A DNA stretch of 63,621 bases, the filler included, from Reticulomyxa filosa (lineage: Eukaryota > Protista > Foraminifera): assembly GCA_000512085.1 (NCBI GenBank). It is 15 parts of 15 records of this genome, joined end to end, with 100 filler letters (N's around TTAATTAATTAA, not from the genome) between each part and the next. Parts side by side here need not be neighbours in the genome. Positions count along the whole stretch, not along the records: positions 39,217 to 61,447 come from ASPP01028993.1; 14 more parts are not named here. One strand, written 5' to 3'. A model generated the notes under the pieces. The model was not told where the DNA came from and did no database searches. It saw only the letters and a program-made list of their open reading frames with translations. The translations under genes were made by a program, and so were the position numbers. This document shows positions 1 through 63,621 of this stretch, piece after piece; positions within the stretch are counted from its first letter, which is position 1; each line of letters begins with the position of its first letter.

Positions 1-111
1 CCTTGATATTTATTTGTTTTTTTTTATATTTTAAAGATTAAATTAAAGCTTAAAATTTTTTTTTCACTTGTTGATTGTGTGTGAGTTTTTGATATGCTTT
101 GTTGATCTTTT
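1..111 (-). repeat. Dispersed repeat, reverse complement of ~39217-39332; both copies lie near LINE remnants
   Basis: Direct comparison: ...ttgattgtgtgtgagtttttgatatg... vs ...catatcaaaaactcacacacaatcaa... Confidence 0.75.
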
Positions 112-213
112 CCTTTTTTTGTATGCGTTTATTAGAGTACTGTGTTCCTTTTGGGAGGTGCTCATTTTAACTTGGATAAGATTTTATTCTTGCTAAAAAA
201 AAGCATACTATAC

Positions 214-720
214 AGATGCGCCATTGGAATTAAGAATGTAGCAAGAAGAAGTGAAATTTTATCACAAATGCATTCGATTGAGTAAGATATTCACAAATTA
301 CAATCTAACAATGGCATATCAATTGTGGAGAAGCAATTATGATATTGAAAGTGGTGTAAAGATAAATTGATGGAAATTACCCTCACTATCAATATATTCA
401 CGCATTTGAAGCTAATGTTCCAAGGTACAGCCTTATCAATATCCGCACCCAAGCAAATTGCCAACCAGATTGCGATTGAAGTTTTAAACCAGATCCAGCA
501 GGATTGGTCATCCAAGACCCATTAATCACAGTTCCCAATCAAAGGAATTACAATAATTATATGCAATGAAATCGGAGCAATTCGAAAACCAGAACAAAAA
601 CGAGATTAGTTGTAATTCTATCTGATTGTAAATTTGTTGTGAATAAAAACCACATAATATCCCAAACATTTTAAAAGATTGTTTTGCATCGATTGGAGGT
701 AAAGTGCTGATTCATCGGAT
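214..720 (+). mobile_element. Degenerate LINE ORF2 fragment (post-RT region towards RNase H)
   Basis: Translates as PLELRM*QEEVKFYHKCIRLSKIFTNYNLTMAYQLW, matching PLELRRQQEEIKMYHRCIQLSEQFPSHNMSIAYRLW of the LINE at 13268-15490; has stops and frameshifts. Confidence 0.75.
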
Positions 721-1727
721 TGCAAATGCTGTGAAGTGAACATTCTAACTGAATGTCAATACTATCAAGGACTTAGAAATCTATGGCGAGCAGCAATCAA
801 TACATTGCTGCAAGAAAATTGTAATTTTTACGTTTTTCTTTATATTGTGACATGACTTTGTTTGGTTCAGGTACATTAGCTTGCTTTTGTTTACACTTTT
901 GGTGTATAGGGTCTCGACAGCGATGTTCTTTTAAATCGCTTTGTACCATCTCACAAACCAAAGCACAGATGCTCTTCCACGCTTCCAAAATTGATCTCTT
1001 TCATTACCATAACATTTCCCTCCTTGTTTCCATATCCCTTTCGTTCCCAATTTACCGTGTCCTAGTCCTTTCATCGGATCACACTTGGTCGAAACATTTT
1101 GACATTCTTTGGAACAAGTGTTTACATGGATTGATCATTTCTTGGGTTGTTTGCCAGAGTAGTTTTAGTAACTTTTTTGAGTTGCTCTTGCTTCAAAAGT
1201 TTGTACGTAAGATTCAAGCCAGCAAGCTATTTATAACAATACTCTTTCATCATACTTTTGAAATTCTGTTTGAACACATTCAACGTTATCCTTTTTTATT
1301 GTTTGTTCAAAAAAAAGGGCGAGATTTGTCATAAAAATTCTAACTAATCTCTTTTAGGCGCTGAGGTTGCTATGCAAATGTTTAACAATTTCAGCATCTA
1401 ACTGTGACACTAAATCTGTATCTTTATTCGCTGATACTGGAATAATGCAAACCTTGTTAATATTTAATGATTTAAATTGTGTAAATAAATTTTGTATTAA
1501 TTCGTGTAATGAATTGATGTTTATCGAATTACAATTTCACTCGAAATTGTTTGGCAATTCTTTTAAAGCTTGGCATTTTTTTTAGAAAAATACTAAAACT
1601 TGTGATAATATTTAAACTTTACAAGGCTACAGAGTTTTCACTTGACCGTAGGTTAACAACAGTAAAACTGAGTCAACTTTTAAAGAAAAATCCTCTATTG
1701 CAAGTCCAAAAAAAAGAGCATTTTTAA

Positions 1728-2931
1728 ATGAATGCAAAGCAAAGCACTACCTCTGTCAATCAAATTAGTACAAAATTGAACACTGTTACTGATGAAAAAC
1801 GAAACGTGACACTACAATTGGTAAGGTTTCTTCTCGTTCAGTTTTGGCTTGTCGTTGAACCAGAGTGTATGAACAAAAAAAGTCAGAAAAAGAAATAAAA
1901 TATGTAATTCAAAATTGGTTGCGAATTTTAGATATCAAATTAGGATGGGTCTGTGATTTTGATAACATTGTTGTCAAATATGTTTAGTCATTTATTTTAT
2001 TTCCCAAAAAATGTGTAAAACAAAAAGTTTATTATTAAGCATGAAATCTATGCAGGCTAAATATTTCCAATTGAAGAAAGTTTTAAAAGGGGATCACGGC
2101 AAAATAAAGAGTGTAAGATTTTCACCAGATGGTCACAAGGTTGTTTCATCAGAAGATAAAACAATTTACATATGGGAAATTAAAACTGAAAAAAAACAAT
2201 GTCTCAAAGGACATTCGAATATCATTTGTTTCACAGAATTTTCACCAGATGGGAATAGTATCATATCTTGTTCGCAGGATGAGACAGTTCGATTGTGGGA
2301 TGTAAAAACAGGAAGAGAGATTATGACATTTAGTGATGGTTTAGGTTCAGTATGGCATATTAATTCTTCTTCAGATGGTAAATATGTTGTATTAGGCTCA
2401 CACGATAAAACAATAAGATTATTGGATATCAATTCTGGAAAAGTAATTCAAAAATGGGTAGGTCATTCTCTTGGTGTATGTAACGTACAATTTTCACCAG
2501 ATAATCAAAAGATTCTATCATCGTCTTTTGATGAAACATTTTATTTATGGGACGCAATATCAGGGAAAAAGTTGAAAGAATTAATAGGACATAAAGGTTA
2601 TGTATATCGTGCAAGATTTTCTCCAGATGGTCAATGTATTGTATCTTGTTCATCTGACAAAACGATTCGACTGTGGGATGTAGCATCGGGAAAAAACTTG
2701 AAAATATTGAAAGGACATACAAGTTATGTGGAAGATGTAGGATTTTTTCCAGATGGTCAGACTGTTGTATCTTGTTCGTCTGACAAAACCATTCGTTTGT
2801 GGGACATAAAATCAGAACAGGAAATACAACATTTGGAAGGACATCTACATATTTCAAGCATAGATGTTTCACCAACTGGTGATACAATTGTGTCATGTTC
2901 TTATGATAATACAATCAAATTATGGGGATAA
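1728..2931 (+). CDS. WD40-repeat protein (7 repeats); exons 1728-1820, 1883-1981, 2056-2931
   Basis: Repeated GH...FSPDG...S.D.TIRLWD units; GT-AG introns keep the frame; exon 2 encodes the family module SEKEIKYVIQNWLRILDIKLGWVCDFDNIVVKY. Confidence 0.9.
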
Positions 2932-4048
2932 CATCAAATGTTTACATATTTTCCTATTCTCTGTGTTTTTTTGTTTGCCGTCATGATCTTTTTATTCTTT
3001 TTGGATTTTGTTTTCATTGAGAAATCTATTGTTAGTTACAAAGATATTTGCAAAAGATATCATGTAATTAAATTGTGGAATATGTTTTTGCTACTTCAAA
3101 ATTGCATTACATTTTTTGATTGTTCAATGTATCAAAATTTACAAAATGATTTAAAGATTACAGATAGCTAGAGTATTTGGATTTTTTTTATTTTTTCAAA
3201 AGAATTTTTTCTTTGAATAAAATCAAATTTTGTGAAGAAATTGATTGAATGATTATTTTCAAAAATAACAATGATAATACACAAAATATTAGTAAATAAA
3301 AAGTAGTACGTCTTCAATCTATGGAAATTAAAGTTGTATGGTGGGACCCGACTCACATGTACTAATTGTAATAAGAACAATAATATCAAGTAAAATATGA
3401 ATTGTTATTTGTGTGTAAATTACCGCATATTGATGACTCAACGCAATGTTTTTGCATTTCATCCAATCTATTCGACTAAACAAAAAAAAAAAGGCTATTT
3501 ATATTCCAAAAAGCTGCACAAGCAAAAAATAAGTAAATAAAGTAATAAAGTGGTTATAAAAGCAAGTGAAGAAGGAAAATGATAACTTTTGGATCTTTTG
3601 GATTGAGGCTGGCCAAGGGGTTGGTCTTGGTCTTGAATATCGGCTTGGTTGAATGGACGCTTTCGACTATGGCAAGCGGAAGAAGAAGCAGCGACGTTAC
3701 AAGCACTATCATTGTTTGGAGTGTGTTCGCCAGCTGCCTTGATGCTTGCATCAGAATCCGCTGTGATTTGCTTGTCGTCTACATTTACGTTGGATTGACC
3801 TCCTTCTTTCTGGTCAGTTGATTCAATTTGCTTTCGTACATAGCATACATTCCATACATACGTACTTTTGTGCACTTTTAGGAAACAACAAAAAATGTAA
3901 TTGAAACTGTTTGTTTGAGCAGCAGATCATCCAAATTTTCTTTCAAATCGGCGATTTCAGTACAAACATCAGCTCCGAGTTGCGCCTTCAGTTCTTTGTC
4001 TTGCAACACTTGATTTGCAAACGCCGAAATGGCTTGACTTTTTTTTTT

Positions 4049-4148
4049 NNNNNNNNNNNNNNNNNNNNNNNNNNNNNNNNNNNNNNNNNNNNTTAATTAA
4101 TTAANNNNNNNNNNNNNNNNNNNNNNNNNNNNNNNNNNNNNNNNNNNN
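4049..4148. other. Artificial contig spacer N44-TTAATTAATTAA-N44; also at 5704, 12741, 15542, 17743, 19779, 24378, 28195, 29324, 30770, 33034, 34226, 39117 and 61448
   Basis: Identical 100-nt linkers carrying a six-frame stop core. Confidence 0.98.
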
Positions 4149-4914
4149 TCTTTGATGTGAGGGGGTGGAGGATTTGTGAATTTTTTTTTTTTTGGCTTGT
4201 TTTGTTTTTCCTTTTATTGATTTTATTTGAATCTGGATAGGATTGCACAAATTTGGGAAAAAAAAAGGGTACTGTCAGTATTATGTCCAAACATTTAACG
4301 ATTTTGCGTTACAATTTCTTTTTTTCTCCCTGTCCAAAAGAAAAATAAATAATATCAGTAATATATGAGTAGCAAAGGTTTCTGTTTAATCTAATCTATA
4401 AATGTAGTCAAATAATTTTGCTTCGAAACTATCAATCAATTTATTATTGTTTCTTTTTTTTTTTTGACTCATAAAAAATTAACTCTATCTTAATTTGGAC
4501 ATAATTTTTTTTAAGCTGATAATAATACAAAAATAATTTTGTGAACGCAAAAAAAATAAAAAATTATAATCGGGAGCAAAAACTGTCACAAAAAAGAAAG
4601 TCTCACGGTGGTTAATCTTCTTTGTTTAAAAAATTATAATTTCTTTTTTAAAATTAAAAAATGGCAAAGATTAAAAACGATCTTGTGGATTATTCTAAAC
4701 GTGTTGGATATTTTTGTTATCCGCTTAAAATTTGAACGAAGAGGATCAAAGATGGGTACACTATTAAAATACGCTCTTCGTAGTGATTACCAATTAGGCT
4801 AGCACTCTTTCAAAGCTGAGCCCCAAAACAGTACAAAAAAAAGAGACTTGGCCACATGCACTGTACAAAACACCACACAAGCTGGACTTTTACACAAAGA
4901 AAAAATGCACTTGA

Positions 4915-5670
4915 TTAATTTTGTTTAGCGGTTTCTTTAATTAAGTATTCTTTTAAGTCACGGTTAATCAGCAACCCAATGCTCCATGGTGCAAACATGC
5001 GAACCATTCGTATGGATATACTACTAGGCAATTTTTTCACAGTTCGAGAAAGGCGCTCCCGAATCGAGGACTGAGGTTGGTTGTAATAATCCAACCCCAG
5101 AAGATGGCAAGGCGTGGTAATAAACTGTACCAATAATGGGAAAGAAATTTGTGCCGCTTGCCATTGTTGGTGTGTCCACTTATAGCGTCTTTGTTTCCCC
5201 CCCCGACAAATCCAAATTGCAAGCGACCATATGTCGTCATTTGTCTCCAAAAGTGTGTTCAATTGTCACAGAAACACACATTTCATTTCAAAACTTTTCC
5301 AAGTAGTCAGGTAAGACAACGGCCCCCAAAATGTGAAGACTATCACGAGCTGCCCACCACATATAGGAAGGCAATGGTAATTTGGAAGGCGGCTTGGTTC
5401 CGAATCTCTTCGCCAAAACAGGATCTTTGTAAAATATCGACAGACCACCATTCACTGCAAAAACCAACCAAAATTTCCAAAACGCTGTTGTTTGATCCGA
5501 TTGCCCGGTTTCTGCACACACACTTTCAGTGTAGTTCTTGGTTACATACGTCCCACCATATGTCACGGCGACGACACGATATTCTGGCAATCGGACATAT
5601 TTGTGTGGCCTTTTGACAATTGCCAAACACATTCAAGCCCAAAGGCATACAACACTTGTTAGAGTTGCTA
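4915..5670 (-). CDS. Partial uncharacterised membrane protein of a conserved protist/fungal family
   Basis: ORFs 5288-5632 and 4915-5262 read as consecutive exons; motifs AARDSLHI and AQISFPLLVQFITTPCHLLGLDYYN; 5' end lost at the contig edge. Confidence 0.55.
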
Positions 5671-5924
5671 TTTTTTTTTTTTTTTTTTTTAGCAACAGAA
5701 TACNNNNNNNNNNNNNNNNNNNNNNNNNNNNNNNNNNNNNNNNNNNNTTAATTAATTAANNNNNNNNNNNNNNNNNNNNNNNNNNNNNNNNNNNNNNNNN
5801 NNNTTTATTTATTTATACACATTTATATACTTTTATACTTTTATACATTGGTAATTTCGCATTATTGTGCAAAATACACACATACACATTCATGTATACG
5901 TATACGTGTGGTTACAAAAATTGA

Positions 5925-6270
5925 CACCTAATCTTCTCATCCAAAATAAAATTTCAAGACAATAGACAATCGAAATAAGTGCTGCCTCTGTAAAAATCAC
6001 CCCTTGGCAACAATGAATGTAATTCAACCAACAACCTTGCCCATCGCAAACGGCAAATGCGATCGCTATCAACAATAGCATCAACGCCATCCCATGGTAG
6101 AGCGTTGACAGTATTTGAAGACTTAAATTTGCGATGTCACCCTTTCGCCAGTGGCAATAATAGTACAAAACGATTACTATCTCCACTACCAACAACGCAC
6201 ACAAGCCCACAACGTACGCTCCAACGTTCATTGAATCCGCTTGTTTTGGTGAGCAGAGAGGGCCTGTCAT
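5925..6270 (-). CDS. First exon of a multi-pass membrane protein (partial)
   Basis: ATG-initiated ORF with three hydrophobic segments, followed by intron-like TA/CA repeats and the contig end. Confidence 0.5.
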
Positions 6271-7389
6271 TATTTACGAAATATAGAAAAAAGTCACGCT
6301 TTGACGCTTTATTTTTTATCTAATGTTGACTACCTCAACAACCAACATTCACCCCCTTTTTTTTTTTAAAAAACTTATGTTTCCGAGCGGTCGCTCGTAC
6401 GTGTCCTGTGTTTACCAGAATTTCATGAACATCACAAAATTATGTTTCATTTTTCATATAAGCAACTGCAAAGATTTTCGGAAAACAGAAATTGTATTTA
6501 CTTTTTCAAACATCCATTCAAGAGTTTGTGGTGAGGTGAAGAAGTGGACAACAACTGGAGGTGAAAAAAAAGACAAAAAGGATGATGTATTGAAGCTTGC
6601 AGCAACCAGAGGCTCCAAATAAAGTGAGTAAGCAATAGAAGAGTGCAACACGAAAAGTAATTTTTACTTTGGAAAAAGTGCAGAAAGTTTAAGGGAAAAG
6701 ATTTCAAGGTTCGTCTTAGCGCTGTTTCAACTCCTTTTTGTTTTATGAACGCCTGTAAATACAGAGGTCTTACAGACGGTGTCAAAGACTTATCGAAAAC
6801 ATTTTTTGCTACTTCGACCAATTTATTCTTTTGAGGAAAATGATCCTTCTGAGTAACAAGCTCAATTTTCTTTTAAATCGATTGTATCTTCCAATTTAGC
6901 TCGAATCCACTAAATGGATGATGCAAAACAATAAAATTGAAAAAAGCTGGAAAAAAACAACAAAAAATGTCAAGTTATGATAGCTTCTTTCGACACCTTT
7001 CCAAAACTTGAACAAAAAAAAAAAATCGATGCGCAATCATGAACAAGCAAATTCATTTGTGGAAGCAAGCTATGTGTAAAAACTTCTATCTTCGTAATTT
7101 GCAAAAAAAAAAATGATTAATTTGTGATTGGCGAAACGAACGAAATTGAATTACTACAGAATATGTTGGGAAGGATGCTTTAATAAAAAGTGGATTTTAC
7201 AATAGTATAGTGATAAAGAAATAAAATACTGCATTTGTTTGATTTGCAGACAAGTTCATATGAATTTAACTGCTGTCGACATAAAAGTATTGTTGGCGAG
7301 ATATGTTTGAAAAAAATACATAAGCGAAAGTAATTGTTGTATTTATGTAAAAAATACATTAGTACAAAACAAAATTTCAAATTAGTTAT

Positions 7390-8236
7390 AAGTTGCAAAG
7401 TAGCATTGCTCTTATTAAGGTTGTGACTGTTTTTTTGTAAATTTTTTCACATTATAATTCAAATCGTCTTTTGGTCTGAATGGTCTATTTTTGTATATTT
7501 TTGTTTTAATATCAACAGCAGATTTTCGATTGTTTCAGGTCTGGAAAATTTAGATGGAAATACAATAATTTGATAGCATTTTGTTCAAACTATTCTTTTA
7601 CTGTAATTACTGTGGTCTGGTGGCATTATCTTGATGAAATATACAATCTTCATTATATTCTAAACAGCAATAAATGATGTTGAACCTTTCATCAAATAGA
7701 ATTTCTTTGTAAATATCTGCATTGACAAATCTATCAATTTTACATGAATAATCAGGCATAACACTACAAGGTAAGACAACACAAAATTCATTATTGTACT
7801 TTTAACGAACGCAATTTCTTTGATTTCTTATTGACAAGTTTTTCAGTCTTGAACATCAGCTTACATTTACGCACAAACTCATGATTTACACGAAATTTTT
7901 TTGAGACTTTGCGCAAACTCCAGCACTGACTCAACAGCTTAACAGCACTTCATTTGCTAAAATTCTAAATTCATTTGGCAATTTCAAAAAAAATTAAAAT
8001 GGTTAAAAAACGCAAATATCGAACTATGCTGAGTTAAAAAAAAGAAAAGAGAATAAAGGACAAAATATTAAAATAATTAGGAAAGACGTAATAAAAAATC
8101 GAAATTATATTTAAAAACTACAAGATTTGTAGATATTTTTAAAAAAATTAGGTCTGAATGTTGTTTTTTAATGAAGAAAATCAATAGTCTCTAGAATGCG
8201 CCATTTTAGGTGTCAGCTTTAATTTGCATTATACTG
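7390..8236 (-). mobile_element. Degenerate Tc1/mariner remnant
   Basis: Minus strand gives IFHQDNATR and FPDLKQ..ENL-like remnants; 8090-8236 matches the TIR of the element at 25411-26971 and ends ACTG-TA. Confidence 0.7.
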
Positions 8237-8864
8237 TATGTAGAATATGATAAAAATTAAACTTATGCGAAATGCATTTTGATATTATGTCATATAGAAA
8301 ACATTGTCCGATATATTACATAATGTTTATTTGATAAAATTAGAAGATATTATAAATATTGAAAAAAAAGGACTGATTATAGCAAACATTTGAATATTGT
8401 TTGGTTGACTTGGGTCTAACTTTTTAAATAATCACTATTTACATATATACATATTCACAAATTCAAAAATTTTTTCTTTCGTAATTGCATAGCTTTTCTA
8501 AATGGTATGTACGAGCTTTTTGAAGTTAGGTGCGCTTTTGTGGTAGAGACAAAAAATCAAACAAAAACTTTCCCTTTCCAAAATCAGAACATGTTGTGAA
8601 TAAGACACAAAGCAAAACTTGTCGTGGTAGTGAATTGATACACAGATATCCTTTGATAGTGGCAAAAGATTAATGATTGAAAATGCGTAAAACATTTATG
8701 AAAAGTTCGAAAAGGGAAAACGGGAAAACAGAGGAGTTTAATTCATTTTGTTTTTTTGTAACGAATGACTTTAATCCATATATGTAAGATTTAAGTTTCC
8801 ATAATAGTTAATAAAACTTGAAGTAATTATAATTTTTTCAAAATGAGTGTATATTGAAATTTAG

Positions 8865-9380
8865 GTTCCAAAATTTTGGTAGAAATGTTCTGCATGAATG
8901 ATAGGAAAGATAACTGTCCTTGTTGCAAGCAACCCACGGTGACACCAATTACAGAGGTAACATTTATCAATTCGGAATATTCAATTTCTGCAAGTGATGG
9001 TTCACTGGACGAAAAAAAGAAAAACCATTGTCAAAAGAGTTATACAATTAAATCAGGATTAACATATACATTGCAAGCACGACAAATCAAACAGCATGCA
9101 ATAGATTTGGAAGATTTAAATGCTCGAAGTAAAGTTGCAATGGAAAGTGCATGTAATCCATCTCAAAAAATGACAAAACAAGATCTTCAGTCATTTTTAG
9201 TCAAATCAATTACAGATTATGAGCTTTATAAAAATACATGCAAGTACAATTGTTTGATTGTAATATTTGTAGACAGGAAAAAATGGAGATATATTAGTAG
9301 CAAGCGATGAAAAACAGATATCAATTGATAAAATAAGAACATTATTTAATTGCAATAAATTTCTTCAAAAAAGTAAAATA
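8865..9380 (+). pseudogene. Caspase-like (peptidase C14) gene remnant with an N-terminal Cys-rich segment
   Basis: CNPSQKMTKQDLQSFLVKSITDYELYKNTCKYNCLIVIF and, after a frameshift, GDILVASDEKQISIDKIRTLFNC align by eye to the caspase-like copy at 36180-36850. Confidence 0.6.
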
Positions 9381-10489
9381 CAAGTAAGTTATTTTTTAAC
9401 TAATCGGGGTCCCTTACGCGATCATCGAGAAGTCCATTGTTTATTATATTTTTGAAAAAACAAACAACAAACACAAAAAGCGTTAACATTGACCGACAAG
9501 ATTGTTTCCCCAAATGCTTCACGCTCAATCTTCCACTATCTTTCTTCAAAACGAAGAATGGTTTACAAAACCAAATCACCTTCAGAAGTATCAGTATGTC
9601 AAATTTGGAAATAGTGATATAATAGAGTCTCATAGAGAAACAGCATGTACAAATATTTCCTTGAAGAAAAGAAAAAAAAAATCATCATGCTTGGCACTAC
9701 TTTTTTTGCAATATTCAAATGTCTTCCCATTCCAAAACCTTCAAAAAAAATATAAACAAATAACTATAACGTTTTAACTGAATGTTCTTTTCACAAAACT
9801 CGAGACAAAAAATAATTTTTTTGTTTTTGTCCCACATTATCATGATTTTCTTTGGTTGATCGAAATTGTTTTTAATTCAAATCTTTTCATTTTTTATTCT
9901 TTTTAAAAAAGCAAAATTGTATAAACTGTTGGAAAATTTTTTGTCTGAATAATATCTAGTTTCCACGTCACTGGGCATAAAAAACCTCTAAAAAGTTCTT
10001 TTAGCTTTATTTCTTTGCAAAAAAAACTTGTTAATTGATATTATGCATACGTTTCATAAAAAAAGTTTACTTAATGCGTTTTTGTATGAGCCTACACTCA
10101 TATATGCATCAAAATAAACAGCTATTGTAAAAAAAAACAAATTAAAAGGTCTCTAATAGATGCCAAAAGCAAAGACTAAATATTTAAAAAAATAAAAAAA
10201 TATCAAAACAAATGAAAAAGCGAAAAAGAAAAATTTTGATCCAGCGGCGCCAAGAAATATTTCTTTTTGGTTTTTTATTTGTTTTGCCATTTTTTTATTT
10301 TTTCCACTGCGCAAAAAAAAATATTGGTTGGTAGTTTGTCTTTTCACATTAGAACGAGAATGCTTGTCAAATGTCAAACTATAACAAAAATGACAACTAT
10401 TTTCAAAGCTTAAAAAAGAAAAATAAAATTGAAGTCCAAACTAATTCAGTACGTTAGAACAAACTATTTTAATCGAGACTATTTTGAAT

Positions 10490-11060
10490 CGAGATTCGTT
10501 TGATCCATATTTTACACTAATGATCCATTTTTCATGTCCTTTGAATACATTCAATTGTTTAGTTTTTCAATATCCCATATTCGAATAGTATTATCAAATG
10601 ATCCAGAGCAAATGGTATATTCATTTCCACCAATCACACCAATACCATTACCTTCATTTTTGTTATTATTTTATAGTGGAGAAAAGAATTGTATTGTCAA
10701 CTGATGAAGAGCAAATGACATGACGATTATTATTATTATTATTATTATATGGTGAAAATTTCACACAATACACAGTATTTGAATGATCGAATTTGTCGAT
10801 TGGTCTCTACATCCCTACACGAACTGTTTTATCAGATGATCCAAAACAAATGAATTGATCACCATCAAATATTGAACAATCAATACTACACACATAACGG
10901 GTATGTCCACAAAAAGTTTTCAGTAATTTCGATGAGTAACGAAACGTGTCAAGCATGAAGAAAGGAGCAACCTATATCAAATGACGACTATTAAATAAGT
11001 ATTTGGACATTCGATTAATAAGAAAAAACATACATAATTGATAACAAGTTTGACAAAGTC
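10490..11060 (-). pseudogene. WD40 family pseudogene
   Basis: Frameshifted GIGVIGGNEYTICSGSFDNTIRIWDIE and FICFGSSDKTVRV remnants, paralogous to 16139-17461 and 34326-35164. Confidence 0.8.
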
Positions 11061-12841
11061 GAGAATTGCCCATTTTCAATTTTGTTGGTTTTTTCTTGAG
11101 CTTAAGTAGCTGCTGATGAGATAAGAATTTTTTTTATCACTTTTTATGAGGGCCCCGAAACGTGCAAACTACATTATCGATATATAATTAATTTGTCCAG
11201 ATCATTTTATTTGCTTATTCCTCTATTTAATTTTGAAGGATTGGAAGAAGTATGGCTAATTATTTTATCTATTTTCAATTTTTGTAGAAAGTTTTTAGAT
11301 TTCTCACATTGAGTTCACACAGCTATTGTTTACATGGCTTGCTAATTTTTGAAAAAGACAAAGAGAGATTGTATCATATCGAATTTAATTTCAAACTATT
11401 TCTTTTTTTTTTTCCTACGAGAATTGCTTTCCTGATCATTTATAATCTAATTAAAAACAAATATTGATAATGTCAGTAATATTTACATAAAGTATCATAC
11501 TTCAATTTTGTATTGTTCAAATTAAATTGTTATTAACTTAGTGATTCACAAGATGGCAAATATTGATATTACATAATTTTATTTCTTTCAAAGAACAACT
11601 AAACATAAATATCTTACTTCAAAAAATTAGTCTGTTTAAAATCACTAGATTGCTTACATTTTTTGGTGTGGCTGTTGGACGAAAAATATGTTCAATCGGG
11701 TGGATACTTTTGTAGTGAAAACAGCAAAGTATGTACTAAAAGTAGTTATTTTCCTTACAAAAAAGATATTAATTTAACTCTTGCATCTGTTTTTGCTTGA
11801 ATAATTTATTGCCACTTAAAACTTTATTTTTGTTGTTTTTTCAAAAAGGGCCGCATCACGTCTCCTTTTTTTAAAAAAATGAAAACTACTTAAAAAAAAT
11901 TCAGCAGCACTAATTCATTTGATCCGTATTTTATACTAATCACAGCTTCGAATACAATAACTTATTTGGGATCAATTTTCGCTTCTTATTGCCATGAATG
12001 ACCATTCTTTCAGTTTTTTGTCTTGACGAAAAAGTGCTTGAACTTTTTTCTCTAGCGCACATGAAAAAGTGGTTGCATTTGTGACAATACCTACTTATTC
12101 AATACGAAAAAACTTGAAATATACTTAAAATGATTGTTTACAAATCTTTTTTTAAAATACAAAATTTTACAAACAAGTGATAAACATCATTTTGAGCTTT
12201 TCAAAAAATTTTGAATATTTTGTCGCAAACCATAAACAGGAAAAAGTTGTAAATTTCCATCGATCATATCTATTGTTTCTATTTGTGAATATTATTTACC
12301 AATTTAAGAGCATTGGTTTGGACTAAAAGTGCAAATGTTTCACTAGACAGCATACAATTGTGTCCAGTTTATAAAGAATATGTACTCTTAACAATATCAT
12401 TACAATATTGTCAGTTGAACTCTTTTTCAAAAAAGAGTTTAATTCGTCACAATATCCAAATGTTGTGACAGTGATGGGTGCTTTAACATTTTTTTATAAA
12501 AAAGATACGTCCTTTCCATTTTATGAAGACTATCAATTTTCTCAATGAAAAAGAAACATTAAACATAATTTTTTTTTTTAAGCAATATCACAAAATTTAT
12601 TTTGAATTTTATTACCTTTTTCAATTGTATTTGATTTTTAATACTATTACAATTTAAATTGTTTTTGTTGTTTCTTAAATATTGAAATTCGTATTGTAGT
12701 TTTTAAATGGAATTTGTGTTGAATTTCGCTGTGTCGCAATNNNNNNNNNNNNNNNNNNNNNNNNNNNNNNNNNNNNNNNNNNNNTTAATTAATTAANNNN
12801 NNNNNNNNNNNNNNNNNNNNNNNNNNNNNNNNNNNNNNNNT

Positions 12842-15541
12842 GATTGGAATGCACACCATCCGGCATGGTTAGACCAGAAAACAGACGAAATTGGAGAAGC
12901 TATATTAGAATTTATAGTCTCAAATAACCTGCAAATACTAAACAGCTTTCCATTTGACTACACCTTTTTAAAGGACGGAGCATCATCAAGTATCGACATA
13001 ACATTATGCTCTCCATCACTTGTAACTTGTTGCAACGACTGGAGAACAGACCAAGACGAATTAGATTTACATTCGGATCATCTCCCCATAACATTCAATA
13101 TAAAAACGAGATGGGGAACCAAGCGAATAAAACGTCAAAAAATAGAAACATAGAATATACTTAGCAAAAATTGGGAGGCATATCGAAAAGAATTAGAAGC
13201 AAAATTAAAAATATGGGCGACAACTCTTCCACCACCCAATAAAACAAAAGAGGATCTAGATATAGCAGTGGAAAATTGGACAAATTGTGTGGTCCAGGTA
13301 GCAAAGGACACAATAGGGACCAAAGTAGTGTGGAAAGGGAATAAGCCATGGTGGAGCAATGCATTACACAGGCAAAGAAAAAAAGTGCATCACTTAAAAA
13401 GGTTATTCAGAAAATATAAAACAGAAATAAGCTACAAGAGATACAAAGATGCAGCTGGAATTCTTAAACGGAAATTACGGCAAGAAAAACAAGAATACAT
13501 GAATAAAAGCATTGAGTCAATTCAGGAAGGAAATACAAAACAACTTTTTACACAATTTAGAGCCTTAAATACCAATAAAATTTCAATTATCCCATCATTG
13601 GTCAGTCCAGAAACAGAAAAAGAGATAGAAATGGTAGCAGAAACAGACATTGAGAAAGCAGAAATGTTTGCCAAATGGTTTGCAGAACCACCTCAGCCTC
13701 CGAAATCATTAAACGAAGAACATTATAAATTAGTAGAAGAGTTCACATCTTCTGTGGAAGAAATGGAGAAAGAGATAGAAATTGACAGCGATATATGGAC
13801 TGAAGAATGGCATCAAACTGACATTACTGAAGGAGAAATTATCGAGGCAATAAGAAGAATATCACCATACAAAGCACAAGGCTCTGATAGCATGCACAAT
13901 ATAATGCTGAAGAATGGAGGGAATGCAATAGTTGAATCATTAGCACTTTTATTTAAGTGGAGTTATCGGATTGGATACGTTCCCAGAAAGTGGAAAATTG
14001 CAAACATAGTCCCTATTCCAAAACCAGAGAAAGACCACACTATTTGCAAAAATTATAGACCTATATCGTTGCTATCGTGTGTAGGAAAGGTACTTGATCG
14101 CATAGTGACAATGAGGTTAATGGGATACCTTAATGAACACCAATTACTACATTATAGCCAAGCAGGATTTCAATCCTGGCACAATACGTCGGAATTATTG
14201 CTACGAATATTGGAAACCATACATGCATCCATGGACAAAAATGCAGTCACGTACGCTGTTATGTTGGATATATCAGCTGCATACGATAGTGTCTGGCGAA
14301 ATGGACTACGTTTCAAAATGAGAACCCAATTTAATATCAAAGGAAGGCCATATTGGTGGATCGATAGCTTCCTTAGGAATAGAGCCGGACAAGTAGTGCT
14401 AAATGGGACTACTTCTAGTGTACAAAAATTTAAAATAGGTTTACCACAAGGATCGGCCTTATCGCCCTTACTCTTTTTGCTGTACATTAACGACATAACA
14501 GAACTAGTACAAGATCCAATTCAGTGCGGCATGTTCGCAGATGACATAGCACTATGGACGTCAGTTTACATACCTAATACCAAAGAAATGGAGAGGCAAT
14601 TGCAATTACTACAACAAAGTTTGGACGAAATATATTCATGGGGAAGCAAGTGGAAAATGTCACTAGCTCCTGAGAAATCACAATGTATTACATTTCGAGC
14701 TAAAAACAAAAGAAAGTATCCACATATGAAGATAAAACTCGGTGGAATATCAATCAAAGAAGAAAAACAAGTGAAATACTTAGGTCTAATAATGGACTCC
14801 AATCTTACATACAAACAACACCTGCAATATATATATGGAAAAGCATCTCGAAGTCTCGGATATCTAACTTTTCTATGTTCATATAAAGGTATACGCCCAA
14901 GCATGTCGGTATACAACTTACTTTATAAGACAATTGTACGCCCAATATTAGAGTACGGATGTCAATTCTGGAATGGTGCAGCTGAAACATGCAAGAAAAA
15001 ACTCGAGCAAATACAAAAATTAGCAATGTGCAGAATATTAGGAGTGATGAATAGCACATCATATGACACAGTTAATATCATATCACAGATGCCTCCCCTA
15101 GAGCTGCGAAGACAACAGGAAGAAATCAAGATGTATCATCGCTGCATTCAGCTATCTGAACAATTCCCAAGTCACAATATGAGCATAGCATATCGTTTGT
15201 GGAAAAAGAACCACGAAACAAAAAAGGATGAATTCTTTTGTTGGATAGGAAAGTTATCACCATTGTCCAGAGCCTGCATCCATGCAGATGAACTCGATAT
15301 ACCAGATATATGCCATATAAAACATGAAATCACGCACAAGCCTCAATCAATAGGAAAAAAGAAAATACCACAATCAATAAAGGCTCCTTTTGTATATGGA
15401 CAAGAGCCAACACAGGAAGAAATACTTGCATCAATCAACACTAATACTGTTGTAATTTGGAGCGATGGAAGTACATTCCCAAACCCATGATATGGGGGAG
15501 TTGGATTGGTAGTCCAAGATTCTGATACTTCAGAGTGGATT
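12842..15541 (+). mobile_element. Non-LTR (LINE) retrotransposon ORF2: APE endonuclease C-terminus, reverse transcriptase, start of RNase H; two in-frame stops
   Basis: DWNAHHPAW and SDHLPI (APE); NYRPISLL, GLPQGSALSPLLFLLYIND, FADD, KYLG (RT); IWSDGS (RNase H). Single frame with TAG at 13151 and TGA at 15488. Confidence 0.95.
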
Positions 15542-16138
15542 NNNNNNNNNNNNNNNNNNNNNNNNNNNNNNNNNNNNNNNNNNNNTTAATTAATTAANNN
15601 NNNNNNNNNNNNNNNNNNNNNNNNNNNNNNNNNNNNNNNNNGATGCAAAACCAACATAAAAAGGCGTACGTTTGTTCATCATTGGCGATGATGTCATCTT
15701 TTTTAAGAAACAAATACTGGTTCTTTACTTTGAACGTATAAAAAGAAAAAAACTCGGTTTTCAGTGGGGTTTTTTCTTAACCTCTTAAAAAGACAAAATC
15801 ACTCATATTTTAAAATTGTTGCAAATGTTTGATATGAAATACTGCAGCACTACAGACAGTGTTTCCCTGCCAATTTACAACTATAAGCTTCGTGGCACAT
15901 CTAACAATTTTCTTTGTAGTATTAAATGGAACGTTAGAACCGGGTGAACTTGTTAAAAAGTTTGACCAGAGTTCTAAAAACTTGGACATGTCAAATAACC
16001 AAGAGGGAAAGGACGATGAAGATATCAAAGAGAGCAGAGACAGAGGAAATATTTTTTAAAAAAACATTAAATTTGTTCTTTTAATCAAAATTTCGAACAA
16101 AAATACTTTCATTTATTGATAAACAAAAAAGTCAATTT

Positions 16139-17461
16139 TCAGCAAATATGAATTGGACCTTCAATTGAAGCATAGCATAAATTCCAATCATATGTAACGT
16201 TCTTTATCTCCTTTTTCTTTTTCAATGCAATAAATTTAAGATATGATATTCCAAGATCTTCTTTATTTCCTTTGATCATATACAGTTCATTCTTATTTGA
16301 TCGAATATCCCAAAAACGAATTGTATTATCATATGATCCAGAACATATCACATTCGAATTACCAATACTATTACTAATTATAAATGGTGAGTATTCAATA
16401 GACGATACAATATCTGAATGTCCATTGAATACTTGAGTATGTTGACCAGATCGAATATCCCACAAACGAACACTTTTATCATTTGATCCAGATAGTATCA
16501 AATTTGATAATTCATTTGATCCATATTTTACATTCCTTACATGATCTGTATGGCCATTGAATACATTTAATTGTTTAGTTGTTTCAATATCCCACATTCG
16601 AATGGTTTGATCAAATGATCCAGAACAAATTGTATATCCATTTCCACCAATTACACCAATATTATTATTGTTATTGTTATTGCTTTGTAATGGTGAAATA
16701 TCAATACACCAAACACAATTTTCATGTCCCTTGAAAACATGTAATGATTTTAATGTTTCAACATCCCATAAACGAATTGTTTTGTCTAATGATCCAGAAA
16801 ACAGATATCTACTACCATTAAATGATGAAAATTCAATTCCATAAACAGATTTTTTGTGTTTATTGAATGTTTGTAATAGCTTATTTTGCTTAAAATCCCA
16901 AAAATAAATATTTCTATTATTTGATGAATAGCAAATTACATTTTCATTATTATTTTGATAATAATATGATGAAAATTTCACACAATACGCAGCATTTGAA
17001 TATCCGTTTAATAATTGTATTTGTTTGTTGTTATCAACATCCCATATACAAACTGTGGGATCATGTGATCCAGAACAAATAAATTGGTGACTACCAAATG
17101 TTATATAGTCAATGTTATATACATAGCTTGTATGTACGATTAATGTATTGATTAATTTGGATGATGAGCAAAACGTATCAAAAATGAAGATAGCATATGC
17201 CTATGTTAAATTAACATTTGAATGTTTTTATTTTGAAAATAAAATATAAACTAACATAATTGAAAACGAGTTTGTCAAACTCGTGAATCCATCCAAAGCT
17301 AATTTGTAATATCCTGGTCCAATGTCGTAATATCACTTTAATTTTTTCTTCTTCGAGCTATTTTAATCATAAATTATATACGTTAAACAAAATAATGCTT
17401 TCTGAAGACTTGTAATAAAGCTTACCAACTCTAGTTGCTTCTCATTTTCAAAAGTTGTCAT
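16139..17461 (-). CDS. WD40-repeat protein; exons ~17461-17426, 17357-17256, ~17200-16139
   Basis: SGS.D.TIR.WD repeats and a GVIGGNGYTICSGS motif; spliced N-terminal module LEEEKIKVILRHWTRILQISFGWIHEFDKLVFNY. Confidence 0.85.
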
Positions 17462-17914
17462 TTTGTTTTTTTTTCTTAAAAGAGTTTTTGACGGTGTAAA
17501 ATTGATTATATTAAACTTTTTTTTTTCTCAATTTAATGAAAGGGATTTCAAAAATATCTTTACAACATAAAATAGGATTTTGACAACATATGTAATTTTT
17601 CTCAATGACAAGAAATTTTGTTAAAAAAAGAATTTCGTATGCATTTTTTTTTTGCATGTTTCAAATGTTTTTTCGTCAATATCTTCGAAAAATAGCATTT
17701 TTTTTAGTTAATAATCATTTCTAAAATCGGGACCCCTCCCTTNNNNNNNNNNNNNNNNNNNNNNNNNNNNNNNNNNNNNNNNNNNNTTAATTAATTAANN
17801 NNNNNNNNNNNNNNNNNNNNNNNNNNNNNNNNNNNNNNNNNNTTTTTTTTTTTTTTTTTTTCTTCCCCCCCTTTTTTTTTTTTTTTGTCAAAAAAAAAAA
17901 AAAAAATCTACGAA

Positions 17915-19350
17915 ACCAAAAAAAGGGTTGGTATCAAAAGATTCATAAGAAAAGTCCAATCCTTTCAACGTGGAAACCAAATCAGATAATTGCAAAGCGC
18001 GTTCATGTATGTCCTGCACAAAAAAAGGGTTATTGACTCGCTGAAAGATCGACTCTGCTTTGAATGGATCCGTCGTAAGTTTCTGAACGCCTCGAAATGG
18101 CGCGACGACCAATGATTTAGTAACGCCAACGAGAAGGGAGCCATAGCGACGAGTGGCACGTGCCATTTCTTTGGCCTGCGACACTGGTGTCACTGCGTCC
18201 TCATTACGCTTGCGATGTTCAATGAGCTTGGCTGTTTTGACGAGATCCTTGGTGTGTTTATTGGATTGGCCCAGCCCGTTGTTTTCCAAAGTGGTGACAT
18301 CATTCAATTCTTTGGGCAATGAATGAACCACATTGGATTGGCTCATTAAATGCACATGCCAAATCAATGCGCTCATCAATTCGGCCATGAAATATTCACA
18401 GCTGTGAATCGATCGAATGGGCTGAATGCTGTCTCCATTGCTTGTGCGATGACGACGATACAATGTCTTGGGCTGCCACACCGCGGATCGTGTCCAAATT
18501 CGGCGACGATACACCTGTCTTTGACTAGGACTATCTGTGCATTTCCACGCAAATGATTCGGAGGCCAATTTGGAACAATACATCCAACCCTCCTTGTCGT
18601 ATCGACCATTGCAAATTATCGTCTGATCGTCCATCATGTCTTCACTCGACAGTGCGAGCGCACGCGAGGATTGAGACCCACGTCCGCCGCTACTCCCACT
18701 GCTTCTGCTTTTCCCTTGTCCACTTGTCCTGGGATCATGACTAGCTTGGGAGTGCATTTTTTTGGAAAATATGCTCTTCGATCCTCTGTCCCTTTCTCTC
18801 TCTCCTCGCTCTTTGTCCGTTTCATGCTTACGAAACATTTGTGCCATCACATCTCCTAATCCGGATTTTTTTTTGGACTTCTTTTTTTTTTCCCCCCCAT
18901 TCAATCCAATTGAATTGTATTTGCGGAGGTAATTACGTTAATTCACAATTACAAAGATGATCACGCGTCATTTCATATTATGTCATGTTTATATTAGGTT
19001 ATGTTATTTTTATTTCTTTTATTTGCAATCAATACTTTTAATAAACAAATAAACAATTTTTTTTTTTTAATGCAAAAAAAAAAAAAAAGTACATCAATAT
19101 GCGGCTCTGGAGTTGGCATTGTTCTTTGCTCTTCTTCATTCAAATCAAAATCGAGTGAACGACTCATAAAATCAGACGACATTGGGGTGAACGAAGGTGT
19201 GGAGGTTGGAGAGCCTTTGGATTCTCGGATCCGTGATGCCGGCAGTAGCAGTTGTATTGAGTGTAAGCAGTCCACGATTTTGTTGTTTTCGTCGCATATC
19301 CCTTGCGCGCTTTGGATATTATGTGGCGACGGTGTTAATATACCCCATCC
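17915..19350 (-). CDS. Partial multi-exon protein with a putative DysF (dysferlin/Pex24-like) motif
   Basis: YDKEGWMY...VYRRRIWTR resembles the DysF C-terminal signature D.EGW.Y...RRRRW.R; both ends truncated. Confidence 0.5.
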
Positions 19351-19743
19351 TTTATTTTTTTGGTGTATGTAAAAGGCCATATTATATATGTATATATAGT
19401 ATGTGAGGATGCAAATGGCAAATGAACAAAGTGTTTGGTTGGAATTGTCCGTAGAACAAATAGTACAAGTTTGATTCGTGTCAAGTGACCTTCGGCCCAC
19501 AACCATTCTCCATTATGTGCAGGACTTGGGAGTTGAATTTCTTCTGGAGAGGAAATATATCTATTGGGAGAGACGACAATATGAATGGAGGAAGCAAAGT
19601 GAGATATTGTGCAAGTGGAAGAAGGAACGGGAAGAAAAAAAAAAAAAAAAGGGGAGAATAAATGAGTTTATTATATTTTGGTTGATGCATTTGAATGTTG
19701 TTGTTTTTTTTTTTTTGAAAAAAAAAACAATGATAATGGCAAC

Positions 19744-19778
<35 letters not shown>

Positions 19779-20049
19779 NNNNNNNNNNNNNNNNNNNNNN
19801 NNNNNNNNNNNNNNNNNNNNNNTTAATTAATTAANNNNNNNNNNNNNNNNNNNNNNNNNNNNNNNNNNNNNNNNNNNNTTCTACAAAAGAGTGTTTTTGG
19901 TGTATCTTTTGAAATCTCAACTTTATCTAGTAAAACTTGGTTCTATTTATGAATTATTTTTTTTTATCTTGCAATTTATTGTGAAATTTGAGTAGTTGAT
20001 CAAATGGTATATTTTTGTTTATGTTGTTATTGATGAGAAATTAAACTCT

Positions 20050-20400
20050 TTGCATCATGACAAGCATCAACAATAAATATTTTTGAAAGATCCCATTTCA
20101 TGGCAATTAAATGTTGTGTGCATATTTGCCATTGATAAAGAGCTTTTTCGCTTGTCAATAACATATTTCATTTCAATGTCCACAAATTATTATTGCCATT
20201 ATATCATATTTTTTAGTATTTTTGTGAATTTCATGCCTTGTAATTGCTTTGGTCAGAAATGCTTTCGCATCTTGTTTTGTCATTTGTGAAGATTGATTGT
20301 ATGCAAATAATTTTGACAAAGAAGTTTTTCAAATGTCAGTTTTCCATTTTTACCAATGTTTTTCTTTTGTTTACTTTCACATATGCCGTCAAATATTTTA
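20050..20400 (-). pseudogene. Caspase-like gene remnant
   Basis: Nucleotide similarity to 36310-36580; reads FNCHEMGSF..IFIVDACHD. Confidence 0.65.
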
Positions 20401-21749
20401 TTATTAATTCAGATGAAAAAACAAAAATAATATAATACACAATTTATTAACTTCTTTTTTTTTTGTGTTACAAATATGGTTTTGATTTTTATTTTGTCTA
20501 AAGGAAATACTTATGAATATTTAATTTGAATATCTCTGTTATTTTATTTTTTCAAATTAAGCAAAACAATAATTTAGGCGTGAATTATAATCATCTTTTT
20601 GTTTATTAAACATTGTAAGTAAGGTTTGCAAGAAAAAGATGACTTAATCTCGTATTTGATAAATCAAATAATAAGATAATTTGAAATAATTTCAAATTGG
20701 TAGTTGTTATTTGGAAAACTTTTATTTAATGTAAGAAAATTGCAGAAAGTAAAGTGAATACAATTCCATTTTACAATGTTTTTTTGAAGGAACAATCTGT
20801 TGTTTCTTAAACCAATGTACAAATAATGTTTTTGTAAATCAAATTCATTCAAATGGTTTCTTGTTCAATGCTTCCTGTTTAAAACCGGTTATAATAATCA
20901 AGAAACTGGAATTATTCTAAACAGTTAATATCTTTGCACAAAAACATAACATAAAAATTGATTAAAAGTGCCTTCGATAGAGTGCACTTTTTCTTTAGAT
21001 AAGAGACACAAGATTTTTGAAAGTTAATTTGATTATGGAATCAAGAAAAAACGATTTATTTTCCATTGTGATGTTTTCCAATTTCTTATGTTTGCAATTT
21101 TGTTGAAAACAAAGAAATGTATTAAATCATCTGCTTTTGAATGTTCTATTTCGAGAAATGCACTTATTTATATGATAGATATTTTCAACATCATTTCATA
21201 CCAATGAAATTCAATAATATCTTTTTTGTTTAGATTGAATTTAAACAAAATAAATTAATAGATACAAATATTGTTTAATTTAATGACAGTGCATTGTTTG
21301 AGAAAAGTAATCTCACATATACAACATATCTATATGCCTTTTATATTTTATTGAAGAGCCTTTTGTTGTTATGTCCAAATTCAAAATATAACAAAAGATT
21401 ACTGAGTTAAACTCTTTTTTGCAACAACAAGAAAGACTATTAAATCTTTGCACAAAAACCATTTGCTTTCTTTTAAAAAATGAAAATTATAAATTTGTTG
21501 AATTGCATGACAATGGATTTCAAACACTTTTATTCTTTGTTATGTTGTGTGAAACAAATTCCATATTATTTAATACACTTCAAAAAACATTTGCTTTATT
21601 ACATTTCAAGTTATGTGCAATAAAAATAGAAATTTCTTGTGCATTCCATTTATCATATCTTTTTTCCAATTCATTTCAATCTTTTTCAATCCAATTTTGA
21701 CTTTCTTCAAACCATTTTTGTAATTTACCATTTAATTCTTTCAATAATT

Positions 21750-22110
21750 TATTATCAAGAGCGTATAATCATAGATTTAAACAAATGAATAATAATTGAA
21801 ATCCTTCAAAGCAGGACAAATTGGTAATTTTTATAATCAAATGATTAGCTTTGTTCATCATATTTGATTAATAATACTGTTGTAACAAAATAATATGAAA
21901 TGATTGATCACTTTTTCTTTATTCATTGTCAAAAATGATAACTAATTCCAAATTTGTCTTTTTCTATTGGCATTATGCTATTTTTGATTCACTTCAGTTA
22001 TTTCATTGTCTTCAAATCAATCACTTTAATGTTCCTGGAAAATACTTGATGGATAATAAATCTTTTTTTATTCCACCAATCACTCCACGTGCTCCTTTAA
22101 ATTATTTTTA
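21750..22110 (-). pseudogene. Kelch-repeat gene remnant
   Basis: FKGARGVIGGIKKDLL remnant resembles YRGARAIIGGSNNNLLF of the kelch at 52862-54052; many stops. Confidence 0.55.
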
Positions 22111-25100
22111 AACTTGCAATAGTATTTTTATTTCATTTGGATATATTTGTATTGTTGTTTGATAGTGTGGTAAGAGTAACAGCCTTAATTCCAACGTATC
22201 CACAAAGAAGGAGTTCATCCTTGAATAAAATGCATTGTGGATGTGCGAATGCTTTTGGAAATTGAGGCAAACTTTGAAAGACATTGTTGGCATGAGTAGA
22301 CATGTTAACTAAATCTTTCTTTGCAATAACAACATTTTCTCTTATAACGAGCCTTATGAGAAATTGAGTGCTCCTTGGTGACTCTTGTGAATCCTAAGTG
22401 CTAACAAATCATTTCGAACAGCCTATCTATTACTCTTTCCACTGCCCCTAAAAAAAAATTTGTGTTGCCACTTTGTCTTTTCACATGATAACGATAATGC
22501 TTGTCACCTGTCAAAATATACCAAACATGAAAAATAAAAAATAAAACTGAAGTGTCCAAACTATGTCAGGACGTTAGAATTATATCACTTGTAGTCATAA
22601 CATTTTATATTATAGTCATTGAGAAAATAAATTCAGGATCAAGGTATTTTTTGAATACTTAAAATTATTTCTATTTTATAATATTCTTTATTATTTGCAG
22701 AAAACAAAACTTGAACATTCAATAATATAATTTTTGAAATAATTATCATAATTAGAAAAAAGTGAAATTGATTATATATAAAGTTTAATCAAAAATGAAA
22801 AACTTGTATTATGTTTAAATTTTTGTAAATCATATTAAGTATACAATCATTTACAAATTGTTGAGTTTGTGAAATTGAATATGTAGTAGTATCATGATAA
22901 AAAGCATTTGCTACAATTAATGAAATTTGCATTTTCTTTAGGTAAATAAATGAATATTTGCATTACTGGCTTGATATTAAGAACTTTTTTCTTAAGTTTA
23001 TGAATAATTAATTTCACTTTTATATAATCATACAAATTATGTAGAAAAATAATTTCAGTATTTTACAATTACACGCTGGCAATGTAAGTATTTTTCTAAA
23101 TGTATTAAAAGAAAACACTATGTGCATATATATTATCTGAATCCTGAGTTTTTTCCGATAAAAAAGTGTTTTCAAGGATCTGTATACAAGTTGTTATTAC
23201 GATTTATGATTTTTACAATTAAAATTATCAAATTATTTATTCGACAAATACTTAGCCTAAAAAATAGTCAAATGATATACATTTTAACATAGCAATAATC
23301 TGATATTGTGTATTACATTGAATCGTGTTTATATCAAACTGATTGAACAAATACATAAATGAAATATAAATCATTAATCAAAGAAAAAAAATCAACAGCT
23401 ATATGTTCGAAACTAGTCTTGTGTTTGCGAAACAAGTGTGTCTGCAGTCTTTCTTTTGAACATTTCTTCTTATTTTCTTTTTATTAAATAAATAGTAGTT
23501 GACCCTAACTTGGCTTTCGCTGAATTGTTTGGTTTTGATACAATTTGTCACTTGTTTGAACTTATCAATCTTATGTTAACAACTATCACTTATTTCAACC
23601 TTTAAACTTTGGAATTTCCAACTCATCTTGACTATTTTTTAAAAAAAAGCAAAAAATTGGAAGTAAATTTTTGGAAATTATTATTATTCAATAAACACAA
23701 AATGTCTTAAAACACTTTCAATCATTTTTTTGTTTTCACTTGTCGACATCTACAAAAAGGAATCATCATTTGAGTCCCTTTATTACTAAAGAACAGAAAT
23801 TGAAACAATCAAAAATGACTAACTTGTGTTGCAAATTTCATATGTCACTCTATGAAATAATAACATAAATTAGAAAGTATTATTCTGGTTTCAAGAATGA
23901 GAATTGAAAAGTCTTTAAGGAAAGTAAGTTAAATAGTGTTGATAATTACTATTTAAAATAAAAACTAAAAGCTTAAACAAAAATAAAAAAAGGAGATTGC
24001 AATATTTATATCAGTTGTACCAGAATATTTTCTTTTTATTTTTTTCATCTCCTTTAAAAAGATTAAATTATTATTTACAACAATTCATAACACATTAATT
24101 ATGTTTTTTTGTGTTATGTAAATTACAAGTCATTGTATATTTATGGTAATGAAAAAGAAAGAGGATAAGATTTAAACAAGAATACTTTTTATTAAACTCA
24201 AAAAATATCAAAGTATAAAATAAAAAACAAAACCAAGTCAATACTAGTGTTTTTGTAGTTTTATTATCATGTATTGTTCAGACAAGGGCTTGTCAATAAA
24301 GATTGTCTTTTGTTTATATTATTGCAGTTGCGCTATCTGATATTTGCCATTGAAAACAGAAAATCTTTCTTTTCTTTNNNNNNNNNNNNNNNNNNNNNNN
24401 NNNNNNNNNNNNNNNNNNNNNTTAATTAATTAANNNNNNNNNNNNNNNNNNNNNNNNNNNNNNNNNNNNNNNNNNNNAAATAATTCTTCGTCTTCTTCTA
24501 CAGTAATTGTTCCAATGCTATATGTTTATATGTATTGTATTTTTATCAAGTAAAAGAATAAAGAAATAATACGTACAAAACTCATATAATTTTGTTCTTG
24601 TGCCATTGCTTTTTTTAGTTACAGAAAAATGTAATGCGAAATTAATTAAAGTTTTTTAATAAAAAAAAAGTGCAAAATAATGTGAAATTAATTGAAGTAT
24701 TTTAATAAAAAAAAAAGGGCAAAATTTGTTGGACGTTTTGTAGATGATGAAATATTAAACATTTAATGAAATACATGTGGTGACCAAAAGTTTTCATATA
24801 CTTTATAGTGCTTTGCTTTTTTAAAATTTTTGAATGATTTTGACATTATTTTTTAATATTTATTTTATTTTATTTATTGTTAGATTGTCCCAGCTTATGT
24901 AAAATTGAATATTTTTTTAACATTTATTAAAAACTTACAGTGTAACATATGCTGATGCAAAGAAAGCCAAAAAAAATTTTAGTTTTAAAAATTATGATAT
25001 CTTTGTTTATAAACAAATTTTGATCAAAAAAGTTTATTGAACTTACACATGTTTCAATTTGAAAAATTAATTGTGTTTTGATTTGTTTGTGAATCATACT

Positions 25101-25410
25101 TAAGAACGATACAGCAATTCAATTTTCAGTTAAAACAGAAAATGGAACTTTACATGTTTGAATGTACGAAAATAGCAATTGACAAACAGTTTGTTCTACA
25201 CGCAATTAGTAAATAAACACAGATCTTTTCTGGCTAATACGATAAACAATTTTCGAAAATGATTACAAAAAAATGAACAAAACAACAATAACAAAAAGCA
25301 ACTAACTGAAATTTCCGTCAAAAATTTTTTGACGTTTGGATGGCTTTTTGTAACACTGAGCTCTTTTTTATTTTTTTTACCAAAAATTAAAAATGAGAAT
25401 TGGAGAAATA

Positions 25411-26971
25411 CAGTAGGATAAAAAAAAAGTTAACACCTAAAATACAACCATAAAGAGATTATTGTGTTTCTACATGAAAAACAACATTTAATCTAAATTT
25501 TTTTAAAAAATATCTACAAATCGTGTAGTTTTTAAATATCATTTTGAATTTGTTTTTTATTAAGTCTTTCTAATTTTTTCAAAAATTTTAATCTTTCATT
25601 TACTTTAAAAAAATTTTTTGTAGTTGCCTGAGTATGATAAGATTGTCTTTTAAAATTTAATTCAAGTTTACCAACGTGTTATATCTCCTTTGGCTTTTTT
25701 AAGTGCATGTATTCTCTTTGGCATCGACTTTATTAAGGTTTCACAAATATTTGTTTCTATTTTTTTACATTCTGTTTCTAATTGGTTCCAAAGTTCTTAC
25801 GTAGTATTAAATGTTCCTTTTTTGTGAATCATTGTATTTACTATCCAACAAAGATTTTCAATTTGCTTTAAATCAGGTTAATTTGGAGTAAAATTCATTG
25901 TTTTTATTATTTTTGTTTTAACCATTTCATAATTTTTTCCGATTTATGGCGTGTTGCATTATCTCGCTGGAAAATCAAATCCTTTTTATTTTCTAACCAC
26001 TATTTACTCCACCTTCCACCTTGCAAGCATAACATGTTCCTAATGCTCCAAAACATGACCAGACTAAAATGCTTCCACCACCAAATTTTACTTTTCTTGT
26101 TATGGAATTTTCATCTAATGGTGTCTTGGTCTTTTCCATAAATATCTTATAATATCACTTCTATTTAAATTAATTCTGCTTTCATCTGAAAATAAAATTT
26201 ATTTCTAGTCTTCAAACGTCCAACTTTCGTGCTCTAACTCAAATTCATATCTTGCTTTTTTCTGTTTTATTGTCAGTAATGGTTTTTTTTTTGTAATAGC
26301 ACTTAGCCCACTTTGCTTTAATATATTTGTAATTGTTGGACGCGAAACAGGAGCAAAATTTCTTCTTTCCATTTATCTTATAACATTTCTTGCTGTAAAA
26401 TGCTTACTAGTTACCCATATGACAATAATACGATGCAATTTCAAAGGTATCTTTTGCGGACGTCAAATGCGTTGTTTTTTCAAATTCTACAATCTTTTTT
26501 AAAAGTTAAAAACTATTTTTTAAATTTTTTGGTCACTTTACGATAGCTCGCAATATTTCGACAGCACGACCTTTCACAAAACCATCGACATGTTTTCCCA
26601 TTTTAATAAAAATAGCAAAATGTCAATCAATATTTCAGCAACAAAATAATCAAAATGATAAAAATCAATATCTACACCTAAAAAAGGAAAATATCAAAAA
26701 TTATTTAAAAAAAGATTGTCAAATTTCATATCTACGAGAAAAACACGATTATCAACTTTTTTAAAGAAATTTTACCAAATCAAATGAAAGATTAAAATTT
26801 TTGAAAAAATTAGAAAGACTTAATAAAAAACCAAAATTATATTTAAAAACTACACAATTCATAGATATTTTTATTAAAAAAATTTTAATTAAATGTTGTT
26901 TTTTCATGTAGAAACACAATCATCTCTATAAGGTGGCATTTTAGGTGTCAACTTTCTTTTTTATCTTACTG
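25411..26971 (-). mobile_element. Tc1/mariner DNA transposon, 1561 bp, with ~190-bp imperfect TIRs, TA target duplication and a decayed transposase
   Basis: TA|CAGTAGGATAAAAAA...TTTTTTATCTTACTG|TA; minus-strand remnants KKPLLT, ILFSDESR, FQRDNATRH and PDLKQIENL with stops. Confidence 0.9.
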
Positions 26972-27173
26972 TAATAAGATATCAAATTAATAATTTAATT
27001 TAAGAAGTTATATTGCCATGTGATTTATAAGCAAATTTTTTATTTATTTATTTTTGTCTGTTCCCAAAAAAAAAGAAAATACAAATTGAAAAAAGAATTT
27101 GAAAAATAACAAAATCTAATCACACAAATTTGCAATCATTAAAAAAAACAAACTAATCCGAAGTACTTGCACA

Positions 27174-28144
27174 TCAAATATATTTTTGTGTCTCTACTAT
27201 GAGACTATTTCGAGGATAGTCAGCAGGTGGTAGTCCTTGATACGAGCTCCTCGGATTATTGTAGTTGGCATATGGTGGTTCTATTGGCGGCGGCAAAGGT
27301 TCTAAGGGACCTGAAAAAGCAGGAGGAGCTTGTATTTCTGTTCTGCGAAGTCCTGCTGGGTTGTTCTGCTGGAGCACGGACACCGAATTTACCACTTCGA
27401 GATCCTTTTTTTTTTGAAGGAAAAAAAAAAGTGTTTGATTTGTTTATCTTTCAGTAGTAGTCATATTAACTGGGAGCAGCAGCCTGCACTTCAAAAGACA
27501 CAGATTCCTCGATGTATTCGACCTGTTGGACGGGCGGTCGTTGTGGCTGCTGCTGGAAGGCAAATAATGATGTCAATTGGGAGGGTCGTTTTTCCTGGAT
27601 TTGGACAACTTTTCTTGTAATTGAAAAATAGAAGATTAAGATAAAGAAATAAGCGATCACATCCAACACATTGATGACAAAGCGCCATTGACGAGTTAAC
27701 ATACCAATATAGCCACTTGTATTTTCATTTCCATTTGCCCAATCAAAATATTTGTTTGTATGTCCCAATAACAGCAGGCTCTATTTTTTTCAAGAAATAG
27801 TATATGATGTATAACATAGATATAGAGTTATTTTTTGTTGTATAACTTCAAAAGTCCACACGCAAGAGACGTATACTAACAGCAAATATAATGTGCATTG
27901 AAGCTGTTTCTGTGGAGAAGACAGCTGGACTTTTTTGAATTGGTAAAAACAAGCAATGGGCCTCCATAAGAGCCAAAGCGATCCTAGGATGCCCACCAAT
28001 CCCAATAAAACGAGTTTTGCAAAATCTGTGATGTGTTTGTAGGAGTTAGGGATAACACGGAAACCGATTAATGCCAACATGACCGCGAACACAAAGAACG
28101 AAAACCAATTCAAAATTCTTCGTTCCCAAATGCTATCATTCTCT
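27174..28144 (-). CDS. Partial multi-exon membrane protein with a Pro/Gln-rich C-terminal tail
   Basis: Three successive minus-strand ORFs (27790-28113, 27466-27768, 27174-27395); hydrophobic helices in the first two; splice sites not resolved. Confidence 0.45.
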
Positions 28145-28146
28145 GT

Positions 28147-28191
<45 letters not shown>

Positions 28192-29472
28192 ATANNNNNN
28201 NNNNNNNNNNNNNNNNNNNNNNNNNNNNNNNNNNNNNNTTAATTAATTAANNNNNNNNNNNNNNNNNNNNNNNNNNNNNNNNNNNNNNNNNNNNGAAAGC
28301 GACAACGACGAAGATAGCAACAACAGCGAAGTGGTAGTGAAAGCGAAAATGCGCAATTGAATATTTCTTCTCGTCGGTATCGTCTGCTGATTTAGAAGAG
28401 GAGTCCTGGTTTACAAAATGTGACAGTGCAACAAAACGAACCGGCAAAGTCCGTACGCAAAGAAAAAGGTCAATCCAAACATAGAGTAGCCAACACCACA
28501 ACAGCAATTCCAATGGTCGTGACTTCTTTGATCATATTGCATTTAAGGTTATTCTCACCTTTGGCAACATTGACACCTCTTATCATAATAAAACTTACAT
28601 ACACATATCAATTGAACATATTTGCAATGAATGATAGGCCAAAGGAAATGAGAAAGTACAGCTGTTATAGCAGTCTGGGAGTGATACTGTTGACAGTAAC
28701 ACAAAATGGACGAACCAAAATACACTGAGCATGAACTTGATACATCCAGCAAAAAGGAAAGAGTCTAGTCGTTTGACGAGCATAGGGATGTCCACAAAAA
28801 GGGAGAGGAAGAAGAAATAGACAAAATGTTACGTGCGAAAACAAACGACATAATCACTCAATCAATTCGTCCCGGCGCAGTCACAATAGCATTGGTTGGA
28901 ATAGCGATTAGTCTAATACCCGTTATGCAAATCCCAAATATCAACAGAAACTGTCACATGTTGGCCAACTCGAGCTTAGCAATTCCTATTCCTTTTCTAC
29001 TACCGCTACGATAGATCGCATGAATTCGCGGACATGGCTGTTTGTCACACGTTATCCATTTTTATTTCGAGCTTTGCGTTTATCTACGCATACATTATTA
29101 CATAAATATACATATATACGTCTGTCAACATATTCAACAAAATATAGTTTAAAATTGAGTAAAGACTTAGTGTTCAAGCAAGTCAGATTGCGCCCTCGTA
29201 TAGCTTAATATATTCTTCTGCTGTAGAATCCAATCTGTCTCAAACGTTGCAATTCAAAACTCAGAAAAAGTCCTTTTCTACGTACAGTTTTGTTTTGTTT
29301 TTCTTGAATCTTTTTTTTTCATTNNNNNNNNNNNNNNNNNNNNNNNNNNNNNNNNNNNNNNNNNNNNTTAATTAATTAANNNNNNNNNNNNNNNNNNNNN
29401 NNNNNNNNNNNNNNNNNNNNNNNTTTTTTTTTATGTGTGGTGTCAGTTTTAGATAGTAATAAAGCATGATAC

Positions 29473-29828
29473 CTAGGTGTTAAAATAGGCGCATGGTAAG
29501 GCCCACGACACTCAGCTGGCGGACTTTCGAACCATTGCCTCGATGCGATTGACAAGATTTGCACCGCTGGCGTTCCATAGTTTTCTGAAAATAGACCTGC
29601 TGCTCTTCCTGTGGAGTGGTACCCGGGGCGCTCTTCTTGTTCCAGACAATAGACCGATAGGCCTTGAAGCGCCAAGTTGTACGACATTGACGCCCCGGCA
29701 ATACCTGCACCTATCACTACCACATCGCAATCAGTTTTCTTGCTTATAGTGTTTGTTGATATACTCAAACACCGTCTTGAAATTGAGCCAATGCTTGGCT
29801 GATAAATGCGACGAAGCCTGATCATCAT
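29473..29828 (-). CDS. FAD-dependent oxidoreductase (DAO/glycine oxidase family), first exon with a probable mitochondrial presequence
   Basis: DVVVIGAGIAGAS Rossmann motif and LEQEERPGYHSTGRAAG; Arg/Ser-rich leader without acidic residues; GT donor at 29472. Confidence 0.85.
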
Positions 29829-30197
29829 AATCAATGTACCTTTTTTTTTTTTTAGAGGTAAAGAAAAAGACATAATCAGAGACCAATGCGTCTTTTCTTC
29901 AAGGGTAGCATTGTAAAATGAAAAGACAGCAAAGAAATAGATTAGTAGAACAACACCAGAGTTGATTTTAAATGCAAAAACAATAAACAAGGCTACACTT
30001 GAACTGTCAACCTAACGATGGCAATGCATATAGCTACAAGTTGCATTTGTCTTAGAGATTTAGTGACAACACGTTAGACTTGAAAATACAACCAAATCAT
30101 TAAAAAAAATAGTTTGCATTGGCAAAAATATTAATAAAAAAAACGAGTTGTGTGGCACAAGCAGCACACAGTTTACAAGAGATTGATTGACAGCCCC

Positions 30198-30724
30198 TCA
30201 AGCCAAGTGTGCCATTTGCAACTGCCTTCGCACAATACCAAATTGGACATCGTTAATAACCTGTTGCATGCGCCTAGTGTCGGTGGCACAAGTGACGTGA
30301 AAGAAAACATCCCGCTGAGGAGGAGGGGAGTTGGTATTTCGAAAAATGGACTTGGTTGGTTTGCGATGCATTGCTTCGGTATTCTGTTTGAAAAGGGTTT
30401 CAAACTTGGTGCGCACATAACCAACGATTTTTTTACGATTATGGGCCCACTCTGTATTGAAGGAAGGGACGCAAGTGGTGAACGGCACAGCACCAATTTT
30501 GACATCAAACACATCTACCTTATTGAAGAACACGACAAAGTCGGTGTTATAAAAGATGCGATTTTGAGTGAGATCGTCAAACACGCTGAATGTTTCGTCA
30601 TAGCACTTGACCGATATGTCTTCAAATAGCACTTGATCATAAGCACTTAGGCTCATCACATACAATATTAAATTTATGTTATCTTCAAATATGTTCATCC
30701 ATTTGCGGCGCTCTGATCGTTGTC
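30198..30724 (-). CDS. Heterotrimeric G-protein alpha subunit, terminal exon
   Basis: GQRSERRKW (switch II), SLSAYDQVLFED, FFNKVD (G4) and TCATDT (G5). Confidence 0.93.
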
Positions 30725-33133
30725 CTTTTTTTTTTTATTTTTTTTTTTTTTTTTTTTTTTTTCTTTTTTNNNNNNNNNNNNNNNNNNNNNNNNNNNNNNN
30801 NNNNNNNNNNNNNTTAATTAATTAANNNNNNNNNNNNNNNNNNNNNNNNNNNNNNNNNNNNNNNNNNNNGGGGTTTTTTCAGTCATTTTCAAAAGTGACA
30901 TATAATTGAAAACTTGAAGCAGTAAATGATGCTGACTTTGGTGCATTTTTCTTTCTGAGTTTGCTTCATGTCCATTATTTTCCATTTGCTTAATTATATT
31001 CCAATGAGCAAATGTTATGATGAAGATGCTTTCAAATGACTATTCATTGTCCTTAATTATAATTAATGATATCGTGTTTCAAAAGAACACAGCATTGATT
31101 ATCTTTTTGAAAAAGTCATTACATCACGACATCAATTCCACTTCAGTTCTACACTCAATCAGTAGTGAAATCCTTGTTATTTGCTACAAAATACAAACAT
31201 TACAAAGATAAAAATTAAAAAACTTGAACAACGTCCCCCCTGTCTGACGCTTTTTTAAAAAAGTGGTTAATTTTTAAAAATCAGTTCAAAAAAAAATAAA
31301 AAATGACCCACAAATCGCAAAAAATTCAAGAACGCTTAGTGGCAGCCAATAGCATTTATTTTCCATTTTTTAGGAAAAAAAAAATTGATGTAGAATTTGA
31401 CCAGTATATGATCAGCCTGAGAATGTTCATTTTTTTTTACTTTTTCATTATTTTCAAAATATTTATAATTGAAAAAAAGTACAAAAAGTAACACGCACCG
31501 ACATTAACACAATACTAAAAAAACGGTAGAAGACTCAGATATGAAGAGACTGCAAAAAAGTGCATCAAAAGTAACATTGCAAAAACTAAACAAAATCACT
31601 TCATAATTCAACAAAAAAATCACAGCCAAGTTTTTCGAATAGCAATGATTCCAAATTCTCTTGCTATTGCCTTTGCCATTCTTATCTGCAATACTTTTTT
31701 TATTCATTGCCAGACCAAAAAAAAAAATACGTACATACAATACTTATTTGAAAACACTTATGTACGTACTTACAAAAAAATTATTACAATTCTACGTATA
31801 AATACTAAACATGTCCGTATAGTCTTTTACCATGTTTAAATACATATTCATCCATTATTAGACCATTCAAATTTTCAAATTGATATTGCAACAATAATGT
31901 TGCTTTGTTGCGTTCGAATATACATTAACAATCTCTTGTTTTTCATAAAAATGAATGTCTTGTTTGAACCAATATGAAAACCTATTTATCATTGGCAAGT
32001 TGCAGTTGGCGCATATTACTTGAATGTAAATTAAAGGACTCATCACTAGCTTTTCCATGCTCTGTGCAATATCACAACAAATGTCACAAAGTAGGGTCCA
32101 CTGTCTTGAAGAAGCCACAAGAGGCGTAACTTTGTTCTGTCCTCGAAGAAATAGCTGGAAGATATATATCTTGCATTTGATAAAATTTGGGAAGTTGCTA
32201 AGTTTTAAGAAGTACAAAGTTCGATAAAGCAGGAGTTTTTTTCTACTTCAACTCAATCAAGTCTTTCAAGTTTGCACTTTTTCAAGTAAAATAATCAAAA
32301 AAAAAAGTAACAATATTTTGCCTCTAATTTATTTGTTGAGCTATCGCTCTTCGATTAAAACAAAACAAAAAAAGACAATATGCAAAGTGCAATAATAATA
32401 ATAACGATATTGCTGCAAATGCCATTACAAACAGTGTTGTGAATGAAAAGGATTCTGTCAGCAAAGCACCATATGATGACAGAAAACATAGCCGCATACC
32501 CACATGATTCGAAACGTAGTTTTGCACAGATTTCGAAATCTTTGTCCAAGCATTCTGAACTCACTCCAAACTTTTCATTCAAATTGACTACCATTATAAC
32601 TTTTCGACACTATGTATGTGTGTATTTCATTTTGTAATATGTGATTGACATATATATCACTTGGATCGTTTACAGATTCTAAATAAAACTCTATTAATCG
32701 CTATTTTTTCCCCTCCACAAAACATTAACTTGCAATTGGTATTCGTGAAGCTTGCCAAATGGATTTGCTTTGATCCAATCACTACCATTGTCGCCGACTG
32801 CTGCTTTCGTTGGAAACACTTTCAACCACATAGCTGCTCGTCCGACTCGTCTTTGGCTATCATTCGGTCATCGATCATTGTCTAATCCATCGCGTTGTCA
32901 TTCGCATTGGACCTTTCTTTTTTTGTTTTGTGCATTGCTCTTCTGTTCAAACCAATCAAAAACTTACCTTTTTTTTTTGAGGTTGAAAGTATCACAAATT
33001 TTAAAAAATTTGATTGGTTTGAAAAAAAAAAAANNNNNNNNNNNNNNNNNNNNNNNNNNNNNNNNNNNNNNNNNNNNTTAATTAATTAANNNNNNNNNNN
33101 NNNNNNNNNNNNNNNNNNNNNNNNNNNNNNNNN

Positions 33134-33800
33134 ACATTTTCAATGAAATATAAAAGTATTTTCTGGAAAATATGTGACGAACAATAAATCGTCATTTATT
33201 CCACCAACCAACCCACGCACTTTTTTTAAATTGTCTTCAAATTTTCCAATGTTGGTATCTTCATTATGTTTGATCCAAGTATTGAAAGATTAATTTTTAG
33301 ATTTGAGATCACCATGATGACTATGATCATTCATTTCCCAAACATTGAAATGATTAATTTAAAGACATGAAACCATTGAATGGAATAAAAAATGACATAA
33401 TACCAAAAGAAAAACATAAATTTGGAATTGAATATCATTGTTTTGTGCCATTGACAATGAATAATGAAAAAGTGATTAATCATTTCATATTATTTTGTTA
33501 TAACACAGGATTATTAATAAAATATGATGACAAAATAAAATTTAATTATTAAAAATTACCAGTTTGTCATTCTTTGGAGGATTTCAATATTTATTCATTT
33601 GTATATATTTACGATTATATATTTTTATTTGGAGGAGATAGTGAATATGAATAACAAATAGTGTGTAATGAATGTAAAATCACATTACCAATGAAAATTT
33701 CTTCATCATTTAACACAAATGTTCATATCATTGATGGATCCAATGCATATTATAAAATACAGAAAATGCACGTGAGTACGAATGTAGGACAATAATTTGA
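33134..33800. pseudogene. Rearranged kelch-family remnants
   Basis: Minus strand VRGLVGGINDDLLFVTYFPEN (33140-33220); plus strand EYHCFVPL...HFILFCYNTGLLIKYD (33367-33552); stops and frameshifts. Confidence 0.6.
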
Positions 33801-34325
33801 AAAACGTATGAATTAAAGAAAGAGATCATAGGATTGAAAGAAACAACGATAAGAGCGAAACGAAAAGCAAAATTATTAAAAAAAGTGACAACAAGAATTA
33901 AATTTGAAAGATCATATGTAATCCCAATTGTTACTTATGATCAATCGTCAATTATTAATCATGATTATAATCTTCCACATTCTTCTTTAACAATTGATGG
34001 AGAATTAAATCTTTTTCCTGATTCTCTTTTGCAACAAAAAATTCAAACTTTTTTGCAATCATCAAAGTAATATTATCATTTGTTGTAAAGAAGAGAAGAA
34101 AAGAAAAATATATCTATTTTACAATTATTTTTTAATCCATCTAAATTTAATCTCATATTTAGTAAACGGTCAAAATAAATTACAGACTATTACATTTTTC
34201 TTAATTTTGAGTGAATAAAGAAAAGNNNNNNNNNNNNNNNNNNNNNNNNNNNNNNNNNNNNNNNNNNNNTTAATTAATTAANNNNNNNNNNNNNNNNNNN
34301 NNNNNNNNNNNNNNNNNNNNNNNNN

Positions 34326-35164
34326 CTCACATAATCTGTATGTCCTTTGAATACATTCAATTGTTTTGGTTGTTTCAATATCCCATATTCGAATGGTTGC
34401 ATCATATGATCCAGAACAAATCGTATATCCATTTCCACCAATCACACCAATATTATTCTTTTTATTATTATTAATATTGCTGTTATTGCTTTGTAATGGT
34501 GAAATATCAACACACCAAACAACATCTTGATGTCCATTGAAAACATGTAATGTTTTTGATGTTTCAACATCCCATAAACGAATTGTTTTGTCATATGATC
34601 CGGAACACAAATATCTACCATCATTAAATTGTGAAAATTCAATTCCATTGACACCTTGAGTATGTCCATTGAATATTTGTAATTGCTTATTATGTTTAAA
34701 ATCCCAAAAACGAATGGTTTTATCGTATGATGAAGAACAAATGACATTTTGACGATGATTATGATAATGATATGATGAAAATTTCACACAATACACGTCC
34801 GATGAATGTCCATTGAGTGTTTGAATTTGTTTGTTGTTATCAACATCCCATACACGAACTGTCTTATCAATTGATCCAGAACAAATGAATTGACAATCAC
34901 CAAATGCTGAATAATCAATACTGTACACAGTCATTGTATGTCCAGTGAATGTATTGATTAATTTGGCTGATGAACGAAATGTGTCAAACATGAAGACAGT
35001 ATATGCCTATGCCAAATAATTTGAATATTTTGTTAGTATTTAAAAAAAAAGAACAATGAACTAACATAATTGACAACGAGTTTGTCAAAATCTTTGATCC
35101 ATCCAAATTTAATGTTTAATGTTCGAATCCAATGATGTATAATGATTTGGATATCTTCTTTTGA
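34326..35164 (-). CDS. WD40-repeat protein, partial (module exon 35164-35066, main exon from ~35006); apparent frameshift near 34365
   Basis: GH...CSGS.DKT.R.WD repeats; paralogue of 16139-17461; truncated by the contig end. Confidence 0.85.
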
Positions 35165-36179
35165 CTATTTCAATTACAGGTTGAAATGATAAGCAAAATA
35201 AAGAATAAAAACTTAAAAACAAATTGGACTCAACTTTCATTGATAAGTTTAAGTTCATTCTTAAAACTTTTTTTAGTTTTCTCTTGAGAAAATCTTTGAT
35301 GACGCAAGATGAAAAAATGGTTGAACTTTTGTTTATAAAAGGAAACTGAACTAAGAAACATTTTGAAAAGGTAAATATTACATTTGGTAAAATATTTGGA
35401 CATCACAATAATCAGTAACGACAATTTTACAATAGAAAAATCATCAAATTATGAAATATCTATCATAGAAGGGCAATATAATGTTACTTATTTTGTTAAT
35501 TTTTTATTAAATCTGTGTAAGCAGAATGCTTTTTTTTGGGCAATCAATCGCTCGAAAACAGAATAAATTGTAAGATATTTGTGAATGAAATAAATAAGTA
35601 TTCTTATTTATGATCATTCATTTAATGTTAATAGCCTCAATTCAATTTTCATATTTGATTAAAAATAACTGTTACAACGAAACAATTTGTTTATAAATTC
35701 AATCCAAAGAAAATTCTATTTATGTTATTTTATTTGAATATTTCAATAAATATATTATGGATGAAACAAATCCAGCAAGTTGTGCTAATGTCATATCGAT
35801 ATTGAAAAAATCAAGAAAACAAGAATTAGGAAAAGATACAACAATGTTAATTTCCATAAATATTCTTATGCAAGGATACGTAGATTTTTTTACTGCGGTC
35901 AGATGGGCGTGTGAATGAATGTACAAATTATGTACTAAAAAATTTAACCCTATTTTTTTCAAATTTTTGATTTAGCAAATTAGACAAAAATTATTATTCA
36001 ATTGCTCATGAAAGGAGAGAGAGTATTTTTGTGATCAAAGTAATTCATTGAATCCATTGAATATTGCAAATTTTGAAACTTAGAAATATGAATAACTCAA
36101 TGCAAAATAAAAAACAACAAAAGCCAAATAAATCATTTGAACTTGACAGCCTTTGCCATATAAATACTCAACAATGATA

Positions 36180-36850
36180 AATCCGCAATTTGACATCCTT
36201 GTGTAGTTGACTAAATAATCAAAAATCCATAATCACTAAGTCTATATAATGACATATCTTGGTTTATATTTGTTCCTCTCGTTGTCTTTTGATTAGAAAT
36301 TGGAATATTTTCACCACGGCAAACATCAACAATAAATATTTTTGGAAAATCTTTGAAAGATTTCATTTCATGGCAATTAAATATTGTACATATTTCGTCA
36401 ATTGATAAAAAGCTTCTACCCTTGCCACTAACATATGTCTTTTCTCTACATGTCCACAAATTATTATATTATCAATCCATCATATTTTAGTATTTTCGTG
36501 ATGTTCATGCTTTGCAATTGTTTTGGCTAAAAATGCTTGCACACTTTGTTTTGTCATTTGTGGAGATTGATTGCATTCAAGTTCATAATCTAATTCTTTT
36601 TGAAACAATATTTGGACTTTTCTACATTTTTTCTTTCACATTTGGAAGATCAGGCCATTTTGTGTTATCAATATATCCACTAATTACAATCATCATTGCC
36701 AATACGTTTTTAATTGTTTTCGTTTTTCCAAATTATTTTAAACGAATTTTAAATTCTCTTTTCATATCCTTGTCTGATTCAATAATATTATCTTCCATAT
36801 TGATCAATTCAAGCCTTATATTTTCATTTCTAATTGTTTGAAAATCGTTC
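36180..36850 (-). pseudogene. Caspase-like (peptidase C14) pseudogene
   Basis: NVLAMMIVISGY..WPDLPNV, ICGH (catalytic His region) and FPKIFIVDVCRG (catalytic Cys, cf. KPKLFIIQACRG); frameshifted. Confidence 0.75.
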
Positions 36851-38536
36851 CATTCCAAACAATGCTAACTTTGACAAACAAATTGTCTTTCATTTTTATC
36901 AATGTTTTTCTTTTATCCACTTTCATATGCCCCGTCAACTATTTTGTATTTTGTTATTGTAATTCAAACGAAAAAATAAGAGTAAAATAATACACCATTT
37001 GTTAACTTTCTTTTTCTTTTTCTTTGTTTTAAAATAACATTTTAATTTAGTAATTGGGAAATCCGAGTCAATGCAACAAATCATTCAACAACAACAAGCC
37101 TGTGCTTTATAATTATATAGGATGAGATTAAACGTTTGAAATCAGAAACAAAACAAAATGAAGAAATTTCGAAATAAACAACACAAACAAATAAATTACA
37201 TCATTAGAACAAAAAAGAAATTAAATCAAAAAATAATCAAATTCATTAAATAAATATTAATTATAGCAAAAAAAAATATTCCATACAAGTAAATTTGGCT
37301 TAACATTTACAAATATTTCTTCATAGTATGACAATTTTCAATATATTCTCAAAACAAATTACTATTTTCATTAGTCAACTGATTTGCTCTTTATTTGATG
37401 CACAGCAAAAGCTAAGCTCATCATTTGTGTTTAATCATTCAACGAATAAAAATTTATATTTATTTAAAATTAAAAGAATTGAGTACGTTGTGTTAACTGA
37501 ATTTGTACTTTATTATGTCACAATTGCATTGTCGCATTAAGTAATAATCCATTGATTATTTTATGATCTTCCAAATAGTTCACAAATAAACAAATGAGAT
37601 ATAAAAAAAACAAGGAATATTTGAATATGCACGATAAAATATCATTCCTTTTTCAGAATCTGCAGCAATTGAAAATTCTCTTTAAAAAAACCTTTATGTG
37701 AAGATTTCCTGAAAAAAAAAAAAAGAAAGATTCTCTATCTTCTTTTAAATATTTTTTTTTGAAAAATTGAAAATGTTCAAAGCTATTAAAATTGTGCAAA
37801 TTGATCTTGGATGAATTGTCTTTTTATTTTTTTTATTTTGCATGCTTTTGTTTTCAAACAAAGAAACAAATATAATTTTAACAATACAAACTCAATCACA
37901 TTTTTTTAAATTCAACAACAATTCAAATTTGACATAGTAAAGTATAGAATTCAATTCAATGTCAAAATTGTTCATTGAATGATTGGAAAATATTACATGA
38001 CAAAACAAAGTGTTTTTTCTTTGACTCTACAATTGGTGTAAAATGTGGAAGTATTAAATTATTTACAACGACGATTCATACTTTACTTATTATGCCATTA
38101 GACCATAGTTTTAAAAGCAAATAAAGTGCATGTTATGTTTGATTTTTATGATAACCAACTTCCAATTTGATATTAGCTTGAAAAAAAAATGGAAATTCAA
38201 CGAATTGCAATATACAGTACAGAAACACATGTTTTTTTCAATATTATGTAAATATTGTCACTTTTTTAAAACTAACTATAAACTGTTTTCTCACAAGAAA
38301 AATAAAAAATGTTATTTTTTATGTTTGATGTTTATCAATTTAAACCATAAGCAATAAGTAATCAAAGCGAAAGAAACACCAAAGTGAAAGAATTACCAAT
38401 TGAACAGCACAAAAATAAAAAAAACTGTCGTTTGTCTTACATATTTTCCACTGAGTTCAATGTGGTCATTTCCAATCAAATATACAAGCAAAAAATAAAC
38501 ACTTACTCAAGTAAAAAAAAATATTTTCAAAAAAAC

Positions 38537-39116
38537 TCAAAAAGTTCCACCATATTTTTCAATAACTGACATTTGTAAAAGAGTAACACCTTTTGCATCT
38601 TTCCAAGTACTTCCCTTTAATGACAAACCAGCGCAACCACCTTGCCAAATGCATTTCCTCAAAGACTTTTTATTTTGTGCGTCTGATAAAGATTTTTTAT
38701 CATCAGCAGAAAAACGAACCAAACTTGAATTACTCGAAACATCAGACATGCCTGCAACGCGAGCAGAAGATGAATCGTACAAAAGAATGGTTTTATCATC
38801 TGGATAAGATATAATTCTGTTATCATCAGGTGAAAATTGAACAGAAACAACACCTTCTAAAGATTGAATTTGTTTCCAAATGATGGATCCCACAATCGAA
38901 TGGTTTTATCCAATGAACCCGATACAATTCTGTTACCATCAGGTGAAAATTGAACAGAAACAACACTACCTGAATGACCTTCTAAAGATTGAATTTGTTT
39001 TCCAGATGATACATCCCATAATCGAATGGTGTTATCATGTGAACCAGATACAATTGTGTTACCGTCAGATGAAAATTGAACAGAAGTAACATAACCTAAA
39101 TGGCCTTCAAAAGATT
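38537..39116 (-). pseudogene. 3' end of a WD40-repeat gene with a frameshift near 38880 (pseudogene or sequencing error)
   Basis: Near-identical ~126-nt repeats encoding GH..SVQFSPDGNRIVSGS.DKTIRLWD; ends IWQGGCAGLSLKGSTWK...GGTF. Confidence 0.7.
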
Positions 39117-40229
39117 NNNNNNNNNNNNNNNNNNNNNNNNNNNNNNNNNNNNNNNNNNNNTTAATTAATTAANNNNNNNNNNNNNNNNNNNNNNNNNNNN
39201 NNNNNNNNNNNNNNNNAAAAGATCAATAAAACATATCAAAAACTCACACACAATCAACAACAATGAAAAAAAAAAATATTAAGTTTTAATTTAATCTTTA
39301 AAATATCAAAAAAAACAAATAAATCTCAAAGGTTGTACGGTGAGATCAATCAACGGTTGCGAAAATAAATTTGGCTCTTCCCTGTGGAATGGTCAGGGGG
39401 AATTACAGGAGCAATGCCAATGCTCAACTAAATCCTCTGAGCCTTATTTTCGAAGTGTTGATGTCTCAGGGAAATATTGAGATTCAATTCACATCTTTTA
39501 ACAAATTAAAGCAAACTAAAACAAAAAATAAAATTTAAACACTTATTATTCAAGAAAAGCATGTGAATGTTTATATACATATATATTAAAAGCCCCTTCA
39601 TAATCATTGGCACCCAACTGCCAAAAGTGGGGCAAACAGCCAGCGCTCAAGGGAATGGACACTATGTCCAAAATACATCTCCCATGGCGAACTCATTCAC
39701 TATCTACCAAAAAAACTTCAGGCAAAAATCCGAAAGCAAACTTCGACAAAGACCAAATGCTAATTTTCGGCTGAGGCGAAGGCATCCGAGAGCAAAGCGG
39801 CAAACCCCAAAGAAAAATAAATGGTTGTATTGTGTCCCCTGGGATTCATCAAACACGTCATACAGACACATTCGTACAGAGCTTTCATACTTTAGTGAAT
39901 TATTGTCCTGAAGGATTTTTTTAACCGAAGTAAATTTGATGTTCGTTTCATTGTTTGTTTGAATTATATTTCATTTTCTACAATCTTCATTCAGCACATA
40001 TTAAAGTTTTTGCGAATGCAGCAGATTGGATCAAAATCCGCACTGTATTTCCTTTTTTGAATTGTGAGTTACTGGATCTCTCCAGGAGATTTGGAGACTT
40101 TGTGATATCATCAGGTCTGATCAAAATCTACGTTGGTACTCCACAATTATTTTTGATTATTGTTTTTGTGTTATATTTTTCTTTCAGACTTTGATACTAA
40201 ATATTTTTTTTACTTTTGTTTTCCTTGGT

Positions 40230-41000
40230 TTTAATGATGAATGCACGAAATGTGCAAGTGTTGTTTTATTGATTACTTTGTAAGACATTCGAGAACATGT
40301 TGAAAAAGAATATGCGAACTCGACGACAATTTCTTTGCTCCAACGTTCCAACGATAGTCATAACTCCAATTAATCCAAAGAACTTTGATCAGCAACATCA
40401 GTGATTAAGGACAAGAATTTGTTGTCCAGAAAAGTGTTTGCACACACATTTTCTGGAAATTTCCACACATTATTTGTTCATTTTACAGTCGATATCATCG
40501 AACAACTTATCCAATTTGCTAATAAAGCGATAACGACACTAAAGAAACATTGGAAAATTATGGATATCAAATACAAGAAGTGAAAAGATTCCATAAGATG
40601 ACAATTGTTAAATTGATGTTATCCAAGACTGAAGATGTCATTAAGATATTGAAAGACAATGACATTCAGATTGGATATTCAGTGGTGAAAGTGGGACCAT
40701 TTGATAGAAATAAATCGAGACCAAAGTCACATTTCAGGCAATGCAGAAACTGCTACAAATTGAACCATATTGCTCGTGAATGCCCAAAGAAACGTAAAGC
40801 GTGCAAGTTTTGCGAATTGTCTAATCACGAAGCAGCAAAATGAAGAAACAAGAACAACCCAAGCAAATATAAATGTGTGTTATGTAGTGCAACATCCAAG
40901 TAATTCTGTGCAGTGTGAAGTGATTCGCAAGGCAAGAGAAAAACTTAGTATTAAATTAACTAGAAAGGAAGATGCATTTCTGAAGAAAAAAGCATCTTAA
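40230..41000 (+). mobile_element. Degenerate LINE ORF1 (gag-like) with CCHC zinc knuckles
   Basis: QCRNCYKLNHIARECP, CKFCELSNHEAAK* and a frameshifted KCVLC..HPSNSVQC form the triple-knuckle pattern of LINE ORF1. Confidence 0.8.
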
Positions 41001-41009
41001 ACCGTTGGT

Positions 41010-41760
41010 GTTACAATGTGCTGATGTTTTTCAAATAACAATTTCCGTTGCAACTGCTTGGAAATTCTTATATAGCATTAAATTCCTCGGTGTCTTCTGC
41101 TTACGAAATCAGTTCTTTGATTTTTGAACTTTCTTTCGTAATCGACGTAAACTGTCCTCTACCAAGGTTTATTGCCTTTCCATATTGTCCTTATGCCAAT
41201 GGTTGCCTCTCCAGCCTCAGCAACACATTTTGTCCAAGATTCAACTGCTTTGTTCAATGTCTCTGTGCTTACCAATACAATAGAATCAATAGATTGCATC
41301 CAATTGTCAATGTTTCTTTTCAATATAAATACTTGATATTGCGTTGTCTTTCATGAAATGGCAATGTATTCATAATACAGTAGGTTGCAAAGAAATCAAG
41401 AATACTCTCATCCATCATCCATGTATGATCCAACTATGCAGGATGATGTAAATTCCAATCTCCTCCAATGATAATGTATTCAGTCATTTTCATAGCATAT
41501 TGTAACTCTTGTTCGAATGCTTGAATATTAAATGTTTTACACTGCAAATTTCGATAAAACTGCATAATAATAACGGTTTCTTTTGATCAGGACAAGAAAT
41601 TTCCACCCAACACAATTCATAACCAATACATTGAATGTATCAGGCATATTATTAAATGATCGTGATACTTAATGCAAATCTCTTCGACATAACACACCAG
41701 ATCTTCCTGATAAACATAAAGATATTGGAAACAATCATCAATGTCCTTCTTCGATTTCAA
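41010..41760 (-). mobile_element. Degenerate LINE ORF2 5' part (APE endonuclease), inverted relative to the adjacent ORF1
   Basis: Minus strand EYIIIGGDWNLHHPA* and AVESWTKCVAEAGEATIGIRTIWKGNKPW*, matching 12842-13350. Confidence 0.8.
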
Positions 41761-41859
41761 AATTTCTTTTCAAAACTGCTTATATTATGAATGATCATGT
41801 AGCTTCACGTTTTCTCCTTCAAAATACAACTTTTTTTGACAAAAATTAATATCAATGAT

Positions 41860-43060
41860 AAAGTAGCTAAATGAATTTTTTTTATTAGTCTAAATGTTGT
41901 TTTTTCATGAAGAAAAGCAATTATCCTTGCCAACTTTCTTTTGCATTTTACTGTATTATGTACATCTTTTATTTTTAAAAGATTTTTAAAAATTAAAAAA
42001 AACCACTTAGCCTTAATCTTTGTAGGTGTTATATATCATTTTATTAATTCTACATGAACCCCCTTTTAACAAAATTTTTCATTTATATGTATGATTTTAT
42101 GTTTCTGATTGTTCAAGTTTTTTTGATGTTCGTTTTCAAAATTATGCCAAGTGTACAACTATCACAATAAAAAAAGTCAAATGCGAATTTTAAAAAAAAT
42201 GATTATTAATGTAATGATATATATGCCGCACTAACTTTATATACAAATGATGCTGAATATATTTTTTGTTTGGTGCAAGTGATGATAGTATTTGTATATT
42301 GATCTTGTTATTGTATTTTGTATATCTCTTTTGTTGCAATCATATCATTAGTCAATCTTGTCGTAATATGTTATATGTCATTTTGTGCGGCAAATGTCAC
42401 AATATATTGGATAAAATGAGCTATCAATCAATAACTCACTTTTTCATATCTTTCTTTTTTCTTCTTCTCTACTTGATTGCTTGTAATACCGATGTTTGTA
42501 TCATAAACTAGTAAATATGGCCAATATATCAATCATAGATAAAGCTATAAACTTAGTATTTATTATTTACATTCACTTCTATATTCATAAGAATATCTGT
42601 TTGTCATATTCGTGATGTGATAATTATTATTGTAACATATGCGTTCAAAATTTGCATAAATTGGCAACAAATGCCAGATAACATTGTAAAGTATCTACGA
42701 ATCTTGTAGTTTTTAAATATCATTTTGAATTTAGTTTTTATTAAGTCTTTCCAATTTTTTCCAAAATTTTAATCTTTCATTTACTTTAAAAAAAATTTTT
42801 GTGGTGAATGAGTATGATAATATTTGTTTTTTAAAATTTAATTCAAGTTTACCAACGTGTTATATCTCCTTTGTCTTTTTTAACTGCCTGTATTTTCTTT
42901 GGAATCGACTTTGTTAAGGTTTTACAAATATTTGTTTCATTTTTTTCAAATTGGTTCCAAATTTCTTCAGTAGTATTAAATAGTCCTTTTTTGTGAATCC
43001 ACCAAAGATTTTCAATTGGATTTAAATCAGATGAATTTGCAGAAAATTTATTGATTTTTC
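41860..43060. mobile_element. Tc1 family fragments: TIR end at ~41860-41953 and an inner TIR plus transposase 3' end at ~42690-43060
   Basis: High nucleotide similarity to 25510-25900 and to the right TIR; another TIR tip lies at 61548-61590. Confidence 0.75.
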
Positions 43061-44073
43061 ATGGAGAAAATCAATTATCATCATGATATATCGTTTTATG
43101 CTTTCAGTTTTCTTTGCAACCTACTGTATAACAAATAAAAAAGCGTCCAACGTAAAAAAAAGATTTTATATTGTTTTTTTGTGTATAATCATATACACAT
43201 TCTACTCTCTATTTTTAGTTTTTTTTAAGACGTTTGTTGGTTGATTGTCTTGTTTTTGTTTTGATTATGTCCATCTCCTTGTAATTGCGATACACAGCCA
43301 AAGATGAAACGAAAAACCCACTAAGTTTCACATCGAATCAAAAAAAGTATATTATGTGATTTCATGTTATGTCAGAACAAACATGTACAAATAAACTTTG
43401 TGCAACAGTTTTTTTTTAATTGCGTTATTTTTTAAACACTTTTTGCAAAGACAAATTTTCAATGAGAAAAAGCTATCACATTGCAGTCACTCCAACAAAT
43501 CAAATATCTTTTCAACAAATAAACTGCAACATTTCTGTTTGTCTCGATTTTTGAACATTTATTTTTTAATTGATTAAAGTCTTGAATCAAAATATCATTT
43601 CCTAAAAGAAGTAACCCCAGACGTTAGGAACAAGCAAAACAAATCAAGCAAAAAAAAGGTGGTATGACAAATAACAAAACATTTTCAAGAGCGAAATATT
43701 ATTAGGCAAACGTATTGAGTAGTGTTGCTATCTGCAATATTTGTGTTGCATTGGAATCTTCCAATATTCGATGCAAAGCGACAAAAAAAGAAAGCAAATA
43801 CAAAACAAATTGAACAATTCCGAAAAGACTGAAGTAAAAATTGACATTGTTGGTGTCACAATAATAGAACGTGGTTTTTTATAAACCACGTGACAAAAGG
43901 AAAGAAATTTCAACAAAGTACAAGTCTTTCATTTTTGAAAGTGACACAACTGTAAGTTTTGAGAAGTAGATATCGTGTATATTTATTTTTCTAATTTTTT
44001 TTAGATAGTTTGAAGACAGACTAGAAAGAGACTAGCAAAAAAATAAAAATGATGGTGGTAATTGTAAAATAAG

Positions 44074-46115
44074 TTATTGAGAATCCAATAAGCGTGCAAT
44101 AGTTCTGGAGACAGAATGTGTTGTTAGTAATTCTCTTCGAATATCGGCAACGGATACAGTATTTCCCAATACTTCCACAACTTGTTGTACTTGATCTTCG
44201 ATAGAAATGCCTTGGAAATCCTTTGACCAGGGGGAAAAGGAAGGGAGAAAGGAGAAAAAAGAGGGAAGATACATGAAAATATATCTCCAACGTTACAAGT
44301 ACGTAAAAGAGAGAGGTGAAAATACCAAGGGAAAAAAAGGTAATAAAAATCCCAAAAGCCCTCCAGGTTCAAGATGCCTTTGTCTTGCCCTTCCGTCATT
44401 GTTATTATGTCTATGTTCGTCATTTTCTTCGTTGTCTTCATTGCCATCGTCATTACCACCATTGTTATTATCATTATTGTCATTGTTATTATTGTTGTTC
44501 AAGTTGTTGAATGAGTCATCGAGATTATCCAAGCGTATAGCGTTTTCCAAATTGTCATTATCACCGACATTGGCATTGTCATGCCCATTATTTGCAGCAT
44601 TGATTGCGTCATGAGATTGATCCTCACTCAGTAGATTGCGCCGACAAACAGGACATATTTTTTTGTATCTCATCCAATTGGTTATGCAGCGTCTTTTCCC
44701 AACACAACAAAGAAGAGCAATAACAACAATTTCCAAGACATACACGTTACACATGCATATACATGTGCATATATGTATATGTGCGTATAAAAGTGAGTCG
44801 AAGCATATAACGAAACAAATGAAATATATGTTTGCATGGCAGTTTTTTGGCCGAGTCCATTGGGTCCCGACAGATGCCGCAGATGTCGTCGCGGAGTTCA
44901 TCAGAGGTGGCGTCTTGGAACTGGTTGTTGATGCGATGGATGACAGCACGAAAGGCGAAGAAATTGGAGAAAGAGTCGTGAATGGCCTTGACACACGAGC
45001 GGATTTTCAAGACTAAGAGGAAATCGATGACTGACAGCGATATGCCATGAATATTCCAAACAATGCAATAGTACCCTAGATACCACATGTTTAGCAGCAC
45101 ATTCCAGAACAAGTCGCTATAATAAATCCAAATATCACTATACGCAAATCCAACAATAAAAATTTTTAAAAAAGATTTGAGTTTTAACCCCTTTTTTTCT
45201 CTCAAGTATTGCATGTAATGTTTGTAAGTAAACTTGTCTCTTGCCAGTAGCTTGCAGCGGACGGCGCAGAAATGAATAACAATCAAAGAAAGACCGTGGA
45301 GCACGTCGCCGAGGATGGCGATCGAGTCGAACAAAAGCAAGAGGAACAAAGGTTTCCATCCAGTCATGTGTAGCGCGACATGGATGGCCGTCCAGCTCGT
45401 CGCCATGCTTAGCACTCCAGTGGCGAGTAGCACCAGCATACACAACAGCAGCTTCGAATACGGCGGACTGTGATATTCCAGCTCCCATCCGGGCATCACC
45501 TTGCTTCGCGAGATACATATCAATGCCAATGCTTTCAAAAATACTAGCACCAATGTCACTAACGACCACACTGCAAATTCCGCCAAATCCGCATCCAATA
45601 TCTCCCCAATCAATGTTATGCGAAATAATAAATACGACATTTTCATTTCTGACAAATTCTTTTTTTTTTGATCGGGTGACTTGTACCTCAAAGATGTCAC
45701 CCAATCTTTTTTTCTTATTACACAAAAAAAAACACCAAAAAAAACACCTTTTCTTCGTCGATGGAGAGCCCCTGGAAAAATAGTTTTGCTAACAAAGCGA
45801 ACGAAAAATGCAATACCAAAAATAGGAAACCGTCAAATATCTTTTTGTATTTGTTTTATTTGCGTTTATTTTTTTTCCTCGTTCTCATGGCGCTATCCAG
45901 CCTCTTCCTAGGCTTGTTGGATTGTGTGTCGTCAACGCGTCTCTCAACTCAACTAAATAATGAAATGCCGACTCAAAATATATTGTCCCAGTCAGATACA
46001 AACATTGGTAAAACGTTCCTTTCGGGACAAGTGTCGCCACTTCTGCAAATAAAGATCCAAAAGAAAGCGGGAATATCACGCTCAATAAACAGCTCAGATA
46101 AAAAATATGCTTCAT
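44074..46115 (-). CDS. ERAD E3 ubiquitin ligase, gp78/AMFR-HRD1-like (multi-pass membrane region, RING-H2, CUE-like C-terminus); multi-exon
   Basis: TM helices, then FQDATSDELRDDICGICRDPMDSAKKLPCKHIFH...CITNWMRYKKICPVCRR; C-terminal QVQQVVEVLGNTVSVADIRRELLTTHSVSRTIARLL. Start codon is tentative. Confidence 0.8.
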
Positions 46116-46576
46116 CGAGGCTATACGAAAAGCTAGATCTAACACAAAAAAAAGCATTGCAAATGTTTCTATGGATTATTGGGGGTTTCCCCTTGAATTT
46201 TATGGCCAAGTTAAAGTACTCGTTTTTATTTAAGATTCATCAACCAGCTGGTCAAAAGAACTACGATCAAATGTAAAGTGTGAATACTTGAAACTGTTAC
46301 TGGTATTACTTCTTATACACATTTCAAATGAAAAACAGGCGCTATTGAAAGAAAATTGCGTTAGTACTTTTTATTTCAAATTCAAACATTCTTTTAAAAT
46401 CTGTGAAATTTGATGAGAAGAAGAAAAAAAGGAGAAGCCCGCTTAATGAAAAACATTTCATGGATATTAGAATATAATTGGAATAAAACAATGACGGAAG
46501 CAAAAAGAAGAATGGCTCAAGGCTCAAAAGCAGAAAGCAAGAAATTTGTGGAATATAAAAATATGGATTATTGACT

Positions 46577-48381
46577 CTAAAAAATGTTATGTTGAGATGG
46601 TGGCGGATTGGGATTAGATTTGCGACCATTTCCAAAAGAAGAAGGGTAGATATTAGCAGAAAGAGTTGCATTCATCATTCTAGTAATCCCTTGCAACTGG
46701 CCTGGCAGAGCCAAAGCAAATTCAGGAGGAGGAATCCAATCGCGTAATGGAATAAATTCCTTGCCATCATCTCGACGAACTTTAGTAAGTGGAGGAAAAT
46801 AATTCAACATGAACCATTGTCTCATTAAGTCCGTAGAAAAGGGTCCCTGTTCTTGTCCTAAGTTCAACAAAAAAAAAGGGAATCTCAAAAAAGTTTTAAA
46901 AAAATGAAATAGGTATTACCTTTTTCAAAATCTAAATAATACCAAGTGTGCTCATTTGCAACTTGGTCTTTTGATTGTGAAGCAGAGTGCTGAGACAAAG
47001 TAGTGATCGTAGAAAGAATCGGCTTAAACTCTTTGTCACTCAAAATTTCAGCCTTTCGAACGTCCATTGTACTCCACTCTGATTCTTCCACACGTCTGAT
47101 CGGAACATCCAACGGCATCCATTGTCGGCGATACCAATGCCGAAGCACTTTTTTACTAAAGGGTCCTTGCACTTGTCCATCGTCGTCCAAGTACATCCAA
47201 CGGTACCCCCTTCACGCTCGCGAATTTCTTTTTGTATCTTTTCTTCTGTTTTTTTATCTTTTTTTTTTTTTTTTAATATAACACATGCATCACACTGTGT
47301 CAATTACAAAGCAACAAACCACAGCTAAAGATAACAACAATACAAAATTTTACAAAAGGTGAAAAATATTAAGCAATTTGAATAGTTATTAGGCATGCAC
47401 ATATACATAAATAAGTATATGTGTACATTTATATAATATGCATATGAAATCCCTCTCCTTAAAAAGAATACCGATAAAGATATATTTAAGTTTGAAAAAA
47501 GGCTGAAACAGGGATTGATTTTCATTTCGAAATGGTGTGTGATCAGGGATGTATCCTTTTTTTGCCCAGGTTTGGATTTGTTCGAACGGCCATGGCCCAT
47601 GCTCGTTTCCGTTGGAATCGTGATAAAACCAGTTATCTTCGCGCTTCTCATTTGCCGCATCTTTGTCCTTTGTGGCGTCATTCTCTCCTTCCGTCTTTCT
47701 CCCTTCGCTCTTATCGTGATCATCCCCTCCCTCTTTGTCTTTCGCCTTTGGCTTTGTCTTGTCTTTGTCACTCTCATTGGGCAAAAAGTCACACACGCCA
47801 CTAGGGTATCCACTGATCAGTTGGAATCCATTGCGATCATTTAAGATTGTCACTCCGGGGACTTTTTTTTGTTAGTTTAGATTTGATCAAAGTTTTTCAA
47901 AAAAGAGAGAGCGCAAGTTCGCAGTTTTTTTAATGGATTGGCTGAACTCAACTGAACTCTTTCACTGGCAATGAGGTGGGTATGAGCTTTGAATCGTACC
48001 ATAGTTTCATCTTTTCACTGGAAAAGGGTCCCTGGACGCTCAATTGCGGATCTAAGTATAACCATTGTTTGCTCTCTAGCTTTCTTGGGGCAGGGGCCTC
48101 CGGAGTATTGTCATTTGGACGGCTTTCACGCTTTATTCCAAATACGTCGGCGTACTCGCTTAGTGGCTTGAAATGTGGACTCGTGGAACGTCTGATCAGT
48201 AGGTTGTCTGTGAAGTGACCGTCTCCATACCACGTCTTGATTGTTGTCTGTTCGTCAAAGCCACGCGCAACGATGCAAACATCACTTCTCACAAAAATCC
48301 ATTTTACACAAGAAATTAAACTTCGTTAAAAGGTCCTTGTTGTCGACGCTGAGGGTCAATATAAAACCATTCGGCCGACAT
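46577..48381 (-). CDS. Multi-exon protein with five GYF domains
   Basis: Five W.Y.D..G..QGPF...M..W...GYF-like units: WFYIDPQ, WLYLDPQ, WFYHDSN, WMYLDDD and WYYLDFEK/GQEQGPF. Confidence 0.85.
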
Positions 48382-49554
48382 GTCACTGAACGTTTTTAAC
48401 TGTCAAAGCAGACTGTTTAATTTGCCGTACAAATCCGTTCCATCATTTTTTTTATTGCCCATTTAAATAGTTTGCTTGACTTTTGAGAACAGACGACACA
48501 AATGTCTCAATTATGGTCAGGCTTCAAATAACCTTTAATTGCTAGGATATAAACTAAAACTAGTACAAAAAATCTATGGTTGTTGTGTGCTTCTCACATT
48601 AAATAAAATCAATTTTGGTTAACTCATATCAACTCGAGTACAGTAACAACATCTACAAAACAACAGCATATCCTTAAATAAAAAATTTACCTTATATTAA
48701 TTGAAAAAAACATAAAATCTTGGTCATATACACTATTGTGTTGTATTTTTGCGGGCAATGAAATGGTTAAAATAAAAAAATGTAATGATTGTTTACATTT
48801 GAAAAAAGATAGGCGTGTTGAAATCTGTGGAAAATAGTGTACACAAGTTTTCTTCGGGCAAACGTGAGATTCAATAAAGGGGTAGAAAGAAAATAAACAT
48901 AATTTGGAAGGAAAAAATAATAGCCTTGGGAGAAATGGAACCTCGCCTTCCTCGTTTTCGAACAAAACCGCATTTTGACAAGTATTATTTGTCTATTTTG
49001 AGTGCAATTTCATCAGCGTCCTCTCTACCCGAGACACTTTGGCCAACATTGATTAGCTACCTAGGCTTTCACAACGAAGAGATAGTAGTTTCAAAGGGGT
49101 CGTGCAGACTTATTCTTTCCATGTAACCCAAAACAAAAAAAGTTTTATCATCCTTTCAACCGCCAAGAAAACAACAGGCAAAAAGAAAAACACAAATTAC
49201 AAATGCAAGGGAGTCAGCCAATGACAAAAGTGAAAGCGGCGAAGTGTTGCGTATAGTAAATTTATATGGATTACTTAATGCCTTGGACAACCTTGAAGAC
49301 AAAACAGTGGATGTGGCTCCATGTTTTGATAACTTGCAATTCTTATATAAATTCCTAAGTGCCTCTGGGTGGTGTTCTTATTTCCGATACCGTATTGTTA
49401 TCAACCCCTACCTTTCCCCGCACATTTCCTTTGAGACTCTATTTTACCCTTCCAAAAGTTATACACTCTTTTTTTTTTTACCCAACTTTTTTTTTTAATT
49501 GTAACAAAAAAAAAACAAAAAGAAAAAAGAAAAGAGACAAGAGACAGCGGAGAA

Positions 49555-51204
49555 TTGGACAGAGTGTGGAAAATTCTGCAACGCTTCAATTGGAAAGTAT
49601 TGGAATGGTGTCATTATTTGAATGAAAACACGGAGTATTTGCAACAGCACGCATTTATGCATCAAATGCAGCATATCAATGCATTTGAAATGCAAATGCA
49701 AAAAATACAAGAACAAATTTTACATGAATTGGATTTGCATCTTCAGCCTTCCGTTTGTCATTTCAGTGTGGCAAGACAGTTTGGGACGAGTGTATTTGAT
49801 CCACAACGGCAGATGTTCATTGTCTTTGGCGGATTTGGGGCCAGTCAATTATTGCAAATAAATCACGCCTTGGGATACATACCTCTGACACAAACTGAAG
49901 AAGTACATGCACAAAACATGCACAAGCCAGTTTCCGATTATTCCAATAAAAAATATTGGGACAAAGGAAAAGCACAGAAAAGCCTTTCACGTAATCGCTT
50001 GAACGATACGTTGTGGATTGACTCCACTTTTGTGTGTTTGCCGCAGCAATCGACACCGAGTGTCTATGACACTCTTGTCGAGGACAAACGATCGCATAGC
50101 ACATTTATTAAGCCTCGAATGCATCATACCAGTGCCTTGTTTGGGGATGTGATGTTTGTGTTTGGTGGCCGTGGCAATCCCAACCAACCAATGAACGATG
50201 CCTGGTGTTTAGATTTGAAAACTAAACAGTGGTACAATGTCACACCAAGCAATGACACCATGTTGTATTCGCAATGGCCCTCTTGCCGATATCGTCATGG
50301 CATGTGTATTATTACCGCTAACATTAGCATGGATACCGATCATGTTGATTCCATCTCCAATCAAATTGTCATTTTTGGAGGCATTGGAGGGGCCGGTGTA
50401 TTGTTGAACGATTGTTATCTACTCGAATTCATTCAACCAAAGCAAACCATTGATCCGACTACTGTTTGTCATGATTGTATTAACTCAATCACGCATTCCA
50501 GTGTTCAAGTCCTTCGGTCAGAGTGTATCAGTGATCATTTCACGGGACGTATCCCAAGTGCAAGATGCTCTTTTGCTATGGACTACGTCCCGTCCATGCA
50601 TGCAATCCTTTTGTTTGGGGGCTTAGAAACCTTGGACTGTGGCCAAATCCCTACCTTCGATCACAACATCTATGTATTGGATGTACGTCGTCGCAAATGG
50701 AACACGCTTCCTACCAATGGTTTTTTTTAATTACATATATATGTATATGTATACATGTATATGTGCACATATATGTGTACATGTAATTAACAAAAAAGGT
50801 CCACCGGCAATGTATGGACATCGTTCTTGTCTGATCAAAACTCTTGTGACCAATATGGGCAAGACAACTGGCATTGGATAATAACAGGCGGATTAATGGT
50901 CAAGTATGATGATATCAACTCGTTTACAATTACATATAACGACAGTGTGTGGCTGTTCAATGTGAATACCCGCACGTGGAGTGCATATAAGTGGAGCAAT
51001 GAAGTGATGCGGGATTACATGTTAATCGGACATTCCATTCATGTTTTCACCACTGAAAGCAACGACAATGATAGCCATTATGATATTCCGAACAAACACC
51101 ACACTATTTTGCGGCTTGTCGTTACCAGTGGGGGCATCACTGTCTTGTTTTATGGACAAGTCCACGTGCCCGTTTTCACTTGTTCAATTACTCTTCCGGA
51201 ATAA
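49555..51204 (+). CDS. Kelch-repeat protein (propeller loosely TYW4/LCMT2-like); intron 50720-50798; 5' exons unresolved
   Basis: Kelch blades VFGGFG, RMHHTS..FVFGGR, RYRHG..IFGG and LLFGG; one-base slip at ~50838. Confidence 0.75.
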
Positions 51205-51645
51205 GTCCACTATCTTTGGACAATTGCTTTATTGTGTTGTTACTCTTTTTTTTTGTTGAAAAAATTACAAACGCACTATTTTGTAGTTTAAAAATGTCAG
51301 AAGGTACATGCCAGTACTACCTTGTTGTATTATTGCTTATCTTCTAAAATAGTTTCAATTCTACGTGCAAAAAAAAGGAAATTATCTCAATTTCGTAAAT
51401 TGTTACTCACAATTTGAACCTAGTTGTTAACACTTTCAAACCAAGGTTAAGTAGCAAAAGAAATTGTCCTGGTAGACATAATGACAACACTATTCACAAA
51501 AGTTATGAGTTGTGAAATCACTCTCTTTGTTTGATTGACAATACAATTTAAAGTTATTTTGAAATTTACAAAGATATGTTGGATTAATTTCTCAACAACA
51601 AAAATAACGATTCTGTTGTCCTATTTGATCATTCTTTCACACGTT

Positions 51646-54052
51646 TTAAAAGCTTTTCCACAGTTGGACTATTTTATCACAAAAGCAAGATACAATAATG
51701 TTATTATCCGGCGAGATATCAAATCCAGTAATTTTCGAGTATTCTTTCAATTCTTGTAGCTCCATTGCCACCTTCAGATCCCATAATTGAATTTTGGAGC
51801 TTTCAACACACGATACAAGCATTTGTCCATCCGAAGTAAATCGTACTTCCATATTTATGTCGTAATTCGAATAATATGGATACGACAGCTTTGTCTTGGT
51901 TTGTATTGCTTGCACCTCTTTTCCAGACATGGTGTCCCAAAGTTGAATTTTTCCATTCTTTGCAATGGTTGCGATGATGTCTCCATCAGGTGAAAATTGA
52001 ATTGTTGCAATATCACTGAAATAGTGGGATAATTTCATTAGTTCGCTTCCTGTCTGTACACTCCACAATTGAATAAGTCCATATTGCGCAATAAATGCAA
52101 GTATATTACCATCTGGAGAGAAGCGTATATCATTAATTTTTGTTGTATCGCTTCTAAATGTTCGAATTTCTTTTCCTGATTCCGCAGCGAATATTCGGAT
52201 GAGTCCATCCGATACAAAAAGGCATTGGATTCCATCCCCTGAAAATTGGCCATGGGTGATGTTGCTCATATTAATCTTTATTTGTTTCATTTCTTGTCCT
52301 GATTTCACATTCCATAATCGAATTGTACTATCTTTTGAGCATGACATTATCTCCTTTCCATTTGCTGAATATTGAAAGCCATAAATCAAATTCGAATGTC
52401 CCACCAAACTTTGAATTTTCTTTTCCGACTTTATATCCCATATTTGAATAATATAACTATCAGTCGATAAGGCAATATTTATGCAATCAGGGGAAAATTT
52501 TACATTGCCTTTGGTATTCAAGTCTAGTTTAAACTTTTTAAATTCTTTGAAATATTTCATCTATTGATGTATGTGTTTTATTGGTTTGATATAAACATTA
52601 GAAGAAATAAACAATTGATAAAGATTACCACATACCAATAAGTATCGTGAAAGGATCAGATAAAAATCATCAATCCATCCAGGTTTAACGCATAATGACC
52701 GGAGCCAATATCGTATAATGGTTTCAATTTCTTTTTGTCTCTTGGTGTTTGTGAATTAATTATACGTGAAAAAATGAAGTGTTAGTATGTGTTTTGAACT
52801 TCACTGCCGCCAAAGCAAAAAAATAACAACAACAATAGTGATAAACACAAACAAACTCAACCGGTAATTTTTTCAAGTTAAATTCATATCTCATCGCAGC
52901 GATTTCGCCTTTAACTCGTTTTATATCTTCAATCTCTCTTTCGATATCCTCTTTTTTCCCCTCTTCAATAATCCATTGTTTCTCTTTGGCACTGCATTCG
53001 TTCATCCATTTCTTCACATTGGTTTTGATATGTGTCGATAATATGCAATCATTGTCATCTCTTCCGCCAACAATGTGCACAAATGCATTGCCCTCATCCA
53101 GTGCTCCAGCACTACCATACATTCCAATTGGCAAATTGTGTTCAAATTGCATCCATTTGTTTTGTGCCACAGAATATCGATATGCTTTGTTGGATGCAAC
53201 AGCATCAACACCACCATGCCCACCAAAAAACAGGATGAAGTCATTAATATAGAAATAAGTATAAAAACTGAATAATCTAAGAGTCGAACATACACGGATT
53301 TTGCAAAATCGAAATTGGTTGTTGTCTTCATGATAGTTAATCAACAGCCCCATTTTGTCACAAAACAACAACATCTCATGCTCATTTTTTTTGCTTTGAA
53401 TATCTTCTGTTTCATTTGCTTTGTGGGTGGATACAAAGCAATGGTACCATATACAGTTTCCAATTGGCAAAGTGCTATTGCTGACATATTTAAATGTATT
53501 CAAATCAAATAAATCAATATTGTTTGGACGATAGGTAATAAACAACAAATTGTTATTACTGCCCCCGATTATTGCACGAGCTCCACGATAGTCATCTTGC
53601 TTTCTTCCAATCAAAATTACCTTGTCTTCATTGTTGGTAAAAGGGACCCATTGATTATATGGCTTGCCTTTATCTTTTTCAATCGCACTTGCTTTATCGT
53701 CCCAAACGCTCACATATCTCATCATCAATGTATGCTTTGGCTTATACTCTGCTTGTCCTCCGATTGACAATAAGGTTATGTCATTCGCATTGCTCGTATT
53801 CACACGCTTCACCACAGTGTGTCCGAGTAGCGTCACTTCACTTGGGTATGAACAGATACGCTTATAGCGATTTGTGACAGTATGATATGAATAACATTCG
53901 TTATTGCGATAACCACCACAAATCAGAATTTCGTTTTTGTGAAAAACACATTGACCGTCAGAAAGCGGTGTAGGCAAAGAGGCCAAATTATTAAAGAGGG
54001 TCTCGGTATTGGTATGCACGCTTTGCTTTGCGCTGCTATTATTTGGATCCAT
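51646..54052 (-). CDS. Kelch-propeller + linker module + WD40-propeller fusion protein, 736 aa; exons 54052-52862, 52740-52636, 52560-51646
   Basis: Two phase-0 GT-AG introns join the kelch ORF (ILICGG, FFGG, IVGG), the exon RQKEIETIIRYWLRSLCVKPGWIDDFYLILSRYLL and the WD40 ORF in frame. Confidence 0.8.
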
Positions 54053-54525
54053 TTTTATAATGACAAATTAGTTTTTGCTATGAAGAGAAAATCCTGAAAA
54101 AAGCATGCGACAATTCGTTAGTCCGAAATTTAAACCTTTCGTTAGGGTTAAGTATCGTCTATTTGTATTTTTACAAAAAAAAAACATGAAATGTAGAAAC
54201 CAATGGCGTCCTAAAAATGTTTTCAGACCTGAATCTCACATTGTCTTTCCTAAGCTGACGACACTGGTTGGTTGCATAAAATGCGTTTTCTACTTGTTTT
54301 TTGCTCTTCATGTGAACCAGCTATTTACAAGATTTAACTAAACAAAGAAAAAAATAAAATGAACTTTTTTCTATCAGGAATTTCTTCAGCCCTTTTTGTA
54401 AACATATTGGCAATTAACATTACCTTACGGTTGATTGTTGCATTAAAGAAAAGTTTGAAAAAAGAGAAGGGAAAAGTATCACATCAAAAAGTATTGATTT
54501 GTTGAAACCAGAAGAAAGAAGAGAC

Positions 54526-55529
54526 ATGGCGAAGCGTGTGAACCGACAATTGAAGAAGCAGTTGGAAGAGCAAAAGAATTTGGAAGATGAATTGGAAAAG
54601 CTACAAAACGCAAAGGACCCAAAGGAATCATGTGCAGAAGTAATAAAGTTACTCAACAGTACATCACTGGACCCAATGCCAGACCGTGGTATGTGTGTTG
54701 CGTGTTCATGTGGTTTATATTTATCCCTTTTATAGAGGAGGGGAAAGAGAAAAGGGCGAGGAAAGAAAATAAAAATCTTTTTTATTTTTAAAAAGTCATA
54801 AACCAAACTAAGAAGCAAAGGGGGGAAAAAAAAGAAAATAATCCATTTGTGCAAGTAAGCAGTTGTTTCGTTGCTGGAACGGAAATATTAGTAAGCAAAG
54901 CAGGTGAACACAAAAAGATTGAGGACTTAGAAATCGGTGATACGGTGATATGCTTGGTGCCTACCCATGGAACGTTTAAGGAGAGCATCGACTGTGACAT
55001 CAAAGATATCCCCAAACACTTTGTAGATGCTGTTGTCACTGCTATTCACAAATCGCCTGCTTTTCACATTTGTTCTATCCAATATCGCAACCAATCCACA
55101 GTTTTTATTATTATTTGTTTATTTATTTTCTATAGTACTTTTTTTTTATCATCTAAGAAAACGTATACATAATCGTGTATGCATATAAATCGGTTATGTT
55201 ATATTTGTTTATGGAATTTATATGTTTTTGAATAGAATGAAGAACGCACGATAGAATGCACAGACAGCCATCCACTGTATGTGTACAAAGAGGGGTGGAA
55301 AAATGTAAGCGGCGTTGCCAAAAGACAGTACGCGTTTGAAATTGGAACACTCAAAGTTGGAGATGCATTGTGCCTACAAAGCGGAGACCTGGCGTACATC
55401 ACTCATATTCATCGCACATGTCTCAAAGACCCCATCACTGTGTTCAATCTAACTGCTTCCAAGGGACACACTTTTTTTGCCAATCATGTGTTTGTTCATA
55501 ACAAATGTGGTCCCTGCGCCATTTTATAA
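54526..55529 (+). CDS. G-protein gamma-like subunit containing a Hint (intein/BIL-like) domain and a C-terminal CAAX; 240 aa; exons 54526-54688, 54835-55100, 55236-55529
   Basis: N-part: coiled coil, then PKESCAEVIKLL..SLDPM..RENNPF (GGL-like). Hint: CFVAGTEI, KIEDLEIGDTV, CTDSHP, LKVGD, VFNL...HTFFANHVFVHN. Tail: KCGPCAIL*. Both GT-AG introns keep the frame. Confidence 0.85.
54864..55502 (+). other. Hint domain (168 aa, Cys1 to His-Asn), no homing endonuclease, split by intron 55101-55235
   Basis: Block A Cys codon at 54864, block B TxxH (TDSH), block F VFNL and terminal HN at 55497-55502. Confidence 0.9.
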
Positions 55530-57039
55530 GGCATTAATGCATTTTTTTTCCCTTTACCTTTGAGCTGTGGTAAACGCTCTATATGGGGCTTGTTTGGCCT
55601 GTGTTTTATTGGGGGGATTTTTTTCCTTCTCCACTGTTTGTAGAGTTCTTGAATCCCACTTGATTGTGTTTGTTTGAAAGTTTCTATGTTTGACGGATAT
55701 TCATTGGACTGTGGAAATTGTCTTTTTTTTGGTTGTTCGTTTTGTTTCTTTACCTTAAAATTGTTAGAAAAGCAGTACCAAAACTCTGGGATAGGACATC
55801 ATTAAATTTTTTACATTTTAATCTTGTAAAAAAGTTTGGCAAGTTTGCTTTGGAATACTTAACGGAGCTATACAAATAAAGAAGCTGCTTGTGATGGACA
55901 AAATAGTAAATGGCAAAATCATGTGAATCAATAGTAGTTTGTTCGGTCATTACTACAGATAAGTGAGTTATAAACATCGACACTTGCATGAAGACATACT
56001 TTTTTCCTAGTTGTTAAGAAAATACTTTCATCCATTTGTTCGGAAGTAAATGCATGAAACAGTAGGAACTTTTTGCATAACTTTCGTCCCAGTTTTAAAA
56101 AATCCTGTGTTCCATTTGGTAAATCAAAAAAGTTTTTTTTTGTAACAAATAAACAAAAATAAAGTTTTAAACAAATTTAAAATATCCAAATGTTTACAAT
56201 CAAAATTGTACTGTTTTAACGCCAGCGTTTGATAACAATAACATTTTAAGATTTGAAAAAACGCATTCTTCAAAATTTAGCATATTTGGCATTTTATATT
56301 TACCGCATAATTTTTTTTGAGCCATTTCATGAACTATTTGCCTCGGTATGTTTTAAAACTTGCCTTGTCCGGCATCAGAGTATGAATTTTTTCTAGTTTC
56401 CATCAGGAGCATTTTTTATCTCTTGTACCATCAACAAAAAAAAGCAAGTGGAAAGCATGATTTGTGTGAAAAACAATTTTGAATTAAATGTAAATGGAAT
56501 TACAAAAGCAAAAGCATACATTTAAGAAATTAACAAAGAAAATATTTGGCATTGAGAAAATCTTCTCTATTCCTGAATTTCCAAGTATTTGTCCCTAATT
56601 TTGTTCGAGCGTAACCAATCCTCAAAGGTTGGTTTCCACTTGCAAGTTATTTTCAACTAACAAACGTAAAATAGAATGTAAAGTCAAAAGGGAAAAAAAC
56701 CTTAAAACAAATTCTTCCCTCCATCAACTAACTGAAACTGTGCTTTTTTTTTTTGGAAGCAAGGAACGAAGGAAAAAAAAAAAGGATGATAAACACTGTC
56801 ACAGAAAAACAAAACAATCGTTAAAAAACAGAGGGAAAACATAAACAAAGGACACAATATGACATACACTCGCATTAAAGAAAAAAAACATCAACAATAA
56901 AATCTAAGAATGTTTTCAAATCGTTCAAAACAAAAAAAAATGTAAATGGTTTTTTTAAAACTTGTTCGGGCTTGTTTTTTTTTCTCTCTCCCCCCTCTTT
57001 CGTGATTTGTTTCCTCTGCCACCGTGTGACCATTAATGA

Positions 57040-58092
57040 TTATTTTAAATCTTTGTTGGCAAAATAATCTTTCAGCTGGAACAACTCCTTTTGGTCAACG
57101 GTGGAATTTAAGTGCTGATTGAACTCAACAGTCCAGGGGACGAAAACAACTTCAAGCAAGCGAGACACAAACAACTCGTATAAAAACATCCATTCTTTGG
57201 AATGTGTCACCAACAAGTGCTGCAGATGCAAAGAAAGAGCGGTTTTGATCTCCGAGCAAATACGCTTTACGTCAGACGATTGGTTATGCAAAGATAGCTC
57301 ACATGTCAGCACTAAACCGCAGCCACGTACTAACACACACACACAAACACACGTACACGTATACATGCACGTAATGTATACGTATATTTTATTATTCCCT
57401 GCATGAAAATTCAATTTCATTGTGAATGTGAGCTACTGTTTGTAAAGTGACAGACACAAACCTCTTACTTCCCTTTTTTTTTTTTTTTTAAAAAAAAAAG
57501 GGACAAACCAATAGGAGTATTGGTAACATAATTAATGCGATGGAAAAAGTAATCACGGCAGACAGTGGCAACGATGAAGGAGTGAATGTGCTCATTGATA
57601 TCGCGCAGCTTTTGAACAAGGGATGGCTTCCAACTCTGGAGTTGCGACTTCAAAGAGCCCGAGCCGTCGAATTTGAAGTCCACACGCTCCCAGATTTCAT
57701 AGGAGAAGGACTGCCCCGGGTACTGTTCCAGCAAATGCGGCGACGACGGCAACAAAGGCGGCGGTGGTGATGTTGACAACGGCAGTGCGAATGGGGACGG
57801 AGCGTTGGCAAGAATGGTATCCGTGGCGCTGCTGTGAGGATGGGAGGTACGAGTGGTTATTCCGTACACGTAGTCATAGGCAAGTGGTTTCCAAGCACCC
57901 TCTAACTTTGCTGCTGACGACACCGAGGCTGCGTCAATATCTACAAAGGGCATTGTCAATGGACCACAATAACAACCATATTTATATTTACCAATGGTCT
58001 CACAAAATGTAAACACCAATTTTTTCAAATGTGTTTGTTTCGAAAACACCGACCATGCTTCCGTATTTGGATTTACGATTTTTTTGGAGTTA

Positions 58093-58153
<61 letters not shown>

Positions 58154-59201
58154 CATTATTTTTATTGTTATTATTATTGTTATTGTTTGAAGGTTTCTCC
58201 AATTTCATTACTTTGAGTAAGTGGATCTTTGGCATGGCCAAAAAAGAGCGTTGAAAATGAGGTGCAACGGAAGCGGAGGAGGCGGAGACTTGGACGGACA
58301 CGGGTGTGTATGGAACGTGGTTCAGTTCGATACGAGTATGTTGATGGACAAAGGAAACGAAGGTGTGTCCGCTGTATTTCATGGCGTTGATTTGTTGCGC
58401 GAGCATCGCTACCATCGGCACGTTGGGACGGACATTGGGATAGAGCTGAATGTGATCGTATGCGTACTCCATGCCCATCAAAAAGCCGCAGCAACACTTG
58501 GGCTCCAATGGGTATTTGCGGATCACGCAATCACTTTTCACGCACTCATTGCTTTGCACATACTCCTCAATACCGTCCAAGTCGTCAACTGTTTTTCTTA
58601 TCATCGACAAATGCAACACCGGATTTGCTGCTGCTGTTGCTGTCGCTACTGCTGTTGCTGCTATCATACCGCCGCTATTGCTAGTATTGCTAGTCGTACT
58701 ATTGTTGCTATTACTATGGCCACGACCATGGCCATTACCATTGCTATTGCTAATGCTATTATTACTGTTACTGTTCATGCTATCACTATTGCTGTCCATG
58801 ACACACACTTCTTCTTTTCTTAAACATTGTACTTTCGTACTTGTCGTCGTGGATGGTTCCAAGTAATCACCACCCGTTTGACCGATTCTTGCACTCAAGT
58901 CGTTTTGCTTGTGCTCTTTCTTCTCTCTTTTTGTTGTTGTTGTATTCACATCGTCACTTTGCATTGACGTCACACCATACACCTTGCTGGGCTCGAGTAA
59001 CAGTAACACCTCTTGGCCGCTTTCTATGCTTGTGTTGGTCGTACTGTTCAGGTTTACGTTGTTGCTATTCGCTATCCTGACCGGTCCGACGCTTGCTCTC
59101 TTACCACCCTCTTTTGTAATCGAATTGTTCTTTCCTTCTACTTCTTCCTTGCTCAGGTCCTGTTCGTTGAAACCCACTTTACTTACGTCGGTGAGAAACA
59201 T
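57040..59201 (-). CDS. Hypothetical protein with Asn/Ser low-complexity tracts (at least 2 exons)
   Basis: 578-codon ORF plus a downstream ORF in more GC-rich coding-like sequence; no recognised domain. Confidence 0.65.
58094..58150. repeat. (TTA)n microsatellite encoding poly-Asn; a similar tract lies at 60715-60785
   Basis: Directly visible. Confidence 0.9.
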
Positions 59202-60149
59202 CTTTTATTCTTTATTTTCTTTATTTTCCTATTTTCGTTTAAATTATTGTTAATGTAAGAGTCTGTCACCGATTAATTAACACCGACCATGAAAGGGAAA
59301 AAGCACAAATCTTAACACAAAAAATCTCTTTGTTACCTCTTGGAAAAAATTGTTCACGCTTCCTTGATTGCTTGTTTTTAAATAATCGCTCTATCGTCGG
59401 GTCTAAATTTTAAAACACGTTCGTCTAATTTAAATCCAATTATTTGAGAAAGAACGATTCTTTTTTTATTATTTGCTTCTTATAGCCCATTTTTTTTTAG
59501 CGATCCTATAAATTATGATAACATTCAAACTTTTAATTTTTTCAATAGTTGGGATTGCTCGCTGATGTGACTATTAGGTATTTTTTTGTATTAATGTATT
59601 TTAAGCATTGAAAAAACTCCAACATTACTTATTTGTGTAGCTCTTACCATGATGCTAATCATTCAATTTTATTAGAGCAGTTATTCTGGACAAATTAGAA
59701 TTGCTACAAAGTTGACGCATAAATGTGTTAATGACTGAAACTTGAGTCCCTTGCAAACAACTCAAAAAAAAAAGAGACAAAAAATGTTTCACAGTGAGAT
59801 GTAAGTTTCAATTTTTTACATATCAATACAAGCACACATAATAAAAAAAGACACACAAAGAAAACAAACAAAAAATGTCTTTTGAACCACCTTTGCTTAA
59901 GTTATTATGAAAAAAAAGTGCATGGTTATGTTTGGCAAATGACATTGAAACGCAAAAAAAAAGAAGATATTTTTCCATTTGCCTCTATTCTAATGATAGA
60001 TCACCCACCATGCATTTCTACCAAAAAAAAAATTTTGACAACCCACTCACGTCGACTTGTTCAATGACAAATAGATAACCAGCAATAATAATCAATCCAC
60101 TATTGAAACAAAGCGAATAGAGCACCACACGATATATTGAATATATAAA

Positions 60150-61290
60150 TCATATATACATGTATACATATACATAAATGTATATGTTACCAATCTCTTC
60201 ACTTACTTCGTCAATGTGAGACTGATTAAAAAAAAAGAAATGAGTATGTGTGTCGACCAAACTTATTTGTGAAGGCACAGGTGGCAATTTGCGTTGATGC
60301 AATCTGTCTCGTGTTTGCTTTCGCACCTGAACAACAACATCTTGTGCTTGCTTGTTGGGTGGCCTGGGCCTGTCCAAAGAGATAGGCATGGATTCCCGTG
60401 GGGCGCTGTCCTGGCTGTGATAGTTGCCCGTGTCCTTGGAGGTCCACACTTCCGTGTTGTGTCGTTTGATGGAGTTTGGCGGAGGACGACTGGGGAGTGC
60501 GGGCTTGCCTTTGTTTTTGTCCTTCGAGGCGGACGCGTCATTGTCGTGGGTCTGATTGTTGTCAGTGTCGCCTCCATTCGGCTCGGAGGTGGCGACAGGT
60601 GAGTGCTGAGGACTGATTTTGGACAAGTTGGCCAAGGACCCGGAATAGCGATTAAAAGGACGAACCGGAGGAGGACGGGCTATTTTTGAGATGCTATTGT
60701 TGCTATTGTTACTATTGTTATTATTATTGTTATTAGTATTATTGTTATTAATATTATTGTTATTATTATTATTATTATTATTATTTAGAGCGCTGTCGAA
60801 AACGTGATCATTCAAAGTGTCATCATCGGACGGCGAGCTCGGTGCGGACCTGGAAGGGGCCGAGGGTGCGGAGTTCGCTGGAGGGGATGACACGATAGCG
60901 TTCGGCGAGACGGTCTTTGGCAATGAGGGTGAAACAACGCTGGTGATGTTAGGCGAGAACGACACAGGGGTGGGCGTAGATGCCACATTGGTCGTCGACG
61001 GAGCCAACAGTTTGTCCGCAAAGAATGCTCGCCCAGTGGGTAGGTTTGTGTTGGCCCCTACTGGCGTCGAAGAGATACTGTTGCGCGATGCGCGCACTGA
61101 CTCGGACAATCGCCTCTGTTGAGCCGCTTGAAATTGGTCTTTGAACACATCGTTCACAGGCGCGACACGCGACGGGTCAAACCTCTGTTCTTCCAGCGTG
61201 TCCTTCACTGTGAACACTTCTTCGGGCATCACCGGGATCTCATATTCATAGGGGTTATGTGGCGTATATGAACCGTATTCCAGCAGTCTT
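60150..61290 (-). CDS. Partial low-complexity Pro/Ser/Asn-rich protein
   Basis: GC-rich 360-codon ORF with Pro-rich motifs (PALPSRPPP, LPPVP); 5' part lost at the contig edge. Confidence 0.6.
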
Positions 61291-63621
61291 TAACATTCAA
61301 CAATAACAAAAAAAACACACACACATACTTATATACGTATACATATATATATATGTATGTGTATATACACTACTGATTTCCTATTGCACAGAGTGAGTTT
61401 GTCAAATGGACAGACTTTGTTTAAACCTTCACACAACACACACACACNNNNNNNNNNNNNNNNNNNNNNNNNNNNNNNNNNNNNNNNNNNNTTAATTAAT
61501 TAANNNNNNNNNNNNNNNNNNNNNNNNNNNNNNNNNNNNNNNNNNNNAGGTGGCATTTTATGTGTCAACTTTCTTTTTTATCCTAATGTATATTATGACA
61601 TAATTGTATTTACCAACACTGAATTTGGATTTGTATGTTTAGTTATTCAAGATACATTACAATTAAAATAGTTGTAATTGTAATATTTAATTCACATAAC
61701 TGCTACAAATTATGTGTGTGAAATTAATGCAATAAAACATACACTTGATTATGACACAAACGTTATTTGTAATATCAATATCGTGTAATCACTTTGATTA
61801 ATTGCAAATTTATTGCTAATTCACTGAAGAATAAACGGAATCCTGAATAAAATAACATCAAATTGTGACATGCCAACAAATTCTTAATAATTTGACAATA
61901 GAAATGTTCATAAAATCTATTTGATTAAAGTACATTCAGGAATATAATTAAACGACATAGCAGACATTGTTGCGAAAATGGCAAGAAGAACTGCAAAAAT
62001 AAAATAACACTATTTAACTCAAACTAGAAACAAAATATTATCATTCATAAAATGATCATATATTAAACATCTCATTAACAACAGCATAGAGTCGACATTA
62101 GATAAAAGAAAGTATTAAAATTTATAACAAAAATTCAAAAATATTTTTATCAAAACTTAGAAAAGCTCAATTATTTGAAACAGTTCTAAATATACTCATA
62201 GTTGGAGAACGAAAAGTGATTTGTAGGCTAATTACTGGAAATGTTAGACTGAATAAGTTTTTACAAATCAAAAAATATGACAATCCATTTTGTAAACGGT
62301 GTGGCAGAGAACTAAAACAAGTTGAACACTTTTTGACGAAATGCTCACATTCAACACATTGAGTGAAAGATTGTGGACAAATGTACATAAATTACTTCGT
62401 TTTGTGATTGGAAAGAAGGATTTGTAACTAGAAATCAGAGTAGTGTATTGAAAGAAACAGCTGCATTGTTATTCAAACCGACAGAAAAATTTGAATAAAA
62501 TTTTATTATAACTCAGAATCTTTAATGATTTTGACACTAAATATTGAATATTTTATATCCTGTTATTCCCTTGTCAATTTTTTTTTTTGTAAGTGCTAGT
62601 GCTCATTTTGGACAAGGTACTTTTATTAGAACTTGGAAACGCTTTGTTTGAACGACTAAGGGAAATTTTTGAAGTTGGAAAAATATTAGTAATCTCAATA
62701 AAAAAATTTGATATATCGGATTGTAGTAGTTCGTTATAGATTATTATCTAGAATTTGATGTCATCTTTCTCTTTAACCTTCTTGACATGGGTGGGTTTTT
62801 TGTTGAACTTGGCCTTGGCCTTGTTTTTGAGCGCGGGTCTGTATCGTGTTAATCAAGTGAGGAATGAAGTTCAATGGGAAGCTCGTCACTTCAGCCCTTT
62901 ATGGTTTTCAGTATTTTTCACTATAATCTTCATAGCTGGTAATGGAGCAGTCTAGCTTGATTACACCTTGTTTTTTGTGTGTATGTGTATCCAAGTCTGT
63001 AGAAAATAGTCATGACCTCCATCCGTTCATGAAAGATGAATTAAATATACAAACAATGTGATTGTGTATAGTGGAGAGGAACCTACAGCTATTCGGGAGC
63101 GTATCTGGATATTTCGATTTGGGAACTCAATTGAGATGGATACTCAATAATTTTTTTACCTTTGGACTTTTGTGTTCCTACGGCCTAAGGTAAGATGTAA
63201 ACGAAGACAAAGACCTCTTTCTGTTCCTCATCTTCGACCCCTTTAAAAAAAAAAAAAAAGAACAAAACATACCAACAACAAACACAGAGCATGGATTGTC
63301 CATTTCGATTACCACACTGGCGTAGCAATGCTAATTCAAATCACGGATTGGCAGCTGAGCGATCCGAAAGCCCGTGAAGAATTCGAGTGGTTCATTTCTA
63401 ATAAAACCAGCTACGGGTCTCCAAAGTACCTCACCCAATTTTTAACAGCCATGGTACTTGTTCTAACACTTTCCATTTGGTATGTTTTTTTTTTTTTTTT
63501 TTCTCATCACATAATTTTTTCCTTACATTATACGTGTTTTTTTTTCCTCTCCCTTTTTTGCCTTCCCCTCCCCCCCTCTTTTTTTTTTTTTTTTTTTTTT
63601 ATAAAAAAAAAAAAAAAAAAA

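Follow-up and report, generated by a model that had tools for sequence, protein, structure and literature searches.

The foraminiferan Reticulomyxa filosa carries a three-exon gene for a 240-residue protein in which a Hint domain of the BIL type is placed between an N-terminal part resembling the γ subunit of heterotrimeric G proteins (G-gamma) and a short tail that begins with Lys and ends in a CaaX box. The reading to which we lean, with modest confidence, is that this protein is a gamma-like precursor in which the Hint domain would ligate the prenylation tail, by its leading Lys, to the gamma body, and in which cleavage would be a side reaction. The gene model, the fold and residues of the Hint domain, the distribution of the family and the resemblance of the N-terminal part (N-part) to G-gamma are described below, followed by the possible outcomes of processing.

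Gene structure

The window, that is, the whole stretch of DNA analysed (63,621 nt, filler included), contains contig ASPP01028993.1 of the R. filosa assembly GCA_000512085.1 (22,231 bp) in reverse orientation. The features of the gene on this piece, in window coordinates, are as follows.

54526, + strand: start codon ATG, the first codon of the 240-aa ORF, on ASPP01028993.1
54526–54688, + strand: exon 1, 163 nt; from the ATG, 54 codons plus one base of the G-gamma-like N-part, comprising MAKRV, a coiled-coil helix, the SCAEVIKLL helix and LDPMPDR
54689–54834, + strand: intron 1, 146 nt, GTATGT...AG, phase 1
54835–55100, + strand: exon 2, 266 nt; the end of the N-part, then the first half of the Hint domain
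54835–54863, + strand: end of the N-extein, (E)NNPFVQVSS, with the NPF motif; residue −1 is Ser
54864–55100, + strand: Hint domain, first half, in exon 2; Cys1 (TGT, 54864–54866) in CFVAGTEILV (block A)
55101–55235, + strand: intron 2, 135 nt, GTTTTT...AG, phase 0, within the Hint domain
55236–55529, + strand: exon 3, 294 nt; the second half of the Hint domain, the tail and the stop codon
55236–55502, + strand: Hint domain, second half, in exon 3; last Asn codon at 55500–55502
55260–55271, + strand: block B, T-D-S-H, within exon 3
within 55236–55502, + strand: block F, VFNLTASKGHTFFAN, then block G, VFVHN
55503–55529, + strand: C-extein tail KCGPCAIL and stop; Lys at +1, an upstream Cys and the CaaX box C-A-I-L
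55527–55529, + strand: stop codon TAA, the end of the ORF

The spliced ORF comprises 163 + 266 + 294 = 723 nt, corresponding to 240 codons and a stop. An earlier note, made from the DNA of the window, had proposed these coordinates, both introns and the 240-aa model; all were confirmed, and the exon translations are identical to those first quoted. Both junctions are read through by more than 15 homologues, found on transcript-like environmental contigs of about 1 kb and in one Logan run. In the intronless homologues (P0002, P0003, P0010 and proteins within P0151–P0162) both junctions are uninterrupted, with a continuous DPMPDxENNPF at the position of intron 1 and a continuous YRNxxTNEE(R)T at that of intron 2 (YRNQSTNEERTIEC across intron 2). 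The MAKRV start is kept in all full-length homologues, the true ATG of P0010 lying 24 nt upstream of its called start.

The same organization is found elsewhere in the genome. With P0002 as the tblastn query, the paralogous R. filosa loci L005 (RFI_21520) and L006 (ETO05852.1) were found to have three exons, with GT–AG introns at identical positions and in identical phases. A further locus, L004 (RFI_03450), is cut by the end of its contig and retains no more than exon 1 and the first part of intron 1, at the matching position; its exon 1 is identical to that of L005, and the two may be the same locus. At least three R. filosa loci are distinct: that of the window, L005 and L006. No frame is disrupted in any of the R. 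filosa loci examined, and exon 1 is under strong purifying selection, with a pN of 0.06 versus a pS of 0.67 between the window and L005. Judged from these comparisons, the gene is a conserved nuclear gene of expressed type in R. filosa, where it is probably transcribed.

The NCBI model of the locus (P0158; 342 aa; window 54105–55529, + strand) is annotated as a 'YD repeat protein', with AXH as its sole Pfam match. It was rejected: its N-terminal extension of 81 aa, which derives from the 474-bp interval adjoining the divergent kelch gene, has a counterpart in no homologue, and the 21 aa of intron 1 that it retains are absent from all homologues. The three-exon model is better than the NCBI model, and five R. 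filosa gene models, variously named 'YD repeat protein', 'intein splicing region domain protein' and 'hypothetical', are corrected by this analysis. An intronless WD40 ORF (51649–52560, − strand) neighbours the gene on the same contig; as a candidate G-beta this WD40 gene was rejected, being WDR5-like.

Structure and class of the Hint domain

The exons were searched singly, and the database proteins P0002 and P0158 were used as full-length proxies. In Pfam, exon 2 alone matched Hom_end_hint (E = 4e-4), Hint (4e-3) and Hint_2 (0.017), all by the N-terminal block, and exon 3 alone matched PT-HINT (1e-4) and Intein_splicing (1.4e-4), as well as AXH; full-length relatives exceed the gathering scores for AXH or PT-HINT. 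The top match of exon 3 in a phmmer search of the PDB was Tetrahymena BIL2 (6y75/6tmm, 7e-5). An AF2 model computed with the family alignment has a pLDDT of 80.6, with a confident β-fold over residues 63–234. When this model was compared with the PDB using Foldseek, 63 matches with E ≤ 0.001 were obtained, the best 50 of which are all Hint domains. Tetrahymena BIL2 from the BUBL1 locus is again the top match (E = 5e-13, TM 0.86, 27% identity), followed by the Clostridium thermocellum BIL 2lwy (E = 6e-11, TM 0.87); both BILs rank above the mini-inteins, and hedgehog is much lower. A structure search of the ESM Atlas returned only bacterial and viral Hint clusters.

The domain comprises 168 aa, with neither an endonuclease nor a sterol-recognition region, and only the tail lies beyond its terminal HN. 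In the alignment of 20 family sequences, Cys1, the block B His and the block F Asn are invariant, and no sequence that spans the columns of the block B Thr and the terminal His-Asn lacks these residues. Pfam, Foldseek and this alignment thus bear out the earlier assignment of a Hint domain with Cys1, TxxH and a terminal HN. By its residues the domain is catalytically complete, and it is predicted to be self-processing.

The residue at +1 is Lys in 19 of the 19 sequences that reach this position, and canonical intein splicing is therefore excluded. The domain had been described as intein-like, which is correct for the fold and the catalytic residues but not for canonical splicing, since +1 is Lys and not Cys, Ser or Thr. 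As judged from these residues, it is a BIL-type Hint domain and not a canonical intein. Three other classes were considered and rejected: a canonical class 1 intein, in view of the +1 Lys and with the nearest Cys at +2 to +4; a hedgehog/Hog domain, with only 5–10 residues after HN and no sterol- or adduct-recognition region; and a BUBL polyprotein, with no ubiquitin family matching P0002, P0010, P0026 or P0072.

The nearest relatives outside the family are for the most part polyproteins with tandem Hint domains (median length 762 aa); among them, P0012 is BUBL-like, with four ubiquitins alternating with Hint domains. Lys is found at +1 in 196 of the 276 Hint ends of these relatives and is part of K-G in 126 of those; in the tandem arrays the K-G is directly followed by Cys1 of the next Hint domain. 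Because the K-G flank is general in this Hint subfamily, it may have arisen independently of the gamma tail.

Distribution of the family and its C-terminal tail

When exon 3 by itself was used as a HMMER query against 1.84 billion representatives, four proteins with E < 1e-30 and a set of proteins of about 240 aa were obtained, and a word-indexed search with P0002 yielded 18 proteins with E ≤ 1e-17 that share a common architecture. Besides these 18, there are divergent members (P0026, P0072 and P0024), which are AT-rich and 30–37% identical to P0002. Twelve of the 18 come from JGI contigs of about 0.9–1.26 kb, and P0010 comes from Logan run SRR8820976, with the whole ORF unbroken; P0004 occurs on two further contigs. 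The environmental cluster is 63–74% identical to P0002, and P0010, a GC-richer relative, is 48% identical to it. The identical P0159 ORF was found in five JGI samples and one Logan run, on contigs of about 1.1–1.26 kb. Four of these contigs share their 3' end to within a few nucleotides, as expected of transcripts, and we therefore regard them as transcript-like.

All members have the same architecture, consisting of a helical N-part of about 62 aa, a Hint domain of 168–172 aa and a K-[G/C]…C-a-a-L tail. The N-part follows the pattern MAKRV…SC.EVIKF…DPMPD.ENNPF and is the better conserved portion, with a mean identity of 80% versus 65% for the Hint domain in the 20-sequence alignment. A CaaX box ending in Leu is a geranylgeranylation signal, as in most G-gammas. 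Such a CaaL box had been recognized in the eight-residue tail after the Hint domain; it is indeed present and is conserved in the complete members, whose tails have the form K-[G/C]..C-a-a-L with the box C-[VAIC]-[IV]-L. Among the 164 proteins retrieved, a CaaL tail directly after the Hint domain occurs only in this family. The motif suggests that the tail is prenylated.

The earlier note had proposed a search for paralogues lacking the Hint domain. Neither the protein searches, which depend on word matches and length and were run with exon 1 or with the N-part profile, nor the metagenome scans found any such relative: a first scan with the N-part as the query gave no match, and a second with the full alignment gave 80 loci, all of them distant Hint domains with neither N-part similarity nor a CaaX tail.

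Resemblance of the N-part to G-gamma

Without the Hint domain, the protein would comprise 64 + 8 = 72 aa, a size that holds only if the Hint domain is removed as we infer. In the AF2 model the N-part consists of a helix at residues 2–28, a second helix at residues 32–45/46 and then an extended segment or coil; the DP...NPF segment of the window is LDPMPDRENNPF. DPM is nearly invariant in the family, and NPF or NPW is found in most members (NPW in P0010), with NYF and NEY replacing NPF in the divergent P0026 and P0072. With the Hint domain removed, the NPF and the Cys of the CaaX box are separated by 6–9 residues in the members counted, a spacing that resembles that of canonical G-gammas. In G-gammas, which are obligate dimers with G-beta, the DP(L)...NP(F/W) segment contacts G-beta, and the N-part may likewise bind G-beta.

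The N-parts of 15 members were compared with the Pfam G-gamma/GGL profile PF00631, the gathering score of which is 27.1 bits. Seven of the 15 match at 12–17.6 bits (best E 0.0038), all in a single register that aligns residues 10–59 with positions 5–59 of the 69-position profile. The highest score, 17.9 bits (E = 0.0031), was obtained for P0154:1–70, which includes eight extra residues; no N-part reached the gathering score (12–18 bits versus 27.1), and exon 1 of the window alone gave no PF00631 match. The unrelated coiled-coil families DivIC and Mis12 score similarly to PF00631 on the full N-part. For P0154, PF00631 is the top family; of the 17.6 bits, 12.8 come from the non-coiled-coil half (25–62) of this protein, for which no other family is listed, and the coiled-coil half gives no PF00631 match. 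In P0154, the only member so tested, coiled-coil noise therefore does not account for the PF00631 signal. Because G-gamma had been named before any search, correcting for all 24,736 families is conservative.

When an N-part profile was searched against the PDB, transducin gamma was found at an E value of 0.24 in a colinear alignment that pairs the second helix, DP with DP and NPF with NPF. A profile of the C-half gave no G-gamma match in the PDB. With the N-part model, Foldseek gave no match, VIA-align gave generic coiled coils only (Z 4.3–4.6) and an ESM Atlas feature search gave no usable match. The HMMER comparison suggested at the outset thus returned the expected Hint-clan matches, but PF00631 only recurrently and below threshold. 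Membership of the G-gamma family, as originally claimed, agrees with the size, the helices, the DP/NPF segment and the CaaL box, but not with PF00631 scores below 27.1 bits or a PDB E value of 0.24. We consider the N-part to be probably homologous to G-gamma; its identity as a G-gamma is plausible but not proven.

Comparison with known systems

Once the Hint domain is set aside, the protein is about 70 aa long, as is G-gamma (PF00631), and both have an N-terminal coiled-coil helix, a second helix and an extended stretch with DP(L/M)...NP(F/W); in both, the tail is preceded by a basic residue and closes with CaaL. The protein differs in the 168-aa Hint domain lying between NPF+5 and the tail, and its similarity is below the Pfam threshold.

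The closest solved structure to the Hint domain, Tetrahymena thermophila BIL2 (BUBL1; 6Y75/6TMM), is likewise eukaryotic, nuclear and without an endonuclease, with Cys1, a terminal HN, no Cys, Ser or Thr at +1 and Lys as the acceptor, a role that is putative in the present protein. However, the flanks of BIL2 are ubiquitin-like and it conjugates ubiquitin-like units, whereas the present domain has a gamma-like N-flank and, as its C-flank, only a short prenylation tail. The type A BILs, represented by C. thermocellum 2LWY, are also mini Hint domains with a terminal HN and no nucleophile at +1, but those are bacterial and are found in secreted or variable proteins, whereas the present domain is in a eukaryotic protein of signalling type and is interrupted by a spliceosomal intron.

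With class 1 mini-inteins the domain has in common the Hint fold, Cys1, the block B TxxH, block F and the HN of block G, as well as its location inside a small host, the combined flanks of which resemble a complete protein. Unlike in class 1 mini-inteins, no branched intermediate is possible at +1, because this residue is Lys; moreover, no homologue without the Hint domain, or 'empty site', was found in the protein and metagenome searches. All paralogues and relatives carry the Hint domain, which is therefore fixed rather than mobile. In hedgehog/Hog proteins, a Hint thioester is coupled to the lipid modification of a signalling protein, as we propose here, but the present protein has no sterol-recognition region, and its lipid signal is a CaaX box downstream of the Hint domain.

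Proposed processing and alternatives

Type A BILs retain HN and have no nucleophile at +1; they form a thioester, their Asn cyclizes and the freed amine carries out aminolysis, with cleavage products outweighing splicing (PMC4031507). BIL2 ligates its N-flank to a Lys ε-amine (PMC8616854). By analogy, the chemistry expected of the present domain would be of the BIL type: cleavage, aminolysis-type splicing or formation of a Lys isopeptide. In the 240-aa precursor, with its 64-aa gamma-like part, 168-aa BIL-type Hint domain and eight-residue KCGPCAIL, Cys1 of the Hint domain would convert the peptide bond after the gamma-like part to a thioester. The terminal Asn would then cyclize, freeing the Lys-led tail, and an amine of this Lys (the α-amine, or the ε-amine as in Tetrahymena BIL2) would attack the thioester. 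This would yield free Hint domain and a gamma-like product of about 72 aa bearing the prenylatable tail, with simple N- or C-terminal cleavage as side reactions. If the Hint domain does ligate the tail to the gamma-like part by this route, the gamma-like protein would acquire its lipid anchor only through Hint autoprocessing. We would expect ligation to predominate over cleavage.

The gamma-like peptide might instead never be joined to the tail. The CaaL box, once prenylated, would then anchor the Hint domain or the whole precursor at a membrane, and the thioester would be resolved by water or by a foreign nucleophile, for example a lipid, which plays this part in hedgehog, or, as in BUBL/BIL2, a Lys belonging to a different protein, so that the peptide is released from the membrane or conjugated elsewhere. 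This agrees with the behaviour of the closest solved relative, BIL2, which serves as a 'dispensing platform', attaching its N-flank to Lys residues on other proteins (PMC8616854), and with that of the type A BILs, which mainly cleave (PMC4031507); the nearest sequence relatives being tandem-Hint and ubiquitin–Hint polyproteins, and the K-G flank being generic to the subfamily, also point in this direction. However, a CaaL tail of 6–10 residues directly follows the Hint domain only where the N-part is gamma-like, the distance of 6–9 residues from NPF to the CaaX Cys without the Hint domain resembles that of canonical G-gammas, no sterol-recognition region follows the Hint domain and the N-part is not ubiquitin-like. 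We consider release or transfer to be unlikely, although it retains an appreciable share of the probability.

Less probable still is that the N-part is an unrelated coiled-coil peptide, with the DP...NPF segment and the CaaL box convergent or coincidental, and that the family is a lineage-specific prenylated Hint protein. Such an origin would explain why every PF00631 score is below threshold and is matched by coiled-coil noise families, and why G-gamma is absent from the C-half profile, structure and Atlas searches. It accords poorly with the recurrence of PF00631 in seven of 15 members in one register over nearly the whole profile, with the rank of PF00631 as the top family for P0154 and the sole family for its non-coiled-coil half, with the naming of G-gamma before the searches, which makes the 24,736-family correction conservative, and with the agreement of size, two helices, DP/NPF (NPW in P0010) and CaaL. 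Finally, the Hint domain could be dead, a permanent structural insertion, or the locus could be a pseudogene or an annotation artefact. We regard this as highly improbable because the catalytic positions are invariant, truncations apart, in members down to 30–37% identity to P0002, and because purifying selection is strong; the frames are open in all loci, and transcript-like contigs were found in six independent samples. The reading to which we lean thus remains ligation of the gamma body to its tail by the Hint domain.

Conclusions

In conclusion, this study reports a protein family of R. filosa and of environmental relatives in which a G-gamma-like part and a BIL-type Hint domain, each of a known kind, are brought together in what appears to be a new combination and position. 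The earlier note knew of no described G-gamma/Hint fusion, and full-text literature searches agree: they returned no article describing a fusion of G-gamma with Hint or of prenylation with a BIL, nor any that connects Reticulomyxa with Hint domains; the survey of eukaryotic Hint proteins by Bürglin (2008) makes no mention of a G-protein or CaaX context.

To our knowledge, protein-splicing elements encoded in eukaryotic nuclear genomes are rare, the known ones being in VMA1 and Prp8, which are housekeeping proteins, and in ciliate ubiquitin-like arrays. A stronger proposal, which we put forward only tentatively and consider somewhat doubtful, is that in Foraminifera (Reticulomyxa and its relatives) every gene copy found encodes a precursor from which a BIL-type Hint domain must splice itself out via a Lys amine, joining a G-beta-binding part to a geranylgeranylated tail. 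If true, heterotrimeric G proteins would gain their first natural protein-splicing element, and the Lys-directed ligation chemistry of BILs would be documented in eukaryotes for a second time, independently of the first; the reaction would also parallel, in nature, the expressed-protein ligation of a protein to a lipidated peptide. As a tool, the compact natural module of 168 aa offers a possible means of attaching a protein to a short prenylatable peptide with no need for a Cys at +1. For the organism, membrane anchoring of G-beta-gamma would become a conditional, self-catalysed post-translational step, and a Hint domain placed between the body and the lipid-anchor signal, and fixed in all paralogues, would be a new way of regulating G-protein signalling and lipidation.

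Gene models and domain annotation

All five GenBank models of the family in R. filosa (P0158, P0001, P0163, P0164 and P0004) are wrong or fragmentary, with spurious N-terminal extensions, retained pieces of introns or truncation at introns or contig ends. Their product names ('YD repeat protein'; 'intein splicing region domain protein, partial'; 'hypothetical protein') are misleading. The Hint domains of the family match the Pfam AXH model (PF08517), the ataxin-1/HBP1 module, at least as well as they match the Hint-clan models, which explains why 'AXH' is the sole Pfam entry for the NCBI product (P0158). This overlap between AXH and Hint is worth flagging to annotators.

Features in the window

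54105-55529, +, misannotated GenBank model of the studied gene (P0158)
51646-52560, -; 52760-54052, -; 49555-51204, +, neighbouring genes: a WDR5-like WD40 gene without introns, plus kelch/beta-propeller genes
57465-59201, - and 60150-61232, -, two long ORFs with extended poly-Asn and Asn/Asp low-complexity runs

The neighbouring WD40 protein was considered as a candidate G-beta and rejected, as it is WDR5-like and not G-beta-like. A 661-aa WD40 gene also adjoins the paralogue at locus L006; such genes are numerous in the R. filosa genome, and their position beside family loci is therefore probably a coincidence. No Pfam families are recorded in the gene table for the two long ORFs.

Paralogues and an environmental relative

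Features of the paralogous R. filosa loci
L004 3459-3620, exon 1 with the first part of intron 1
L005 3001-3162, the corresponding segment, identical in DNA to L004 3459-3620
L006 1077-1958, paralogue ETO05852.1

The identity between L004 and L005 (contigs ASPP01003225.1 and ASPP01018754.1) reflects either a very recent duplication or a single locus assembled twice. In ETO05852.1 the junction is shortened (…DPMVDP-EVNPN-CFVGG versus …ENNPFxxN-CF) and the tail, KCVIL, is the shortest, with the CaaX Cys itself at +2. The 240-aa ORF of the environmental member P0159 recurs unchanged in five samples from JGI and in one run from Logan (L087-L092), and the 3' ends of four of these contigs nearly coincide, as would be expected if they derive from a single abundant transcript of a Reticulomyxa relative that is widespread in soil or freshwater.

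Nearest Hint relatives and possible origin of the tail

The closest relatives of the Hint domain (P0005-P0150) are long proteins built of tandem Hint domains; in P0009 and P0013 Hints are combined with Tim44-like domains, and in P0012 four ubiquitin units alternate with Hints, as in a BUBL polyprotein. An HN-K-G flank at the Hint C-terminus marks this subfamily, including the window member (55500-55511). In the tandem arrays, K-G is followed directly by Cys1 of the next Hint (KGCF, 17 cases), and the K-G-C tail of the G-gamma-like family could thus be what remains of a downstream Hint that has been lost.
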